A stretch of 62,948 bases of DNA, counting the filler, from Reticulomyxa filosa (Eukaryota; Protista; Foraminifera): assembly GCA_000512085.1 (NCBI GenBank). It is 21 parts of 21 records of this genome, joined end to end, with 100 filler letters (N's around TTAATTAATTAA, not from the genome) between each part and the next. Parts side by side here need not be neighbours in the genome. Positions count along the whole stretch, not along the records: positions 34,519 to 36,740 come from ASPP01016680.1; 20 more parts are not named here. The stretch is one strand, 5' to 3'. Under the pieces are notes generated by a model. The model was given only the letters and a program-made list of their open reading frames with translations, was not told the origin of the DNA and did not search any database. Numbering within the stretch: the first letter of the stretch is position 1; each line of letters starts with the position of its first letter. This document shows, one piece after another, positions 1 through 62,948 of the stretch. A program made the position numbers and the translations under genes.

Positions 1-1052
1 CATTTTTATCAATGTTTTTCTTTTATCCACTTTCACATATGCCGTTGTGAAAAAATCTGTTACAAATATAGTTTTGGTTTTTATTTTGTCTCTCTTGAAA
101 AGGAAATCTTTTTACTGTTTCAAATTTTATCACAAATTGTCCAATCTTGCATCAACTGTCGAAAATGCTTATGAATATTTAATTTGAATATCTCTGTTAT
201 TTTTTCAAATTAAGCAAAACAATAATTTAAACGTGACAGAGAAGCAATTGCAAGTTGGTGAAAATGAATTATACATTACCAATAATTGATAATAGTTTAC
301 ACTTGCGTTATGTATCAATTATAATCAACATCTTTTTGTTTATTAAACATTGTAAATAATGTTTTTTGTAAATAAATTTATTCAAGTGATGTAAAAGCAA
401 CCATTTATATCTCCAAATTGGTTTCTTGTTCAATGCTTCCTGTTTAAAATCAGTTGTAATAATCAAGAAACTGAAATTATTCTAAACAGTCAATGTCTTT
501 TCGCAAAAAACATAATATAAAAATTGATTAAAATTACTCTCGACAGAGTGCATATTTTCTTTAGACAAGGGACGCAAAATTTTTGAAAGTTAATTTGATG
601 TTGTGCGGCAATTCATATTTGCTTATTATATGATTGTGGGATCAAGAAAAACCGCTTCGTTTTGTCATTGTGATGTTTTCCAATTTTTCATGTTTGCAGT
701 TGTATTGAAAACAGCAGAAAAAGAAAGAAATGCATTGAATGTTCTATTTGGAGTAATACACTTATTTATATGATAAATATTTTCAACAATCATTTCATAC
801 CAATGAAATTATATTTTCTTTTTGTTTAGATCAACTGATAGTAATTGAACGCGTTATGAATAATGGATAAAACAATTGAAATAAAGAGTAACGATATTTG
901 AAAGACTCTAGATCTATGACCATCCAAAATTACATCCAATGGAATATACAAAGAGATTCTGGACAAATGAAATAACAGACGAAATGACAAAACGTAATTG
1001 GAGAAAGAAACATATTAAATTCAAATATTGTTTAATTTAATGGCAGAACATT

Positions 1053-1152
1053 NNNNNNNNNNNNNNNNNNNNNNNNNNNNNNNNNNNNNNNNNNNNTTAA
1101 TTAATTAANNNNNNNNNNNNNNNNNNNNNNNNNNNNNNNNNNNNNNNNNNNN
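1053..1152. other. Artificial contig-joining spacer (N44-TTAATTAATTAA-N44), first of 20
   Basis: Identical 100-nt spacers, with stops in all six frames, start at 1053, 2694, 4386, 12968, 14880, 17571, 20197, 21993, 26582, 28928, 30449, 32565, 34419, 36741, 40815, 42798, 44112, 49986, 57922 and 61377. Confidence 0.98.
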
Positions 1153-1186
<34 letters not shown>

Positions 1187-1188
1187 GA

Positions 1189-2626
1189 GAGACTCCAGCA
1201 AGGCCAGTGGAATGTGGTTTCGACAAAATCAACAACGCATCCATCTGTTAAAAAAGCTGTTCACACTGAACGAACGTGAGGAGGACGAAACGATAGGATA
1301 CGACCAGTTCATAGGAATGTTGAAAAAGTACGGCGTGGACATTGACTCGAAAGCGTTGGACACGAAACGTGTGGAGCAGTTTTTCCGGAAGATGACGATG
1401 AATTGCAGCATTCCAGGTAGCGACAACGAGAAGAACAAGACAGCAGAAGAAGATACCCCTACTCCGGGCGTAGGCGTATCCTCGCCAGGATGGAGTGGAG
1501 TGGATGCATCCATGACAACAATGATGACAGCGACAGCGACAACGACACCTATGACTGCATTGGAGACGCAGCAGAACATGAGCGATTTAATGAAGCATAA
1601 GCAATCGCGATTGATTTTGCCGGCGTTGCTCCCGACGGAATACTCACTCGGCTCAGGTCGCAAGTCATCCACCAGCGCCAATAACAACACCAAGCCCAGA
1701 GGACAATTGGACTTCCGCACGTTTCTATATTACTTTGGAGGTCCCGTGGAGGACGAACACATTGACTCCACGTTGAAGTTGTTCAGTCCGACAGGAACGC
1801 AAGCAGCTGCTGTCCAAGCCATTGCCAGCAAGAAAAATTCGCTTAGTAATAAAATCCGTTCGAGCTTTGACTTTTCCGTTCCCACCGGTTCCAATGGCAA
1901 TGGCAATGGCAATGGCAATGGCAATGGCAATGAACATGGAACTGATACCAATGACGGAGGTGGAGGGACCGGCCCCGTGTCAACTCGGACAGCCGCGCTC
2001 AGCTTCCTCAAAAAAAGAATGTCATTGCCCGGAGACCGCTTTGCCTCGCTTGTGGCGGTGGAACAGAACTCTGCGCGCTCCGGCACACAGACTGCAGAAA
2101 AGCACAACGATGTCGACGCCGACGCGTCGCAACAGATGTGGCAGCGATCGTCTACAGAACGCCGCAGTAGCGGCTGTTGTCATCATTGCGAAACAAAGTG
2201 GCTGTGAAGGAAACCATTGACGATATGGGCATCTTGTTGAAAAAGACAACCTCCAATCCTAATCCCAGTGTCAATGTCAATGTCAATGTCAATGTCAATG
2301 TCAATGCCAATGCCGATGCCAATGCTAATTGGAAGGGAAGGAATTCGAGCAATAGCAATCCTATGCCTACAAACAATAAAGGAAAAGGAGCCGAAACAGA
2401 GACAGAAGAAGATGAAGAAGAACATCACTTGTTGCAGTTACAAAGTTTGTCAAAAACCACGCTGCAGACGTATCCTAGCGAAGACGGCACGTTGAAGACC
2501 ACCGACAGCGTTCGAAGCGAGCCACAGATCAAGATCATACCATTGATTACTAATGCGATGTCACTGCCTATCGCAGCCATCTCCGATCAAGAACAAGATC
2601 ACAAAGACGAACACAAAGAAGCCAAC

Positions 2627-2683
<57 letters not shown>

Positions 2684-2693
2684 GATAGAAAAT
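1189..2693 (+). CDS. Partial low-complexity protein with two degenerate EF-hand-like helices; probable 1-nt frameshift near 2170
   Basis: ORF 1212-2207 has IGYDQFIGMLKKYG and GQLDFRTFLYYF; reading continues in another frame (RLLSSLRNKVAVKE...) to the contig end; NG, NV and poly-N microsatellite tracts. Confidence 0.45.
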
Positions 2694-3078
2694 NNNNNNN
2701 NNNNNNNNNNNNNNNNNNNNNNNNNNNNNNNNNNNNNTTAATTAATTAANNNNNNNNNNNNNNNNNNNNNNNNNNNNNNNNNNNNNNNNNNNNTTTATTT
2801 TTCATGGAGAAAACCAATTCTCTTCATATAGTGCCATTTAGGTATTGCAGTTTTTTTTGCAATCTACTGTATATTTGATACGTGTTAATTATTTTGAATT
2901 TTTGAAAACTAATTAAAGAATGGAAAGTTTGAAATGCTCTAAGTGTATTTATATATTCAACTTAAGTCAATTTGATGAATATTATTGCGTATTTAGTAAA
3001 TCTCAATATAAATATTCAAAAAGTTTGATATTCAATTTCTTTATCTTTCAAACAAAATTTTATTGATTTATGATTTTA

Positions 3079-4385
3079 TAACCCCTAAATCGAATTGTGA
3101 AATCTTTGGAACATGATACAATTGTATTACCATTTTGAGAAATATATATATCTCACAGAATGAGAATGTCCTTCCAATATTTGTACTTCTCTTCCCAATT
3201 TTACGTTCCACAGTCGAATTGTATTATCATTTGAACATGATGCAATTGTTTGATTGTCTGGAAGAAATGTTACATCGTTTATATGGTTTAAATGTCCTTT
3301 CAACATTTTACATTCTACTTCTGTTTTAATGTCCCATATTCGAATTGTATTATCCATTGAGCAGGATACAATAAATTTACTATCCGAGAAAATTTTGCAC
3401 GAGTTACACGATCAGAATGACCTTTGAACGTTTTCACCTTTCACCAGATTCTAAGCTCCACAGATTAATTGTTTTATCATTTAATGATGATACAATAATT
3501 GTACCATCTGTTGAAAATTGCGTGTTCAATACAGCTTTTGAATGTCCTAATAATTGTTTCATTTCTATTCTAGAACGTACATCCCATAATTGTATTGTAT
3601 TATCTTGCGAGCCTGATACAATATATTTTCCATCTGGAGAAAAGTTTACATCCAATATCTCATTGGAATTCTTTTTAAATTTCATTATTTCAGTCACCGT
3701 GTCGATATCCCATAATCGAATTGTTCCATCTGCTGAACATGAAGCAACAGCTTTTTCATCTGGTGAAAATCTTGCAGCAAAGATTCGATCAGTATGTCCT
3801 ATGAAAATTTTAAGTTTTTTCCCGATTCAACGTCCCATATTCGAATGGTATGATCATATGGCCGAAACAATCTTGCGACCATCTGCAGAAAATTTCCACT
3901 GCACACTGTGTTTTCATTTTCTTGTAAAACCATTAGCAACTGAAAACCTCTTACCTATTTGAAAATATGGACCAGATAATTAACAGTCATTTGTATGAAA
4001 AAAAAGATTGCTTAGCACACTTGATAATAATTTTGTTAAAATCATCTATCCATCCTAATTTTATTTTTAAAATTCGAACCCAGTATTGAATAACAAGCTT
4101 AATTTCGTTTTTTAACTGTGATAGTTTGTTAATTAATGTATAAAACAAAAGTGTATTTGTATTTATTACAAAAAATATGTAGATCTAAAGTATTAAAAGG
4201 GAATGTTACCAATTGACGAGAATCTATCCATTCACGTACTTTTATTTTCATGTGAGTAGATACAGCATCTTTACCATTACTCCCTCCAATGATATGTATG
4301 TGAGTGTTATCTTCGTTCAATATCCCAAAACAATTTTGCAATGAAATAGGCAAAATATGCTTAAATGTACTCCATGTTTTTTTTT
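3079..4385 (-). pseudogene. Kelch-WD40 family gene, disrupted (5' part missing)
   Basis: Kelch end (HIHIIGGSNG), conserved linker exon (IKLVIQYWVRILKIKLGWIDDFNKII), then WD40 repeats (GH..FSPDG..IVSGSQDNTIQLWD) split over several frames with premature stops. Confidence 0.75.
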
Positions 4386-4515
4386 NNNNNNNNNNNNNNN
4401 NNNNNNNNNNNNNNNNNNNNNNNNNNNNNTTAATTAATTAANNNNNNNNNNNNNNNNNNNNNNNNNNNNNNNNNNNNNNNNNNNNTCAAAAAGGAAAAAT
4501 TAAGGAGAAACATAC

Positions 4516-4722
4516 CTGTAACCAACAAATGCCACTCGAATTTTGACAAAAGGGTACTCAAGCAATAGTTTGGTCATAATGTCTTGGATGTCGGTCTTGA
4601 ATTGGTTTATCCACCTGGACATTGAGCCTTCACAAACAAACAGGTTCCTGAAGATAAATAACTTTCACTCGTTTCTCTTTCTTACCTGTGCAATCCATAA
4701 CAAAGCACAAATCAGCATTCAT
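4516..4722 (-). CDS. von Willebrand factor A (vWA) domain protein, N-terminal exons; VwkA-like MIDAS
   Basis: Not in ORF track. Exons 4722-4686 and 4627-4516, joined by a GT-AG intron, give MNADLCFVMDCTGSMSRWINQFKTDIQDIMTKLLLEYPFVKIRVAFVGYR with a DxTxS MIDAS motif; truncated by contig end. Confidence 0.85.
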
Positions 4723-5040
4723 TTCTGCTTTTCAATCTTTTTATAATTCGGCTGATACACGAAGTAGTTACAAAAAAAGTAAAACGGGGAAAACAAACAA
4801 CAGCAACATTTTGAATGCTTAGTAATAGTAAAACAAAGATAATTTGGATGTTGCTGATCTTTATTAATGTTTATTTTGTTCAAAGAAAATATCCATCACA
4901 ATTTGTTTCAAAATTATTTCACGTGAATAAAGAAGATTACATGTACATTTATAAACTCAAAAATTAAAAGTTTTACTAATTTGACTTTCCAAGTATAAAA
5001 GCCTTTCTTTGTTGCCTTAGACAGCTCATTTGTCAACATC

Positions 5041-7323
5041 ATGTCTAATGAATGGCTTGATAAAGTGATTGGGATAGATTTGGGCTTCTTTGGCTCTGCT
5101 GCTGCAGCATGTGAGCATACAATGCCCGGAGTTGTTCCCAGAGTAGATTTAATTCAACACACCGGAGGTTGTGAGGAAATGGCTCAGTACGCCAAGAGTA
5201 AAAATTTATCGGCTCTACTTTTGGAGCGCGAAACAAAGTCAGTCGTGTGTTGGGGTTATAAGGCAGAGAGCAAATATTTCCAAACAAAAGTTTCGTTTAA
5301 CAAACTATATAAACATAAAAATAAAAGAGTGGCTCTACTTTTTGTCGACACATTTCAACTATATATATAGCCAAAAGAGCGTAGCAAGTTTGCGTATTTT
5401 GCAAATTTTAAACCGGACGTATTGACCAAAGACGCTAAACTTCGATCGATGAAGATAAGGGATAGCAGTGGAACACATGAAATGCCAGTGATGGAATTGT
5501 TTGTGATGCTGCTGAATGCCATCAAAGAAACAGCATTAACACAAGTGGAAATGACTCGAAAATATATGTTTGGAGAGGCATATCGACCTCTTGATCCAAA
5601 GAAAATATTGTATGTGTTGACTGTCCCTGCGCTTTGGGATGATGAGGTTAATATTTTTTATAGAAAAAAAGTGTGTCTCTCCATTTTCTTCAGTGTTTCA
5701 TAAAACAAAACAAATAAAAATCCAACAATTAGAATACAGAAACAATGAGAGAATGTGGACAAAAGTGTGGAATGCATAATATTGAAATATGTTTTGAGCC
5801 CATTGCAGCAGCATTTGCCGTGGTCAGTCACAGTCATAGCAAAGAGAGAGATGATACAAAAAGACTTCAATTCTTTGAAGAGTTGAGTTACTTTTTGCTT
5901 ATTTTTTTTTATGGCTCCAAAATAAATAAAATAAATAAATGAATGAAAATAGTGATCAAGTGGTATTATTGGATATGGGTGGAGGTACAATTGATGCTGC
6001 TTGTTTAAAGTTTTTGGAAGATGGAATAATGTCTGAAACTCATCGTCGAGATGGATTGAAAATTGGAGGTATAGCAGTAGATCAAGAATTTGAGGCTTTG
6101 CTTTCAGACATTTTTGGAGATAGTGTCATTCATGATTTTCAAGAAAAGTTTCGATTAAACAAAAATTGTACTTTTTTTATTTTATTTAAACATCAAAAAT
6201 AAATAAAACAAAGTGATCCGCAAGCATGGCTCCAACAAAGAAATGAATTTTGGCGTGCAAAGAACACGCTCCGTGACAAGAGGTCGTGGAATGTGAGAGT
6301 GGTGACGAAATTCAAAAGTCACTTAAAGTCGACCATTGGAAGCATTGATGCGGTTGAAGAAAAATTTCGAACATATTCCAAGATTAATGATAAACCAAAG
6401 TCAGGAGAAAAAAACAAATATTATACACACTCCAGCTTTTTTTGTTGTTGTGTTTTTTTTAATTAGTCAACTAAAACTGGATGGAAGTACATTGGAGTTG
6501 TCTTATGAAACGTGGTTATTTCTGCATAAACGAGTATTAGACAGCATTTGTGATTTTGTCTCAAAACTCTTGGATCATGAGCGAGTGAATCCAAGAGTAT
6601 TGATAGTAACTGGAGGTTTTTCGAATTGTCCTTACATTGTTCCAAGATTAGAAAAACTTCTCCGTGAAAGAGAAAAACCAATCAAAATTTATCAACCATC
6701 CATTCCTCATGAAACTGTTGTGTGTGGCTCTGTTCTCTGGGCCATCCACTATAAACATTTATCGACATTCAGAGCAGTTTCAACATTGGGATGGTGTGTC
6801 GACAAGATATGGTATCCTGGAGATCCTGATGATGATCATAAAGTTAGTACTTCTGAGTCACCAACCGGATATATTCGTAAAAGATTGTTTAACACAATTA
6901 TTCGACGAGATGATAAGTTTGAAAATGGAGTAGTTGAGTGAAATATTATTGAACAATTGTTGAATACCTTGTAAACTAAACTAAAAAAACAAATAAATCA
7001 ATTAATAGGAGCACAGAGAGGAATATATCATTCCACGGTATCAAAAGTCAGTAGAATTTGCATTATATAAATCTGAACATAAATATGGAGTACAATATTG
7101 TGACGACAAAAGCAAATGCCAATTACTCAAAAAATTTGAAATGTATTTTGAGAACCCCTTTTCTGAACAAGTCACTTTCGAAATCGCGATCATTTTGAAA
7201 AATGATCGAGTTCAATTGTCGTATAGACATCCCGATACAGATCACCGTGGGTTTGTTCAAGTTAGATTTGAAGACGGAAATGTGGAGGACGTTGTCAAAA
7301 TCGGTACTGAGTTTGAGAAATGA
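5041..7323 (+). CDS. Atypical Hsp70, HSPA12-like, 7 exons
   Basis: Splices in frame through six GT-AG introns. Motifs: VIGIDLG, FANFK, YVLTVPALWDD, FEPIAAA, LLDMGGGTID, VTGGFSNCPY, and an HSPA12-type C-terminus (FNTIIRRDD..EFALYKSE); no canonical substrate-binding lid or EEVD. Confidence 0.85.
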
Positions 7324-7664
7324 AAACAAAGTGTTTGAAATGAAAAGCGACGAAAAAAAACATCTTGCTTGACAAAAGATTATCAATGACATTTTTGACT
7401 TTTGTAAACGATCAATTCTTTCATAAGAAAATCAAAAGCTGAATATAAAAATATGTTAGTGTTTTTAATTGATAGTGTACGATCAAGAAAAAAAGATCAC
7501 ATTGAAGAAATATTGCAAACAGTATAAGAGAATTTCATAATATAAAAAAATCAACTTCACATATTCTCCAGGAATTAAAATTCTCATTTTACAAAAAAAT
7601 AGTTTCAGAAATGATTTAAATTAATTTGTTAGAGAAATATAACAACGTAGTTGTAGGTTTGATA

Positions 7665-8712
7665 TTACTTTTGCAAAATATTATTTTCGTTTAATACAAT
7701 AACATCGAAGCTCGTGTAACAGGCAGTAATAGGGATATGTAACAACTCATTAGTGTCGCGTCGGAATAAAGATGGCCAAATGAAATAGCCGATACTGTTA
7801 CAACCATTGTCGTTCCCTAAAAATTTTTTTGCAATTTTAATATTTTTAGATTGAATTTCACGATTTAATTGAAGATTTGAAGCAAATGTCAACGGATAAG
7901 GTCTTAAAGAAGGTCTTGATAACACACAGCTCCACATGCTTTGTAAACATGATTCAATCAATTCATTTTTTTTACTATTCATTTTACTATAAGTTGAACC
8001 AAATAAATGTCCAAAATGTTGATTTTCTTTAATAAGCAGTTCTCTCAGATTCGAATTAATGAATTGTTCTCCTTTTTGATGTAATTGTGTGAATGAAGAA
8101 TTGAATTGTTCTTGAAAAATGGTTTGAAAATATCTTTGTGCAGTTTCTTTATTTATTCCAAATAGTGTTTGCAAATATTGTAATTGATCTTCCCAATACT
8201 GATTTACAAATTGATAAGATAATAACAATATTGAGAATGATATACAATGCGCAAATCTTGCCAAAAATGACATTGCATACTTTTTTTGGATCTTTTCATT
8301 ATCTTCTAATTGCATAATGATTTCACTTGTCAAATTTAATCGATAATTGTCACTTATTTCTTCATAAGTTGTCACAATCTTATTCATTGATGGAAATTCA
8401 CTTTCAATTCCGATTCCGACTGTCAAAACGCAAATTCTTTCTCTCAGTTCTTTCATTTCACTGAACAATTGTGCATTTGTTCAATTATTTGTGTCCACAC
8501 AGCAATATAGTTTTTTTTATTCAATAATTTATGTGGTAAATGTATAAAAATTTTCGAACATTTGGCTAATGCTAACAAAGTTAAAGTCAGAGGCGGTTAT
8601 AACTAGTAAACTGTTTAAGTGAATTGCAGACTTCAATTTCCTCAAACATGGCTGACTTTTCAGCATTTAATGAATCGATTTTGTCTTTTTGGTCTTTAGT
8701 TTCTTGTGCAAA
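7665..8712 (-). CDS. Coiled-coil protein with MIEAP/SPATA18-like C-terminal domain; 5' end missing
   Basis: LRERICVLTVG..SMNKIVTTYEEISDNYRL, LIESCLQSMWSCVLSRPSL and IGYFIWPSL resemble MIEAP domain motifs (helix-W-x-P; YxVWPAL); a short coiled-coil exon lies upstream (QETKDQKDKIDSLNAEK). Confidence 0.65.
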
Positions 8713-10065
8713 TTTTTGGAAAAAAATGAAAAACAAAAGAAGTGCCTGGACATTTCGAATAAACAATTCAATCAGATTAGAGATTTGAACGCAGAAAATG
8801 GAAAACAAATGAACAGGTTGAGAGATGAAAACTATAAACAAACAAAACAAATAGATGGAATGAAGGAAGAACATAAAAAACAAAAGAAACAAGTGGACAG
8901 TTTGAAAGATGAAAACAATCAGCAAGTGGAACAAATCAAAAATTTGAAGAAAGAGAACGAGAAACATATAAATGAAAGTAATGTTTTGAGAGAAGAGATT
9001 GAACAATATTTGAATCAAATTGACAATTTCAAAGATGAAAACAAGAAACAAGTAAAACAAATGGATGAAATGGAGGAATTACATAAAATACAAAAGAAAG
9101 AATTGGATGAAATGGAGGAATTACATAAAATACAAAAGAAACAATTGGATCAAATCAAGTCAGAAGTTACAGCACAAAATTTGTCAGTGAAAGAGCTAAA
9201 CAAACTTTTATCAGATCCAAAAGTTGAGTACGGCTACTTTTTACAAACAGAAACTTCCATTATTCAAATAATTAACAAAAAATGAAATAGATTCGGTGGA
9301 TGAAAAACGACAAATTGGGTATAATAGAACCGGCTCTTGTTATTGCAAATCTCAATGATGCACAAGCTTTCCAAACACCCCAAAGATGTTTTCATGTTTT
9401 GAATTCTGATTTGTCTAACCAACTTGTGGATGTTGAGGTAATTTATCTTTATATTTTTGTATCTTTTTTGAAAAGCATCTACTCCATTTGCTATTCAAAT
9501 ATTTAGATAAATAGCTCTCCCAAAGTGTTGAAAGAGATGATCCAATCTTTGATGTCGTATTGTGCCAAATCTATGTCCTCTCAAAGTGTTTAGCTTCTTT
9601 TGTCCCTTAAAAAAAAATGACTATTTTGTTAAAATTGATATCCAAAAAAAAAGTTGTTAATTGGGGCTTTGGTATCTTACGAAATTGAAGAAATTGGATG
9701 GCTTTCAGCATCAAAATATACAAGATATGCCCGTGTGGAGAAATGTTTCGTAAATGGAGAAAACCTTCTGGTAGAACTAAGCAACGGTTATAAGGGCACA
9801 TGGACTGCTTTCAGAGTTTTGTTTGTACTTTTTTGATTTTTTGTTTTAATATAAAATACAAGCAATAAACTTGGTAGGTAGTACCAGAACATTTGGCCAC
9901 TCTAATTCCTCAAGTTATTCAACAATATTCTGTGGAGGGTTCTTTTTCACACTTGGTTAATATTATATTGTTGTTTGGGCACAAATAATATAAAATAAAT
10001 GAAATTGTCCAGTGAAATACAAAATCTGAGAGAAAGAATTCGTGTTTTGACAGCCGGAGTAGGAG
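8713..10065 (+). pseudogene. Truncated paralog: coiled coil, unnamed four-exon domain, start of MIEAP-like domain
   Basis: Heptad-rich exon 8713-9222, exons at about 9291-9938, and a last exon LSSEIQNLRERIRVLTAGVG homologous at DNA level to 8400-8500 on the minus strand; no clear start, stops abruptly. Confidence 0.6.
9061..9144 (+). repeat. 42-bp in-frame tandem duplication (two heptads)
   Basis: TGGATGAAATGGAGGAATTACATAAAATACAAAAGAAA occurs twice with 42-nt period, encoding DEMEELHKIQKK twice. Confidence 0.9.
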
Positions 10066-10829
10066 GGATCAGAAATCGAACCAAAATTAATGTATTTAAC
10101 AGAAATTTTTTTTCCAAAGGAAATGATGCCAAACAATGGTTCAGACAACCCGACAATCAAAAGGAAATATTTTTTATGTTTGGTCTGGTGTTGATGCTTT
10201 TTGGTAACAATTAGGCATTTGTCTGGCCTGTTACGTATTGCTACAATTAAAATTTTTTAAAAACATATAAAACTTCTTGAATATCACAACTGAATTTCAC
10301 TCCTGCTTCTGTTGAATTTAAACAGTTTATCTTTATTCATTAACACTTCAAATCAATTTTATTTTAAGCCATTTGAAAAGAGTAATTAATGATACAAATC
10401 AAATATTCGTTCTTTTTTGCTGGCTTTAAAATTCTGATATTGTTGATGTATATGTATTGTATTGATTGAAATGATTTTTCAAGGCTTTCCACATCTATAA
10501 CGTTGAATATATTTCAAAGTCAATCAGTTTCACATTGATCAACACTAGGCCAGCAACGCACTCTATTTTTTATTTCATGTAACGATAGCGCTTCTTAATA
10601 TTTCGTTTATGTGTTATTTCAACACTTGTTTCAACGTATATAAAAAATGACGAAAAGTTTATTTTGTTCTTTCAAGTTCTAGTGAATGTCTTAGTGCTGC
10701 CCTTTTTGCACACTAACTTGTGAAAAAGAGGAGTTTAGAGCTAAAAGAAAGAAAGATCAACCAATATGAGGTATCCCTTGTTTCTTACTATATAATATGC
10801 AGTACTTTTTTTTGTTATTTGATTTGTTG

Positions 10830-12967
10830 GAAACGTGACGTACAAAACAGTGAAGATTATCCAAACTTTCAAACTTGTGAAGACAAAAGCCTTGAGTTCC
10901 AAAGCAAAAACGCATGGGAGTTTCGCTTGAATACACGAGGGTTTTGTGATTACCTTGGATCCTTTTTTTGTGTTGACCACTTGTCTATCCTTCGATTATT
11001 GCAATTTGTGTCATCAATCCCCAGTTATTCTTTTAATAACAGGAACAATGAAGTCATCCCTAATTACAAAGTTGATAATGGCTCGAGGAATACTGAAAAT
11101 AATGTTGGTGGTACAAAAAAATCAATTGGAATGGACCAAAGCATGTATTTAGAAGAAAAATCAGACAAGGTAAGTCAAATTTTGTATTTTCATTATTATT
11201 GACTCCTTTCTTTTGTTTACATAAGGATGTGCACACATTTGCAAGCACAAGATCGAGAGATGGGAACAAATAGCATCGAATAAAGGATTGGAAGAAAAAA
11301 GAGCAGATCATATGCAAGTTAAGTGTAAAAGCATTTTTTACTTTGATTGTATCCCTCTTAATCAAAGCCCCGCACTTTTGCACAGATTAGTATTGGAGCC
11401 TCTACGACAACTAAAAGCAAACTAAATGAAAACATTGTTTGGAAACAAGTTTTGTTCACTTTATGTTTTACCAATGTTATGTCACATTTGATAATTTATT
11501 GATTTACCATTTTTGTGTTTTCATTTGGGATAACAAATTGCAAAAAAAAGTTTCGTTGGTACAAGCAAGATGGCAGTGAGCAAAAAGAGCTCGTGTATAT
11601 TGAACAAGAAAATCCACGTGTGGATAGTAAACAAATTAACGGTGGATTTATAGTGCAAACAATGGAACGAAAATTTCTATATATCCCTCCTGGTGACAAA
11701 CGGATGGCGCAAATAGTTTACTACACTCCGTTTTTGAAAAATTTAGGCTGTTTTCATAACAAATAAAACATATAGACCCATGATCCAAACAATGAAGACA
11801 TGACTGCCCTTTATAATTTATGGGCGAAGCAAATGGAATTTGAAGCAGTTACACGCACTTTATTTTTTCCTTCTTTCAATGCCCTTTTTCCACTTTTCTC
11901 AAAGCTAAAAAAAATAATGAATGTGATACAGTTGACCGGAAGTAAAAAGTATGTTTATTACTATGACAGATATCTTCCAGGCAAAGTTGCCTCCAAAATT
12001 GCTCTTATAAAAGAATTGCTCGTGATGGAAAAAAGAATTTACGCTTGGGCAGGTGATAAATGTGCCTTATTGATAACACAAGACGACAAGGTATTTCTCT
12101 CTTTTTATTTTCTCAAGCATAAATGACCAAATAACAACAAAAAAAAGGTACCACCATTTGGCCGTGTGACCAGTTGGATTAATTTAGTTAAGCCAAAGTA
12201 AAAGAAACTTTTTTGTAGTTGTAATTATCACACGGGGGCTATTATCCACAAAAAAAAACATGAACAGACTCAATTACGAAGAAATGAAATATATCAGTTG
12301 AAACTGAATTGATATTGTTTATTTGTAAAAAATAAGGAAGTTGTAAGTAATGGAGCAAACATTAAAAATAAAAAAACAACAGAGAACTGCAAAATAAGAA
12401 TATACGATTGAACCAGCAAATCGAGGAATGGTCAAAATATTGTCAAACAGTGGCCGATGATAAATTACATTGCGAAAACAAAATGGCAGATCTCGAAGAA
12501 CAATTGAACAAAGCCAAGGGGAGAATAACAGAATATAAAACTCAACATAATGATTTAACAGTAAAATTGAACAGCAGTGAACAGGAAATACGTCCTTTAA
12601 AGGAACAGAACAAACAACAAATGCAGCGAATTTATTGTTTGATAAAAGAAGGTGACGAACAAATAGACAAAAACAGGCAACAAAGGGAACAAATCGGCAC
12701 TTTGGAAAACGAAAAGCAGATGCTGCAAGTACAGAATCGAAGTCTTATATTTGAAAATGGGAGACAAACAAAAGAATTACACGAACATCGAAATAAAATC
12801 ACACAATTGGAGTCTAATTATAAACTACTGAAGACTCAATTTGATGATACCAATACACAAAACAAAAAATATAAAAATATATTACATACCTTTAATTCTG
12901 AAAAAGTCATATTGGACGACGAGTTGGAAAGATACAAGCACCAATCCAATGAATTGAAAAAGTTGAA
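10830..12967 (+). CDS. Multi-exon protein: unnamed globular domain plus long coiled coil (3' end truncated)
   Basis: Series of exons bounded by GT/AG; the four-exon domain at 11550-12198 resembles 9291-9938; heptad-rich exon 12383-12967. Start not located. Confidence 0.6.
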
Positions 12968-14027
12968 NNNNNNNNNNNNNNNNNNNNNNNNNNNNNNNNN
13001 NNNNNNNNNNNTTAATTAATTAANNNNNNNNNNNNNNNNNNNNNNNNNNNNNNNNNNNNNNNNNNNNCTATGGTGAAACAATGATAATGACTATTTGTGT
13101 AATTTCATTTAGGAAAAGCAAGAAGATCAACAAAAATTTAAACAATGTCTTCATTTTAATGAAAATAATATGGATGAATTGATAACATTTTAAAAATATT
13201 ATGTCAAGTAAAGCAATTATATCATTCGACTATTCATAAACATATAAGACGTCTACTTCATTTACATTATATCTGTGCAATATTATTATATGATGAAAAG
13301 TTATGTAGTGTTCAATTTTGCTATAATAAATGGATAAAATGGATGCATTTAAATTTCTATCTTTCTACGAGAAGGGCAAGTGGAATTGAAAGTTGTTACA
13401 TATCGTGGATGTTTCCATATAAATATAGACGTGAAATTTTATTCTCAAAATCGTTTATGAGCATTTGTGATAAAAATGTATACACATGGAATGCAAATAT
13501 AGAAAATGAAGATAAAAATACATGAATAATATTGTAAAAATACATGAATAACATTGACGTGGACAAATTATACCTATTAGCGTGTCATTAAATCATTTTA
13601 TTGATCTTAATCTTATTTATTTGGTATTGAACAATTTTGATGTTTCGAAAGCACAATCATGTTTAACTGAGTTTGATCAATGGAAATGGAACAAAATATA
13701 AAAAAAAAACAGCAAATGAATTTGTAAAACGATGTTGTTGTAATTATAATGAAAAATTAAAAAATCAATATTGTTTACAATCAATAATATTACCTTTTGT
13801 TAAAAAATGAAAGAAAGGAGTAACAGAATAAAGAAAAACAATTAATTACAGAAAATGAAGAAAAAGAATTGAATGATATGAATGATGATTAAATATTAAA
13901 AGATTCAAGTTAAAAATAAGGGATTTAAATATCATTATTTTAAAATACGTTTTGGTAATATTATACTTATCTTAATTTGTTGATTTGATTAAATATATTT
14001 AAAAATAAAAAATATACATTGAAATAG

Positions 14028-14150
14028 ATGAGTTTTTCACCAAATGGAACTCAATTTAAATATATGGATATAAGTTTAGGAAAAGAGGCCCAAGATTAAC
14101 TGGACATTCAAGTTCTGTTAATGGATGCATATTTTTCATCAGATTGAAAT
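14028..14150 (+). pseudogene. Decayed WD40 remnant
   Basis: FSPNG..., then RLTGHSSSVNGCIF in a different frame, inside an AT-rich stop-ridden contig. Confidence 0.45.
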
Positions 14151-15586
14151 ATGATCGATTGTGTGGGGACATACAATTATGAGAATGTAATCTTATGCGC
14201 AGTTGGAGAAGGTCGTTATAAACTGAGCGCGCAAGCATCCAAGCGAGACAGAAAGTATTCGACGAAGAAGCATGGAGGTTTTTTGGAAGTGAGAAGAGCA
14301 ACAAAGATGTTTTATCATTGTGTTCTTGACAATGGAAGGGACTGCTCTTTTTTTAAATGAAAAAAAAAAGTTGGAAGTTTGAACTACTTACTTGTTAGAT
14401 AAATTGTTATTTTATTTCTAATAAAAAAAATTTGACAAAAATAAACCCTTTTCATCTCATTTCTCATAAAGTTTAAAATTATGTAAAAGATCTTTTTTTG
14501 AAATGTTTTACTTTTACTGATGGTAAATCCAAAAGTACATGACGTGGTAAAAAAAATAAAATAATGGCATATAACGAACTAAAGAAAAAGATTTCCTATT
14601 TAATGCAAATTTTGCACCTTTTAAATCATTCATTGATTAATTTTTTTTAACAATTATTAAACTGAATTAAATGAAAACCACAAAAGTATTGTTTAATATT
14701 TTCAAACAAAAAACATTTATTCAAGAATACTTTTCTACGTCATTTTATATGCAATGTTGCAAAGTCTTTTTATTTTGAAAGTTAATACTTTACCCTCTTT
14801 GCAAGGGAAAAAAATTTTTTCGATAAAGGATTGGCGTTTATTTCAAAAAAAAAAAAAAGAAATTACTTTTTTTATTTTCNNNNNNNNNNNNNNNNNNNNN
14901 NNNNNNNNNNNNNNNNNNNNNNNTTAATTAATTAANNNNNNNNNNNNNNNNNNNNNNNNNNNNNNNNNNNNNNNNNNNNTCATTTGATAAAACAAATCAA
15001 TAATACAATAACTAACTTAAATAATAGTTGCTGAATTGAAAAAAATAATTTTCTATTTACATGAACAAAAACAGGGCAACTCACAACATTATACCAAGGA
15101 CAGCAAGTTAAACGATTTTATAAAGTATATTTAAATACAATAGATTTTTCAACTCCAATAGCAAAGTATCAAAAACTCATTTGCTAACTAAAGACTAAAA
15201 AGAATTTAAATAATGTTAATAAAATGAAAAGTCACTCGGTGATTGTTTCAGTCAACTTCTTTTTGTTATTTCTTTGTTTACTCTTGTAATCAATTTACTT
15301 CCACTTATTGAAATTTATAGAACCGAGCAATATTTTTTGTGTTTGTTAATAATCTCTTATAGCTTCACATTATAACCATAACATTGTAAGACGAAATTTT
15401 AACCATTTCGTATCAAATTTTTCTCTAATTTTTTTAATTTTTTGCCAAAAACAATTATCATTTTGATTGGTCGTTTGAAAGCGAAATGTCTTAAGAATTT
15501 AACAAAACATTTGCAACATTTAAGCCAAATTCAATTTTATTGACAACTGTATTATCCACAAGAATTCACCTGACTTATTGAACAGG

Positions 15587-17458
15587 TTATTGTTTTGCTT
15601 TTTTGGTTGTGGATGCATAACTACCATCGCTTGCTCCACTCAATCTTCTTTTTCTTGATTTTCTCACAGTTTTAGTAGGATTTTTTAGAATCAACATTTT
15701 GGGTTTTACCATTAACAAACATGTACAAGAGTACTGATTATTTAAGTCGTACATGCCATAGTCTAGTCCCCGTTCGCTAACACGTATGGAATCGCGTAAC
15801 GTTTGATTTTTGTTTACATATGCTACATAGATTGAACATCTGTCTGCAAGCTCCATGCCAGTATTTTGAAGCCACTTTGGAGTTTTCCAATAAGTTTCTA
15901 AGTAACATTATTTAGATTGAGGATATGTAGAATATAAAGTTTAAGTATAAATTAGAAACAAAGAAATGTTTGAGCAAACCCAAAATAATATTCCAGTTGC
16001 AACGTGTATCCGTTTCGGCCCATTCTTCGATAACCCTGCCTAATCAATACAAACATACATCAATCCATTGACATAAGCACAAGGAAACAACTTCAGCCAA
16101 AAAAATAACAAAAAAAAAGTGCCTTCAAGATCGTTATTATTGTGATCAGATTTAAATTCATCACTACATTTGCCAATCACCGCGTTAATTTTGCAACATG
16201 TTACAAAAGAATAGAACATTTGGCTCAGTATTGTGTAAACGGCAGCATCACGTCCTTTTAAATTTGCGCGAGCGATTTTACTTTCTTCAGTCGCGTGTCC
16301 ATCGTAGCAACGAGAGAACACCACGCATACTCCTTTGTTTTCCAATGGTTTCTTGTTATTTATATCATACACATTTTTGGACAGCAGTCTTTTAATTTCT
16401 TCAATGACTCGATAGTCACTTGCCATTGTACCTATCAAAACTGCGATTTCTTGAGGTAGGTTTGTTTTAAACAGCTCGTATACGCCTTGTAATAATGTTT
16501 TGGCCACCTTTGTTTAATTCAGTGATTATTGTCAATTTTTTTTAACTTTACAAAGTAAAAAAAATAAATATTCAAAACTCGTTTGTCGTTCAAAGACATC
16601 GATGACGTTTCAATTTTTAACTTATCCTTAAAGTCCCTGAGGTCATCTCGATACTTTTCCGGAACAATCAAATTGAAAGCAATTGTAACGCGTCGTCCTT
16701 TGGTGATAGTTTTAATTTCGTGAGAAATGTCGGTGTAAAACGCCAGCCAGTCCATTGGCGGTGCTACGTCGCTTTTTTCTTCTTGTGATGGATTCCACTC
16801 AACATTTTTGCCTTTAAATGACAATATCAAACTACCACCTTCGAATCCTTCTTCTGTTGGTAATGATAGAAGCAATGTCCCAAGATGTCCATTTTGATAC
16901 TTTGTGTCCACACGATGCTCAAAAAAACCGCCTTTACACCAGACATAATTTTTTTAAATAACAATTATTAAAAAAAAATGTAAAGCACCCAACCTGCTTC
17001 ATAAACTAAAAACTTATAAGGCACTGCGGTAATATATTCAATGTGGCAAGCTAACTCAAGTCGAATTTTTTCTAAGATTAGGTTATTGCGTGAGTTAAGC
17101 CAAAACTTTTCCAGAACAAACTGTTTACTGCTAAGCTCAACTCCCGTGCGCACTCTTTGTCCATCTTAGTTTCTGTTCCATGCATGTAAGGATTCTCAGT
17201 GCCTATCTCTATGATCTTGGATAAAACTTTATCTTTTATGGGGAATGTTAATGGGTTTGCAAGGTTTCCCAGAGAGGGAATCTTCACAATTGGGAATCCT
17301 ATATTTTCATCATTAGTCTATTCTTTTACTCTAACGTGTATTATTTCTCGAGACTTTCTTTAACTTGCTTTGCCTTGGCAATGAAACGTATCTGGAAAAC
17401 CACGCACGAAGTTCTCAAAAGCATTAATAAATTCTGCATCTTCGAGTATCTCTACCAT
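15587..17458 (-). CDS. 2-oxoglutarate/Fe(II)-dependent dioxygenase-fold protein, possibly inactive or a pseudogene
   Basis: Spliced YKFLVYEAGGFFEHRVDT..GTLLLSLP..FEGGSLIL..WLAFYTDISHEIKTITKGRRVTIAFNL; basic C-terminal NLS-like tract RKSRKRR; 1-nt frameshift near 17155. Confidence 0.8.
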
Positions 17459-17670
17459 GTTCTTGTCTAATTTCTTTTTTGTGAAAGAAATGTTGTATTT
17501 TTTTTTTTTTGAGTTAGGACGATTCTTTCTTACTTTCCTTTCGTCCAGAGCAACTTTTGTGCATGTGGCCNNNNNNNNNNNNNNNNNNNNNNNNNNNNNN
17601 NNNNNNNNNNNNNNTTAATTAATTAANNNNNNNNNNNNNNNNNNNNNNNNNNNNNNNNNNNNNNNNNNNN

Positions 17671-17703
<33 letters not shown>

Positions 17704-17829
17704 GTACATATATGACCTTTTTTTTTTTTTTGTTTTGGAAAAGTAAACGAATTAAAACAAATGCAAAAACAAATGGAAGAACAAAAAAAAGAAGCATATA
17801 AATGGGAAGGATATTGAACCGGATGACAG

Positions 17830-20150
17830 GGACGTGGTGATCAACGAGCAGACATTTGAGCATTTGGGTGTCTGTTTGTTTCAGAAAAATGGAGATGAAG
17901 AGTGGTCTGAGCCGAGGTTTTTCAATCCAAAAATTTCGAATATTCCATTCGGGAATGATGACATTGTGGATGATGTCTTTGGATAACTCCTTCACGCTCC
18001 GTCGCAGCGACTGTTGCAACTTGAGATTGCCCAGCTGCAAGACGTCGATCACTTCGGACTCACTGAAGTTGGTGTCGGCAGATGCATCGTAATTCGAGGA
18101 AAAGGGATTGTAGGAGGCCTGATGGACATATGTTTTGACCCATTGAAGGATTTGTTTGGAAAGGAGAGGGGCGGATTGCGGAGCATCCGTGTCATGTCGT
18201 AACCAAGACACGGCAAACGATTTGCGAACGAAGAAATGGTTGTCGTTGATGGAAAACACATTTGCGAAGGATGACACAATGTTCATTTTTTGTTGCAAAG
18301 ACATATCTTGAGAGATGACCTGGTGGTCCTCTCGTAAATACACCGATTGCAAACACAGCCAAATCAATTGGTACCAATGGTCGGAAAGACCCCCGCCGCC
18401 GCGTTCATCATCCTTTTTATCATTGTCATTGTCATTGTCATTGTCATTCGCTGCCATCGTAAATTCGCGAGGATACAAAGTGATCACTTCGAAAAGATAT
18501 TGGTTCGCCAATTGAGCGTGCTTTTTATATTGACTAATGCAGCTGTTGTTTCGAGAAAGGATAATAATACTGTACTCATTACTTTGAAGCATGTTCGTCA
18601 ACGCTTGCAAGCAAGCCCGACTCGACTGAGATGACTTGTTTCGTGTGTCATTTTTATTTTCATTTTTATTTTTATTTTCATTTTCATTTTTATTTTTATT
18701 TTTTTCTTCTTTGCAATTACCTTTGTCTTTATCTTTATCTTTTTTTTTATCTTTATCTTTGTCATTATCTCCTTTATCAATGTTTGCGTGATCCGAAGCG
18801 GAAGAAACAAATATGTCTTGTTCCAACGTCCCAATTTTCTTTTTGTTGGACAAACACAGATCCGAAAGGTCTGTTTGTAATTGCTTCGCCAAAGTAGTTT
18901 TGCCCAGTCCAGGCAGTCCCTGCATGATTACAAGTATACCCCTGCGTGTCTTATGATACGCCGTCGGTGGCAATTGTTCATACTCGTCTCTTATCGTCTA
19001 TATATATGTATTTATAGCACAAAGAAACAAGTTATACGTACGTTGCAACTTTAAACAATTAATACATAATACATATACATAACATATATATATATATGTT
19101 ATGTATATGTATTATGTATTATGTATTAATTGTATAAAATTGCAAACAAACATGATTGGAATTGTCATAAATGGCAAGACTCTGTTTGGAGTTTAATTTC
19201 ATCCTTTTGTTGGGAGATGTATTGGGATCAAGGTTGTTGATGGAGGCGTGTGAGCGGGAGTAGGACGAAGGGGTATACGAGCGTGTGAAGTAGCGCTTTC
19301 GCGGAAGTGTGAGGCCTTGGCACTGCAGTACAAGCGTGTGAACTCATCAAACACATACATTTGACCCAAGTGTTTTTCGTTGAGCCAGTAGCAATGAAGC
19401 GAGGAAAACATGGGCGAGCACGCATTCGGCCCATTGCCATAGACTTGCTGTTTCACTTGCCAATTCAAACATGTCGACTCGTACCATTGCTGCAAGCACG
19501 TTTGGAGTGAGATTTTCGTCATTGCTCTTTGTGAGACGACGCACGAGCAGTGCAATGAGAATGCGATAGTAGTTATAAAAGCAATCGTAGTGGTGTTGAC
19601 CTTGCATGCCATTGTACATTTCCGATCGCAAATCATACGAAAACTCCTCATACCATAAGTACTCCTTGCAATTGTACACCAAGCGGTCATGACAGATGTT
19701 GGAAAGTGGGCATTTCAAACGTGCCCAAAAGTGATGCAAGAACAAGCCGAGGCGGTGCCAAAGTGGATAATAATGCGTCGACAGACAAGACATTCCATTG
19801 CCTTCCCACCACACACGCAAGCATTTGAAATGACTTCCTTCTAACATCCAATATCTTCCTCGTTGTTCTTGTTGCTGTTGCAGCTGAAATTGACTTTGCT
19901 TCATTACACACCAGAATTGTGGCAAACGCAAACAACCAGACTCCCATGACAATGCCTTTGTGTCTTTGCTTTGCAAGTCCAACAGTATATCGCTCATACA
20001 CACTTGCACTATTTGGTCTTCTTCCGCATTTTCGCACTCCATCACCTCCAAATACACATAATTCTTCGTGTTCTTTTCACTTTCGATGTTCGTCTTTTCG
20101 TCCTCTTTTCTTGTCTCCTCATTCCATTGTACAACTTCCTCGTGCAATTG
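17830..20150 (-). CDS. P-loop polynucleotide kinase-like domain plus probable start of a 2H cyclic phosphodiesterase (Trl1/CNPase-like), with unknown N-terminal region; partial
   Basis: ILVIMQGLPGLGKTTLAK (Walker A), LEQD, IIILSRNN, SVYLREDHQVI (compare Trl1-type RxxxRxxHQT), then RPLFISIFL (compare CNPase PLYFGWFL). Confidence 0.6.
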
Positions 20151-20165
20151 CTTTTGCATTTTATC

Positions 20166-20196
<31 letters not shown>

Positions 20197-20321
20197 NNNN
20201 NNNNNNNNNNNNNNNNNNNNNNNNNNNNNNNNNNNNNNNNTTAATTAATTAANNNNNNNNNNNNNNNNNNNNNNNNNNNNNNNNNNNNNNNNNNNNTTTT
20301 TTTTTTTAAAAAAAAAGTGTG

Positions 20322-21176
20322 ATACTTCGATACTTCATCATAATCATGCCACTCATTTCCCAGCACGGACAAGTCATCATGTTCGTCAGACTTGACATCA
20401 TCACCAATAGCAATAGTGGAATCTGGATCGTCGTATACGCCACCAGCAATAGTCATGCCGCGCATTTTGTTATACAAAGCCGGCTTTTGTGTATGACTGA
20501 GAAGAGAGGATTGATTCTGGACAAGATTGCTTTGCATCGCTCGACTGTTGCGTGAAATGGTGATAGGGGATGCCATTCGCACGTATCCTGCAAAAACGTG
20601 CGGCTTGTCACGCGAGGACTCTTTACTGTCGTGTTCTGCATTGGCATGTTGACGCTCGCGGGAATGTTCCGAGAACGGAGATTGCATTACCATTGACGTG
20701 TGACGCCATTGATCCATCCATTGCATCTCTCCGATATGCTTTTCGATTATCGATATGGCCTCTGCCAAATCTCTTTTCCCATTTGCCAAAGATACAATCA
20801 ACTGCAATCCTTCCACTCGAAATGTCCCGCGAATTTTCTCCATTAACTGTTGATTGATCACAAATAATACGTCTGGCATACAACATTGATTGAATTGCTT
20901 TTCACTCAGCACAAACTTAAACTCCAATTTTTTTCCTTCCTTCTTTCTTTGCTCCGCTTTATCCGGTACTCCTATTGGTCGAGTATACGGCCGTCGATTG
21001 TTCCAATTCTCTTGCAACACTCTTCCTATCCCACTTTCTTCATTGCCATGTGCCATGCTCGTCTCTACCTTCTTTTTCCTACGTTCTTCCGTCGACGGAG
21101 ATGTCGCATTTTGGGTATGGCTTTGCTCCAGAAACGGCGCATGTGTCAGTGGTTGGGCTTCACAAGGAGGGTGCAT
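20322..21176 (-). CDS. Hypothetical protein, N-terminal exon
   Basis: ATG-initiated ORF of about 285 codons, more GC-rich than flanks, ending at a GTATCG donor; no family recognised. Confidence 0.55.
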
Positions 21177-22092
21177 TACTTCAAACTAAATTTTCATTCA
21201 CCTTGCTCTTGTTCAATCTTAATATAAAATTATGCATACTGCACCCGCCCCCCCGTCCTCCTCCCCCCCTCCCCCCCTTTAGTTTTGCCGCAAAAAAACT
21301 CTGTACTGTAGTATCACTGTGAAAAACTTATTGACGACTTGTTCACGCACATTTTGAACCAAGTTGAAACTGTATCAAACCTAATCACGATTACACATGA
21401 TCAAACCAATTGAGAAAATCAGTTGTTTTAGGCTAAACATATTCCATTGTATGTTTTTTGAAAATATTTCATGATTGTAAAGCAGACAAACCTGTCGACT
21501 TTTAAAAAAATTTACAGAAATCAATAAAGATGAAATAAAAAACCAGAATCAAAATCATATTTGAAGACGACATATTTTAATTATTCCTTTTCATGGAAAC
21601 ATCATTTTTTTAAAAAAATGACAAAATTTTGCAATAAAAAAAATTAAAAAAATTGTTTAAAAATGCATTAAAAATAAAAATCATGTATTTTTTACAAACA
21701 GCAGCATTTGATAGTTTCGTATATTTTTTCTTTATTTAATTTCATAATTTCTTGTTCATTTCTGACTTTGATACAAAGCAATGATACAATATATCATCAT
21801 CAGTTAGTAAAATATGACGTTTAATAAATTGAAATATATTTAAATCAAATGCAATAATATTATTTATAAGATAATTGATAAATAACAAAAGATTGTTGCT
21901 TCCGCCAATCAATATACGCTTCTATAATAATTATCACTATGTATTTCAAAGCCAACTGGATAATTGTGATGATCTGATTTGTGGATATTTTTNNNNNNNN
22001 NNNNNNNNNNNNNNNNNNNNNNNNNNNNNNNNNNNNTTAATTAATTAANNNNNNNNNNNNNNNNNNNNNNNNNNNNNNNNNNNNNNNNNNNN

Positions 22093-22131
<39 letters not shown>

Positions 22132-22185
22132 TATCGTGTATACGTGTGTGTATGTGTGTATACGTGATGTTGCATGAAAGTACAA

Positions 22186-23451
22186 TGTGGTCCAACCAAA
22201 CCATAGAAAGTGATGTGGAATCGAAAGTACGTGCTGGCAATGGACTTTAATTGTTTTATCGATCAATATATCAACCCCCAAAGCGTCCAAGACACATCGC
22301 AGTACGAACACTTGGTGTTGTCACTGGCCTGCGTGCGTAAGATCATTCGCGACGAACACAATCAATGTCAATTCTATCTGCACACGGTGGACAGGATATC
22401 ACGACAAGCCATGAGCAAAAAAAACAAGCACATCAATCGAAAAAAGAGTCCACACAGTCAGTTCTTGCAATTTCGCTGCGACACGGCTCAACAAAGAAAC
22501 GAATGGTGTGAAGAGTTGGAGTATCAATTTCAAATTGTGTACGAACTGTTGAAGTTGCGTTGCATTCGATTGCGAGTCGCCGATGCCAATGGGTCATTGT
22601 GGCTTCCAACACCACATCTCCCTTCCGTTCCCCCTGTAGATGATACATTGTCTTCGTCGTCGCCTTCACATTTGTATCCCATTGTCACCACCTTTGCCAA
22701 TCCTCGATCCAACCAGCCTACTTGTACAACACACAAATCTACGGCGATACAGTCTTCCTCTGTTCATTCGGCGTCGTCTCCATCGTCATCACCATCGTCA
22801 CCGTCGCCAGCGCCTTCATTCACCACGCCCATGTCGCTTAGCACAAACGCATCTCCTTCTCTTTCCCTCTCGGTGTCTCCTTCACCCGTTCTGGCTGCAC
22901 TTCCTGCTCCTGAAATACCCCCCACTCATTGCCACCATGACGACTCCAACACAACGATCACTCCTCCAGGTCCTCTCAATCGTGTCTCTTTGAAGCCCAT
23001 GACAAATGCCAATGGGAGTAAACCAAACATTGGCACGGCTCTGACTTCGTTGATGACTCGTCCGCAGAAACAGAGACATGTGATCCACTCGGATGTGCAC
23101 AAAAAAAAAGGTACGAATGAAACTGCGAAAATACATTCGCATACTTGTCACAACCCCATTCCAAACTTTGTCGATACACGCCAAACTGATCACATTCACG
23201 CCCCTTGTTACTCCTATCCTCGGCAACAACATCATCATCCTGTACTGTCTTCGCACGTGCCACTTATTTCGCCTGACACTCAAAATTGCATGCCGTCGTG
23301 TCAGTACACAAACTGCTCAAGCATGTTCAATCTACCCATGCCGACGTGCTCCAAATCTTTCCCACGTCGAGGGCATGCTCATACTCGGAGGACTAATGAC
23401 GTCCCTCCCATTTCCATTGATCGCAAACAGCGCAAAAAAGATGTGTTTTAA
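22186..23451 (+). CDS. PH-domain C-terminal half followed by Ser/Pro-rich disordered tail; partial
   Basis: CQFYLHT...FLQFRCDTAQQRNEWCEELEYQF matches the terminal strand and W-containing helix of PH domains. Confidence 0.6.
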
Positions 23452-24458
23452 TTTATATCTTGCGACAAATACCGCAACAAAAGGATCAAAGGAGTGTTTA
23501 TATGGGGTGTTATATAGAGGAAGAGAGAAAAAGACTACAAAAGGGATGGAAAAAAACACTTGCAAAGAAAAAGTAAATAAAAAATTTGCAGAATAATATG
23601 CATTTGTAAAAAAAAAGTATGTGCTGTTTTCAAGTATTTTTGCCGAAATAGTTCGAAATGTGTTTTTTTTCCTCCATCCTTCCCTTTTTTATAAATTTCT
23701 CTCTCTTTTGGTGACAGGCTATATCACATTGGTTGTGCAATTTTAGTTTATTCAACCCAATAGTTATCGTTTTTTTGGCTTGTTCAAGCCATTCCTTTTT
23801 TTCAATTCTGAGTTTTGTTTTGTCTTGCAAAGAATTTTTTTAATGTTTATTTTTGAATTTTTTCTTTCATCCGTATTCTTCATTTGGCTTGTTTTATTTT
23901 GGACTTTCAATTTTCCTTATTTTTTGTTTTGTCTTGTTTCAGTGTTACATTTTGATTATGTTTTCGGTTACGTTCTTTTTTTTTTGTTGTTGAGTATTTG
24001 ATTCAGATTGATTCTTATTTTGTGTCCAGTTTCTAGCAGTACTTCATGGCAGGAATTCAGTGTATTCATAAGTATGTTTAAAAACGGTACCATAGCAAAA
24101 AAGCGTCCAAAAATCACCAAATATTTTAATTTTCTTTCTATAAAAGCTTGTGCAACAACTGCTAGTTTGTTAATGCCAAAATCAACATTATTTTGCCTTT
24201 CAACTAATTTGACTTGTTAAAATGCCAACAAAGACAGTCAGTTATTTAATCCATGTTTGTAGCCAGCAGATAGTAAATATTCTTTTTCGCTTTATTTTTG
24301 TATTTGAAGTCGACAAAAGTTGCAGTATGAGAATTGGATGTTATGATTTTTTGATTTTAGCAATCAATTTTGATGTAAATTAAAACCCACAACCGATAAA
24401 TGTTTGTTCACAGTATTTCACAATGTGCTGTAAACAACGAAAGCAAACAAACAGGCAC

Positions 24459-26581
24459 TTATTGCCCAGAAAATTGATGTTCAAAATCAGGCCCTTCGCG
24501 AATCCAGATGGGCCCAAAAGGTTCTGTTTGCGATACGTCAATTATATTTGCTGTTTTCAACACTGTTGCACGAACAAAAATTTATGTTTAAGCGGTACAC
24601 ATTCCCAAAATTAAAAAAAAGTATTTTTACAACATGGTACCTAATGTTTGCATAAAGCCCAGAGCGACATCTCTTCGGCGCAATGCAGTTTGGCTATCTT
24701 CCGAGCCTTCTTTCAATACATCTTCCAAATTTACTCTCATCTCCTGGTTTGGATCTTCTGTCTGTTTTTGTTTTTTTATCGTTTTTATGTTGAAACACGT
24801 TGATTTTCATTGTATCTTTTTTTGGCTGTCGTATGTTTGAATAGAGTGGTGTCATACGTGTATTCGGTTCAGTTTCCGTCTCACCAAACTGTTTTGTTCG
24901 TTTGTTTTTGTTTAAAAGAGTGTATGTATTTCTTCTTATTATTATTTTAAAACAGCACAAAGAATTTGGCAACAACTACATAGCAACACAACAAAACTCT
25001 CGGAAAACCGCGCTAAGAGCAGAGAGATTTGATGGCACAGCTAGAGATTCACTGCTGCTCACGACAGCAGGTTCTCTGTCTTCACCCGAAAGCGCAGAAA
25101 GTCCATCGACACTTGTTGTCAGCCTTCTTCGTTTTTGTGGTGGTTCCTTTGCTTTCATTGTAATATAAGTTGGAAAGAAAAAAGTCGATTAAAAGTCACC
25201 CAATTTTTTTTTAATGTGTAATACGAAAAGGGGAAAAAAAAAAAGCACACAAACCTTCCGATACACGACTTTTTTCTTCTTCGGTAAGGCCCAAGTCATG
25301 TCCCGCCAAAAGGCCGGCATCTGGTCCCATAAAGAAAGGAGCAGGTTCTTCCATTTCCATCATTCCAACCCCCCTTGCAAACTCCACCTCTTCCACGCGC
25401 TTTTTCTCCTCTTCTGAAACTCTTTCCGCAAGTTGTCCCGACAGCTCCATTCGATACGACTCGGCCAACAGTTCTTGCAATCTGTCACCAAATCGGTTGG
25501 ACGTTGGTGTTTCGAACAACCTTTTTGACTCTTCCAACGTCAGTGGACGCTCACCACAATGTGGCTATTTATTCACACAGCACCCAATTTTTTTTTTTTT
25601 TTTTTTTGCAAATTTCTCTAACAAAGTGAAGTATGACGGAAAAAAAAAACTTTGAAAGGCCTCGCTGGTAACAAATAATCCCTCCATTCTTCGCTGTTAA
25701 CAATAAATTGGTCCTCTTCTCTTTCAAACTCAATAAATTTGTCATATCCAAATTTTCTTTTCTTTTTTGGAACTACAACGCCTCGACGAACTTCAGCTTC
25801 TTTTTCTTCCATTTCGACTTCTTCAGGAGTCGAGGCACTTGCAACTGGGGTTGGGATCTGTACCTCTTCCCTTATTATCGCTTGTGGAGGAACGATTTGT
25901 GGTAATTGTTCCAGTTCGGGAACACTTGGGATACTTGCAGATACCGTTCCTTTATCTCCTTCCCCTTTTGATGCTAGTCCTGTTTCCTTTTTAAAAAAAA
26001 TTGAAAAGTGTCACCCAATCAAAAAGTTGGAAGAACAGTGATATTTGCGACCAATCAAAAAAGTGAATGGTTATAAATATAAACTTGCACTATATATAAC
26101 GCCACACACACACAAAAACATATATAACTGCTTCGGATGCAGATTTTGGATGAGGTACTGGTATTTCCAAAGGGATATCCAAATCAATTTCTGTTTTTTC
26201 TTCGGCAATTGGTAGATGTGTTCCAATAGCCCAATCCATTTCTTCCGGTGCAATGCTGGATCCCTCAAGTCCTTCTTCCAGTTCCATGTCCTCTTCTCGT
26301 CCTCGCAAAGCACTTGGCATGACCAAATCGGCAACATCCAGTTCTAATGGTACCAAATCTACTACCTTCATATTGTCACGTATCACAACCACAAAAAAAG
26401 AGGCATGTGTTGCTCGAACAACAGTCATTTAAAAAAAAAAAAAAAGATAAAAAGAGAGGGACAATCGGTAGAGAGAAGCAAAATAAGATAAAAATTAATA
26501 AAATAATGGAAATAACTTCTGGTAATTCAATGTCTCTCAACTCAAAGTCTTCTGCTGGATGCATAGTAATTTGTTCGTCAC
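24459..26581 (-). CDS. RAD21: Cohesin alpha-kleisin (RAD21/REC8 family), C-terminal part
   Basis: Spliced C-terminus RRRDVALGFMQTLVLKTANIIDVSQTEPFGPIWIREGPDF is the Rad21/Rec8 winged-helix motif; central PKKKRKFGYD and RLFETPTSNRFGDRLQELL match the Rad21 middle region; acidic linker. Confidence 0.85.
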
Positions 26582-26681
26582 NNNNNNNNNNNNNNNNNNN
26601 NNNNNNNNNNNNNNNNNNNNNNNNNTTAATTAATTAANNNNNNNNNNNNNNNNNNNNNNNNNNNNNNNNNNNNNNNNNNNN

Positions 26682-27201
26682 TAATAATAATAATAATAAT
26701 AATGTTCCAATGGACAAGCTTCATGCTGGTTTAAAATCACATCCTCTCATAGCCACTTTACCTCCCGTTATAGTGCCCAACGATATTCATGTATGCAGTG
26801 ACACTCACGAATCATCTTTAAAGACTAATGCCAAATTGGGACTGATACCATCCACAGAGTTTGTTTTTTTTTTTTGATGAATCATCTTTTTTTTTTTTTT
26901 TGGTATGTATGCATGCGTGTGTGTGGGGGGAAATAGAGTAATTAAGTCGAAAAATGAAAAAATAAACGCGCACTATTTTCAACGGCAAGCGGGGATATAC
27001 AAGCGAGAAGACCATTCCAACAGAGAGGCAGACTGTCAAAAGGCGAGATTGAAGAACAACAGAGCGAATGATACAACGAACAATGAGATTGAAAGTGAAG
27101 AAGATGAAGATGAAAAGGATGAACGGGGCAAGAGTGACAAGACAGAGATGGACGATGCCACTTGGGTCAATGGCAAGAAGAAGAAAGAGAAATATCAAAA
27201 C

Positions 27202-27244
<43 letters not shown>

Positions 27245-28878
27245 TTAATAATAACATTAATAATGACTACACAAATAAAACTCGCTTTGAATGGGAAATC
27301 GAAAAGGAGAAACTGAAAATGCAAAAAGAAATGTTAGAAGAGAAATGGAAGGAGGAAAGACAAAAAAACGATCAATTGCTCTTACAAATGAGCGAGCAAA
27401 CCGAGTTGATAAAAATGATGCAACTGAAGATTGACTATTTGATTTCAAAGGACAAGACCAACGAGGAAAAGGAAAAAGAAAAAAAACCAATGTTTGGACA
27501 GCAATCGTGTGTAACGAGCAGTGAGAGTGCAGACGTACAGGCGACAACGATTACCCCGACGATTGACAGCAAGATGAAAGAGCGTTTGCATCTCGAAGCG
27601 AACAACAAAAGCCAAAGTCAAAGCCATTCTCGATCGCAATCGTTGGACGACCGAGTGGAACACAAAAGCCATGAAGACGACATGGAAAGCGTGGAGAGTA
27701 TCACCATTGGGATCTCTGGTTCCAAGTCCAAATTGGAGGAAAATGGACATCAGCCAAAACAGCAACGCAAATATCATAATGACTTGGCCAGCCCGGTTGG
27801 TGTGGCACACTTTACAAAGGCAATGACGACGACAACAGAGAAGCATTTCTGTAAAGGCCACGCATACAACCCATTTCAAACGACAATACGCAATCCAAAG
27901 CCCATACCTTTAATTTTGTCGACGTTTGCTATAAATGCATGTGACCCTCACGCGCACAAAAGGAACAATAGCAGCGGTAGTGAGGACAGCAATCGCAGCA
28001 GGAGTTTCAGTTCAATCGATGATAGTATCACAGCAAAGTATAATCACAACAGCAGAGCCTTGCCTGCATTACCTGTATTACCTGTATTACCTGTATTACC
28101 TGTATTACCTTCATTACCTGCATTACCTCCATTGCAAAAGCAAAAGCAAAAACAAATTGAAAAGAAAACAAATATGAATGACAACTCTCCTTCTCACAAG
28201 CAAAAACAAAAACAAAATCAAAATCGAAGTTATGATCGTGATAACAATCGAAAGACAGACAAAGCAATAACAACTCGCAAAGCGCAGACAGCGAAAGAGA
28301 TACTATCGGGATACACGACACGCGTAAACAACTGGCTGGCAAACCACGTATCCTCTCAAAGCGAATCACAGACCTTGTGGAAGATGGTGTGGCTGGGCAA
28401 CAAGTGGCAGTGCTTGACTCAAATGAACAAGTTCATGGTCGAGCTGCTATGCAGTGGGAACTATTTGTGCGACGTAGCACATTTAGTCAAGCAGCTGCAG
28501 CATTTCCAAACCATTGATCAAATGTTTTCCTCTCTTTCTTCTTCCTCTTCCTCGCCCTCCTCTCCTTTTTTCTTGTCTTCAGCCTCGTCTGGTTCCTTGA
28601 CGTGGAAAGATATTGCTCTCGAAATCCCCACTCTTCATCTAGTCTTGCAATCCTTGATGCAGCCGACGCTTCCCTTTGCCTTCCCTTCCACTCTCATCTC
28701 CACTTCGCTCCAGATGACAGCGGCGAAGTCGCATCTCCGCTGCTCTCGTCTCACCTCGCTCTTGCGCGACTGCGCATTGCTTGGGTCGATCCAGGAGAGG
28801 CAATTGAGCGAACACCGCGAGATCTGTTGGGGTTGGGATTGTCACAAAATGTATCAATATGAAACCACACTTGCAAGT

Positions 28879-28911
<33 letters not shown>

Positions 28912-28927
28912 AACAATAACAATCATG
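26682..28927 (+). CDS. Large low-complexity hypothetical protein (coiled coil, poly-N, PVL repeat); partial
   Basis: About 660 open codons from 26935, plus a short upstream exon ending GTATGC; 9-bp repeat TTACCTGTA at about 28060-28130. Confidence 0.6.
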
Positions 28928-29027
28928 NNNNNNNNNNNNNNNNNNNNNNNNNNNNNNNNNNNNNNNNNNNNTTAATTAATTAANNNNNNNNNNNNNNNNN
29001 NNNNNNNNNNNNNNNNNNNNNNNNNNN

Positions 29028-30448
29028 GGATGATAATGAAAAAAAAAAAAGTAAGTATCGCTTTGAATTTGTTTTTTTTAAAAAAAATAACTAGTCTGAT
29101 GATTTTGTTGAATTCGGCTATAGAAACGTTTTTTATCCATCGAAACGCGCAAAGTCGCCACTTGCGAACGTGGATAACTTCACATGCTAACGAACAATGG
29201 AAAATTGGTCGTAATCGAAATGGCAATCTAATTTTACAAACAAATGACAACAATCAAAACTATCTGTGTGCGTGCGCACATGCGCAAATTTTGGATTTTA
29301 AATCATACACGTGCTAATGGGAGGAATGGTAAGCTCGAAGGTGACATTGATAATTGATAATTTGTGGATAGAAAAAGAGATAGAGAGCTTATTGCATTGT
29401 TTGTGGACAAAGCTATCTTTAACAAACTGCCTCCAATATTGAGATTTGTTGAATATGGTTATACACTAGCTATTCACGCCTGCGAGTGGAGCCTTCGTGT
29501 TCCAGTCATACAATACTTTCTCATAGAACGCCAGTCAAAGATAAATGTGTGGTAGTGTGCGTGCGCACATTGGCGACTTTGGTTTTTTAATCTGAGTACG
29601 CTGCTGATGTGAGAAATTGTTGGTGCTGCTAGAGACGAAAGCAAGTTCGCCAAGAAGAAAAAAAAAAAGACTGTTATATCGTGCAAAGTGGTGGAGAAGT
29701 TGTGGCGAAACTCCATCAAAACACCAGCCAGCAAGAAAATGAAGATTCCGAGGATGATGATAAAAAAAAAAATTCAAAAGTTACATCGTGTTGAATTTGT
29801 TTCTTTTTTAAAAAAAACAACTGTCGGTCGGCTTTTAACTTTTGTTATAGGAATTATCCTTCGTTTCTGAAAACGCGCAAAGTCGCCACTCGCGGGCGCG
29901 AACTAACGTCCAATAGTGTGTTCCAATGGAAAACTCAGAACAAGTGTGGCAATACATAGCGTTGGCAACCCGAAGCATTGGAAACAATTTGGTGATAGTC
30001 AACGTCAGCACACAAGTTTCTACAAATAATTGTTGACTTGCAAATCGCCAAAGATGACGCCCCAACTGCGATCTACCGGCGCCAAAAAAACGAGTGAAAA
30101 TCAATTGTTATGGAAATGGCGTTTTTTTTTTTAGCGCAAAAAAAAAAAAAGAAAATAGAAATTTGGTCGTATGCGTGCGCACATTCGCAACTTTGGAGTT
30201 TGGATAGTGCATATTGAAACTTTGGAAATACCCGCGCAAACTGTGTCTCTTATTACAAAAAGCGATGATGTTTCAAGTAGAAAGTCCATCAGCTATATCG
30301 TAGATAAGATTTTCACAGATCAATCCCGGACAATCGAGATCTTGGTGCCACCAGACGAAAAAAAAAAAGAGGTGGTAATACGTGCAAAGTAGAAACAATA
30401 CGGCATTGTAGTGTCACAACGGCGACAGAAGAATTGGAAGGCGAGGAC
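29028..30448 (+). repeat. Diverged ~720-bp tandem duplication, probably a decayed gene segment
   Basis: Colinear shared blocks offset by about 720 nt: GGATGAT..A-run, GAATTTGTTT..AAAAAAA.AACT, AAACGCGCAAAGTCGCCACT (29143/29871), CAATGGAAAA, TTGGTGC..AGACGAAA, CGTGCAAAGT. Confidence 0.7.
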
Positions 30449-30548
30449 NNNNNNNNNNNNNNNNNNNNNNNNNNNNNNNNNNNNNNNNNNNNTTAATTAA
30501 TTAANNNNNNNNNNNNNNNNNNNNNNNNNNNNNNNNNNNNNNNNNNNN

Positions 30549-31980
30549 TTTGAAAAATTCAAAAAAGATATTCAATTAAAAATTAATGAAGGGAAAAAAG
30601 AAAATAATTACAGTCAATCACATAAAATGGTAAGTTTTATTCCAATTTATAAAAAGTTGATTGTCTTCAAGTGTTTATTGTATTTATTGTATGTGGCTTG
30701 TGATCGAATTAGTCAGAGGAAAACAAGATTCAAATCATTGTCCAGCATTGGATTCGAATATTAAAAATTAAATTGGGATGGATAAATGATCTAGATAGAC
30801 TAGTTGTCAATTATGTTACGTTCTCTTTTATTTTTATCTTTCATTTAATTTAAATAAAAATAAAAAATATATTTGTAATTTTTTATCATCACTGTTAATA
30901 TAGGCAACCAACTTCTTTATGTTTGACAAATTTCGCTCGTCATCCAAATTAATCAATACATTCACTGGACATACAGACGTTGTGTGGAGTATTGATTATT
31001 CAATATTTGATTATCGTCAATTGATTTGTTCTGGATCAAATGATCAAACAGTCCGTGTATGGGATGTTGATAACAACAAACAAATTCAATCATTCAATGG
31101 ACATTCAAGTAATGTAAGGTGTGTAAAATTTTCATCATATCATTATCATAATCATCGTCAAAATGTCATTTGTTCTTCAGCAGATGACAAAACCATTCGT
31201 TTTTGGGATTTTAAAAATAATAAGCAGTTAAAAATATTCAATGGACATACTTTAAGTGTTTATAGTATTGAATTTTCACCATTCAATGATGGTAGATATT
31301 TGTGTTCTGGATCTGGTGATAAAACAATTCGTTTATGGGATGTTGAAACATCAAAACAATTACATGTTTTCAATGGACATGAAAACACTATTTATTGCGT
31401 TGATATTTCACCATTACAAAGCAATAATAACAATAATAATAAAATGAACGATATTGGTGTGATTGGTGGAAATGGATATACAATTTGTTCTGGATCATTT
31501 GATAATACAATTCGAATATGGGATATTGAAACAACCAAACAATTCAATGTATTCAAAGGACATACAAATTATGTGAATAGTGTAAAACACGGATCAAATG
31601 AGTTAGTGAATACAATATTATCTGGATCAGGTGATGATAGTGTTCGTATGTGGGATATTCGATCTGGTGAACAAATTCAAGTGTTCAATGGACATACAAA
31701 GACTGTATGGTCTGTTGAATACTCACCACTTGTAATAAGGAGTAGTAGTGGTAGTTCGAATGTGATATGTTCTGGATCAGGTGATAATACAATTCGATTT
31801 TGGGATATTCGATCAAATAAGAATCAATTGTGTGTGATCAAAGGAGATGAGAAAGAAAATTACGGAATACGATGCCTTAAATTTATTATATTGAAAAAGA
31901 AAGATGAGACAAATGATGCTACATATAATTTGAATTTGTGTTATGGTTCACGCAAAGGTCCCATTCGTATTTGGGGATGA
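30549..31980 (+). CDS. WD40-repeat protein of the expanded family; 5' end missing
   Basis: Exons 30549-30628, 30713-30814, 30904-31980; about 7 GH..WD repeats; ends LCYGSRKGPIRIWG. Confidence 0.92.
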
Positions 31981-32664
31981 TTTACTGTTTTGTCGAATAA
32001 GAAATGAAAGTGGTTTTTTTTGAAAATTTTGAGGCGTTTTAACCCTTTTGAAAAAACAAAAGAATAACAAAAATGTTATTTTACATTAACATTGTTTTGT
32101 TTGATTAATAAAATAAAAAAAGTCACATTTTTAATATCCATTATGTACTATTAAATGGGATTTATATATACAACCAAAACAATCTAAAAGAAATTTACCA
32201 AAATGTTATTTTCAACATTGTTAAAATCCACAACTAAGACTCAAAATCATATCTGTTTTATACTAAAAAAACTAATAAGTTTGTCAAAATGATTTGATTG
32301 TAGCAAATTTCTTCAGTATTGTCATCAAGATATAACTCTGTCAATATATGTGAGCAATATATTTGCAATTTCTTTATTAGACGATCATTTTGTATACTTG
32401 TGATATGAATGTTAAAATGGACAAGTAATAATCAAAAAATTATTAATTCATTAATGCAGAGCCAGTTATAAATATAAGGAATTTGAATGCCAGTTCAACA
32501 AATTGTTTTTTTCAAACATGTCAAATATAAACAGATTTAATATTCATATATTTTGTATGAACAANNNNNNNNNNNNNNNNNNNNNNNNNNNNNNNNNNNN
32601 NNNNNNNNTTAATTAATTAANNNNNNNNNNNNNNNNNNNNNNNNNNNNNNNNNNNNNNNNNNNN

Positions 32665-34418
32665 ATTCAAAACAACCTATTCCTGTTTACATTTCATTTC
32701 CAAAAGTTTATACTCAACAAAATGAAAAAGATATTATTTTACAAGCATTAAAAAGTAAACGCATTAATAAAGAAATTATGGATGCAATTTGTGAAAAAGT
32801 ATCGTTTGTATTTATTATGGATGGATTTGATGAAATATTTGATAAATATAAGCAAAATAATAATGATAAATATTTTTATAATCGTTTTCATTTAAATCAA
32901 TGGAATGCAGATGTTATTGTCACTTGTCGAAGCAATTTATTAAATGATGATGATATTAATACTACTTTAATTGGTGTAAACAAAAATCAAAGTACAGTAA
33001 CCTCAATGATGTACTTGTGGCCATTTACGAGACAACAAATACATTACTATATTGATAACTTTGCAACGATGAAATCAAAAAATAACATTAAAAATAAAAA
33101 TAATGATTGGACAGCCAAACAATACGAGGAGAGATTAAACAATTATCCTACTTTACAGAAAATGGCAGAAGAACCATTTCTTCTTCAATTTATTTTAAGT
33201 GTATTACCATCACTAGTAAAGCAATATGGTATAGGAAGTAGAATTTCAAAAGCACAAGTATATGAAGTATTTAATGATCAATGGATTGACATTCACGCTC
33301 AAGATATAAAATTGAGCTTAGAAAAGTTACGAATTCAAATGAATATGAATAAGATCAAATCAACATTGAATCAATATTGTCTCGATTTAGGTTTAGATAT
33401 GTTTATTGAAGGAAACTCAATTGCAGTTGAATCAGATTTTCAAAATGAAAATAAAGATGAAATTATTTGGAATAAATTAGAGCCAAAAATAGAAAGTGAA
33501 AATAAAAATAATATCGTAGATGAAAAAAGTGAAACAAAGACAATAAATGAAACTACTGATAGTTTAGTTGTAAAAACCCAAGATGTTTGGGAAAAATATT
33601 TCAATGGCAATAACATTGCTAAATGTGTGTTAAGAAGAGTCGGTGAGAACAAATATCAATTTTTACATAAATCTTGCCAAACATATTATGCTGCACAAAA
33701 AATTATATTTGATATCATTTCATGGAAATCCAATGTTATTAGTGACATTAATAATCAACAATTTCAACAACAATTTGAACCACATGCCCAACAACTTCTT
33801 ATTAATCGTAAATTATTAAATGAAGAAATGGAAATTGTTCAATTTATTGCAGATAGAATTTATGATGATAATTTTATATTTGCAAATTTAAAATCAAGGT
33901 TATTTCGAATCATTGAATCATCCAAAAGTAACTCCAAAGTGTCCATTGCAGCAGCAAATGCAGCAACAATACTCAACGTAGCAAGAGTCAGCATGAGTCA
34001 TCAAAATTGGGATAAGATAAATATACCACATGCCATTCTAGATCATGCTTTCCTTGAAGGATCAAGTTTCAAAGATGCTATTTTAGATAACGTGAGCTTC
34101 TTCAGAGCTTGTCTCAATTATACTAATTTCACAAACGCGTCAGTAAATCAGGTCAATTTTGGTGAATACGGCAATCTCAAGGGCCATTCAGATGCTGTTA
34201 CTTCTGTTCAATTTTCACCTGATGGTAACAGAATTGTATCTGGTTCAAGAGATAATACAATTCGATTGTGGGATGCATCATCTGGAAAACAAATTCAATG
34301 TTTAAAAGGTCATTCAGATGCTGTTACTTTTGTTCAATTTTCACCCGATGGTAACAGAATTGTATCTGGTTCATGTGATAACACCATTCAATTGTGGGAT
34401 GCATCATCTGGAAAACAA
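32665..34418 (+). CDS. NACHT NTPase - pentapeptide repeat - WD40 protein (NLR-like); partial
   Basis: Walker B FVFIMDGFDEI, VIVTCRS, EPFLLQF, YQFLHKSCQTYYAA, AAANAATIL, pentapeptide run ending VNFGE, then WD40 repeats. Confidence 0.88.
34177..34418 (+). repeat. Near-identical 126-bp WD40 tandem repeats
   Basis: LKGHSDAVTxVQFSPDGNRIVSGSxDNTIxLWDASSGKQ twice, with few nucleotide differences; contig breaks inside the array. Confidence 0.9.
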
Positions 34419-34518
34419 NNNNNNNNNNNNNNNNNNNNNNNNNNNNNNNNNNNNNNNNNNNNTTAATTAATTAANNNNNNNNNNNNNNNNNNNNNNNNNN
34501 NNNNNNNNNNNNNNNNNN

Positions 34519-35459
34519 CCCCCCCTCTCCTTCCGTTTCCTGTTGTACCTCCTAAAAAGCCTTTGACATTGAATTGCACTCCTTTGATTTGTTCCATGAC
34601 AGCACTTCCGATATCGCGATAGGGAGCACCATGTTGCACTTCACCAAAGCCAAGGACTTGCGCGTCGCAGGGCGCGATGAGAGAATGCACACTAATTTCT
34701 CGTTGCTGATGCAATGGACGAATGAAAAACTGTTTCATCGTCGTAAAGTGCTCAATGTCAGGTTGGAACTCGTCCCAATTAACATTGTAAATCGTTCCGT
34801 ACGTCTTGTAAATGAACTTCCGTAACCATAAAAAAGGGATGTCCACATCCATTAGAGCCTTCACCGCACGCGATATTGTACGGTGAGGGAAATATGCTCC
34901 ATACCACGTCGCGTAGAGTGGAATTGAGTGATCGGATAATTCTTTCTCCGCTATTGTCCAACGCTGTTCAAACATTACATATTTATAAATATAGTATACA
35001 TATATGTAATGTATACATATATACATATATATACATATATATATTTATAATATGCAAAGGTTACATAGATGCTTTTCTTTAATAACTGGCTTTGGTTCGG
35101 GTACTTGATATAAACTTTTCATATATTGATACAGCGCATATGTTGAAATTACGCCTGACAAGTAGTACAAGCCTCTGCGTATTGTTTGAGGCCATGATTG
35201 GACTGGGTTTAGTGCGTCCAAATATTCTCTCTCGTTTTTAAATCTCACAACTTCCTTCTCTGTTGTTGCAAGGGTCTGTCCTTTTTTTTTGTTTGATTTG
35301 TTTGAGGGTTTTTTTTTTTGCTTTTGTCCTTTTTTTTCCCGTTGGAGTTGCTGGTTGATGTTAAACTGATTGAGTCTGTGAACAAAATAATCTTGAACAC
35401 TTCCTATTCAAAATAGAGTAGCATCTTGATGAGGTAAAACGAGATCGTGGAATGCGCAT
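34519..35459 (-). CDS. PISD: Phosphatidylserine decarboxylase (mitochondrial type), N-terminal half
   Basis: PHRTISR..WLRKFIYKTY..YNVNWDE..FFIRPL..LIAPCDAQVLGFG..EQIKG; Arg/Ser-rich presequence-like start MRIPRSRFTSSR. Confidence 0.88.
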
Positions 35460-35756
35460 GTTTGATTATATATATATTTGACAGCAATAATTATTTTTTT
35501 TTTTCGAAGTGCTTGTGAGTTTTGCTCAACGTGAAAGTTTAAATAAAACAACAAATCAAGAGCTTGATATTTCGTTTACAGATTTAACGTATTATGGATT
35601 TAAAATTTATGTCTTTGAGAAATACATTTTTACAATTTTAAAACACTAATCTAGACAAGATATTGTTTGAAATGTTGTCTTTTAACAACTTGAAGCAGGT
35701 CTCGGGTGGGAAAAAAACTAGAGACAAGACATGTAGTAACGATAAAAATTGAAACC

Positions 35757-36674
35757 TCACATAAACAAGCATTTATTGCGAGCTCGTATTTTTTCAGGGA
35801 TCATTTCAGTCGTAATATTAACGGTTGCAACTTCTTCATTTTTTGAATTAAAAAGACGTGCAATTTCATCTTCTAAACCGTTCCAAACATTTTCTTGCCA
35901 CCACAGATCATCTTTTCCAACGTTCAAATCTCCATCATTCCCAACAATTATCTTAATTTTTTTGTCTAGAGTTGTAACAAAAAAAGGGTCAGCGTTAAAC
36001 TTGGGCTCTGCAATTCATTTTTTTTAAGATATTTAACTTGGCATGAGCACATGGTGATGAGGAAGAATGAATATCTTGGATTTATTTGAGTTGGTCAAAT
36101 AAAATCCTTTCAAATCAACGGGTTCTTCACTCACATTTTGTAGTTCGAGTGTTGAGCTGCACAAATCCATCCCAGAAAATTGGAGTGGGAAGGGATCACA
36201 AACTTGGAAAAAAGTTGATAATTTTACACGTGTAGGACTATAATCCGTTTCATTAATTTTTTTGCTATTAGTTTTGTCAAATTCAAAGCTCTTGCGCTTG
36301 TGACTGCTATTTGAAACAGAGGAAGATTTATTCGAAGAACTCTTATGCAAACCACTGTTTTGGTTGAAATTGTTTCTGTTTTGATTTTCGTCATTTTCGC
36401 CCAGATTTGAAGACTCCTCATAAACATTTTCATTTTTGCATATTACATTTGTTTCATTTTTTTTTTCAGTGTTTTTTGGAGTCGCACATTTGCTGTTACT
36501 ATTTACAACACGTGACAAGTCATTTTTTGCCGCTTGTCGGGCACGTGTTAAGCCAGGTGTGGTTACTGCAGTACGAGGTTTGTCATTGATGCTTACACGT
36601 TTCTTGCATCCAGAGTTTGTTTGAAAAAAACATTCTGCATCTTTTTCTGCTTCATTCAATATATCACGATATAG
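35757..36674 (-). CDS. Nuclear lamin-like protein, 3' two exons
   Basis: Exons 36674-36038 and 35965-35757: LYRDILNEAE (IF rod-end motif), basic NLS-like patches, lamin tail domain (LELQNVSEEPVDLKGFYL..DLWWQENVW..RLFNSKNEEVA), C-terminal CaaX CLFM-stop. Confidence 0.85.
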
Positions 36675-36840
36675 CTAACATTTCAATTGTTCACCCAAGC
36701 ACAATATCATGCACGTATACTCCAATCCAAAAAAAAAAAANNNNNNNNNNNNNNNNNNNNNNNNNNNNNNNNNNNNNNNNNNNNTTAATTAATTAANNNN
36801 NNNNNNNNNNNNNNNNNNNNNNNNNNNNNNNNNNNNNNNN

Positions 36841-39800
36841 CACCATTCCTGCCTCTTCTCAAGTCATTGTTATAGAAGAACAGTTGTTGCGAAAAAGTGT
36901 GGCAATATTAAATCGTATGACGGGGACATCAATCGCCAACACCAGAAATATAGAAATTTTAGAACATTTGATTCGCGAAGCCAAGGACGAATCTTCTCTC
37001 CATTTTGCTGTAACTATTGTCAAAGACTTAAACACACAACTTGTTTTCTCCGAATCTGATGTCAGTGATGATCGATTGATATCACTCCAAAGTTGAATCA
37101 ACTCAATGCAACTCGCGAACAAGTATTAACACACACACTCTCTCTTTTTTTGTATTTATTATTTTTATATTCTCAATAATGTGAAAAACAAAGGAAAAAT
37201 GAACAATTATTAATTCAGGTGTATCAAGCACTATTTGTAGGCATACTTTGGAAAGAGTGGGACATGAGACAATGGTTATCTGCAAAACAATTTTTTGTTG
37301 TGATAAACACTCTTTCCAAAGAAAAGCCAGCAAAACAACTTCATCTTTCTATCCGAGAGATCTTAATGCACAATCTCTCTATTTTTGATACTGACAATGG
37401 AATTGCATTGCACGATACCATCGAAAAAGAACTTTGTTCTGCATTTGATAAATTTATGCTAATTCCATGTCTCAATTACTTGGCCTTGTCAGATTGGATC
37501 ACTCAACAAGAAGAATTTTTATGTTTCAGCCAAATGTTGCAAAATATTAACTTTAAAGCCGATGAATCACAAGCGATCGACGGAAAGGTTTTGGAAGAGG
37601 CGATTACCTTCGACTTGCGCTTGCGTAGCACTGAATCTCCTCCTAACATTTCTATTGAAAACCATGTGGCTACACTATTGCAGTGCTATCCTCAGCATAC
37701 TGAACTCACTGTACAATTATTACTCGACAAAACCAACAAAAATATAAAAAATCAAGAGCTAACTCGGATACTGCAATTGATATGGACAGTTTTGTCGTTT
37801 GCTTATGCGTGTGTACATTCATTCATTTATCCTTGACAACTCTACATTGTTTTGTTTGCATCCAATAATAAATGCACAAAAGAAAGACGAAGGGAACAAA
37901 AAAAAGAAAACTTTGACAAGCAAAATGTTGCATTTTCTCTTAAAAGATAAAAAAAAACGTGCCTATTGGATTGAATTATTAGCAAATTCGAGTATAATAA
38001 GTGATCATAATCTCTTTTTGAAATTACTCCAAGATTCACTCCAAGGCTGGTTACATGGCACAGAGGAAAAGAAGGGAGATGCTAAAAACGTACCATTTCA
38101 CTCCAAAGTAATTGAATTGGTGTCCTCGGATACATTTGCAAAGGCCAAATCGTTTCATCAATCTCTGATAAAAAGTGTGAATGAAGGGTATCAAGAATTA
38201 TGGCTAAACAACAAGAAATGGACTTCAGAGGAAATTAGAAAAGTAAATTGGGAATTATGGCAACAGATATTGAATCAAATTGATAATATTCCGAAAGTTG
38301 AAGATTTGGATGAAAAAAATGTGGAGTCAGCAAGTAAAAATCTTTGTTCAAATTTGGACTATTGCTTTGAATGTCGATTGTGGTTTGAACAAAAAAATCT
38401 AATGCAGCCACGATTGTTCACATTTTTCAATCAAGTGTTGGCACAATTGATCACAAAGGATAACCTTCTCCCTATTCATATTTATGAATATTTAGTCCGA
38501 CATTGGAAAGTTATTAAGGATATTTCTTCTCATTTTTCAATGAATGTAAATTCATTACTACCACAATTGGAGAAAATTGTGAATGAGTATCGACAATTCT
38601 CCAAATTACTTCACACGTTCAAGTGTATACGTTGCAATTATTTATTTGAACATGATTTGTCAGATCGATTGAAGGAATTTGAACATCAGAGTGATAATTG
38701 GAAAGCTCAAGGATTTGCAAGTGTGAAAGAGAAATATAAAGATGAAATCCAACTATTGAAATTGTATGAACAAAAAATGAAACTCATATTGAAACGGAAT
38801 CAAAGTTCGATATTTCAGAAAATTTGGGAAAAATATCACAAACAGTGTAAATCGATCAGAGATCAAACACCTCTTTTCATTTTTAACAAAGTATTTGATG
38901 ATATGGATCATACATGGGAAAATTTTAAGCAGGTTCACAGCACTCCTTTGTTTATTTGTGTGTTATTTAAGAGAAAGAAAACACAACTTCATTTTATGTA
39001 CTCAATTCAACTTGTGGATGTCTATAGGATCTTCAAAGTGGATCGCTCAAGTATAAAGATTTGGAGTGGGTGTCCACCAAATATTCAAACGATTCGAGAG
39101 GGATTAAGAAGCGTTTAATGAGCGAAATGAAGTATCTATTTCCAAAGTATAAGGAAAAAAGACAACAAGAGATTGCAAATAACGCAAAAAAGAAATTGAA
39201 AAAAGAGATTCATTTAAAAGAGCAACTCCCATCCTGGCTAGAGTTGATGAAAGTGACAGAACAAATGAAAGAGTATCATCCTCACAATGATAAAATAAAA
39301 GAGGATAAGAAATGGAGAAAATATGTGAAAGCATTAGCAAGGATGGAGGAAGTGACAAGAACAAATGAAGATATTTCAATTGAGCAGACATCCCAATGTT
39401 ACGATGATTGTATCGAATGTGTGGGTGAAGGTGCCAAACCCTGCATGGACATTGGTCTTTTTAATGCCTTAACTCGTTGTGAAGATCAATTAAAGATATT
39501 GGCAGAAAATCAAAATTTTAATGATGAAGCATACTTTGACAACACATTGAATGTATTGAGAAAAAATAGACACCAAGCAATTCAAGATTTGGTCACTTCC
39601 TTGCGATGTGTGAATTCCACAATGCAAAACACATTGTGGAAATGTCCATTGGAAGATATGACTAGCTTGGCCAAAGCCATATTGAAATTACACCCCAAAG
39701 GCCAAGAATTTGTCAAAATGATAAGAAAATGTTGTAATAAAGATTTAAGTACTATTTCTACTATCGTCAATGAGGCAGACAAAATTCGAACTGAAGAAAG

Positions 39801-40814
39801 TTTGAAGCAATTGAAAGATGCAATGGCCTTTGGGGAATGGCAATTTGCAAGTTGTGAGGATGTACTGCAAGGAAAAAAAGGAAAAGAGTTAATGTTGAAA
39901 ATAAATGATACCACTTGGTATTGTGAGGAAATTGGGGAAAATGTTGATCGTGTATTGCTTGGAGTGAAAAAACAAGAGTTGAAAGAGATTGAATCTGTCA
40001 TCCAACAATTTGAAGAGTGCAAGGAAGTCAATTCATATCGAATCGAATTTTGGAAAAAGGGAGGACGAATTGATATTATAAATGATAATAAACGAAAAGA
40101 AGAACAAATTTACGACGATAAAAAACCATTTTGTTTATCCGTAGCTTTACAAAAGGATGAATTTGAAAATTGTAAAGAGCTTTGGAAACAAAGATTAATG
40201 GAATGGAAAAAACAATGTTTGGAATTACGGAAAAAATTTCCAGTACTCAATTATTTTTGTTTTAATCAAGTGCATTTTTTAATCAAAAAAGTCAATCAAT
40301 TGAATATGCCCAACTGTCCTGATCGTGCCATTAAAGCATCCAAATATATCAAACCCTTTCTTCAAAAAATTAATTGTGATGTCACTGATCGTGATGTCAA
40401 TAATGTATTGAAAGATTGGACAAATTTTAATTCCAAAGATCTTGATCAATACAATTTTAATAATAACAACAATTTTAGACAATGTAGAGATTCAATTGCA
40501 AAATTTGGAAAAATCCTCAATCCTATATGGATGTCGTCTCAGCATAATTGTGTGGATGAAAAACCATTTTCCATTGGATTGCATGCAGGCAAACCCAATT
40601 TGATAATTGGATCCAAAGAATTGCTATTTGAATTACTTGGTTTATTTGAATCCCAAAGATTCATCCCACGAGCAGAACATATTTTGATTTGCAATAAAAC
40701 AACTACCGAAGAAGATATTGCCTGTTTAATATTCCGAGCCATCACAAATGATAAAAGAATGCCATTAACAACTACATTAACAAACTCAATAACAATAACC
40801 GAAACAAATCACAA
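36841..40814 (+). CDS. RNF213 (mysterin)-like giant protein, internal fragment upstream of the AAA+ core
   Basis: More than 1200 spliced helical residues, then LRKKFPVLNYFCFNQVHFL and GKPNLII..PRAEHILICNKTTTEEDIACLIFRA, resembling RNF213 YLNFYTAEQL and GQPNLVV..EVLLCTPATTFEEVALLLRR. Confidence 0.7.
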
Positions 40815-40914
40815 NNNNNNNNNNNNNNNNNNNNNNNNNNNNNNNNNNNNNNNNNNNNTTAATTAATTAANNNNNNNNNNNNNNNNNNNNNNNNNNNNNN
40901 NNNNNNNNNNNNNN

Positions 40915-41724
40915 ACCAATAGTACAATCAGTCAACGGAATAAATTTGGAGTGATCAAGGGTTTGGTAAATTTATAAACGAGGAAAATGACAAAGTGTTC
41001 GGGGGTAGCTCTCAAAATGCATGGGGCTCCTTTGGTGCTGAGGATAATAAATTTTCAGCGACTGATTTTAATCAAAATGATAACAACACAGGAGAGGAGA
41101 CATGGAACTTCAATAACGATTCCACTTCCCCAAAGCAAAATGCGGAAAATGATGATAATGAAGGAAACGAAGACAATTGTATTGAATGCACAGTACAACC
41201 ACTCGTTGAATTGCAAGAGAAAGATGTTCCTACTGGTACAAGCGATGAAACAAAGCTTTATGAATTGTTGAGTGATAGTTACTCTCTCTCTTTGTTGTCA
41301 CTTGATAAATTATATAATCTTATATTTATGGTTGATTGTGTGCAAATATTCAAGCCATTTTAAGCAATTATATCGATGGGGCAAAGATGTAACAAATAAT
41401 CCAATGTGGAAAGCTCGATCTAAAGATAGTGTAATTGAATTTTGGCAAGGTAAATCGGGAAAGATTCGTATGATTTGTAGAGAAAATTTAACAGAAAAAT
41501 TACGATTGAATCAATTTGTTCCGATAGACATTAAATTGATTGAGAAAGACGAAATTTCTTGTCAATGGGGTCCATCAATAGATGAAACAATTGCTCAAGA
41601 AGAATTTAATCAAGGTTTATCACAATGGGCAATCAAATTTGAGACTCTTGAAACGTGTAAAAAATTTCAAGAGATGCCACGAGGTGCATCTGAAAATAAC
41701 AAAATCATCAAAGACAATAATTGA
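40915..41724 (+). CDS. RanBP1-type Ran-binding domain protein with FG-like N-terminal stretch (nucleoporin-like); partial
   Basis: PLVELQEKDVPTGTSDETKLY, intron, then LYRW..WKAR..KIRMICRENLTEKLRLN..CQW..WAIKF; upstream FGG and SFG motifs. Confidence 0.8.
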
Positions 41725-42275
41725 GTTGTTTTATTTTTCTAAGGAAATTTTCTTTGACTTCTTATTATCTATAGCATGTATTTTCCATTGCAACATCATT
41801 GCTAGTTCTCAGTATAGTTCATCATTTCATATAAATGTCAAAAAGTTTAGATTTACTGCAATAGCATCATGCAACAAATATTTTCTGAAAATTATTTTAA
41901 ATATCGTTAAAATGTATATCAATTTCTTTTTTTATCAATGAAAAAAATATTATCAACTTAATCAAGCTACGATCCTAACATGTTAGCTGGCAGTCTGTTG
42001 CAATTGAAGCTTAAATTAAGTAGATAATAAGTTACCTATTCAGGTAGTTAAAAATCCTATTATTGTCTTGGTCCCTTAGGCTTTATAAAATTTCATGCGT
42101 TGATGTATGTGGCAAAGAAATTGGTGATACAACTAACTTAAGTCAGAATACATTACTGAAACAATTAGAAATACTCAAAGGATACTTTTTGGACGGATCA
42201 GAAGTAAGAAGAATTTATCAAGTATTCTATCAAAAAATTTCAAGAAGTTGAAATAATATTTTACACTTTTGTTAC

Positions 42276-42797
42276 TTATTTTTTTTTTTTTTCTCTTTGT
42301 GATTTTTTGATAGTAGTGTCATAGGCATCAATTGGTTTTAGCCCATGTTCTGTCATTGTGACTAAAAATGAGCCAGGTTCCAAAAATATTCCATCCCCTT
42401 CCTGCTTGATGGATTTTGAATTAGGGATTTTGTTTTGTGTCATATCTTGATTTTGCTTTGGCAAATCAGTAATATGGTATTTTGATAAACCATTAAAAAC
42501 ACACTCACGGTTTATGCTCAAGTCATGTTTGGCAAAATTCCATTTTAATTTTTCAAAATCAGAATATTTCATTCCTTCACATGGTTTTATTGCAAGTGAT
42601 TTACTGTTTTGATCGCCACTTTCTTGAAATTGGAGAGTTTTTGAGTTTTGATCTTCAAGTGTTTGTCGTACCACTTCAGTTGACAATCCGTTTATCTCAC
42701 ACTATTGAATAATAAAGATAAAACATTCATACAGTATGCAAAAACTCAGAAGGTTAATATTTATACCTTATTGGAGGATTTCGTCTGGACTTCTTGA
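42276..42797 (-). CDS. Hypothetical protein fragment
   Basis: 136-codon open exon with an upstream intron; no family recognised. Confidence 0.35.
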
Positions 42798-42897
42798 NNN
42801 NNNNNNNNNNNNNNNNNNNNNNNNNNNNNNNNNNNNNNNNNTTAATTAATTAANNNNNNNNNNNNNNNNNNNNNNNNNNNNNNNNNNNNNNNNNNNN

Positions 42898-43073
42898 GAT
42901 ATTCGATCAAATAAGAATGAATTATTTATGATCAAAGGAGATGAGAAAGAAGATGATGGAATAATTTGTCTTAAATATATTGTATTGAAAAAGAAAGATA
43001 AAACAAAAAATGTTGCATATGATTTGAATTTGTGTTATGGCTCAAATAATGGTCCCATTCGTATTTGGGGATA
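42898..43073 (+). CDS. WD40 family gene, 3' end
   Basis: DIRSNKNELFMIKGDEKEDDGIICLKY..LCYGSNNGPIRIWG-stop, paralogous to 31800-31980. Confidence 0.85.
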
Positions 43074-43640
43074 ATTTACTTTTTTTTGTCGGATAATAAA
43101 GGAAATTGTTTTTGTTTGAAAAGTTTGATTAAAAGAAAATTAAATTTTTTTAATTTGATTGAATGCAAACATTGAAGGATTTGTTTTATCTTAATTTGTT
43201 GTTTAAAAAATTGAAAAGTATAATAAATAAAAATTTTATTCAAATATCAAAATAAACTGCAAGTTATTTCAAGTATTTCGATTTTTTCATTGCAACTAAT
43301 TTTTTTAGATTACTTTTTTTTGTGTTTATTGCTATTGTTTTTTGTATAGTATTGAACCTTCAAAATAGTATAAAGTGAAAAGAACAACATGACACATTAT
43401 GAAGAATTTTTTATATTATCTTATATCATCTAAGATAATCTCAAGAAAAACAAGAATTAGTTAATTTCTGGCACAACTTTATTTGCTGTATTTAATAAAA
43501 ATGCTTAAAAAAGGAGTTCTATTCATACAATTAAAAAAAATCAATATTCCAAGCATTTTTTGTTTATCTTCCAAACCTTTGAATCTCTCCAAATACTTTA
43601 TTTTATTAATAAACCAGTTTGATTGCCTACTTTCCAAATA

Positions 43641-43767
43641 TACAGTATATTGCAAAGAAAACTGAACGCCAAAACGATATCCTATGATGATAATTGATTT
43701 TTCATTGAGAAAATCAATTATCATAAGATATGTTTTAGGCGTTCAGTTTTCTTTGCAACCTACTGTA
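43641..43767. mobile_element. Tc1/mariner-type MITE, nearly fully palindromic
   Basis: TA|CAGTATATTGCAAAGAAAACTGAACGCC ... GGCGTTCAGTTTTCTTTGCAACCTACTG|TA; arms of about 60 bp; TA flanks and CAGT termini. Confidence 0.75.
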
Positions 43768-43832
43768 CTTTTCGTTTAATCAAACTTTTCAAACAAAAAC
43801 GTTTTCATTTCTTATTCGATAAAAAAAGTAAA

Positions 43833-44111
43833 TTATCCCCAAATACGAATGGGACCTTTCCATGAACCATAACACAAATTCAAATTATATTTAATATTCT
43901 TTGTCTTCTCTTTCTTTTTCAATTCAATAAATTTAAGACAAATTATTCCATCATCTTCTTTACATCCTTTCATCATATAAAATTGATTCTTATTTGATCG
44001 AATATCCCAAAAACGGATTGTATTATCAATTGATCCAGAACTTATCACATTTGAATTACCACTACTATCATTTATTACAAATGGTGAATATTCCACACAC
44101 CACATCATTTG
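43833..44111 (-). CDS. WD40 family gene, 3' end
   Basis: VEYSPF..SNVISSGSIDNTIRFWDIRSNKN..LCYGSWKGPIRIWG-stop. Confidence 0.88.
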   Translation of the reverse strand, partial: QMMWCVEYSPFVINDSSGNSNVISSGSIDNTIRFWDIRSNKNQFYMMKGCKEDDGIICLKFIELKKKEKTKNIKYNLNLCYGSWKGPIRIWG

Positions 44112-44260
44112 NNNNNNNNNNNNNNNNNNNNNNNNNNNNNNNNNNNNNNNNNNNNTTAATTAATTAANNNNNNNNNNNNNNNNNNNNNNNNNNNNNNNNN
44201 NNNNNNNNNNNCGGGTTTTTTAAAAAACCCGGAATTCAAACCCTTTCGGTTCCAACTAGT

Positions 44261-45267
44261 ATGGCGATAAATGGACTGTATTGCGTTTCCCAACACATGA
44301 CAGCATACGTAATGAAAGATGACGAAGCGAATTCAAAACACATGTCGAAACTATGTGTGCTATCAGCAAATGATGGCGTACAAAATCATCCAATGTGTTA
44401 TTGCTGTGAGCACATGGAAGAGTGGTTTGCATCGAATGATAAGTCTTTGAAAAAAAACCTGACGAAATTGGTTTGCAATGATTTGTGGAAAGCTAGTCAA
44501 TGTCCGCCGCTGTTTGACAGCTCATTGTTAATGACGTGGATAATCACCGAGCAATTCAAATTGGGGGTAATTCTGGAGTACGAGATTACGACACTGTAGC
44601 GTGCATGAATACCCAAAGTGAAAAGTATAGTCGGGATGTGCATACGTTCGCCTCACTGAAAACTCATAGTCAGAAAGTTGTGCAACCTGACCCGTTTTGC
44701 CCGTACGGATATCTGGCAAGGTCTGTCTATGGCAGTGGATGTGAACTGTTCCCAAAGACTGGTACTGTTGTCGTCGTGGGTGGACGACAATTTTTGGGAC
44801 ACCTGAATCGATCTCCACATGAAACGTTCACTAATACAGTTCAAATTTGCTACAACAATGGACAGTCTTGTCATGTCAGCAAAACGCTACGATTCCCCAA
44901 TGGAATTGCCTACCCCACTGTCGTTGTCTTGGATGATGAGTGTCTGTTTTTGGTCTTGGGTGGGTACACTGCCGATGGACCCACGCGGGACATTTGGGTT
45001 GGCGATCTATGCACGGAATTGTGGCTCTTTCGTGGTCGTAACGCTTTGCCTCAGGAAATGGTCGAATTTGGACTTGTCAAAACTGATCACGAATTATGTC
45101 TATTGGGCGGACAAATTCAAACGCCAGATGAAATGTTTGATTTGGATGACAAGGTTTATTGCGTACCGTTTCATGTGTTTTCAAATCTTGTTCCCCGTTG
45201 TCCAGAATGTAACCAAAACGCTGGCTATCAGGAACAATCTACTGCGTCTTTTAAAACAGAGCTATGA
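44261..45267 (+). CDS. Kelch-type beta-propeller protein; apparent 1-nt frameshift near 44523
   Basis: Repeated hydrophobic-GG motifs (AIQIGG, VVVVGG, FLVLGGY, LCLLGG); two overlapping ORFs and no evident intron. Confidence 0.65.
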
Positions 45268-46010
45268 TTTCTGCCGCAAAAAAAAAAAATAATAAACAAT
45301 TTTGGTAAAATATGTCCCAATTTTTGTGATTTCGATTCTGTTTGTCTTTTTAACTTTAGTTGTTCGTATAATTTTTTCGTGAAAAAGGATACATTCGTTT
45401 TTCCTCATACTCGAGTATTTCAATAGAGATGTTCGAATTCATTAAACTTTTTTCCTCGTATCTAAAAACTCGGACAAACACGTGTGCATAATGTATTGAA
45501 AACAAATGCACTTATGATCAGCAATACTAAACTAGCTTCTCAGGGGAGTTGACACGGACTAAGCACCCTTTACATTTTTAGTTCTAAAACCTTTCGTTAG
45601 AGAAAGAGAGCCAACCAATTTAGTACAACTTTTTTTTCATCATTGCACTCCAACACAATTACATTCTTTGCTAATTTTTAATTAGCTTTGACTCTCCCAT
45701 ATTTTTTGCCAGTAAATCCGAAATTGTTAGAAGGAAAGTCGGAATCTTAATTTTACAAAATTTGCACATGTTTAAACATTGACAGAGACAATTAAAAATG
45801 TTTCTTTTTACGGAGTGAAAAAGAAAATAAATGCTGTGCGAAACGCAAACGGAAATAATCAATATACAAAAAAGATGATTGTGCATCTTCTTTCAAATTA
45901 AGCAAAAAAGAAAACCAGTTTTCCTTTACACTAAAAAAAAAATATTGAAAGTAAAGGTTTAAATAAGAAAAACAGCAAGAAAAAACAAATGAACAATCTC
46001 AAGATTGTTT

Positions 46011-48408
46011 TTAAGATTCGAATAGTTTATCGATCGCTGCTTTTGCGGATTGTTCATCTTCAAAATTAAACGGTTCTTGATCACCAATGTTTTCAACAGA
46101 AACGCTGTCATCCTCGGGCCAAAACGAGCTGACAAAGGTGGCAGCCTTTTGACAGCACCGATGAGAAACGGATTCGGTGGCCTGGATGGATTCGAGTTTA
46201 TCGACTCCTCCAAGTCCTTCTATTTTTTCCGCCAAGGGGTTAAACGCACTATCTGCTCTGTGGAAGTATCTGTTATAAGCAACCAAACACATCATCAACG
46301 CTTCCATGGCCATAACCAAAACATTCTCTGGATTTTTGATATCTAATAAGTCCACCATTGCTTCGATGAACCCAGCATCGGTTAATATTCCAATTTGCTC
46401 AAACGATGACGAATAAACTGCATTGGATAAACACCAGCCTGCTTCTTTGCGAACATTTACATCACCTTGTTTGCAAATGTTTACTACTTTTCTATTCCAA
46501 GCAGACATTGACGAAAACAAAGCAATAAATTAATAAAAATGAAATACCTTTTAAAAACAAATTCCTTAAAGTCACTTTGTTGTTGTGTTCAAGATATACA
46601 AGTATGTGTACAACGAAAAAGTGCTTAGACAATAAAACTGACTTGACAAGGGCCGCTTTTGAATAGAAAAGATTCAATTGATTGGCAGTCCCAGCCACGA
46701 CATTCGACAAAGCCCAACAAGCTTCTTTTTTGACATTATTGATCCGATGATCAACGCCAATTTCAATCACCTCATAGAAGCCAGCTGCCACTACTTCCGC
46801 TGTTTGCCGATCTGACCCACTCACTATGTTTCCCAGTATACGTATGCAAGGTGCAATCAAACAATCACTTACGTGTAGTTTCTTACGAATTTCCGCCGGA
46901 ATGTTTTCATCCGCCTTTGAGCCATTCCGCGCAGCTTCAATTCTTAACTACAAACAACAATACATTATTAATTACACGTAATCCCAAATCACAAAAGAGT
47001 TTGCACCATAAAAACATACCCAAAAAAAAAAAAGAGTTACGTATATATTGCAATTTAAATTAAACTTCGCTAATTTGAGCCCAACTTTCCTCTCCTATTT
47101 TTGCGGCATGCTTTAGCAAGTTGATAACCCGTTTGACGGCCCCAGTTTGAAGAATTGCTTCAATGTGCCGCGTTGCAGTCGTGTTTTCATCCTTGTTGCT
47201 CTTGATCGGCTGTTCATCAGTGGTACTATTATTTGCGCCCGTGGTTTCTTCCTCCTCTCGATCTTCACTTAAAAACGACACTGCCCATAAAATGTCGATA
47301 ATTACGTCGTAGTCTTTGGTCTGGTCAAGCAGCTGGTGCAAAGGGACCAACATTTTCGAGACACGAGTCCAATCGGGAGATGGTTTGCCTCGACACATAT
47401 TGCTCAACGTCCAGACCGCATTTCGCCTCATGCTATCGGGAAACTTGAACAGATTTTCGAGGATAAATTCCATGACCCCACTCTGTGTTTATTTATTGAA
47501 CAATGTTTAGTCAGCATTATTGTAACCAATCCTTTTTTTTTTTTTTTTTTTGTGGCAAAGTGCTTTGCAAGGAAAGTGTTCCTATCTTTTATTTTTATTT
47601 TTTGGCTACCTTTAGCACTCTGTCTCTAAGAGGTGGTGAATCTCCAGCAATGTTACCGAGACCCCAGATAGCCTGGTCTTTTGTTTCCAAACGCGGGTTG
47701 TTTTTCAGCAATTCTACAAACCCTTCTGTGCAACCCATGTCAGCCAATTTTCGGGTGTGTTTGCGTTCCCCACTGGCAAGATTAGTCAAAGCCCTAAAAA
47801 AAAATATAATTTTTGTTAACACATTTTTTTTTTTAACAGCAACAAAAAAAAATGCACACAAAGCAAAACAAAAACGCACATACGTATACACAAAAGATGC
47901 AAAAAGCATACCATGACGCCTCAAATTGTAATTTGAATTTCTTTTCATTTTCCACAGATGACTCCTCCGTAGGTTGAACCAAAATCTTTTGCTTAACAAC
48001 TTTGATCAAATATGGCACTACATTGGTGTCAAGCACTTGATCAATAGGTGGCTTCTCTTCAATGCTTAGTAATTGTCTCACTGCTTCCACTCCTTCCACC
48101 ATCAATTGCAAATTACCTGATTTCACTTTTTCTATAAACTTATTCAAGTTTTTGATGTGTATCTCCGAGGTAATTCCTCCAGGTTTGCGCTCTGGCTTTT
48201 GCTCACAATTTCCTGTATTGATATTCTCCGTATCGTGGTCATCCTTGATTGCACTTGCCTCTGTTTCATTCAATGCTTTCCGACGCTTGTTCAAGTGTCC
48301 TTCACGGATTTGTCGGCGCAAATTCAGACGCTCTTCCATTCGTTTTACTTTTCCTTGCTGAAAATCGATTCCTCGCTGAAAATCACGACGATTATCGTCA
48401 GTAAACAT
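46011..48408 (-). CDS. Importin subunit alpha
   Basis: IBB domain (RMEERLNLRRQIREGHLNKRR), EKPPIDQV, ARM repeats (QFEASWALTNLASG, QAIWGLGNIAGDS, RNAVWTLSNMCRGKP, KKEACWALSNVVAG). Confidence 0.95.
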
Positions 48409-48993
48409 TTTGTAACAAGTCGGAAAATTCAACAGCAACGGAAAGATAACAACGGGAACGGATTTACAGTCCAAATTATGAAAATTTAAAAAAAAGGGAA
48501 ACGAAATACAAAAAAACGATTAAATACGTCAATTTCTGCTTTCATTTTGTCAAATTCTGATTTAAAATTTTTTTCCATTTTTATTTTGTCGTAGCTGTTT
48601 TATCATTTGCCTATTGAAAGAGATGCTCTTTTTTTTGTTAAAAATTGCACCTCTCAGGTTTAATTCATTATTGTTACAAATCATTTAATAAATTGTGAAG
48701 ATTACAATCCCAAAAATACTGGAAATTATTTGTATTTTAAAACCATGTTTTGCCAAAAAAATTTCAAGTTGCTGAGTATACAATGATAAGATGTTTTGCA
48801 ATTAATCCATCGCCCTTATCCGTTTGATCAGTTCCTCCACAAGTACACAAAATTTTTTTTATAGCTATATGTAAGTAGAATATTGACAATATTATGTGGC
48901 CTAATATTTGAACAACTACCACCACATCCGTGACCAAAACAAAAGATTGCTCCATGAAATATACACAAGAGAAAAAAAAGGAGCATAAGAAAA

Positions 48994-49970
48994 TTATGAT
49001 TTTTCAATGAGCGCAATAACAAATTGTTTTTCTGATGGAACATTTGCTAAAGCGGTGGTTGGGTCCTGTTTGTTTTTCCAAACAAAGTTTTGTTTGTTGT
49101 TATCTTTAGTTGAATCAAATAAAAATTTTTGTAAAGAAAAAGATACCAAAGCTTCACATCGCAAAAGTGTTGGTCCAAAGATGGTGGCAAGGTTATCTAA
49201 TCCCATTAAGGTAACTTCAACATTTTGGGGCTGGATTAACTCCCGAAGGAAGTTTACTAAATATTTCAAAGTTTCACGATTGACCGCAGGCAATTGTGAA
49301 AAAAACACTTCAAACTGTCCTTTGTCTAATTTTCTTTGCTTTGCCATTTCCACACAAAAGTCATAGTATAACTCGGGGATTAACGGGTCTATGGAATCAA
49401 ATAAAGCAATAATTTTTTTTTTTCCCTCTCAAAGATAAAATGAGCAAAAAAAAAAAACAAACCTTCGATCGAACGAAGCCACTCTTTCAAGCAATTTGCA
49501 AAAATGTGAACATTTTGGTCATCAAAAGAAAAGTCTTTTACCCGTAACTGTATTAAGATTAAACACAATATCAAGGTAAACAAACAAGTACAAGAATTGC
49601 AAATGCGAACTTAAACGTATATCGTACACGTATAATATATATGTGTATATGTACTACATAGTATAATATACAGATATATGAATGTATATATGTATGTGCA
49701 GTCTCTGTCTCTATTCTTTCCTTGTTTCGAAGCTTTTTGACGTCTAAAATGCTTGCCGATTTTCGGAAGATCCCCTCAGTGCGAAAGCCATCCAACTCTT
49801 TGACTTTTTGACACAGCATGGGGACGATGTAAGGAATAATGGCACTTGAATCCATTTCCTTGGTGACAGCCATCGCATCTTCAATGGACAAAAAGACGTC
49901 CCGATACTCGAAATCTAGAGTCCCTTTTTGTTCTTCTGTGGGCACGTATGTGCCATGCTTTTCCACACTT
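48994..49970 (-). CDS. Rho GTPase-activating protein, C-terminal part
   Basis: IPYIV..GFRTEGIFRKS (arginine finger), LKEWLR, LPAVNRETLKYL, MGLDNLATIFGPTLLR. Confidence 0.9.
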
Positions 49971-50085
49971 TTGTTTTTTTTTTTTNNNNNNNNNNNNNNN
50001 NNNNNNNNNNNNNNNNNNNNNNNNNNNNNTTAATTAATTAANNNNNNNNNNNNNNNNNNNNNNNNNNNNNNNNNNNNNNNNNNNN

Positions 50086-50943
50086 GAAGAAGAAGAAGAA
50101 GAAGAAGAAGAAGAAGAAGAAAGAGAAATAGAAGTAGATGTGCAAGTTAATGACAGAGGAGATGCACCAGCTATTGATCATGATCCCAAAAGGGATCAAA
50201 AAATCGAAGAAAAAAAAGAGGAAGCGCACATTCAAGGAAATCATGTTGCTATTGCTACTAACAATCAAAAAAATGATGACAAAGACAAAGATGAAAAAAA
50301 ATTAGAATTGGAAAAGGAATATCGGCGGACGAAAAAATGGCATGCGATTGGTGCTCCGAAAACCAAAATTGAACTTGTTGGGTGCACGCAAAGTGAACTC
50401 GACTTAGAGTGGAAACTTCTTGAAATGATCGCCAAACACGACTCTCCGAAAAAAGGTCGCACTCGTGGAAACAGCGAAAATGAAAGCACGGGCATCTTTT
50501 GCAAATGCGACAAAGAACTCATTCGCACTTCCATCGATCGCATTTACACTGGTATTGCCACGGTCACTTGCAACGTTTGCGAACGCCAAATCCCGTCCAT
50601 GGAAGAAGTACTCCATTGTCCTACCAACTCCAATCTTGCACATTTGCAAGGCTTCGATTTGTGTGAGTCTTGTGGCGAAGCTCGTCGCCAGTCACAACAT
50701 ATCACCAAACGCGTCCAATGTGCGTGTGGCAAACAAATGCAAGCCTTGTTGGCGAACAATTGCTATCCTTTTTCCACTGGCATTTCTTGTAATAAATGTC
50801 AACAGGTTGTTCACGAAAATAACGCCGTTTTCCATTGTCTTGATAGCAAATCTTCTTATCATCCCAAAGGCTATGACTACTGCTTGAAGTGTGCTGATGT
50901 TGTTTCCAACGTTTCCAGCACCAGGAGAATATGGCCATTTTAA
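50086..50943 (+). CDS. Protein with two tandem ZZ-like zinc-binding modules; partial
   Basis: Two copies of CxC..Y..CxxC..HC..H..G[FY]D[LY]CxxC. Confidence 0.7.
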   Translation, partial: EEEEEEEEEEEEREIEVDVQVNDRGDAPAIDHDPKRDQKIEEKKEEAHIQGNHVAIATNNQKNDDKDKDEKKLELEKEYRRTKKWHAIGAPKTKIELVGCTQSELDLEWKLLEMIAKHDSPKKGRTRGNSENESTGIFCKCDKELIRTSIDRIYTGIATVTCNVCERQIPSMEEVLHCPTNSNLAHLQGFDLCESCGEARRQSQHITKRVQCACGKQMQALLANNCYPFSTGISCNKCQQVVHENNAVFHCLDSKSSYHPKGYDYCLKCADVVSNVSSTRRIWPF

Positions 50944-51267
50944 CAATATTATTCCGATTTTTTTTCAGTTGTTTGGCTTCTATTGCCTCAATTCATGGCA
51001 TTTTACAAAAATAAATAAAATTTTGAATGTATATCTTTTTACTACTGCTCTCTTTGAAATTTTATAACGGCCATTAGATTTTTTAAGCTTTACCACTTTA
51101 TCAAATTAGATTGCTGGTAATCTTTTACACAAAACAGAGGGGTTTTGTCTAAGTAAGATAAATTAACAGAGCAAAGAGCGTTGCGCTCCTAAATGGAAAA
51201 AACTATTTGATATAAACCTTTTGCTAAAAAAAATTCTAAAACAAGTGATAAATTTCGTCCCAATAAC

Positions 51268-52508
51268 ATGGGAAATCGAATAACAAAAGCAAATACTATC
51301 AATGTAGAGACAGAAAAAGCTCAAAGCATAGATGCTTCAGTATCCTTTGAAACCTTGACCCCTTTGCCTACTCCACTTGGCTCAAGTCAATGTGTGACCT
51401 ACAAAAATGAAATACTAATTTGTGGAGGCTTAGGTACAAGAGATTGTTATTCCTATCATCTACATAAAAATGAGTACAAATTGATATGCTCTTATCCAAA
51501 AAATATAGAATTATTGGGACATTGTGTGGTGAAGCTTGTAAATAACAATACAAATGATATCACTTTATTGTCTTTCGGTGGAAGAACTAAGCATGCACTG
51601 ACGATGAGCTATATGAGTATTTGGAAGGGTGATGATGAAACTGAAATTTCAATTAAAAAGACAAAACATTGTAATAAATGGATACCCCTCACTGACAATG
51701 ACAACAATCCGATTCAAATTGGTGAACATGGTGATATCTATCAAGGAGCACGTGCATTAATTGGTGGGAGCAACAATCACTTGTTATTCATTAGTCATTA
51801 TCCAATGTCTATTGCCGTGTTTGATTTGAACACATTTCAATTCATAAAACGAGATATTTTACCAATTAGCAAAGATAATTGGATTAGATATCATTGCTTT
51901 GCGTCAAAGAGCACGAGTTGGCCATCAATAATTAACGATAATAAAAGAATATATGAAATGCTGTTATTTTATAAAAATTCGGGATTATTGATTGGATATG
52001 ACGAAGGGAATAACGCATTTACTTTTCACGATATGCGAGTTTGTACAACTATTAGATCAGTTGTATCGTATGGATACACTTGTATCAATGATTTCATTTT
52101 GCTTTTTGGAGGAGACGATGATTCTAAGCCTGGATTTTCTAACCAAGTGTACAAATATTCAATGAGCGAAAAGCAATGGATGAAATTTGAACAAACATTA
52201 CCTATATCATTAAGTGATTGTACTGCAGTATTAAGCAATGATGGTACTTACGTGCATATCCTCGGTGGATTTGATGGAGAGAAGAAATTATCAATACATA
52301 TAAAAACGAAAGTAAATAAATGGATGAATGAAACAGAAATAGAGAAACAATGGATTATACACGAAGAAGAGAAAAAATGCATTGAAGAAATCAAAGCCGA
52401 GCTACACGATATGAAAGGAGACTTTGCTATTAAAAAGCTAAAAGTTGAGTCGACATTTAAACAATTGAACAATAAGATGTTAAATAAGTGCAAGATTAAC
52501 TTTGTGAT

Positions 52509-52555
<47 letters not shown>

Positions 52556-53603
52556 GGAGATTGAAATAATAATCGAACATTGGCTTCATGCACTGTTCAT
52601 CAAGCGAGGATGGGTTGATGATTTTAACGTTATTATTGCGCGATATGTTCTGGTATTTGTATTTGTCATTCGATAATTTTTTAAAATACCCTTACAAATT
52701 AAATACAACAATCAGATGAAATACTTCAAGCCATTAAAAGTCCTTCAAGAGACTTTCGATTGCATAAATAATATAAAATTTTCACCTGATGCCACTAAAA
52801 TAGTCTCTTCGTTGGATGATGGAACAATTACTATTTGGGACAAAAAACAAGAAAAAATTCATATGTTAAGAGGACACAGATACCGAATTAATAGCGCACA
52901 ATTTTCATTTGATGGAACTTTGATTGTGTCTTGTTCGGTTGATAAAACACTTCGATTGTGGGATGTAAAATCGTATACGGAAATAATGCAGCTTGAGGGA
53001 CATTTAAGTTATGTAACAAATGCACAATTTTCGTCAGATGGAAAAACTATTGTGTCTGGTTCAAATGATCAAACAATTCGTCTATGGGATGCAAAGGTTG
53101 GACAAGAGATAAAAGTGATTGAAGCACATTCAAAAGGAGTGACCAATGTACAATTTTCAATCGATGATTCAAAGGTTATATCTTCATCTTATGACAAAAC
53201 AATTGGAATTTGGGACGTGAGAGCTGGCAAAAGAGTGAAAGAATTGAGAGGACACAGAGAGTATGTAGTAAAAGCGTGCTTTTCTCCCTGTGGTTATTAT
53301 GTTTTATCTTGTTCATGGGATAAAACCATTCGAATATGGGATCTGAGATCAGGAAAAGTGTTGCAAAAATTGGTAGGTCATTCTGCTGGAATAACTGATC
53401 TAAATTTCTTTCCAGATGGTCAAACTATTGTATCATGTTCAATTGATAAGACAATCAGATTATGGGATGTACGATTTGGTACAGAGATTCAAAAATTGTC
53501 TGGACATTCGGACGGTGTGACGGCAGCGGATATTAGTCCAGATGGTGGTACTATTGTATCATCTTCGCTTGATAAAACAGTCCGACTATGGGGATCATTG
53601 TGA
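51268..53603 (+). CDS. Kelch + WD40 double beta-propeller protein with MGN start
   Basis: Exon 51268-52443 (Kelch: ILICGG, LLSFGG, ILLFGG, VHILGG), linker exon about 52547-52652, exon 52716-53603 with 7 WD40 repeats. Confidence 0.9.
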
Positions 53604-54169
53604 AAACTATGGGTCTAACTATCACAAAAAACTAAATTTTTTTGTTTTTGAAAAGCTAATATAGTGACAATAAAGTGTCTATTTGTAAGAAGTAAGAGAA
53701 AAGAAGATGTTTCTAAATGATTGGAATCCATTACTATCCTAGTTTCGCCTAACAAACTATCATGGATCAAGACAGCGTTTTAACAAAATGTATCAAATAC
53801 TTAAAAAAACTGTTTAACTTTATTTCAGAAAGATAACAAAAGCAAATTATTCGATCTCTTTTCAATATCAAACAATTTTCGATTTTTATTTTTATAAAAT
53901 TAGAAAGGATTCTTTTGTTGGTTTTCTCAACATATTGTTTACTTGTATTGATACATTTTGCAAGCAGTAAGCCACAAGGCCTACGTTACTTATGGTAAAT
54001 CATTCAAATAGCTCTTTGGATTGTATTGCAAATAGAAACAATCCTTTAATGCCATTCTCCTTCATCTTTACGTCTTTTTGTAGAGACTGTTCTGGGGCAG
54101 CAATTTCGGAGTTCAGATTTTTGATTTCAAATTATAGATAATCTGTTATCTTGTTTGCAAATTGTAGGA

Positions 54170-55374
54170 ATGGGAAATAGAGCAACAATCGAAACGGAAC
54201 AGCAACAAGCAAATCCGGTAATGTCATTATTCTCACAAACGATCAGATAATCGAACATCTTTCTAAATGTGCTAGAGCAGTTTTGAGTCGACAAAATCAA
54301 AAAATCGAATAAAGAATAGTGCTCATATGTTAAAAAACAGTCAGAAAGTTCGATAAAAATAATAATTAAAAACTGGCTTCGAATTTCGGATATTAGTTCA
54401 GGATGGATCAAAGAATTTGACAAAATTGTTTTGAAATATGTTAAGTTGTTTATTTGCTTTATATATTATTACTCTCTCAATCCTTTCACATACAGACTAC
54501 ATCTTTTCAACTGTCGAGAATTTTGCATCCAATGAGCAAAATTATTTGTGTAAGGTTTTCAGTAAGTGGCCGTATGATTGTTTCTTCAACAAATAATGGA
54601 GCAATACAAATTTGGGACGTTGTTTTGGGAGAACAACTGCACATCGCGCAATTATACCACCATAGCTTTCACGCAATAAAGTTTTCGCCAGATGAAAATA
54701 GTCTTGTCTTGTGTGCAAGGAATGGTGTAATTCTGTTGTGGGACATAAATTTAAAAAGAGAAGTGATGAAACTTAAAGGACACACAGATGGAGTGTTTGG
54801 CGTGGATTTTTCTCCAGATGGTAAAAATATTATATCAGGTTCGTTGGACAAAACAATAAGAATTTGGGATGTAGCTTCAGGAAAAGAGATTCGAAAGATA
54901 GGAAGTCATCCGTCTGGAATAATGGATGCACAATTTTCATGGGATGGTAAAATGATTGTATCAGTATGTTATGATAACACCATTAGTATATGGGATACAA
55001 AATCAGGAAAAAAATTGAAAAAATTTAAAGGTCATTCTGGTACTATAGTATGTACAAAATTTTCACCAGATAATCAATTTATTGTGTCATGTTCAAACGA
55101 TAAAACAATTCGGATTTGGTGTTTAAAATCAGGAAAAGAAGTAAAAGCATTGAAAGGACACTCAGATTTTGTAAATGATGTGAAATATTTTCCAGGTGGT
55201 CAAATGATTGTATCTTGTTCGAATGACAAAACAGTTCGCATATGGGATGTGGTATCAGGAAATGAAATGCAGAGACTGGAAGGGCATTCTGATTGGGTGA
55301 CTGGTGTGGATGTTTCGTCATGTGGTACAATTGTATCCTGTTCTTACGATAAAACAATCCAAATTTGGGAGTAA
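54170..55374 (+). CDS. WD40-repeat protein with MGN start (Kelch-less paralog)
   Basis: Exons 54170-54217 (MGNRATIETEQQQANP), 54341-54439 (linker module) and 54495-55374 (7 WD40 repeats) splice in phase 0. Confidence 0.88.
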
Positions 55375-56438
55375 TGAACTTAACATCAAAATAAGAAGAG
55401 ATTTTTCTTTTCATTAAAAGTTCAAGATTGACTATTTTAGTAATTGAGAAAAGATACAAATATAATTTTTCTTTATAAAAAGAGAAGAAAATTACGATGT
55501 GTGTTTTAGTCAAACAATATTTTCTTTCTTTGTTGGCAACATTTTTTGATCAAATGACAATAAATTTTTGAACAATTTCTTTTAAAGTATCATTGATATC
55601 ACAGCAAACAAAAAAACATAGAAAAGTTTAAATTATTAAAATTAGCGTTTTATTGTGTTTAAAATTATTGTATAAAAATGTCAAAGGGTAATTCATTTTT
55701 ATTGTAGCCTCATTTAAATGTTTAGTGCTGAACTTAAATGACATTTTTGTATAAAACTATGTGCAAAATGTGGTAATTCCGCTCCTTCAATTGTTTTTTT
55801 CTTAAGATGGAAAAAGTCATTAAATTAAGAATTAAGTTAATTTTTATAACGAACTTTTTTTGTCTGTGGGAAAGTGTTTCTTGTTGAGTTTTTAAAAAGG
55901 TGATTAAATAGATACAATATACACATGATAAGAAATCCAAAAATAACATGACTTTGTGTTATTTATATATGCAATTTTTTATTTGCTTGTTTCATTTTCT
56001 TATTTAGTCATTTTTCGTTGGTAAATTAGAACAATTGGCATAAATAAATTATATCAAATGCTTTATCACTTGATAAGAATTTAACTTTCAAAATAATATA
56101 TATTTTTGTGAATGTGTGAAGATTTCTTTCATATTAAGTTCATTCCACTGTTAATCCAAGGACAATCAATATTATTTTTCTAATTCAACATAATGACGTA
56201 ATTTACTGAAATAGAAAATTCTTTTTTTTGTTATGAAATATTTCAACAAAAAAATTTTGAAAATTTTCATTTGCTAATTCAAAAAAGAAAATTATAGAAA
56301 AAAAAGTGAAAAATTGATTGGTGTTTAAAAACTACATAACTTTTCTTTCAGTTTTTTCATCGTTATTAACAACACTTCGCCAATTTTCGCAATTTATCAT
56401 TTTAATTAACTTTTTTTTATTTCATTTTATTTATTTAT

Positions 56439-56637
56439 TACATTTATGTTGAATAAAAAACTGAACACCTAAAATGCTACTTTATGAAGATTATTGATTT
56501 TCTCCATGAAAACAGACATTTAATATTAATTTTTTAAAAAATATATACAAATGTTGTAGTTTTTAAATTTGAAATCAATAATCTTCATAAGATGGCATTT
56601 TAGGTGTTCAGTTTTTTATGCAACATAACATAATGTA
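56439..56637. mobile_element. Second, longer copy of the same MITE family
   Basis: TA|CATTTATGTTGAATAAAAAACTGAACACCTAAAATG..TATGAAGATTATTGATTT, spacer, AAATCAATAATCTTCATA..CATTTTAGGTGTTCAGTTTTTTATGCAACATA..AATG|TA. Confidence 0.75.
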
Positions 56638-57094
56638 TTTATTTCATTTACTTTCGCGTCCTCAGTGGTAGTGATTACGATGTGATAAAAGATATGAAAT
56701 ATATCTCATTTTGTTCCTGGAAAAACAAACACTTACTTTTATGTGCTTTTATTTAAGAAATTTTTTAAACCAAGCTTTTATTTGCCAATTCTAAAAAAAA
56801 ATGTTTGGGTTTTTTTGTATTGTTGACACATCCAACAATATAAAGTATATCAGTTAATGTACTAGTTTTTTGCATTGTTGTCTTTTAATATGCTTTAACT
56901 TCCTTAGCCTAACACGATGTAAGTGATAGTATAAGTTGGTTGAAAATATTGCAAATTTTTTTGACAAACAAGCATTTTACAGATATTTCTAATACTTATT
57001 CTAATATTCAAACATACGAAAAGATAATCAACTTTTAGTCGTTGTCTGCATGGAGAAGACAACACAAGTTTAAAACAAGCAAACAAAATATTGT

Positions 57095-57905
57095 CTACTC
57101 GAAACACGGAAATCGACTTGTTAAAGGAGCAAAAATCGTATCAAAAACAAATATGCCTCCACCAATTTTTCCTTCAAACAAAGAAAGGGGATTGTCAGGG
57201 GTGGCATAAAAATCTTGCAATTGGTCAGTGTTCAACAAAAACGAAGCAAAACAAAAGGACTGGTACAAGTATTTAAGATTATGATGAAAGCTACGATACA
57301 TGCACAAGAAAGCATATCCATTGCCTCCAACTCCATGACACAACCCCGGGCCTTTACGTAATATACCTCTTTCCCAAACGACTTTATTGCACTCTTCGGC
57401 ATAAGTTGTAGTGCTGGCTGCAAATTTTTCATTTGAATGTGATAGCACTTGAAACGCTTTGGCATACAGTGAGACAAATGCAGGTGCACCATGACACCAA
57501 TGGACCTTATTTTTTGTATTTTTTTTTTTTATTCCAAAAAAAGATCTGGTAAGATAAGTTGTATTGAACAATCCAGACCATAACAAACAATAGAAATAAC
57601 TAATGCGTCTTCTTCCTGCTTTTTGTTTTTACTAAGTTTCGTCATATAATTTCCCGATTTCATTTGGCATTGACTCTTGCACGTTTCGATCATGGACAAC
57701 AATTCTCGATTGTATTTTTTAGTGAGCGCAGGAATACATAGGATGGAGTATAAAATCCCACTGACTCCATGTGCACCTCCAAGATACATGGTATTGTACC
57801 ACGACCACATCCACAAAAACTTGGAGTTGATTGATTTCGCAAAGGTTGAGCCTTTCGATATCACATTCTCGGCTACATTTATTACCTCTTCGCTGTCCAT
57901 TAAAG
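57095..57905 (-). CDS. LanC-like protein (LANCL/GCR2 family), C-terminal part
   Basis: YLGGAHGVSGI, HWCHGAP, LCHGVGGN, PDNPLSLFEG, FPCFE; zinc-ligand motifs intact. Confidence 0.92.
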
Positions 57906-59749
57906 GCTTTTTTTTTTTTTTNNNNNNNNNNNNNNNNNNNNNNNNNNNNNNNNNNNNNNNNNNNNTTAATTAATTAANNNNNNNNNNNNNNNNNNNNNNN
58001 NNNNNNNNNNNNNNNNNNNNNATACAGGTCTCCAAAGAATGCAATACCTGTCTTATCGAAATTGGAAAATGGTTGTGGTTGCGATACCAAGTAAGAAAAG
58101 ATAAAATGACGTTAGCGCATATTCAATTGCGAGTATTTAACACTTGCATCAAATTTTTGGATTGAAAAATGTTGTTTTTTGTATTTTTTTTAATAATTTC
58201 AATAACTTCCTCCAGCTCACATGACATCTTCCTGTCAAATTATATTCATCTTAAAAAATTTTTGATTTGCATATTTTCTAATTTCTTTTGATTTTTGCTG
58301 TCTTTGAAAAAACTCATAACTAGAATTAATTGCAATAGACTGATTTTACTTTGTATGAAGAAAAAAAAATAAGGACTCAAAAGAGCACGCTTAAGCGCCA
58401 ACTGTGCGAAATAAGAATTGATTCTTGCCATCATGTAGGAGTAGATGGCAAGAAGAATACACAAAACAGAAAGGAACAAGAAGACGATAAAGAAAAGATA
58501 AAGTCCTTTGTTAATTTTCGTAGCCAAAGAATTTGCACTTCCAATCACTAATATTACTGCCATTTTTGTTCTTATTTTAATTGGATTCAGACTCCAAAAA
58601 AGAAGACTGAAAATATCAATAGTAAAACAAGAGATACCAATGACAATGACAATGATGGTCGTAATGTCATTTGTTGTTTATTATATGATAAAATCATTAA
58701 TTTTTGGATATCGAAAGTAAATACAAATTTCATCAATTTAATTGACACTGGTAACGTTGTTGAAATTGAATTCTCAATATTTAATGATGACTGCTAATTT
58801 ATATTCGCGTCACATAACAATAATACATGAAAACATCTAAATTATTTTATGTTGTGTTTTTCGTATGGACAATAACAAGAATGATAAATAAGAGAAATAT
58901 TTAAACAAGATACCAGAATAAAAGAATCAAAAGCACGAAGAAAGTGATAATGGCAATAATCTGTATCAAACAATCATTTTTTCAATTTACAAATTCCAAT
59001 GTTTGGTAACTTCTTTTCGACAAACTCTCCACCCAAAGTACGGTGATTGCAAACGTATTTGATATCTCCATATCACAATTAATCATGTGTTTCCCCCATG
59101 TTGTAACAATTGACTTTTTTTTCATTTTCTTCAAGCGATGATAATTGATATATTTCAAAATTTTTCAGCCTTAAAAAAATTTGAAACATGTTATCAATAA
59201 TAATAATCTTTGCTCAGTTTTTATCGCGTTTTTGTTTTTCTATCTTCCACGCCCATAATTTTTATATGACTTGAGCAAGATTAACGCATGCCAACTCCAT
59301 GGTTGTGTCAAGTGGTGCATGAGGGCTCAGCCAATTTTCTAAAACAATCCAATGTTCGTTAAACCGATTTCTTTTCTTCTTGCTAACACGTGATTTTTTT
59401 TGTTTGTTTTTGAAATTCTTGAGATCAGAATACATACTTGCTTCAGCATTGCATTATTTCTTGATTTTTTTAAAAACCTTTTTTTTTTGTTTTTCCCCCC
59501 CCCTTTGCAATATATTATCGATGTTAATAGATTTTAGCGTTGTGTATAATCACAATGAAGAAATGTATATATGTATATATAATATTATGCATAACTGATC
59601 GATATTGGCCTAATTCAATGAGCAATTTATCGAACTCAGCATCACCAATATTTGTTGGTAATGTGAAGGAGCCATGACAGACACAGTGGTCATTCCTAAG
59701 CAAAAAGGAAAGATGTATAGGTTGTGGATAATTGATAGCCCAACGATTA

Positions 59750-61350
59750 CAACAGAACTGTGGATGACACACAATACTTTGTGGCTCCTGAGGGAAGAAG
59801 GTTGCTGGTCCCCTTTGAGTCCATGAAGAAGTTATATAATGAGACCAAAATAACGGAAAAGCAACAAGTGACGGGATAGTCGGTGGAATTGAAATCTGTC
59901 AATGAAGACAAGAGACCAAAAAAGATAAACCAAAATGCGTCCAAATATATATATATATATACATATAGATCAAGCAACGCAACCTTGCCACTATCTCCTG
60001 TGTCGAGAACGGCTCTATCACCGACTTTCACATTCGAAGAGGGGAGGGTATTCAGTCGCGCGTCTGGCCACATCGTCCATTTTCGACGATATAGATAGTT
60101 GAGTTCAAAGGCTTCTGTCAAATCTTGCCATTGGCTCAATTCGATATCGGAGCGCAATTTTTTCTCGAAGACGTAATGTAGGCTACGATATGATTAATGA
60201 TTTCGATAAGTTTGATGATTTCGGAGCGCTTTGTAAAATACTCGCCCTTTGCCATTGCGTCCATTGAGATATCAGTCATTTCAGGATTCGTCGCTCACAG
60301 AGCCAATGTACTTTACCTTGTCGATCCGTCCTTTCGTATCAACAGCAATTATTGTTCTGATGTTTGCCCAAGTTTTACTTCACGTCGACCAGTTTGATGA
60401 TTGGAGCTGCTTCTACTTCCCGATCAATGTGACAACCTCTTCTTCACTCAAATGCAACAAAAACGTGATCTCCTCTTGCTTCTTCTTTTTCGAACAATGA
60501 CTCTATCTCGAACTTGAATGTCATCGCTGTACACAAGCTCAGTTCGGACAATTGCAGGAACACTTTGTCAATGTCTTTCACCGTCACAAACAGTCAGTAG
60601 CCACGTCTCGTAGAAAACTTGCATTTACCATCATGGTCTTAAGCGAGTGGTTTATCCAACTTGATTTCAATGCTTTCATTTCTATTGACTCCTTTCATAT
60701 AAATTATATATTGTATACATTTTTTTATGTCATTCGTTCATTTGAATAAATAAAACAAAATTATAAATTATTATTCAAATAAACACACTATTTCAACACG
60801 ATCATTTACTTGCAATTTTCCAATCATTTCCATTCAAACTCGTTGTCTTGAGCATTTGTGTCCCCGGTAGTCACCACGCCCGATCTATCTATCGACTGAT
60901 AATTCGAAGGAGGTTCCATTTCCAGGTCTTCTGGGATTGTTTTGAGCTGTTTCTCCCTCAGCACTTTTGCACACATTTTTACCACCATTTGCAATAGACT
61001 CAAGTGGCTCAAATCCTACAATAGGCACATCCAACATGTTGGCTTGTCCAATATGAATATACATATATACTCTTTTTGGATATACCCAAATTTGGAACGC
61101 TTAAAGTTTACAAAATGTTTAGAAAAAAAAAATCTTGAGACTGACCCATGATTTTATCTTTAAGCAAGACACAGTCGCCCACTTCAAACAAGACTTCGTT
61201 ATTGTGGCTGCCATCCTCCAGTTGTTTGATAATTGTTTTCCTTGTGACAAACAAGCCATGGGGGCCTCTTTGGTGGTAGAGTAGTTGTTGCCATTGTGGC
61301 CTTTCATATTGGATTCGTCCAATCGTCTTTCTCAATGTTATTTGATCACA
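59750..61350 (-). pseudogene. Decayed CAP-Gly-domain gene
   Basis: GRIQY..GHNGNNYSTTK/GPHGLFVTRKTI, FEVGDCVLL and VKVGDRAVLDTGDSGKV spread over frames with stops. Confidence 0.5.
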
Positions 61351-61513
61351 CCTGCAAAAAAGTCAACAGATTGTTTNNNNNNNNNNNNNNNNNNNNNNNN
61401 NNNNNNNNNNNNNNNNNNNNTTAATTAATTAANNNNNNNNNNNNNNNNNNNNNNNNNNNNNNNNNNNNNNNNNNNNTTTTTTTTTTTTTTAAAAAAAAAA
61501 AGGGGGGGGGTAA

Positions 61514-62182
61514 CCTCTTGAGCATTTCCAATATCCCCACAATTGAGCTCCATTCAACGCTACAGCAACAAAGGTCAAAGGCAGCCACTTAAAATCAAAT
61601 CTGACCAAACTTGACAAAGCAAACAATGCCCAAATCAATGGCGTGCTTACCAAAGAGTACCAAAAGATCCCCCACTCTTTGTTGTTTCTGGAATCTCTGG
61701 CTGACGATTCAAATTTCCATTCCGTGTTCCCGTCTTCCTTCACGTCATTCCACCAGCGTAACCCAACCAACAAACGCCCACTCACATTTTTTACTACCCA
61801 AAAATCACATGCCAAAGTCAGCACAATTAGCACAAATACAAACACAAAATTATTGCTAAACCATGTCCCAAAGATGTAAGTTCCAAGCGATGCAATCTGA
61901 GAAGGAGAGGCAATAGTGATTGCATGCGTTTGTGTTTGTGACGTTCAAAACATCAGAGCAAATAAAAAAAAAACAAAGCAAATGCATATACATATACATA
62001 TATTTACATATATGTACTTTGAAGAAAAGAGTGAAAAATGATGTCACTGGGTGCTCTGTCGTCTCTTCTGTGCTACTGCTACTATTCATTCGATTTGTTG
62101 GGCTGTTTGGTGTTATTTTGGTTTCTGGTCTATGCTCTCCTACATTCAAAAATACCACATCTTCTTCGTTGTCATTATGCAT
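61514..62182 (-). CDS. TVP23: Golgi membrane protein TVP23/FAM18; 3' end missing
   Basis: HPVTSFFTLFFK, intron, then DFWVVKNVSGRLLVGLRWWN..WKFES..FW..LWGYWKC. Confidence 0.93.
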
Positions 62183-62559
62183 TTTTAATTTATATCAAGA
62201 AATTTGATATCCTTTAAACAATACTGATAATTATTTTATTTTTTTTTTCAAGTCTTTTTTTTGTGTGTTCTTCTCCTCTTGTGAACTTTAATACTTACAT
62301 TCTCAAATTTCTTTTTTTTGTGGTCTCTAATGATATGGCACAAAAAAAAAGACTCTATTATTATGCCTTTTCAAACGCTACCATTGTTCAAAAGTAAAAC
62401 TGCAGTAACTACAGCCTCCGATTCAAACTCTTAAACTGGAACCTAAAAAGACAGTGAAGGCGATTCATTTAGCAGCAGAAAAAGTGTTGAAGGGTACGTT
62501 GTGAGCTTTCTTTTTTTTTTACTGTTTCGTACATATACATCCCTGGCCGAAAAACAAAA

Positions 62560-62840
62560 AATATTTCGAAGATGTCAACAAATTTTGTTACAAAAGGAAC
62601 AGATATAATCAAAGAGGCTGTCATCAAAGACAATGATGTAGGTTTTATGTGTCTATTTTTCCGTGGTCCCCTGGAAATCCATTTTATGGAACGAGTGTAG
62701 ACAAGGATTTCAACACATACGACACAACAACAAAAAAAACTATTTAAATAAAAAAAATAGAATGAGTTTGAGGAAGCGTTTAAACTCTATAGCTCAGGCA
62801 TAGAATATCTGATGACAGGACTAAAATACAATCCCAAGTA
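62560..62840 (+). CDS. MIT-domain-like fragment (VPS4-type), possibly disrupted
   Basis: Spliced IKEAVIKDND|NEFEEAFKLYSSGIEYLMTGLKY resembles MIT helices; flanking frames contain stops. Confidence 0.45.
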
Positions 62841-62948
62841 ACCAAAATGCCGTCAGACAAATCGTTAGCGCAACAGTAAACGACGTTACCATTGAAACAA
62901 GAGATAACAAAAAGATTTGACAGCGCCCTTTTGGGATTTGTTTCATAC

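Follow-up and report, generated by a model that had tools for sequence, protein, structure and literature searches.

The metazoan proteins HSPA12A and HSPA12B are atypical Hsp70/actin-fold ATPases of ~600 aa which share phosphate-1, phosphate-2 and adenosine motifs and lack the canonical substrate-binding domain. To our knowledge, no co-factors or clients of HSPA12 proteins have been defined, and no vWA or MIEAP partner of an animal HSPA12 was described in the literature searched. In MIEAP/SPATA18, a coiled coil at the N-terminus precedes a C-terminal domain of ~200-270 aa, and how the MIEAP domain acts at the molecular level is little understood. In the MoxR-vWA systems RavA-ViaA and CbbQ-CbbO and in Rea1/midasin, a nucleotide-driven remodelling ATPase is encoded beside, or fused to, a MIDAS-type vWA domain through which the target is docked. 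An Hsp70-family ATPase beside a helical protein or a vWA gene is found in DnaK-GrpE and in the yegD-yegLKI genes of E. coli. In addition, vWA-NTPase conflict systems have been described (PMC7159879), and type III CoCoNuT systems (PMC11090510) are centred on an McrBC GTPase and nucleases.

The window analysed is a stretch of 62,948 nucleotides, in which positions 4486-12967 make up an entire 8.5-kb contig of Reticulomyxa filosa; the protist source named in an earlier note was agreed. The contig represents a single copy of a gene cassette amplified in the R. filosa lineage and carries, in order, a vWA gene, an HSPA12-like gene (Hsp70A), a MIEAP-like gene and two coiled-coil ORFs, at the positions described before (Table 1). 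As in the bivalves, the HSPA12 genes have expanded to many paralogs (at least 11 for Hsp70A), but the R. filosa genes differ from metazoan HSPA12 in that one paralog type has an N-terminal vWA fusion and in that they stand in a fixed divergent pair adjoining MIEAP-family genes. The likeness to MIEAP/SPATA18 is one of sequence, features and structure, with no bearing on mitochondria, and the R. filosa branch is set apart by a score under the Pfam cut-off, by extra G3, G4 or WD40 parts and by its genomic tie to Hsp70-type ATPases. With MoxR-vWA and Rea1 the cassette has in common an NTP-driven ATPase encoded beside or fused to a MIDAS-type vWA, but the R. filosa ATPase has the Hsp70/actin fold instead of being AAA+, and the system is eukaryotic, intron-bearing and paired with MIEAP coiled-coil proteins. 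Unlike the helical partner in DnaK-GrpE, the MIEAP-like protein showed no GrpE sequence or fold similarity in the sequence and structure searches. For type III CoCoNuT systems no homology was shown other than the folds in common, and the McrBC GTPase and nucleases are absent from the cassette.

Table 1. Features of the R. filosa contig, with positions counted along the window.
Feature	Position	Strand	Remarks
vWA-HSPA12 fusion gene (Hsp70B), 5' end	4486..4722	-	direct sequence reading; remainder past contig edge
vWA gene, exons 1 and 2	4686-4722, 4516-4627	-	ATG 4720-4722
Divergent spacer between vWA-Hsp70B and Hsp70A start codons	4723..5040	.	318 bp
Hsp70A, HSPA12-like	5041..7323	+	7 exons, 611 codons, stop 7321-7323
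Hsp70A, predicted exons 1 to 7	5041-5289, 5371-5646, 5733-5881, 5953-6147, 6214-6399, 6467-6932, 7009-7323	+	stop included
MIEAP-like gene	7665..8718	-	main exon 7665-8480, stop 7665-7667; upstream exon ~8611-8718; 263-aa ORF (P0001) with ATG 8454-8456
MIEAP-family gene, detached N-terminal half	8718..10214	+	CC1, G3 and MIEAP exon remnant; stop 10212-10214
Coiled-coil ORF with CC1	8674-9282	+	
CC1	to 9282	+	coiled coil of detached half
G3	~9291-9985	+	middle region between CC1 and MIEAP exon remnant
MIEAP exon-start remnant	9962-10040	+	80 bp; end of detached half
Second MIEAP-family gene, N-terminal part	11225..12967	+	G4 and CC2; broken off by contig end
G4	~11225-12123	+	domain of second MIEAP-family gene
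CC2 (coiled-coil ORF)	12372-12965	+	coiled coil of second MIEAP-family gene

The earlier note had placed a vWA gene about 320 bp head-to-head from an atypical Hsp70, and a distance of 318 bp was measured between the two ATG codons. The vWA domain is real, but the gene is not a stand-alone one, as its paralogs show fusion to a second Hsp70. Only the first 49 residues lie inside the contig; the product starts with MNADLCFVMDCTG followed by SMSRWINQ... and is of the DxTxS MIDAS type (motif DCTGS). Exon 2 showed 53-74% identity to vWA exons of six paralogous loci; there the vWA exons are likewise head-to-head with Hsp70A and run on into an Hsp70 domain (as also in the NCBI models P0017 and P0059). 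Because the paralogous loci show this continuation, the gene on the contig was assigned as a vWA-HSPA12 fusion, a second Hsp70 (Hsp70B), of which the contig holds the 5' end. A vWA fold with a MIDAS at the first strand was identified through paralogs and relatives (Pfam VWA_4, PF25106): paralog vWA exons matched at E = 4e-4, and three full-length relatives in which VWA_4 and an HSPA12-like region occur together (P0028, P0033 and P0036) exceeded the cut-off with 35-45 bits. The ESM Atlas neighbours of Hsp70B (P0017) were 'heat shock 70 kDa protein 12A-like' clusters (0.97-0.98).

In the predicted gene model of Hsp70A, every intron is GT-AG and the frame closes exactly. All seven exons were colinear on the vWA-HSPA12 profile (exon 6, 7e-17; exon 4, 2e-15; exon 1, 2e-6), and a nucleotide-binding domain of the actin/Hsp70 fold was recognized by its phosphate-1, phosphate-2, connect and adenosine motifs (GIDLGFFGS, LLDMGGGTID, FEPIAAA and VTGGFSNCP), in keeping with the previous description of this Hsp70 as HSPA12-like. 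In phosphate-1, F-F or S-F replaces the T-T of canonical Hsp70. Exon 4 gave a weak match to Pfam HSP70 (E = 0.004), the Pfam search gave no match to the C-terminal half of this family in any Hsp70A exon, and the Pfam HSP70 matches of relatives end near profile position 440 of 599. Hsp70A was compared exon by exon with relatives of P0017, and the HSPA12A-like neighbours in the Atlas are those of type B (P0017). The divergent spacer stays short, 318 to about 475 bp, at all seven loci inspected at the sequence level. Alignment of the spacer from seven paralogous loci gave a mean identity of 63%, and a block common to the paralogs, TAATTTG..TTTTTCAAGTGTAAAAG, precedes the Hsp70A start codon by ~40-70 bp. 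The conserved short length is compatible with the 318-bp spacer being a candidate bidirectional promoter.

Hsp70A and the MIEAP-like gene stand tail-to-tail across a 341-bp gap, in agreement with the ~340 bp given before, and the assignment of the latter as MIEAP-like was upheld: the Atlas and linking loci place its ORF (7668-8480) in a divergent MIEAP branch with at least 30 paralogous loci in R. filosa. The contig ORF and P0003 reached 18.1 bits (E = 0.003) against Pfam MIEAP (PF16026), under the gathering cut-off of 27 bits, which 20 other R. filosa loci exceed. Homology to MIEAP was established by routes other than the Pfam score. In the ESM Atlas, 23 of the 30 feature matches of the contig ORF were MIEAP clusters (0.91, with 182 features in common), and the structure search gave TM 0.66 to a MIEAP cluster. 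Furthermore, two loci (C3148 and C39550) match both the contig ORF and, above cut-off, Pfam MIEAP. We have therefore classed the ORF with a divergent MIEAP-like branch; by the rule that Pfam itself sets, it does not belong to the family. A GrpE identity was also considered for this protein and was not supported, as neither the GrpE sequence nor the GrpE fold (long helix pair, four-helix bundle and beta domain) was found by Pfam or, with a low-confidence model, among the PDB matches.

The upstream exon of the MIEAP-like gene has an 89% match to residues 73-108 of P0176, and the gene is without further N-terminal exons because of a rearrangement. A coiled coil lies N-terminal to the MIEAP domain in P0177, P0178, P0005 and a protein of another organism (L019, below), and in the contig's copy this coiled coil has been separated by an inversion. 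When compared by blastn with contig C45889, positions 8718-9931 matched forward and 7655-8720 matched in reverse; these opposite orientations indicate that 8718-10214 is half of a MIEAP-family gene detached by inversion. Five contigs (C45889, C28159, C22871, C5996 and C23970) have the order (CC1-)G3-MIEAP on one strand, with CC1 matched in C45889 and C23970 only. The segments G4_b/c/d and CC2 have matches on C37934 and C28159, and there a MIEAP exon comes next on the same strand. In the annotated paralogs P0177 and P0178, G4 is likewise followed by a coiled coil and then by MIEAP. By analogy, a MIEAP domain is expected beyond the contig end after CC2. The two further coiled-coil genes proposed earlier are indeed related, but each is the N-terminal part of a gene of the MIEAP family and not a separate kind of gene. 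An ORF at 10717-11199 was without match elsewhere and is possibly not coding.

The head-to-head vWA/Hsp70A pair was found at all 11 assessable R. filosa loci (7 by sequence, 4 by coordinates). MIEAP stands tail-to-tail with Hsp70A at six loci (C34780, C45889, C23970, C5996, C9397 and C21855) and co-directional, downstream of Hsp70B, at six (C23970, C5996, C28159, C22871, C3354 and C37934), so that several arrangements preserve the adjacency. Two Hsp70A copies (C9214 and C1054) are without a MIEAP neighbour, C1054 also on the Hsp70B side. With ~15 vWA loci, ~22 Hsp70A loci and 101.9 Mb, ~0.007 pairs would be expected within 1 kb by chance, compared to 11 observed, far above random expectation; since the copies are paralogous blocks that arose by block duplication, their recurrence in R. 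filosa does not represent independent events. The dN/dS values (Hsp70A, 0.15-0.39; MIEAP, 0.27-0.57; Hsp70B, 0.11-0.21), with dS reaching >1, show that purifying selection acts on the coding sequences of all three families. Fusions of Hsp70 with MIEAP were not seen, and the 20 R. filosa loci with canonical Pfam MIEAP had no contig in common with the scored HSPA12-like matches.

Outside R. filosa, the adjacency of MIEAP to vWA-Hsp70 was found in one organism only, on an environmental eukaryote contig (L019; 44% GC, ~33% identity) where vWA-Hsp70 lies tail-to-tail with a MIEAP-like gene. The encoded protein (393 aa, coiled coil plus MIEAP-like region) was the sole match among 3456 decoys (E = 1.5e-7) to an HMM for which R. 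filosa sequences alone had been used. A single uninterrupted ORF holds vWA and Hsp70 in L019 and in a second contig, L101, where just one cut coiled-coil gene lies beside it. By custom profile, the vWA-HSPA12 fusion was also detected in the foraminifer Nonionella (P0047) and the dictyostelid Synstelium (P0065), and the domain order is reversed, Hsp70 then vWA, in L086 and L089. None of the 80 other metagenomic HSPA12-like loci had a MIEAP neighbour, most such contigs being only 2-4 kb. The analogy drawn earlier with E. coli yegD/yegLKI was not sustained, as neither of the two prokaryotic HSPA12-like loci recovered had a vWA or MIEAP neighbour. The earlier note had named an absence of recurrent linkage as grounds against its proposal; the linkage recurs at at least 11 R. 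filosa loci and once in another organism, so these grounds fall away.

Overall, the recurrence of the cassette and its partial occurrence in an unrelated environmental protist indicate that the vWA, Hsp70 and MIEAP families probably work together, and as a whole we lean towards an amplified cassette in which HSPA12-type ATPases, vWA and MIEAP act jointly. Its core is two HSPA12-type (actin-fold, Hsp70-like) ATPase genes diverging from a short common spacer, one bearing an N-terminal MIDAS-type vWA domain and both flanked by coiled-coil genes that end in a divergent MIEAP domain and have variable added parts (G3, G4, WD40). The ATPases would spend ATP to assemble, remodel or disassemble MIEAP coiled-coil oligomers or condensates, with vWA/MIDAS as a putative docking module and the variable domains as possible target or signal adaptors, and the cassette may act in stress or defence. 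Such remodelling would be the likeliest mechanism and would parallel the AAA+/vWA couples (MoxR-vWA and the Rea1 MIDAS). For the MIEAP protein, a role as client or scaffold is more probable than one in nucleotide exchange.

Alternatively, the adjacency may have been inherited through segmental duplication, with vWA and Hsp70 cooperating, because fusions exist, and MIEAP having no functional tie to them. We regard this as possible but rather unlikely: all R. filosa copies are paralogous blocks of one genome, no MIEAP neighbour was seen at generic HSPA12-like loci elsewhere and the canonical R. filosa MIEAP loci lie away from scored HSPA12-like genes, but the ~33%-identical organism retains a MIEAP-like gene beside vWA-Hsp70, and at least three R. 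filosa arrangements stay adjacent across dS >1 with ORFs intact and constrained. It is improbable that the cassette is selfish or mobile DNA, or that it has arisen artificially from fragmented assembly (haplotigs, chimeric contigs). It is multi-copy and rearranged, with an inversion in the present contig, the assembly comprises 50,809 contigs, and some copies are only dS ~0.1 apart and could be alleles; however, transposase, reverse-transcriptase and integrase ORFs were absent from ten cassette loci, the cassette genes resemble the host in GC and contain short introns, deep copies show dS 0.5 to >1 with dN/dS well under 1, and an ordinary Ada2-like gene abuts one cassette edge. The earlier proposal, in which the MIEAP-like coiled-coil proteins would serve the atypical Hsp70 as GrpE-like nucleotide-exchange factors, is very improbable, since the long N-terminal helices common to both, the position of the MIEAP-like gene next to Hsp70 and a single GrpE cluster among the ESM Atlas structural rows are set against a TM of 0.33 for that row versus 0.66 for MIEAP, no Pfam GrpE match, and only generic helical matches, with neither GrpE nor BAG, in a search of a low-confidence model against 48,161 PDB representatives (Z <= 6.2).

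Joint action of the three families thus remains our preferred reading. The vWA-Hsp70/MIEAP gene association is real and recurrent and apparently undescribed, no paper connecting the vWA-HSPA12 and MIEAP families having been found in the literature search. Conserved gene neighbourhoods are rare among eukaryotes, and this one, combined with vWA-HSPA12 fusions that are repeated and independent, provides concrete candidate partners for HSPA12 and MIEAP that can be expressed and tested. The cassette would be an Hsp70-fold counterpart of the AAA+/vWA couples, and it identifies a large, diversifying foraminiferal gene family with a possible role in the stress response or defence of a giant multinucleate cell. 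A bolder and unlikely extension is that HSPA12-type ATPases and MIEAP proteins form an old, eukaryote-wide functional pair, with vWA as a recurrent docking add-on. If so, the foraminiferal cassette would be the genomic footprint of this pairing, animal HSPA12A/B would be predicted to act on MIEAP/SPATA18 assemblies, and two poorly understood families would each gain a partner as well as a biochemical role that can be tested. Judging by the taxa of the ESM Atlas clusters, HSPA12 and MIEAP have both expanded in molluscs and Mucoromycota.

The contig studied (C34780), from the freshwater foraminifer Reticulomyxa filosa, is a complete contig of 8,482 bp that spans places 4486-12967 of the window; the DNA is ~31% GC, and the introns of the genes on the contig are GT-AG and short (~65-90 bp). 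When the features were re-read from the sequence, the ORFs and distances described in the earlier note proved correct: the HSPA12-like gene Hsp70A starts at 5041, head-to-head with and 318 bp from the start of the vWA gene, and a gap of 341 bp separates its stop codon (7321-7323) from that of a minus-strand MIEAP-like ORF (7665-7667). The predicted Hsp70A model has seven exons, with every intron GT-AG and exactly 611 codons. In searches run exon by exon, all seven exons were colinear with the vWA-HSPA12 protein profile (E6, 7e-17; E4, 2e-15; E1, 2e-6), and the Hsp70 nucleotide-binding motifs were found.

Features of the contig and of related MIEAP-family genes
Feature	Position or order of parts	Strand	Source
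vWA gene, exon 1	4686-4722 (ATG 4720-4722)	minus	read from sequence
vWA gene, exon 2	4516-4627 (contig edge cuts gene thereafter)	minus	read from sequence
Hsp70A, predicted exons	5041-5289, 5371-5646, 5733-5881, 5953-6147, 6214-6399, 6467-6932, 7009-7323	plus	sequence reading
MIEAP-like ORF	7668-8480	minus	ORF reading
MIEAP-like gene, further exon	8611-8718	minus	match to paralog
Coiled-coil ORFs	8674-9282 and 12372-12965	plus	ORF reading
MIEAP-family architecture 1	coiled coil, G3, MIEAP, at times with WD40 tail		R. filosa paralogs
MIEAP-family architecture 2	G4, coiled coil, MIEAP		R. filosa paralogs
WD40/beta-propeller examples	L009 (C45889) 2900-4900; P0176 residues ~430-700; P0012		

The product of the two vWA exons reads MNADLCFVMDCTG followed by SMSRWINQFKTD..., with a DxTxS start of MIDAS type. 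At the paralogous loci L011 and L013, the vWA exons are joined across short introns to those of a second ATPase of Hsp70 type, which begins ...FKAFAGIDFGTDGTGFAY, and vWA and Hsp70 sequences are also joined in the NCBI models RFI_31704 (P0017) and RFI_07581 (P0059). Single ORFs hold both parts in L019, an environmental eukaryote contig (ENA ERZ893790, 44% GC; one uninterrupted ORF of 573 codons), and in L101 (1006 codons), and in P0028, P0033 and P0036 Pfam VWA_4 precedes an HSPA12-like domain. With a profile built in this analysis, a vWA-Hsp70 fusion was found in Nonionella stella (P0047) and a vWA-Hsp70-vWA arrangement in the dictyostelid Synstelium (P0065). The opposite order, an HSPA12-like domain and then a C-terminal vWA, occurs in the environmental ORFs L086:171-2774 and L089:118-3486; the latter locus has an additional short vWA-like stretch at the N-terminus. 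The Atlas neighbours of P0017 were clusters named 'heat shock 70 kDa protein 12A-like' (feature scores 0.97-0.98). Since paralogs, NCBI models and environmental ORFs all join vWA to Hsp70, what the window holds is the 5' end of a gene (Hsp70B) in which vWA and HSPA12 are fused, head-to-head with Hsp70A; the presence and position of the vWA gene were as the earlier note had it, but the paralogous loci show it to be part of this fusion. The divergent spacer is retained across paralogs at 318 to ~475 bp. A block at 4975-5010, TAATTTG..TTTTTCAAGTGTAAAAG, lies ~40-70 bp 5' of the Hsp70A ATG, is common to most of seven aligned paralog spacers and may be a core promoter element; the retained spacer and common block are compatible with a candidate bidirectional promoter.

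The ORF at 7668-8480 scored 18 bits against Pfam MIEAP, below the 27-bit cut-off. MIEAP clusters made up 23 of its 30 Atlas feature neighbours (0.91), its Atlas model reached a TM of 0.66 to a MIEAP cluster, and sequences on contigs C3148 and C39550 both pass the Pfam cut-off and match this ORF; we therefore treated it as a divergent MIEAP-like branch. At least 20 other R. filosa loci, those on C3148 and C39550 among them, lie above the cut-off (e.g., C14769:2943-3152 and C36714:356-613), and the Pfam-passing loci form a separate, more canonical family that has no contig in common with the scored HSPA12-like hits. In the paralogs, larger genes end in the MIEAP domain and come in two architectures, one with the middle region G3 and one with the domain G4. 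Window regions 7655-8720 and 8718-9931 match C45889 in opposite orientations, and 80 bp from the start of the MIEAP exon remain at 9962-10040. Together with the further exon matched in a paralog, this comparison shows that the first of two proposed coiled-coil genes (8718-10214) and the 7668-8480 ORF belong to one MIEAP-family gene, from which the former, its N-terminal half, has become detached. The second (~11225-12967) is the G4 and coiled coil of another MIEAP-family gene, cut by the contig end. The coiled-coil ORFs are thus where they had been placed, but as N-terminal portions of MIEAP-family genes instead of genes of their own.

Relative to C45889, window 7655-10040 shows an inversion and a small duplication that split a coiled coil-G3-MIEAP gene into two opposed pieces; either a genuine rearrangement or a chimeric assembly could account for this. 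The sequence at 10150-10377 matches, inverted, the sequence immediately 3' of Hsp70A in the paralogous contig C17112, which suggests that the whole 7.5-10.4 kb block has been inserted or inverted relative to that contig. In some cassettes (an Hsp70A/Hsp70B pair flanked by MIEAP-family genes), WD40/beta-propeller repeats come after the MIEAP domain, in the space that separates the MIEAP gene from the 3' end of Hsp70A; the window copy is without them, its gap being only 341 bp. Within the first coiled coil, a 42-bp unit (DEMEELHKIQKKEL / DEMEELHKIQKKQL) is duplicated in tandem and in perfect frame at 9061-9144.

The recurrence of this linkage, a check proposed in the earlier note, was mapped across the R. 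filosa assembly (101.9 Mb in 50,809 contigs). At least 11 paralogous loci of Hsp70A were mapped, along with fragments, and a vWA of the Hsp70B type occurs on 15 contigs, the window included. The vWA was head-to-head with Hsp70A at all seven loci inspected at the sequence level and, by coordinates only, at four more; the four unpaired vWA hits (C6532, C35994, C25423 and C5228), likewise known by coordinates only, are at contig starts or not inspectable. Six contigs carry MIEAP genes tail-to-tail with Hsp70A, and six carry them co-directional, 3' of Hsp70B; one cognate set, on C5996, comprises RFI_07581/07582, RFI_07583 and the adjacent Hsp70A. On C9214 an Ada2-like gene adjoins the Hsp70A copy instead, and C1054 has no MIEAP gene on the contig. 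Base-pair odds would give ~0.007 vWA/Hsp70A and ~0.2 MIEAP/Hsp70 pairs, compared with at least 11 and at least 10 observed, although these odds overstate independence because the copies are paralogous blocks. That same relationship would fit an adjacency merely inherited through block duplication; however, several arrangements of the genes keep the adjacency, which also spans dS values of 0.5 to above 1, and all three families are under purifying constraint (dN/dS of 0.15-0.39 for Hsp70A, 0.27-0.57 for MIEAP and 0.11-0.21 for Hsp70B), which argues against simple inheritance. The cassette as a mobile element was rejected, with no transposon-type ORFs within the cassettes examined. In the closest Hsp70A paralog (L002, on C17112, 3148-3393 and 2268-2480; 86% DNA identity), GIYLG replaces GIDLG, so that the catalytic Asp is gone, and MGRSTID stands where MGGGTID is expected; this copy may be inactive or decaying.

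Outside R. filosa, the vWA-Hsp70 gene of L019 shares ~33% identity with the R. filosa proteins, and tail-to-tail with it, ~145 bp on, is a 393-aa gene whose product begins with a coiled coil and has a further domain at its C-terminus. This C-terminal domain aligns over nearly its full length with the R. filosa MIEAP-like branch, with invariant W, P, YP and Y.WP.L..D positions in common, and an HMM made solely from R. filosa sequences recovered the 393-aa gene (E = 1.5e-7) as the sole hit among 3456 decoys. A word-limited profile search for the branch found no member outside R. filosa besides this protein. Transcripts of vWA-HSPA12 or HSPA12-like type occur in other foraminifera (Ammonia, Bolivina, Nonionella and Sorites). 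In L101, a coiled-coil gene begins 50 bp from the vWA-Hsp70 gene, divergently, and is cut before any MIEAP domain could show. No MIEAP neighbour was found at 80 further metagenomic HSPA12-like loci (mostly short, 25-30% identical), two prokaryotic loci or two animal loci (Branchiostoma and Solemya), and, with the neighbour present in L019, the MIEAP link seems specific to the vWA-fused clade. The Branchiostoma belcheri locus (L018, 10001-23936) contains tandem HSPA12-like genes, with a retrotransposon ORF upstream and an annotated 844-aa model that appears to hold two HSPA12-like units. A cyanobacterial HSPA12-like ATPase (L103, Oscillatoria sp. PCC 10802, 6384-9290) has a 515-aa N-terminal extension.

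At the level of sequence, the vWA is connected with the ATPase by gene fusions, and both ATPases are connected with MIEAP-family proteins by gene neighbourhood. The ATPases may remodel or gate assemblies of coiled-coil MIEAP proteins; analogy with AAA+/vWA couples suggests the vWA/MIDAS domain as the docking module, and the variable G3, G4 and WD40 parts may serve as adaptors. Like those couples, the system links an ATPase to a vWA, but here the ATPase is of the Hsp70 fold and the partners are MIEAP proteins; our literature search found no paper connecting HSPA12 with MIEAP or vWA, and none on these families in Reticulomyxa. The gene association itself is well supported, the proposed mechanism only moderately so. 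A GrpE-like role for the MIEAP-like proteins, suggested in the earlier note, gained no support from Atlas and PDB-wide structure searches, the latter, run with a poor AlphaFold model of the MIEAP-like domain (mean pLDDT 56), returning nothing but generic helical matches; the G4 domain, folded without alignment, gave an unusable model (pLDDT 37). Complex prediction for Hsp70B (P0017 residues 79-664) with the MIEAP paralog P0002, counted neither for nor against binding, gave a median of 0.38, compared with 0.23 for the control.

What the first reader, a model, noticed from the sequence alone, without database searches (positions are those of the whole stretch)
35757..36674. Metazoan-type nuclear lamin signature in a protist genome
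Seen after manual splicing of a 72-nt intron (35966-36037): LYRDILNEAE (compare the IF consensus TYRKLLEGEE), a tail with basic patches (CKKR, HKRK) and S/T-P sites (TPK, SPTR), an Ig-like lamin tail domain (DLWWQENVW..RLFNSKNEEVA vs lamin A DLVWKAQNTW..ALINSTGEEVA), and CaaX CLFM. The order is exactly that of B-type lamins. The ORF track missed the last exon. Non-animal lamins are known (Dictyostelium NE81 and some SAR lineages), so it may already be catalogued, but it is rare and informative on lamina origin.
Basis: partly seen in the sequence, partly recalled or inferred. Interest (0 to 1): 0.8.

Follow-up and report, generated by a model that had tools for sequence, protein, structure and literature searches.

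The report
Known Reticulomyxa lamin gene, tail end
This is the 3' end of a real nuclear lamin gene of the foraminifer Reticulomyxa filosa, but this exact sequence was already listed as a lamin homolog in 2016; what is new is a corrected last intron.

Summary
The minus strand carries an exon (36674-36038) that begins LYRDILNEAE, a GT-AG intron of 72 nt (36037-35966), and a last exon ending CLFM-TGA.

The piece is a whole 2,222-bp contig of Reticulomyxa filosa (ASPP01016680.1). The gene is RFI_19912 / ETO17410, annotated as a partial hypothetical protein.

The lamin reading holds on four counts:
- Pfam LTD scores E 1e-6.
- An AlphaFold model's 16 best PDB matches are all lamin Ig-like tail domains.
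- A profile of the foraminiferal family hits lamin A/C coil 2B best, and LYRDILNEAE aligns to the IF end motif.
- All complete relatives end C-a-a-M.

The rod itself lies off the contig, which breaks in a poly-T run of the preceding intron. A paralog with the same exon structure has ...KVQLDNEIA as its upstream exon.

It is not new. Table S1 of Koreny & Field 2016 (PMC5630835) lists this very sequence among the R. filosa lamin homologs.

NCBI's 30-nt intron adds 14 residues that no relative has.

No RNA run was listed, so expression and splicing remain unobserved.

The parts
36675..36740 (-). Last 66 nt of the intron that precedes the LYRDILNEAE exon. It starts with 12 T at the contig end (36729-36740) and ends in the acceptor AG (36676-36675).
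   Evidence: In paralog RFI_27865 the matching 91-nt intron (L003:92-182) has a run of about 20 T at the same place and is preceded by the exon ...KVQLDNEIA.
36038..36674 (-). Penultimate exon (212 codons plus 1 base). It encodes the end of coil 2B (LYRDILNEAE), basic patches, an Asn/Ser/Lys-rich linker and the first half of the lamin tail domain.
   Evidence: It is 100% identical to NCBI RFI_19912. It aligns end to end with the paralog exon L003:183-782 and with P0002:4-56.
36645..36674 (-). LYRDILNEAE, the IF-type consensus motif at the end of the rod.
   Evidence: In alignment A4 it lines up with EIxLYRxILxEAE of all the foraminiferal relatives. The A4 profile aligns this motif to EIHAYRKLLEGEEERL of human lamin A/C.
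36597..36605 (-). KKR (in GCKKRVS), at the family's monopartite NLS position.
   Evidence: Column-aligned with RKKRKL / RKRKR of the relatives in A4. It is weaker here: three basic residues against five.
36525..36560 (-). TPGLTRARQAAK, the family-conserved TPG[ILV]xRAAxxA motif (a Thr-Pro site).
   Evidence: A4 has nearly invariant P and R here. A role as a CDK1 site is inference.
36291..36302 (-). HKRK, a second basic patch in the linker.
   Evidence: Paralog RFI_27865 has a similar NKRKHLEF, but BLASTP does not place the two opposite each other, so homology of the patch is unproven.
36228..36239 (-). SPTR, a full [ST]-P-x-[KR] site. It stands where the relatives have TPG just before the tail domain.
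36039..36197 (-). N-terminal half of the lamin tail domain (DPFPLQFSGMDL...LPHHHVLMP).
   Evidence: Pfam LTD on P0001 covers residues 174-277. AlphaFold shows beta strands here and the lamin fold match follows. See also alignment A3.
35966..36037 (-). Last intron: 72 nt, GT...AG, phase 1. The NCBI model instead uses the acceptor at 36008 (30-nt intron 36037-36008) and translates 35966-36007.
   Evidence: The homology test is in A3. The paralog introns at the same codon position are L001:235-342 and L003:784-860.
35760..35965 (-). Last coding exon: C-terminal half of the lamin tail domain, a short tail and the CaaX box.
   Evidence: It matches the paralog last exons without gaps from the first residue to the CaaX.
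35760..35771 (-). CaaX box CLFM. X = Met is the farnesyltransferase type.
   Evidence: The complete relatives end in CRIM, CIVM, CLIM, CLMM, CCIM, CFVM, CIMM, CLVM, CYIM or CLTM.
35757..35759 (-). Stop codon TGA directly after CLFM.

Best explanation
The piece holds the last two coding exons of one of several lamin paralogs of the foraminifer Reticulomyxa filosa (RFI_19912 / ETO17410).

The protein has B-type lamin architecture:
- The end of a coiled-coil rod (LYRDILNEAE). The rest of the rod lies on another contig, because the assembly broke in a poly-T run of the preceding intron.
- A short basic nuclear-import patch.
- A low-complexity linker with Ser/Thr-Pro sites.
- An Ig-like lamin tail domain, split by a 72-nt intron.
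- A C-terminal CaaX box, CLFM.

Inferred mechanism, by homology with animal B-type lamins and the protist lamins tested so far: rod-mediated dimers assemble into filaments under the inner nuclear membrane. The basic patch brings the protein into the nucleus. Farnesylation of the CaaX cysteine anchors it to the membrane. The Ig-like domain binds partners. The S/T-P sites next to the rod may regulate assembly.

Shown here: sequence, exon structure, domain fold and family membership. Inferred: localisation, prenylation, filament formation and expression.
For: Identity and origin:
- Exon A is 100% identical to NCBI 'hypothetical protein RFI_19912, partial [Reticulomyxa filosa]', on a 2,222-bp contig.

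Tail domain:
- Pfam LTD scores E 1e-6 on the stored model.
- AlphaFold with a 22-row alignment gives pLDDT 77 and pTM 0.72, all beta.
- The 16 best Foldseek PDB matches are all lamin B1, A/C or B2 Ig-like domains (E 2e-8 to 5e-5, target TM 0.60-0.75). The next hit is at E 7e-3.

Rod:
- The family profile A4, which contains this exon, hits lamin A/C coil 2B fragments best (E 3e-6 and 1e-5). It also hits the whole vimentin rod (1.5e-5), lamin B1 (2e-4) and lamin A/C residues 30-303 (4e-4).
- Relatives show Pfam Filament matches that run to position 311 of 313, ending at the LYR motif.
- Paralog RFI_27865 has the same three-exon layout, and its upstream exon reads ...KVQLDNEIA.

Relatives:
- Only 20 hits were found among 1.84 billion representatives. 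One of them is spurious.
- They include the full-length Ammonia sp. protein. All share the rod end, NLS, TPG motif and LTD, and the complete ones end C-a-a-M.

Literature:
- Koreny & Field 2016 list ETO17410 with this sequence as an R. filosa lamin homolog.
- They showed that two other protist lamins enter the nucleus and form filaments in human cells.
Against: - This copy's own rod exons are not on the contig, so only 10 rod residues are seen directly.
- Pfam LTD is below the curated cut-off (29.5 against 34.3 bits). This was measured on NCBI's model, which carries 14 probably intronic residues.
- The exons scanned separately give no Pfam hit and only E 0.65 to lamin B1.
- The basic patch at the NLS position is weak (KKR against RKKRK in relatives).
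- No RNA run was listed, so neither expression nor the splice is observed. A pseudogene copy in this multi-paralog family cannot be ruled out.
- Filament scores of the relatives are all below Pfam's cut-off.
Confidence: 0.9

Rival explanations
1. A non-functional copy. This would be a truncated or decaying lamin paralog (pseudogene) in a genome with at least four lamin copies, with no intact rod upstream.
For: - The contig ends 66 nt upstream of the exon.
- No RNA run was listed.
- The NLS-position patch is degenerate.
- Another paralog, RFI_38234, has no stop after its CaaX-like CLII as assembled.
Against: - About 280 codons are open across two exons, with intact GT-AG sites and a phase that restores the family's conserved Asn at the junction.
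- All family motifs and the terminal CaaX plus stop are kept.
- The contig break sits at a poly-T run that is also present in the paralog's intron. That makes an assembly break the simpler reason for the missing rod.
Confidence: 0.07
2. A protein with a lamin-tail-like domain and a CaaX box but no IF rod. Such LTD-only proteins exist in bacteria and in some eukaryotes.
For: - LTD-like domains occur outside lamins (Koreny & Field).
- Only 10 rod residues are visible here.
Against: - LYRDILNEAE aligns with the rod end of every relative that extends upstream.
- An acceptor site directly precedes it, at the same phase-0 position as in paralog RFI_27865, whose upstream exon is coil 2B.
- The fold search returns lamins only, not bacterial LTD proteins.
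Confidence: 0.02
3. A cytoplasmic intermediate-filament paralog derived from a lamin, as in animals, rather than a nuclear lamina protein.
For: - The basic patch at the NLS position is weaker than in relatives.
- R. filosa has several paralogs.
Against: - The CaaX box and the tail domain are retained.
- A second basic patch, HKRK, is present.
- Koreny & Field describe the rhizarian duplicates as having stayed similar to one another.
Confidence: 0.05

Closest known systems
Reticulomyxa filosa lamin homolog ETO17410 (RFI_19912), Table S1 of Koreny & Field 2016, Genome Biol Evol 8:2663 (PMC5630835)
   Same: It is this very gene. Exon A is 100% identical to the NCBI protein, and the table prints the same sequence from LYRDILNEAE to NKCLFM.
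   Different: The published and NCBI model uses a 30-nt intron and so carries 14 extra residues (it reads KPKFNADPFFVTTLD where the 72-nt splice gives a single Asn) inside the tail domain. The 72-nt intron removes them.
R. filosa paralogs RFI_27865 (ETO09514, P0003, contig L003) and RFI_38234 (P0002, contig L001)
   Same: They share the exon layout and intron phases. Exon-by-exon identity is 34-68%. RFI_27865 has CLIM followed by a stop at its end.
   Different: They are different loci. Their last introns are 77 and 108 nt. RFI_38234 as assembled runs on for 8 codons after CLII. Both paralogs have an intron just before TPG that this gene lacks.
Ammonia sp. lamin (MMETSP1384, CAMPEP_0197081440; P0008, 603 aa)
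   Same: A foraminiferal, transcript-derived, full-length relative. It has a rod ending EIELYRNILNEAE, the NLS RKRKR, TPGVSRAAKIAQKDL, an LTD and CLMM.
   Different: 36-38% identical over the tail. It has a 25-30 residue insertion in one LTD loop that R. filosa lacks.
Vertebrate B-type lamins (lamin B1; PDB 3umn, 3jt0, 3tyy)
   Same: The order of parts is the same. The Ig-like tail fold matches (target TM up to 0.75). The rod-end motif aligns. The CaaX ends in Met.
   Different: Only 17-22% identity in the tail domain. LYRDILNEAE stands for AYRKLLEGEE. The linker is long and Asn/Ser-rich. The TPG[ILV]xRAA motif is specific to the foraminiferal group.
Dictyostelium NE81 and the oomycete and dinoflagellate lamins
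   Same: Non-animal lamins with rod, NLS and CaaX. The Phytophthora and Symbiodinium proteins were shown to enter the nucleus and form filaments in human cells.
   Different: No experiment exists for any foraminiferal lamin. NE81 was not compared here.

Membership tests
Nuclear lamin (type V intermediate filament, B-type architecture) | Long central coiled-coil rod of IF type | tested here: inconclusive
   This copy's rod exons lie beyond the contig end. Indirect support comes from two sources. Paralog RFI_27865 has the same intron before LYR, with the upstream exon ...KVQLDNEIA. Full-length relatives have rods that match Pfam Filament across positions 2-313 or 16-311 of 313, though below the cut-off, and the whole vimentin rod in the PDB.
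Nuclear lamin (type V intermediate filament, B-type architecture) | IF consensus motif at the C-terminal end of coil 2B | tested here: met
   LYRDILNEAE (36645-36674) sits in the nearly invariant LYRxILxEAE block of alignment A4. The A4 profile aligns that block to EIHAYRKLLEGEEERL of lamin A/C, E 3e-6.
Nuclear lamin (type V intermediate filament, B-type architecture) | Nuclear localisation signal between rod and tail domain | tested here: inconclusive
   KKR (36597-36605) stands in the column of the relatives' RKKRK but has only three basic residues. A second patch, HKRK, lies at 36291-36302. Function cannot be tested here.
Nuclear lamin (type V intermediate filament, B-type architecture) | Ig-like lamin tail domain | tested here: met
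   The AlphaFold model has pLDDT 77. The top 16 PDB matches are all lamin tail domains, E 2e-8 to 5e-5, followed by a gap to E 7e-3.
Nuclear lamin (type V intermediate filament, B-type architecture) | C-terminal CaaX prenylation box | tested here: met
   CLFM is followed directly by TGA. All complete relatives end C-a-a-M. Prenylation itself was not tested.
Nuclear lamin (type V intermediate filament, B-type architecture) | CDK1-type Ser/Thr-Pro sites flanking the rod | tested here: inconclusive
   On the C-terminal side there are TPGL (conserved in the family), TPK and SPTR. The N-terminal side is off the contig. Phosphorylation is not testable here.
Nuclear lamin (type V intermediate filament, B-type architecture) | Filament formation and location at the nuclear rim | not testable with these tools
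   No experiment on any foraminiferal lamin was found. Two other protist lamins were tested by Koreny & Field.
Pfam LTD (PF00932) | Score at or above the gathering cut-off of 34.3 bits | tested here: not met
P0001 scores 29.5 bits, E 1e-6. Separate exons give no hit. Relatives score 22.8-38.7 bits and two of them pass. P0001 carries 14 probably intronic residues inside the domain.

The most novel reading that the evidence does not exclude
Foraminiferal lamins form a distinct subgroup with its own conserved motif, TPG[ILV]xRAAxxA, between the NLS and the tail domain, and a second TPG just before that domain. R. filosa has expanded the family to at least four paralogs. This copy has a weakened classical NLS and SPTR in place of the second TPG. 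It could therefore be a sub-functionalised lamin, imported or regulated differently in a giant multinucleate cell. None of this is described in the papers read here.
Probability: 0.15. Interest if true: 0.35.

Novelty: already known. Interest (0 to 1): 0.15.

Why it matters
Non-animal lamins bear on whether the last eukaryotic common ancestor had a lamin-based lamina. That point was made in 2016 with this very sequence among the data.

What this check adds is practical:
- A better gene model for the tail domain. The public model has 14 intronic residues inside the Ig fold, and the public models of both paralogs examined are also mis-spliced.
- An explanation for the missing rod: the contig breaks in a poly-T run of an intron.
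- Independent structural confirmation that the foraminiferal tail domain has the lamin fold.

Anyone who builds lamin alignments or trees from the NCBI R. filosa models should correct them first.

Tried and rejected
- Pfam on the two exons separately: no hit.
- PDB sequence search with the exons separately: only lamin B1 at E 0.65-0.9 for the last exon, and a squalene synthase by chance.
- Two-sequence half-domain profiles against the PDB: nothing significant.
- AlphaFold without an alignment: pLDDT 31.6, unusable.
- RNA runs: none was listed.
- Pyrimidine tract as an argument for the 72-nt acceptor: rejected. It favours that acceptor (0.80 against 0.35), but the other R. filosa acceptors seen here have only 0.35-0.45. 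The case rests on homology.
- A ciliate-type genetic code (TAA/TAG read as sense) was considered because the gene ends in TGA. It was rejected because a TGA also lies in frame inside the 72-nt intron, and because the contig is Reticulomyxa filosa.
- The third word search, to fetch the orphan rod fragments (ETO24379, ETO02958), was not run. All paralogs probably break at the same intronic poly-T, so contig ends would not say which rod belongs to this tail.
- Exons were used by reference, and NCBI's stored model served where a single chain was needed.
- P0013, a repeat protein in the big search, was set aside as a spurious low-complexity match.

Full report
**What is in the sequence**

The piece 34519-36740 was read on both strands. 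On the minus strand an exon runs from 36674 to 36038. It follows an AG at 36676-36675 and an in-frame TAG, so it is an internal exon and not a start.

It reads LYRDILNEAE, then GCKKRVS, TPGLTRARQAAK, and a linker of about 100 residues rich in Asn, Ser and Lys that contains TPK, HKRK and SPTR. It ends with DPFPLQFSGMDL...LPHHHVLMP.

A GT at 36037 and an AG at 35966 bound a 72-nt intron in phase 1. The split codon is A|AC, Asn. The last exon (35965-35760) reads KKIKIIVGNDGDL...DLWWQENVW...RLFNSKNEEVA...NKCLFM, followed by TGA.

**Where it comes from**

The word search with the first exon returned one protein at 100% identity: NCBI 'hypothetical protein RFI_19912, partial [Reticulomyxa filosa]', 295 aa, on a contig of 2,222 bases. 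The contig look-up names it ASPP01016680.1 of assembly GCA_000512085.1. The gene is the only one called on it. The piece is therefore a whole contig of a very fragmented assembly: N50 3.6 kb, 50,809 scaffolds, mean intron 87 bp (table in PMC13746701).

**Is it a lamin?**

- *Scans of separate exons.* Neither exon alone matches any Pfam family. Against PDB sequences, the last exon alone gives lamin B1 only at E 0.65.
- *NCBI's stored model.* P0001 matches Pfam LTD at E 1e-6 and 29.5 bits, below the 34.3-bit cut-off.
- *Relatives.* An exhaustive HMMER search with P0001 found only 20 proteins at E <= 1e-3 among 1.84 billion representatives, one of them a spurious repeat protein. They include two R. 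filosa paralogs, the full-length Ammonia sp. protein from MMETSP1384, and short transcript-like contigs from JGI and Logan.
- *Shared architecture.* The relatives show a rod ending ...QLxxEIxLYRxILxEAE, an RKKRK-type NLS, the motif TPG[ILV]xRAAxxA, an acidic or Asn-rich linker, and TPG...LQFSxMDL opening the tail domain; fragments show the parts they cover. The complete ones end C-a-a-M.
- *Pfam on the relatives.* Their LTD scores are 22.8-38.7 bits and two pass the cut-off. Their rods match Pfam Filament below the cut-off. In the relatives that extend that far, the match covers most or all of the profile, and in most it ends at position 311 of 313, at the LYR motif.
- *Family profile against the PDB.* A profile of the family that includes this exon (A4) hits lamin A/C coil 2B best (E 3e-6 and 1e-5). 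Next come the whole vimentin rod (1.5e-5), lamin B1 (2e-4), keratins, and lamin A/C residues 30-303 (4e-4). Generic coiled coils (SMC, myosin) are interleaved with or rank below these, all below lamin A/C and vimentin. The family's EIelYrkILseaEkea aligns to EIHAYRKLLEGEEERL.
- *Structure.* AlphaFold failed without an alignment (pLDDT 31.6). With the 22-row alignment A3 it gave an all-beta domain, pLDDT 77 and pTM 0.72.
- *Fold search.* The 16 best Foldseek matches in the PDB are all lamin B1, A/C or B2 Ig-like tail domains (E 2e-8 to 5e-5, target TM 0.60-0.75). The next match drops to E 7e-3.

The tail domain, the rod-end motif and the CaaX box therefore all place the protein in the lamin family.

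**The missing rod**

The contig ends 66 nt upstream of the exon, in 12 T. The contig of paralog RFI_27865 (L003) shows the matching structure:
- an exon ending ...KVQLDNEIA (L003:2-91);
- a 91-nt GT-AG intron in phase 0 with a run of about 20 T (92-182);
- the exon LYRNILSNAE...LPSNRMLIP (183-783);
- a 77-nt phase-1 intron (784-860);
- the exon (N)ERIKIIVG...ENCLIM followed by a stop.

The two genes align exon by exon from first to last residue. The flank of this gene lines up with the paralog's intron from the poly-T onward. The simplest reading is that the assembler broke at the intronic poly-T and that the coil 2B exon lies a few tens of bases beyond the contig end.

Table S1 of Koreny & Field lists two R. 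filosa rod fragments that stop at ...QLDNEIA without a tail (ETO24379, ETO02958). One of them may be the partner. I could not decide which, and did not spend the last word search on it, because contig ends at a shared poly-T would not discriminate.

**Which intron?**

NCBI's model uses the acceptor at 36008.

- In alignment A3 these 14 extra residues have no counterpart in any of the transcript-derived relatives.
- Exon A ends, and exon B begins, exactly where the relatives run on without a gap.
- The split codon gives Asn, the residue found there in six relatives (...LQP-N-EKV...).
- Both paralogs have an intron at the same codon position and phase, of 108 and 77 nt.
- The low-confidence stretch of the AlphaFold model (residues 61-80) coincides with the extra residues.
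- A 30-nt intron would also be far below the species' mean of 87 nt.

Its Pfam score and fold were therefore not measured. Scans used the exons by reference, or NCBI's stored model.

**Is it new?**

No. Kollmar 2015 found only one rhizarian lamin, from Corallomyxa. Koreny & Field 2016 then reported lamin homologs in Rhizaria, with duplications in three species. Their Table S1 prints this very sequence under 'Reticulomyxa filosa, NCBI ETO17410', beside six other R. filosa fragments and two Ammonia proteins.

**How it most likely works**

The mechanism is inferred from homology with B-type lamins.
- Parallel coiled-coil dimers assemble into filaments.
- Nuclear import goes through the basic patch. 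KKR stands at the family's NLS position, and HKRK lies further on.
- The cysteine of CLFM is farnesylated, since X = Met is the farnesyltransferase type. This anchors the protein at the inner nuclear membrane.
- The Ig-like domain binds partners.
- The S/T-P sites (TPGL, SPTR) are possible phospho-regulation sites.

Only sequence, exon structure, fold and family membership are shown here. No RNA run was listed for this stretch, so expression and splicing are not observed.

**Verdict**

The one small correction is to the gene model.

Noticed in passing
window 34519-35026, minus strand: An unannotated open frame that runs off the contig end matches the start of Pfam PS_Dcarbxylase (phosphatidylserine decarboxylase): E 1.8e-4, 21.7 bits against a cut-off of 22. 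NCBI calls no gene here. A possible first exon (35113-35248, ending CAA|GT) and an intron holding a TA/CATATA microsatellite (about 34985-35050) were seen by eye only.
   Followed up: partly
L003 (ASPP01024024.1) 531-614, 784-860 and 1066-1253: The NCBI model of paralog RFI_27865 (ETO09514) appears wrong in three ways. It reads through an 84-nt intron just before TPGQLCPLQFS. It mis-splices the 77-nt intron in the tail domain. It skips the stop after ENCLIM by inventing an intron, which adds a 36-residue tail. Read plainly, the gene ends CLIM followed by a stop.
   Followed up: partly
L001 (ASPP01044485.1) 235-342 and 535-575: The NCBI model of paralog RFI_38234 reads through its in-frame 108-nt intron. 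As assembled, its CaaX-like CLII is followed by 8 more codons (MCLIFFFV) before the stop. This copy therefore lacks a terminal CaaX, unless there is a sequence error.
   Followed up: no
window 36729-36740 and L003 about 115-134: The contig ends in a poly-T run that corresponds to a run of about 20 T in the same intron of the paralog. Homopolymers inside introns seem to be where this assembly breaks lamin genes apart.
   Followed up: yes
Proteins P0004-P0020 (alignment A4): The foraminiferal lamins share a motif, TPG[ILV]xRAAxxA, about 15-40 residues after the NLS, and a second TPG directly before the tail domain. The papers read here do not mention it.
   Followed up: partly
P0005 (JGI/IMG): One lamin relative, with rod end LYRKILSEAE, an LTD and CIVM, is named 'myosin heavy subunit' by its source. 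This is a likely mis-annotation of a coiled-coil protein.
   Followed up: no
window 36201-36230, minus strand: This copy has 10 extra residues (VKLSTFFQVC) between SPTR and DPFPLQFS, at the spot where both paralogs have an intron just before TPG. No workable splice sites were found, so it is taken to be exonic.
   Followed up: partly
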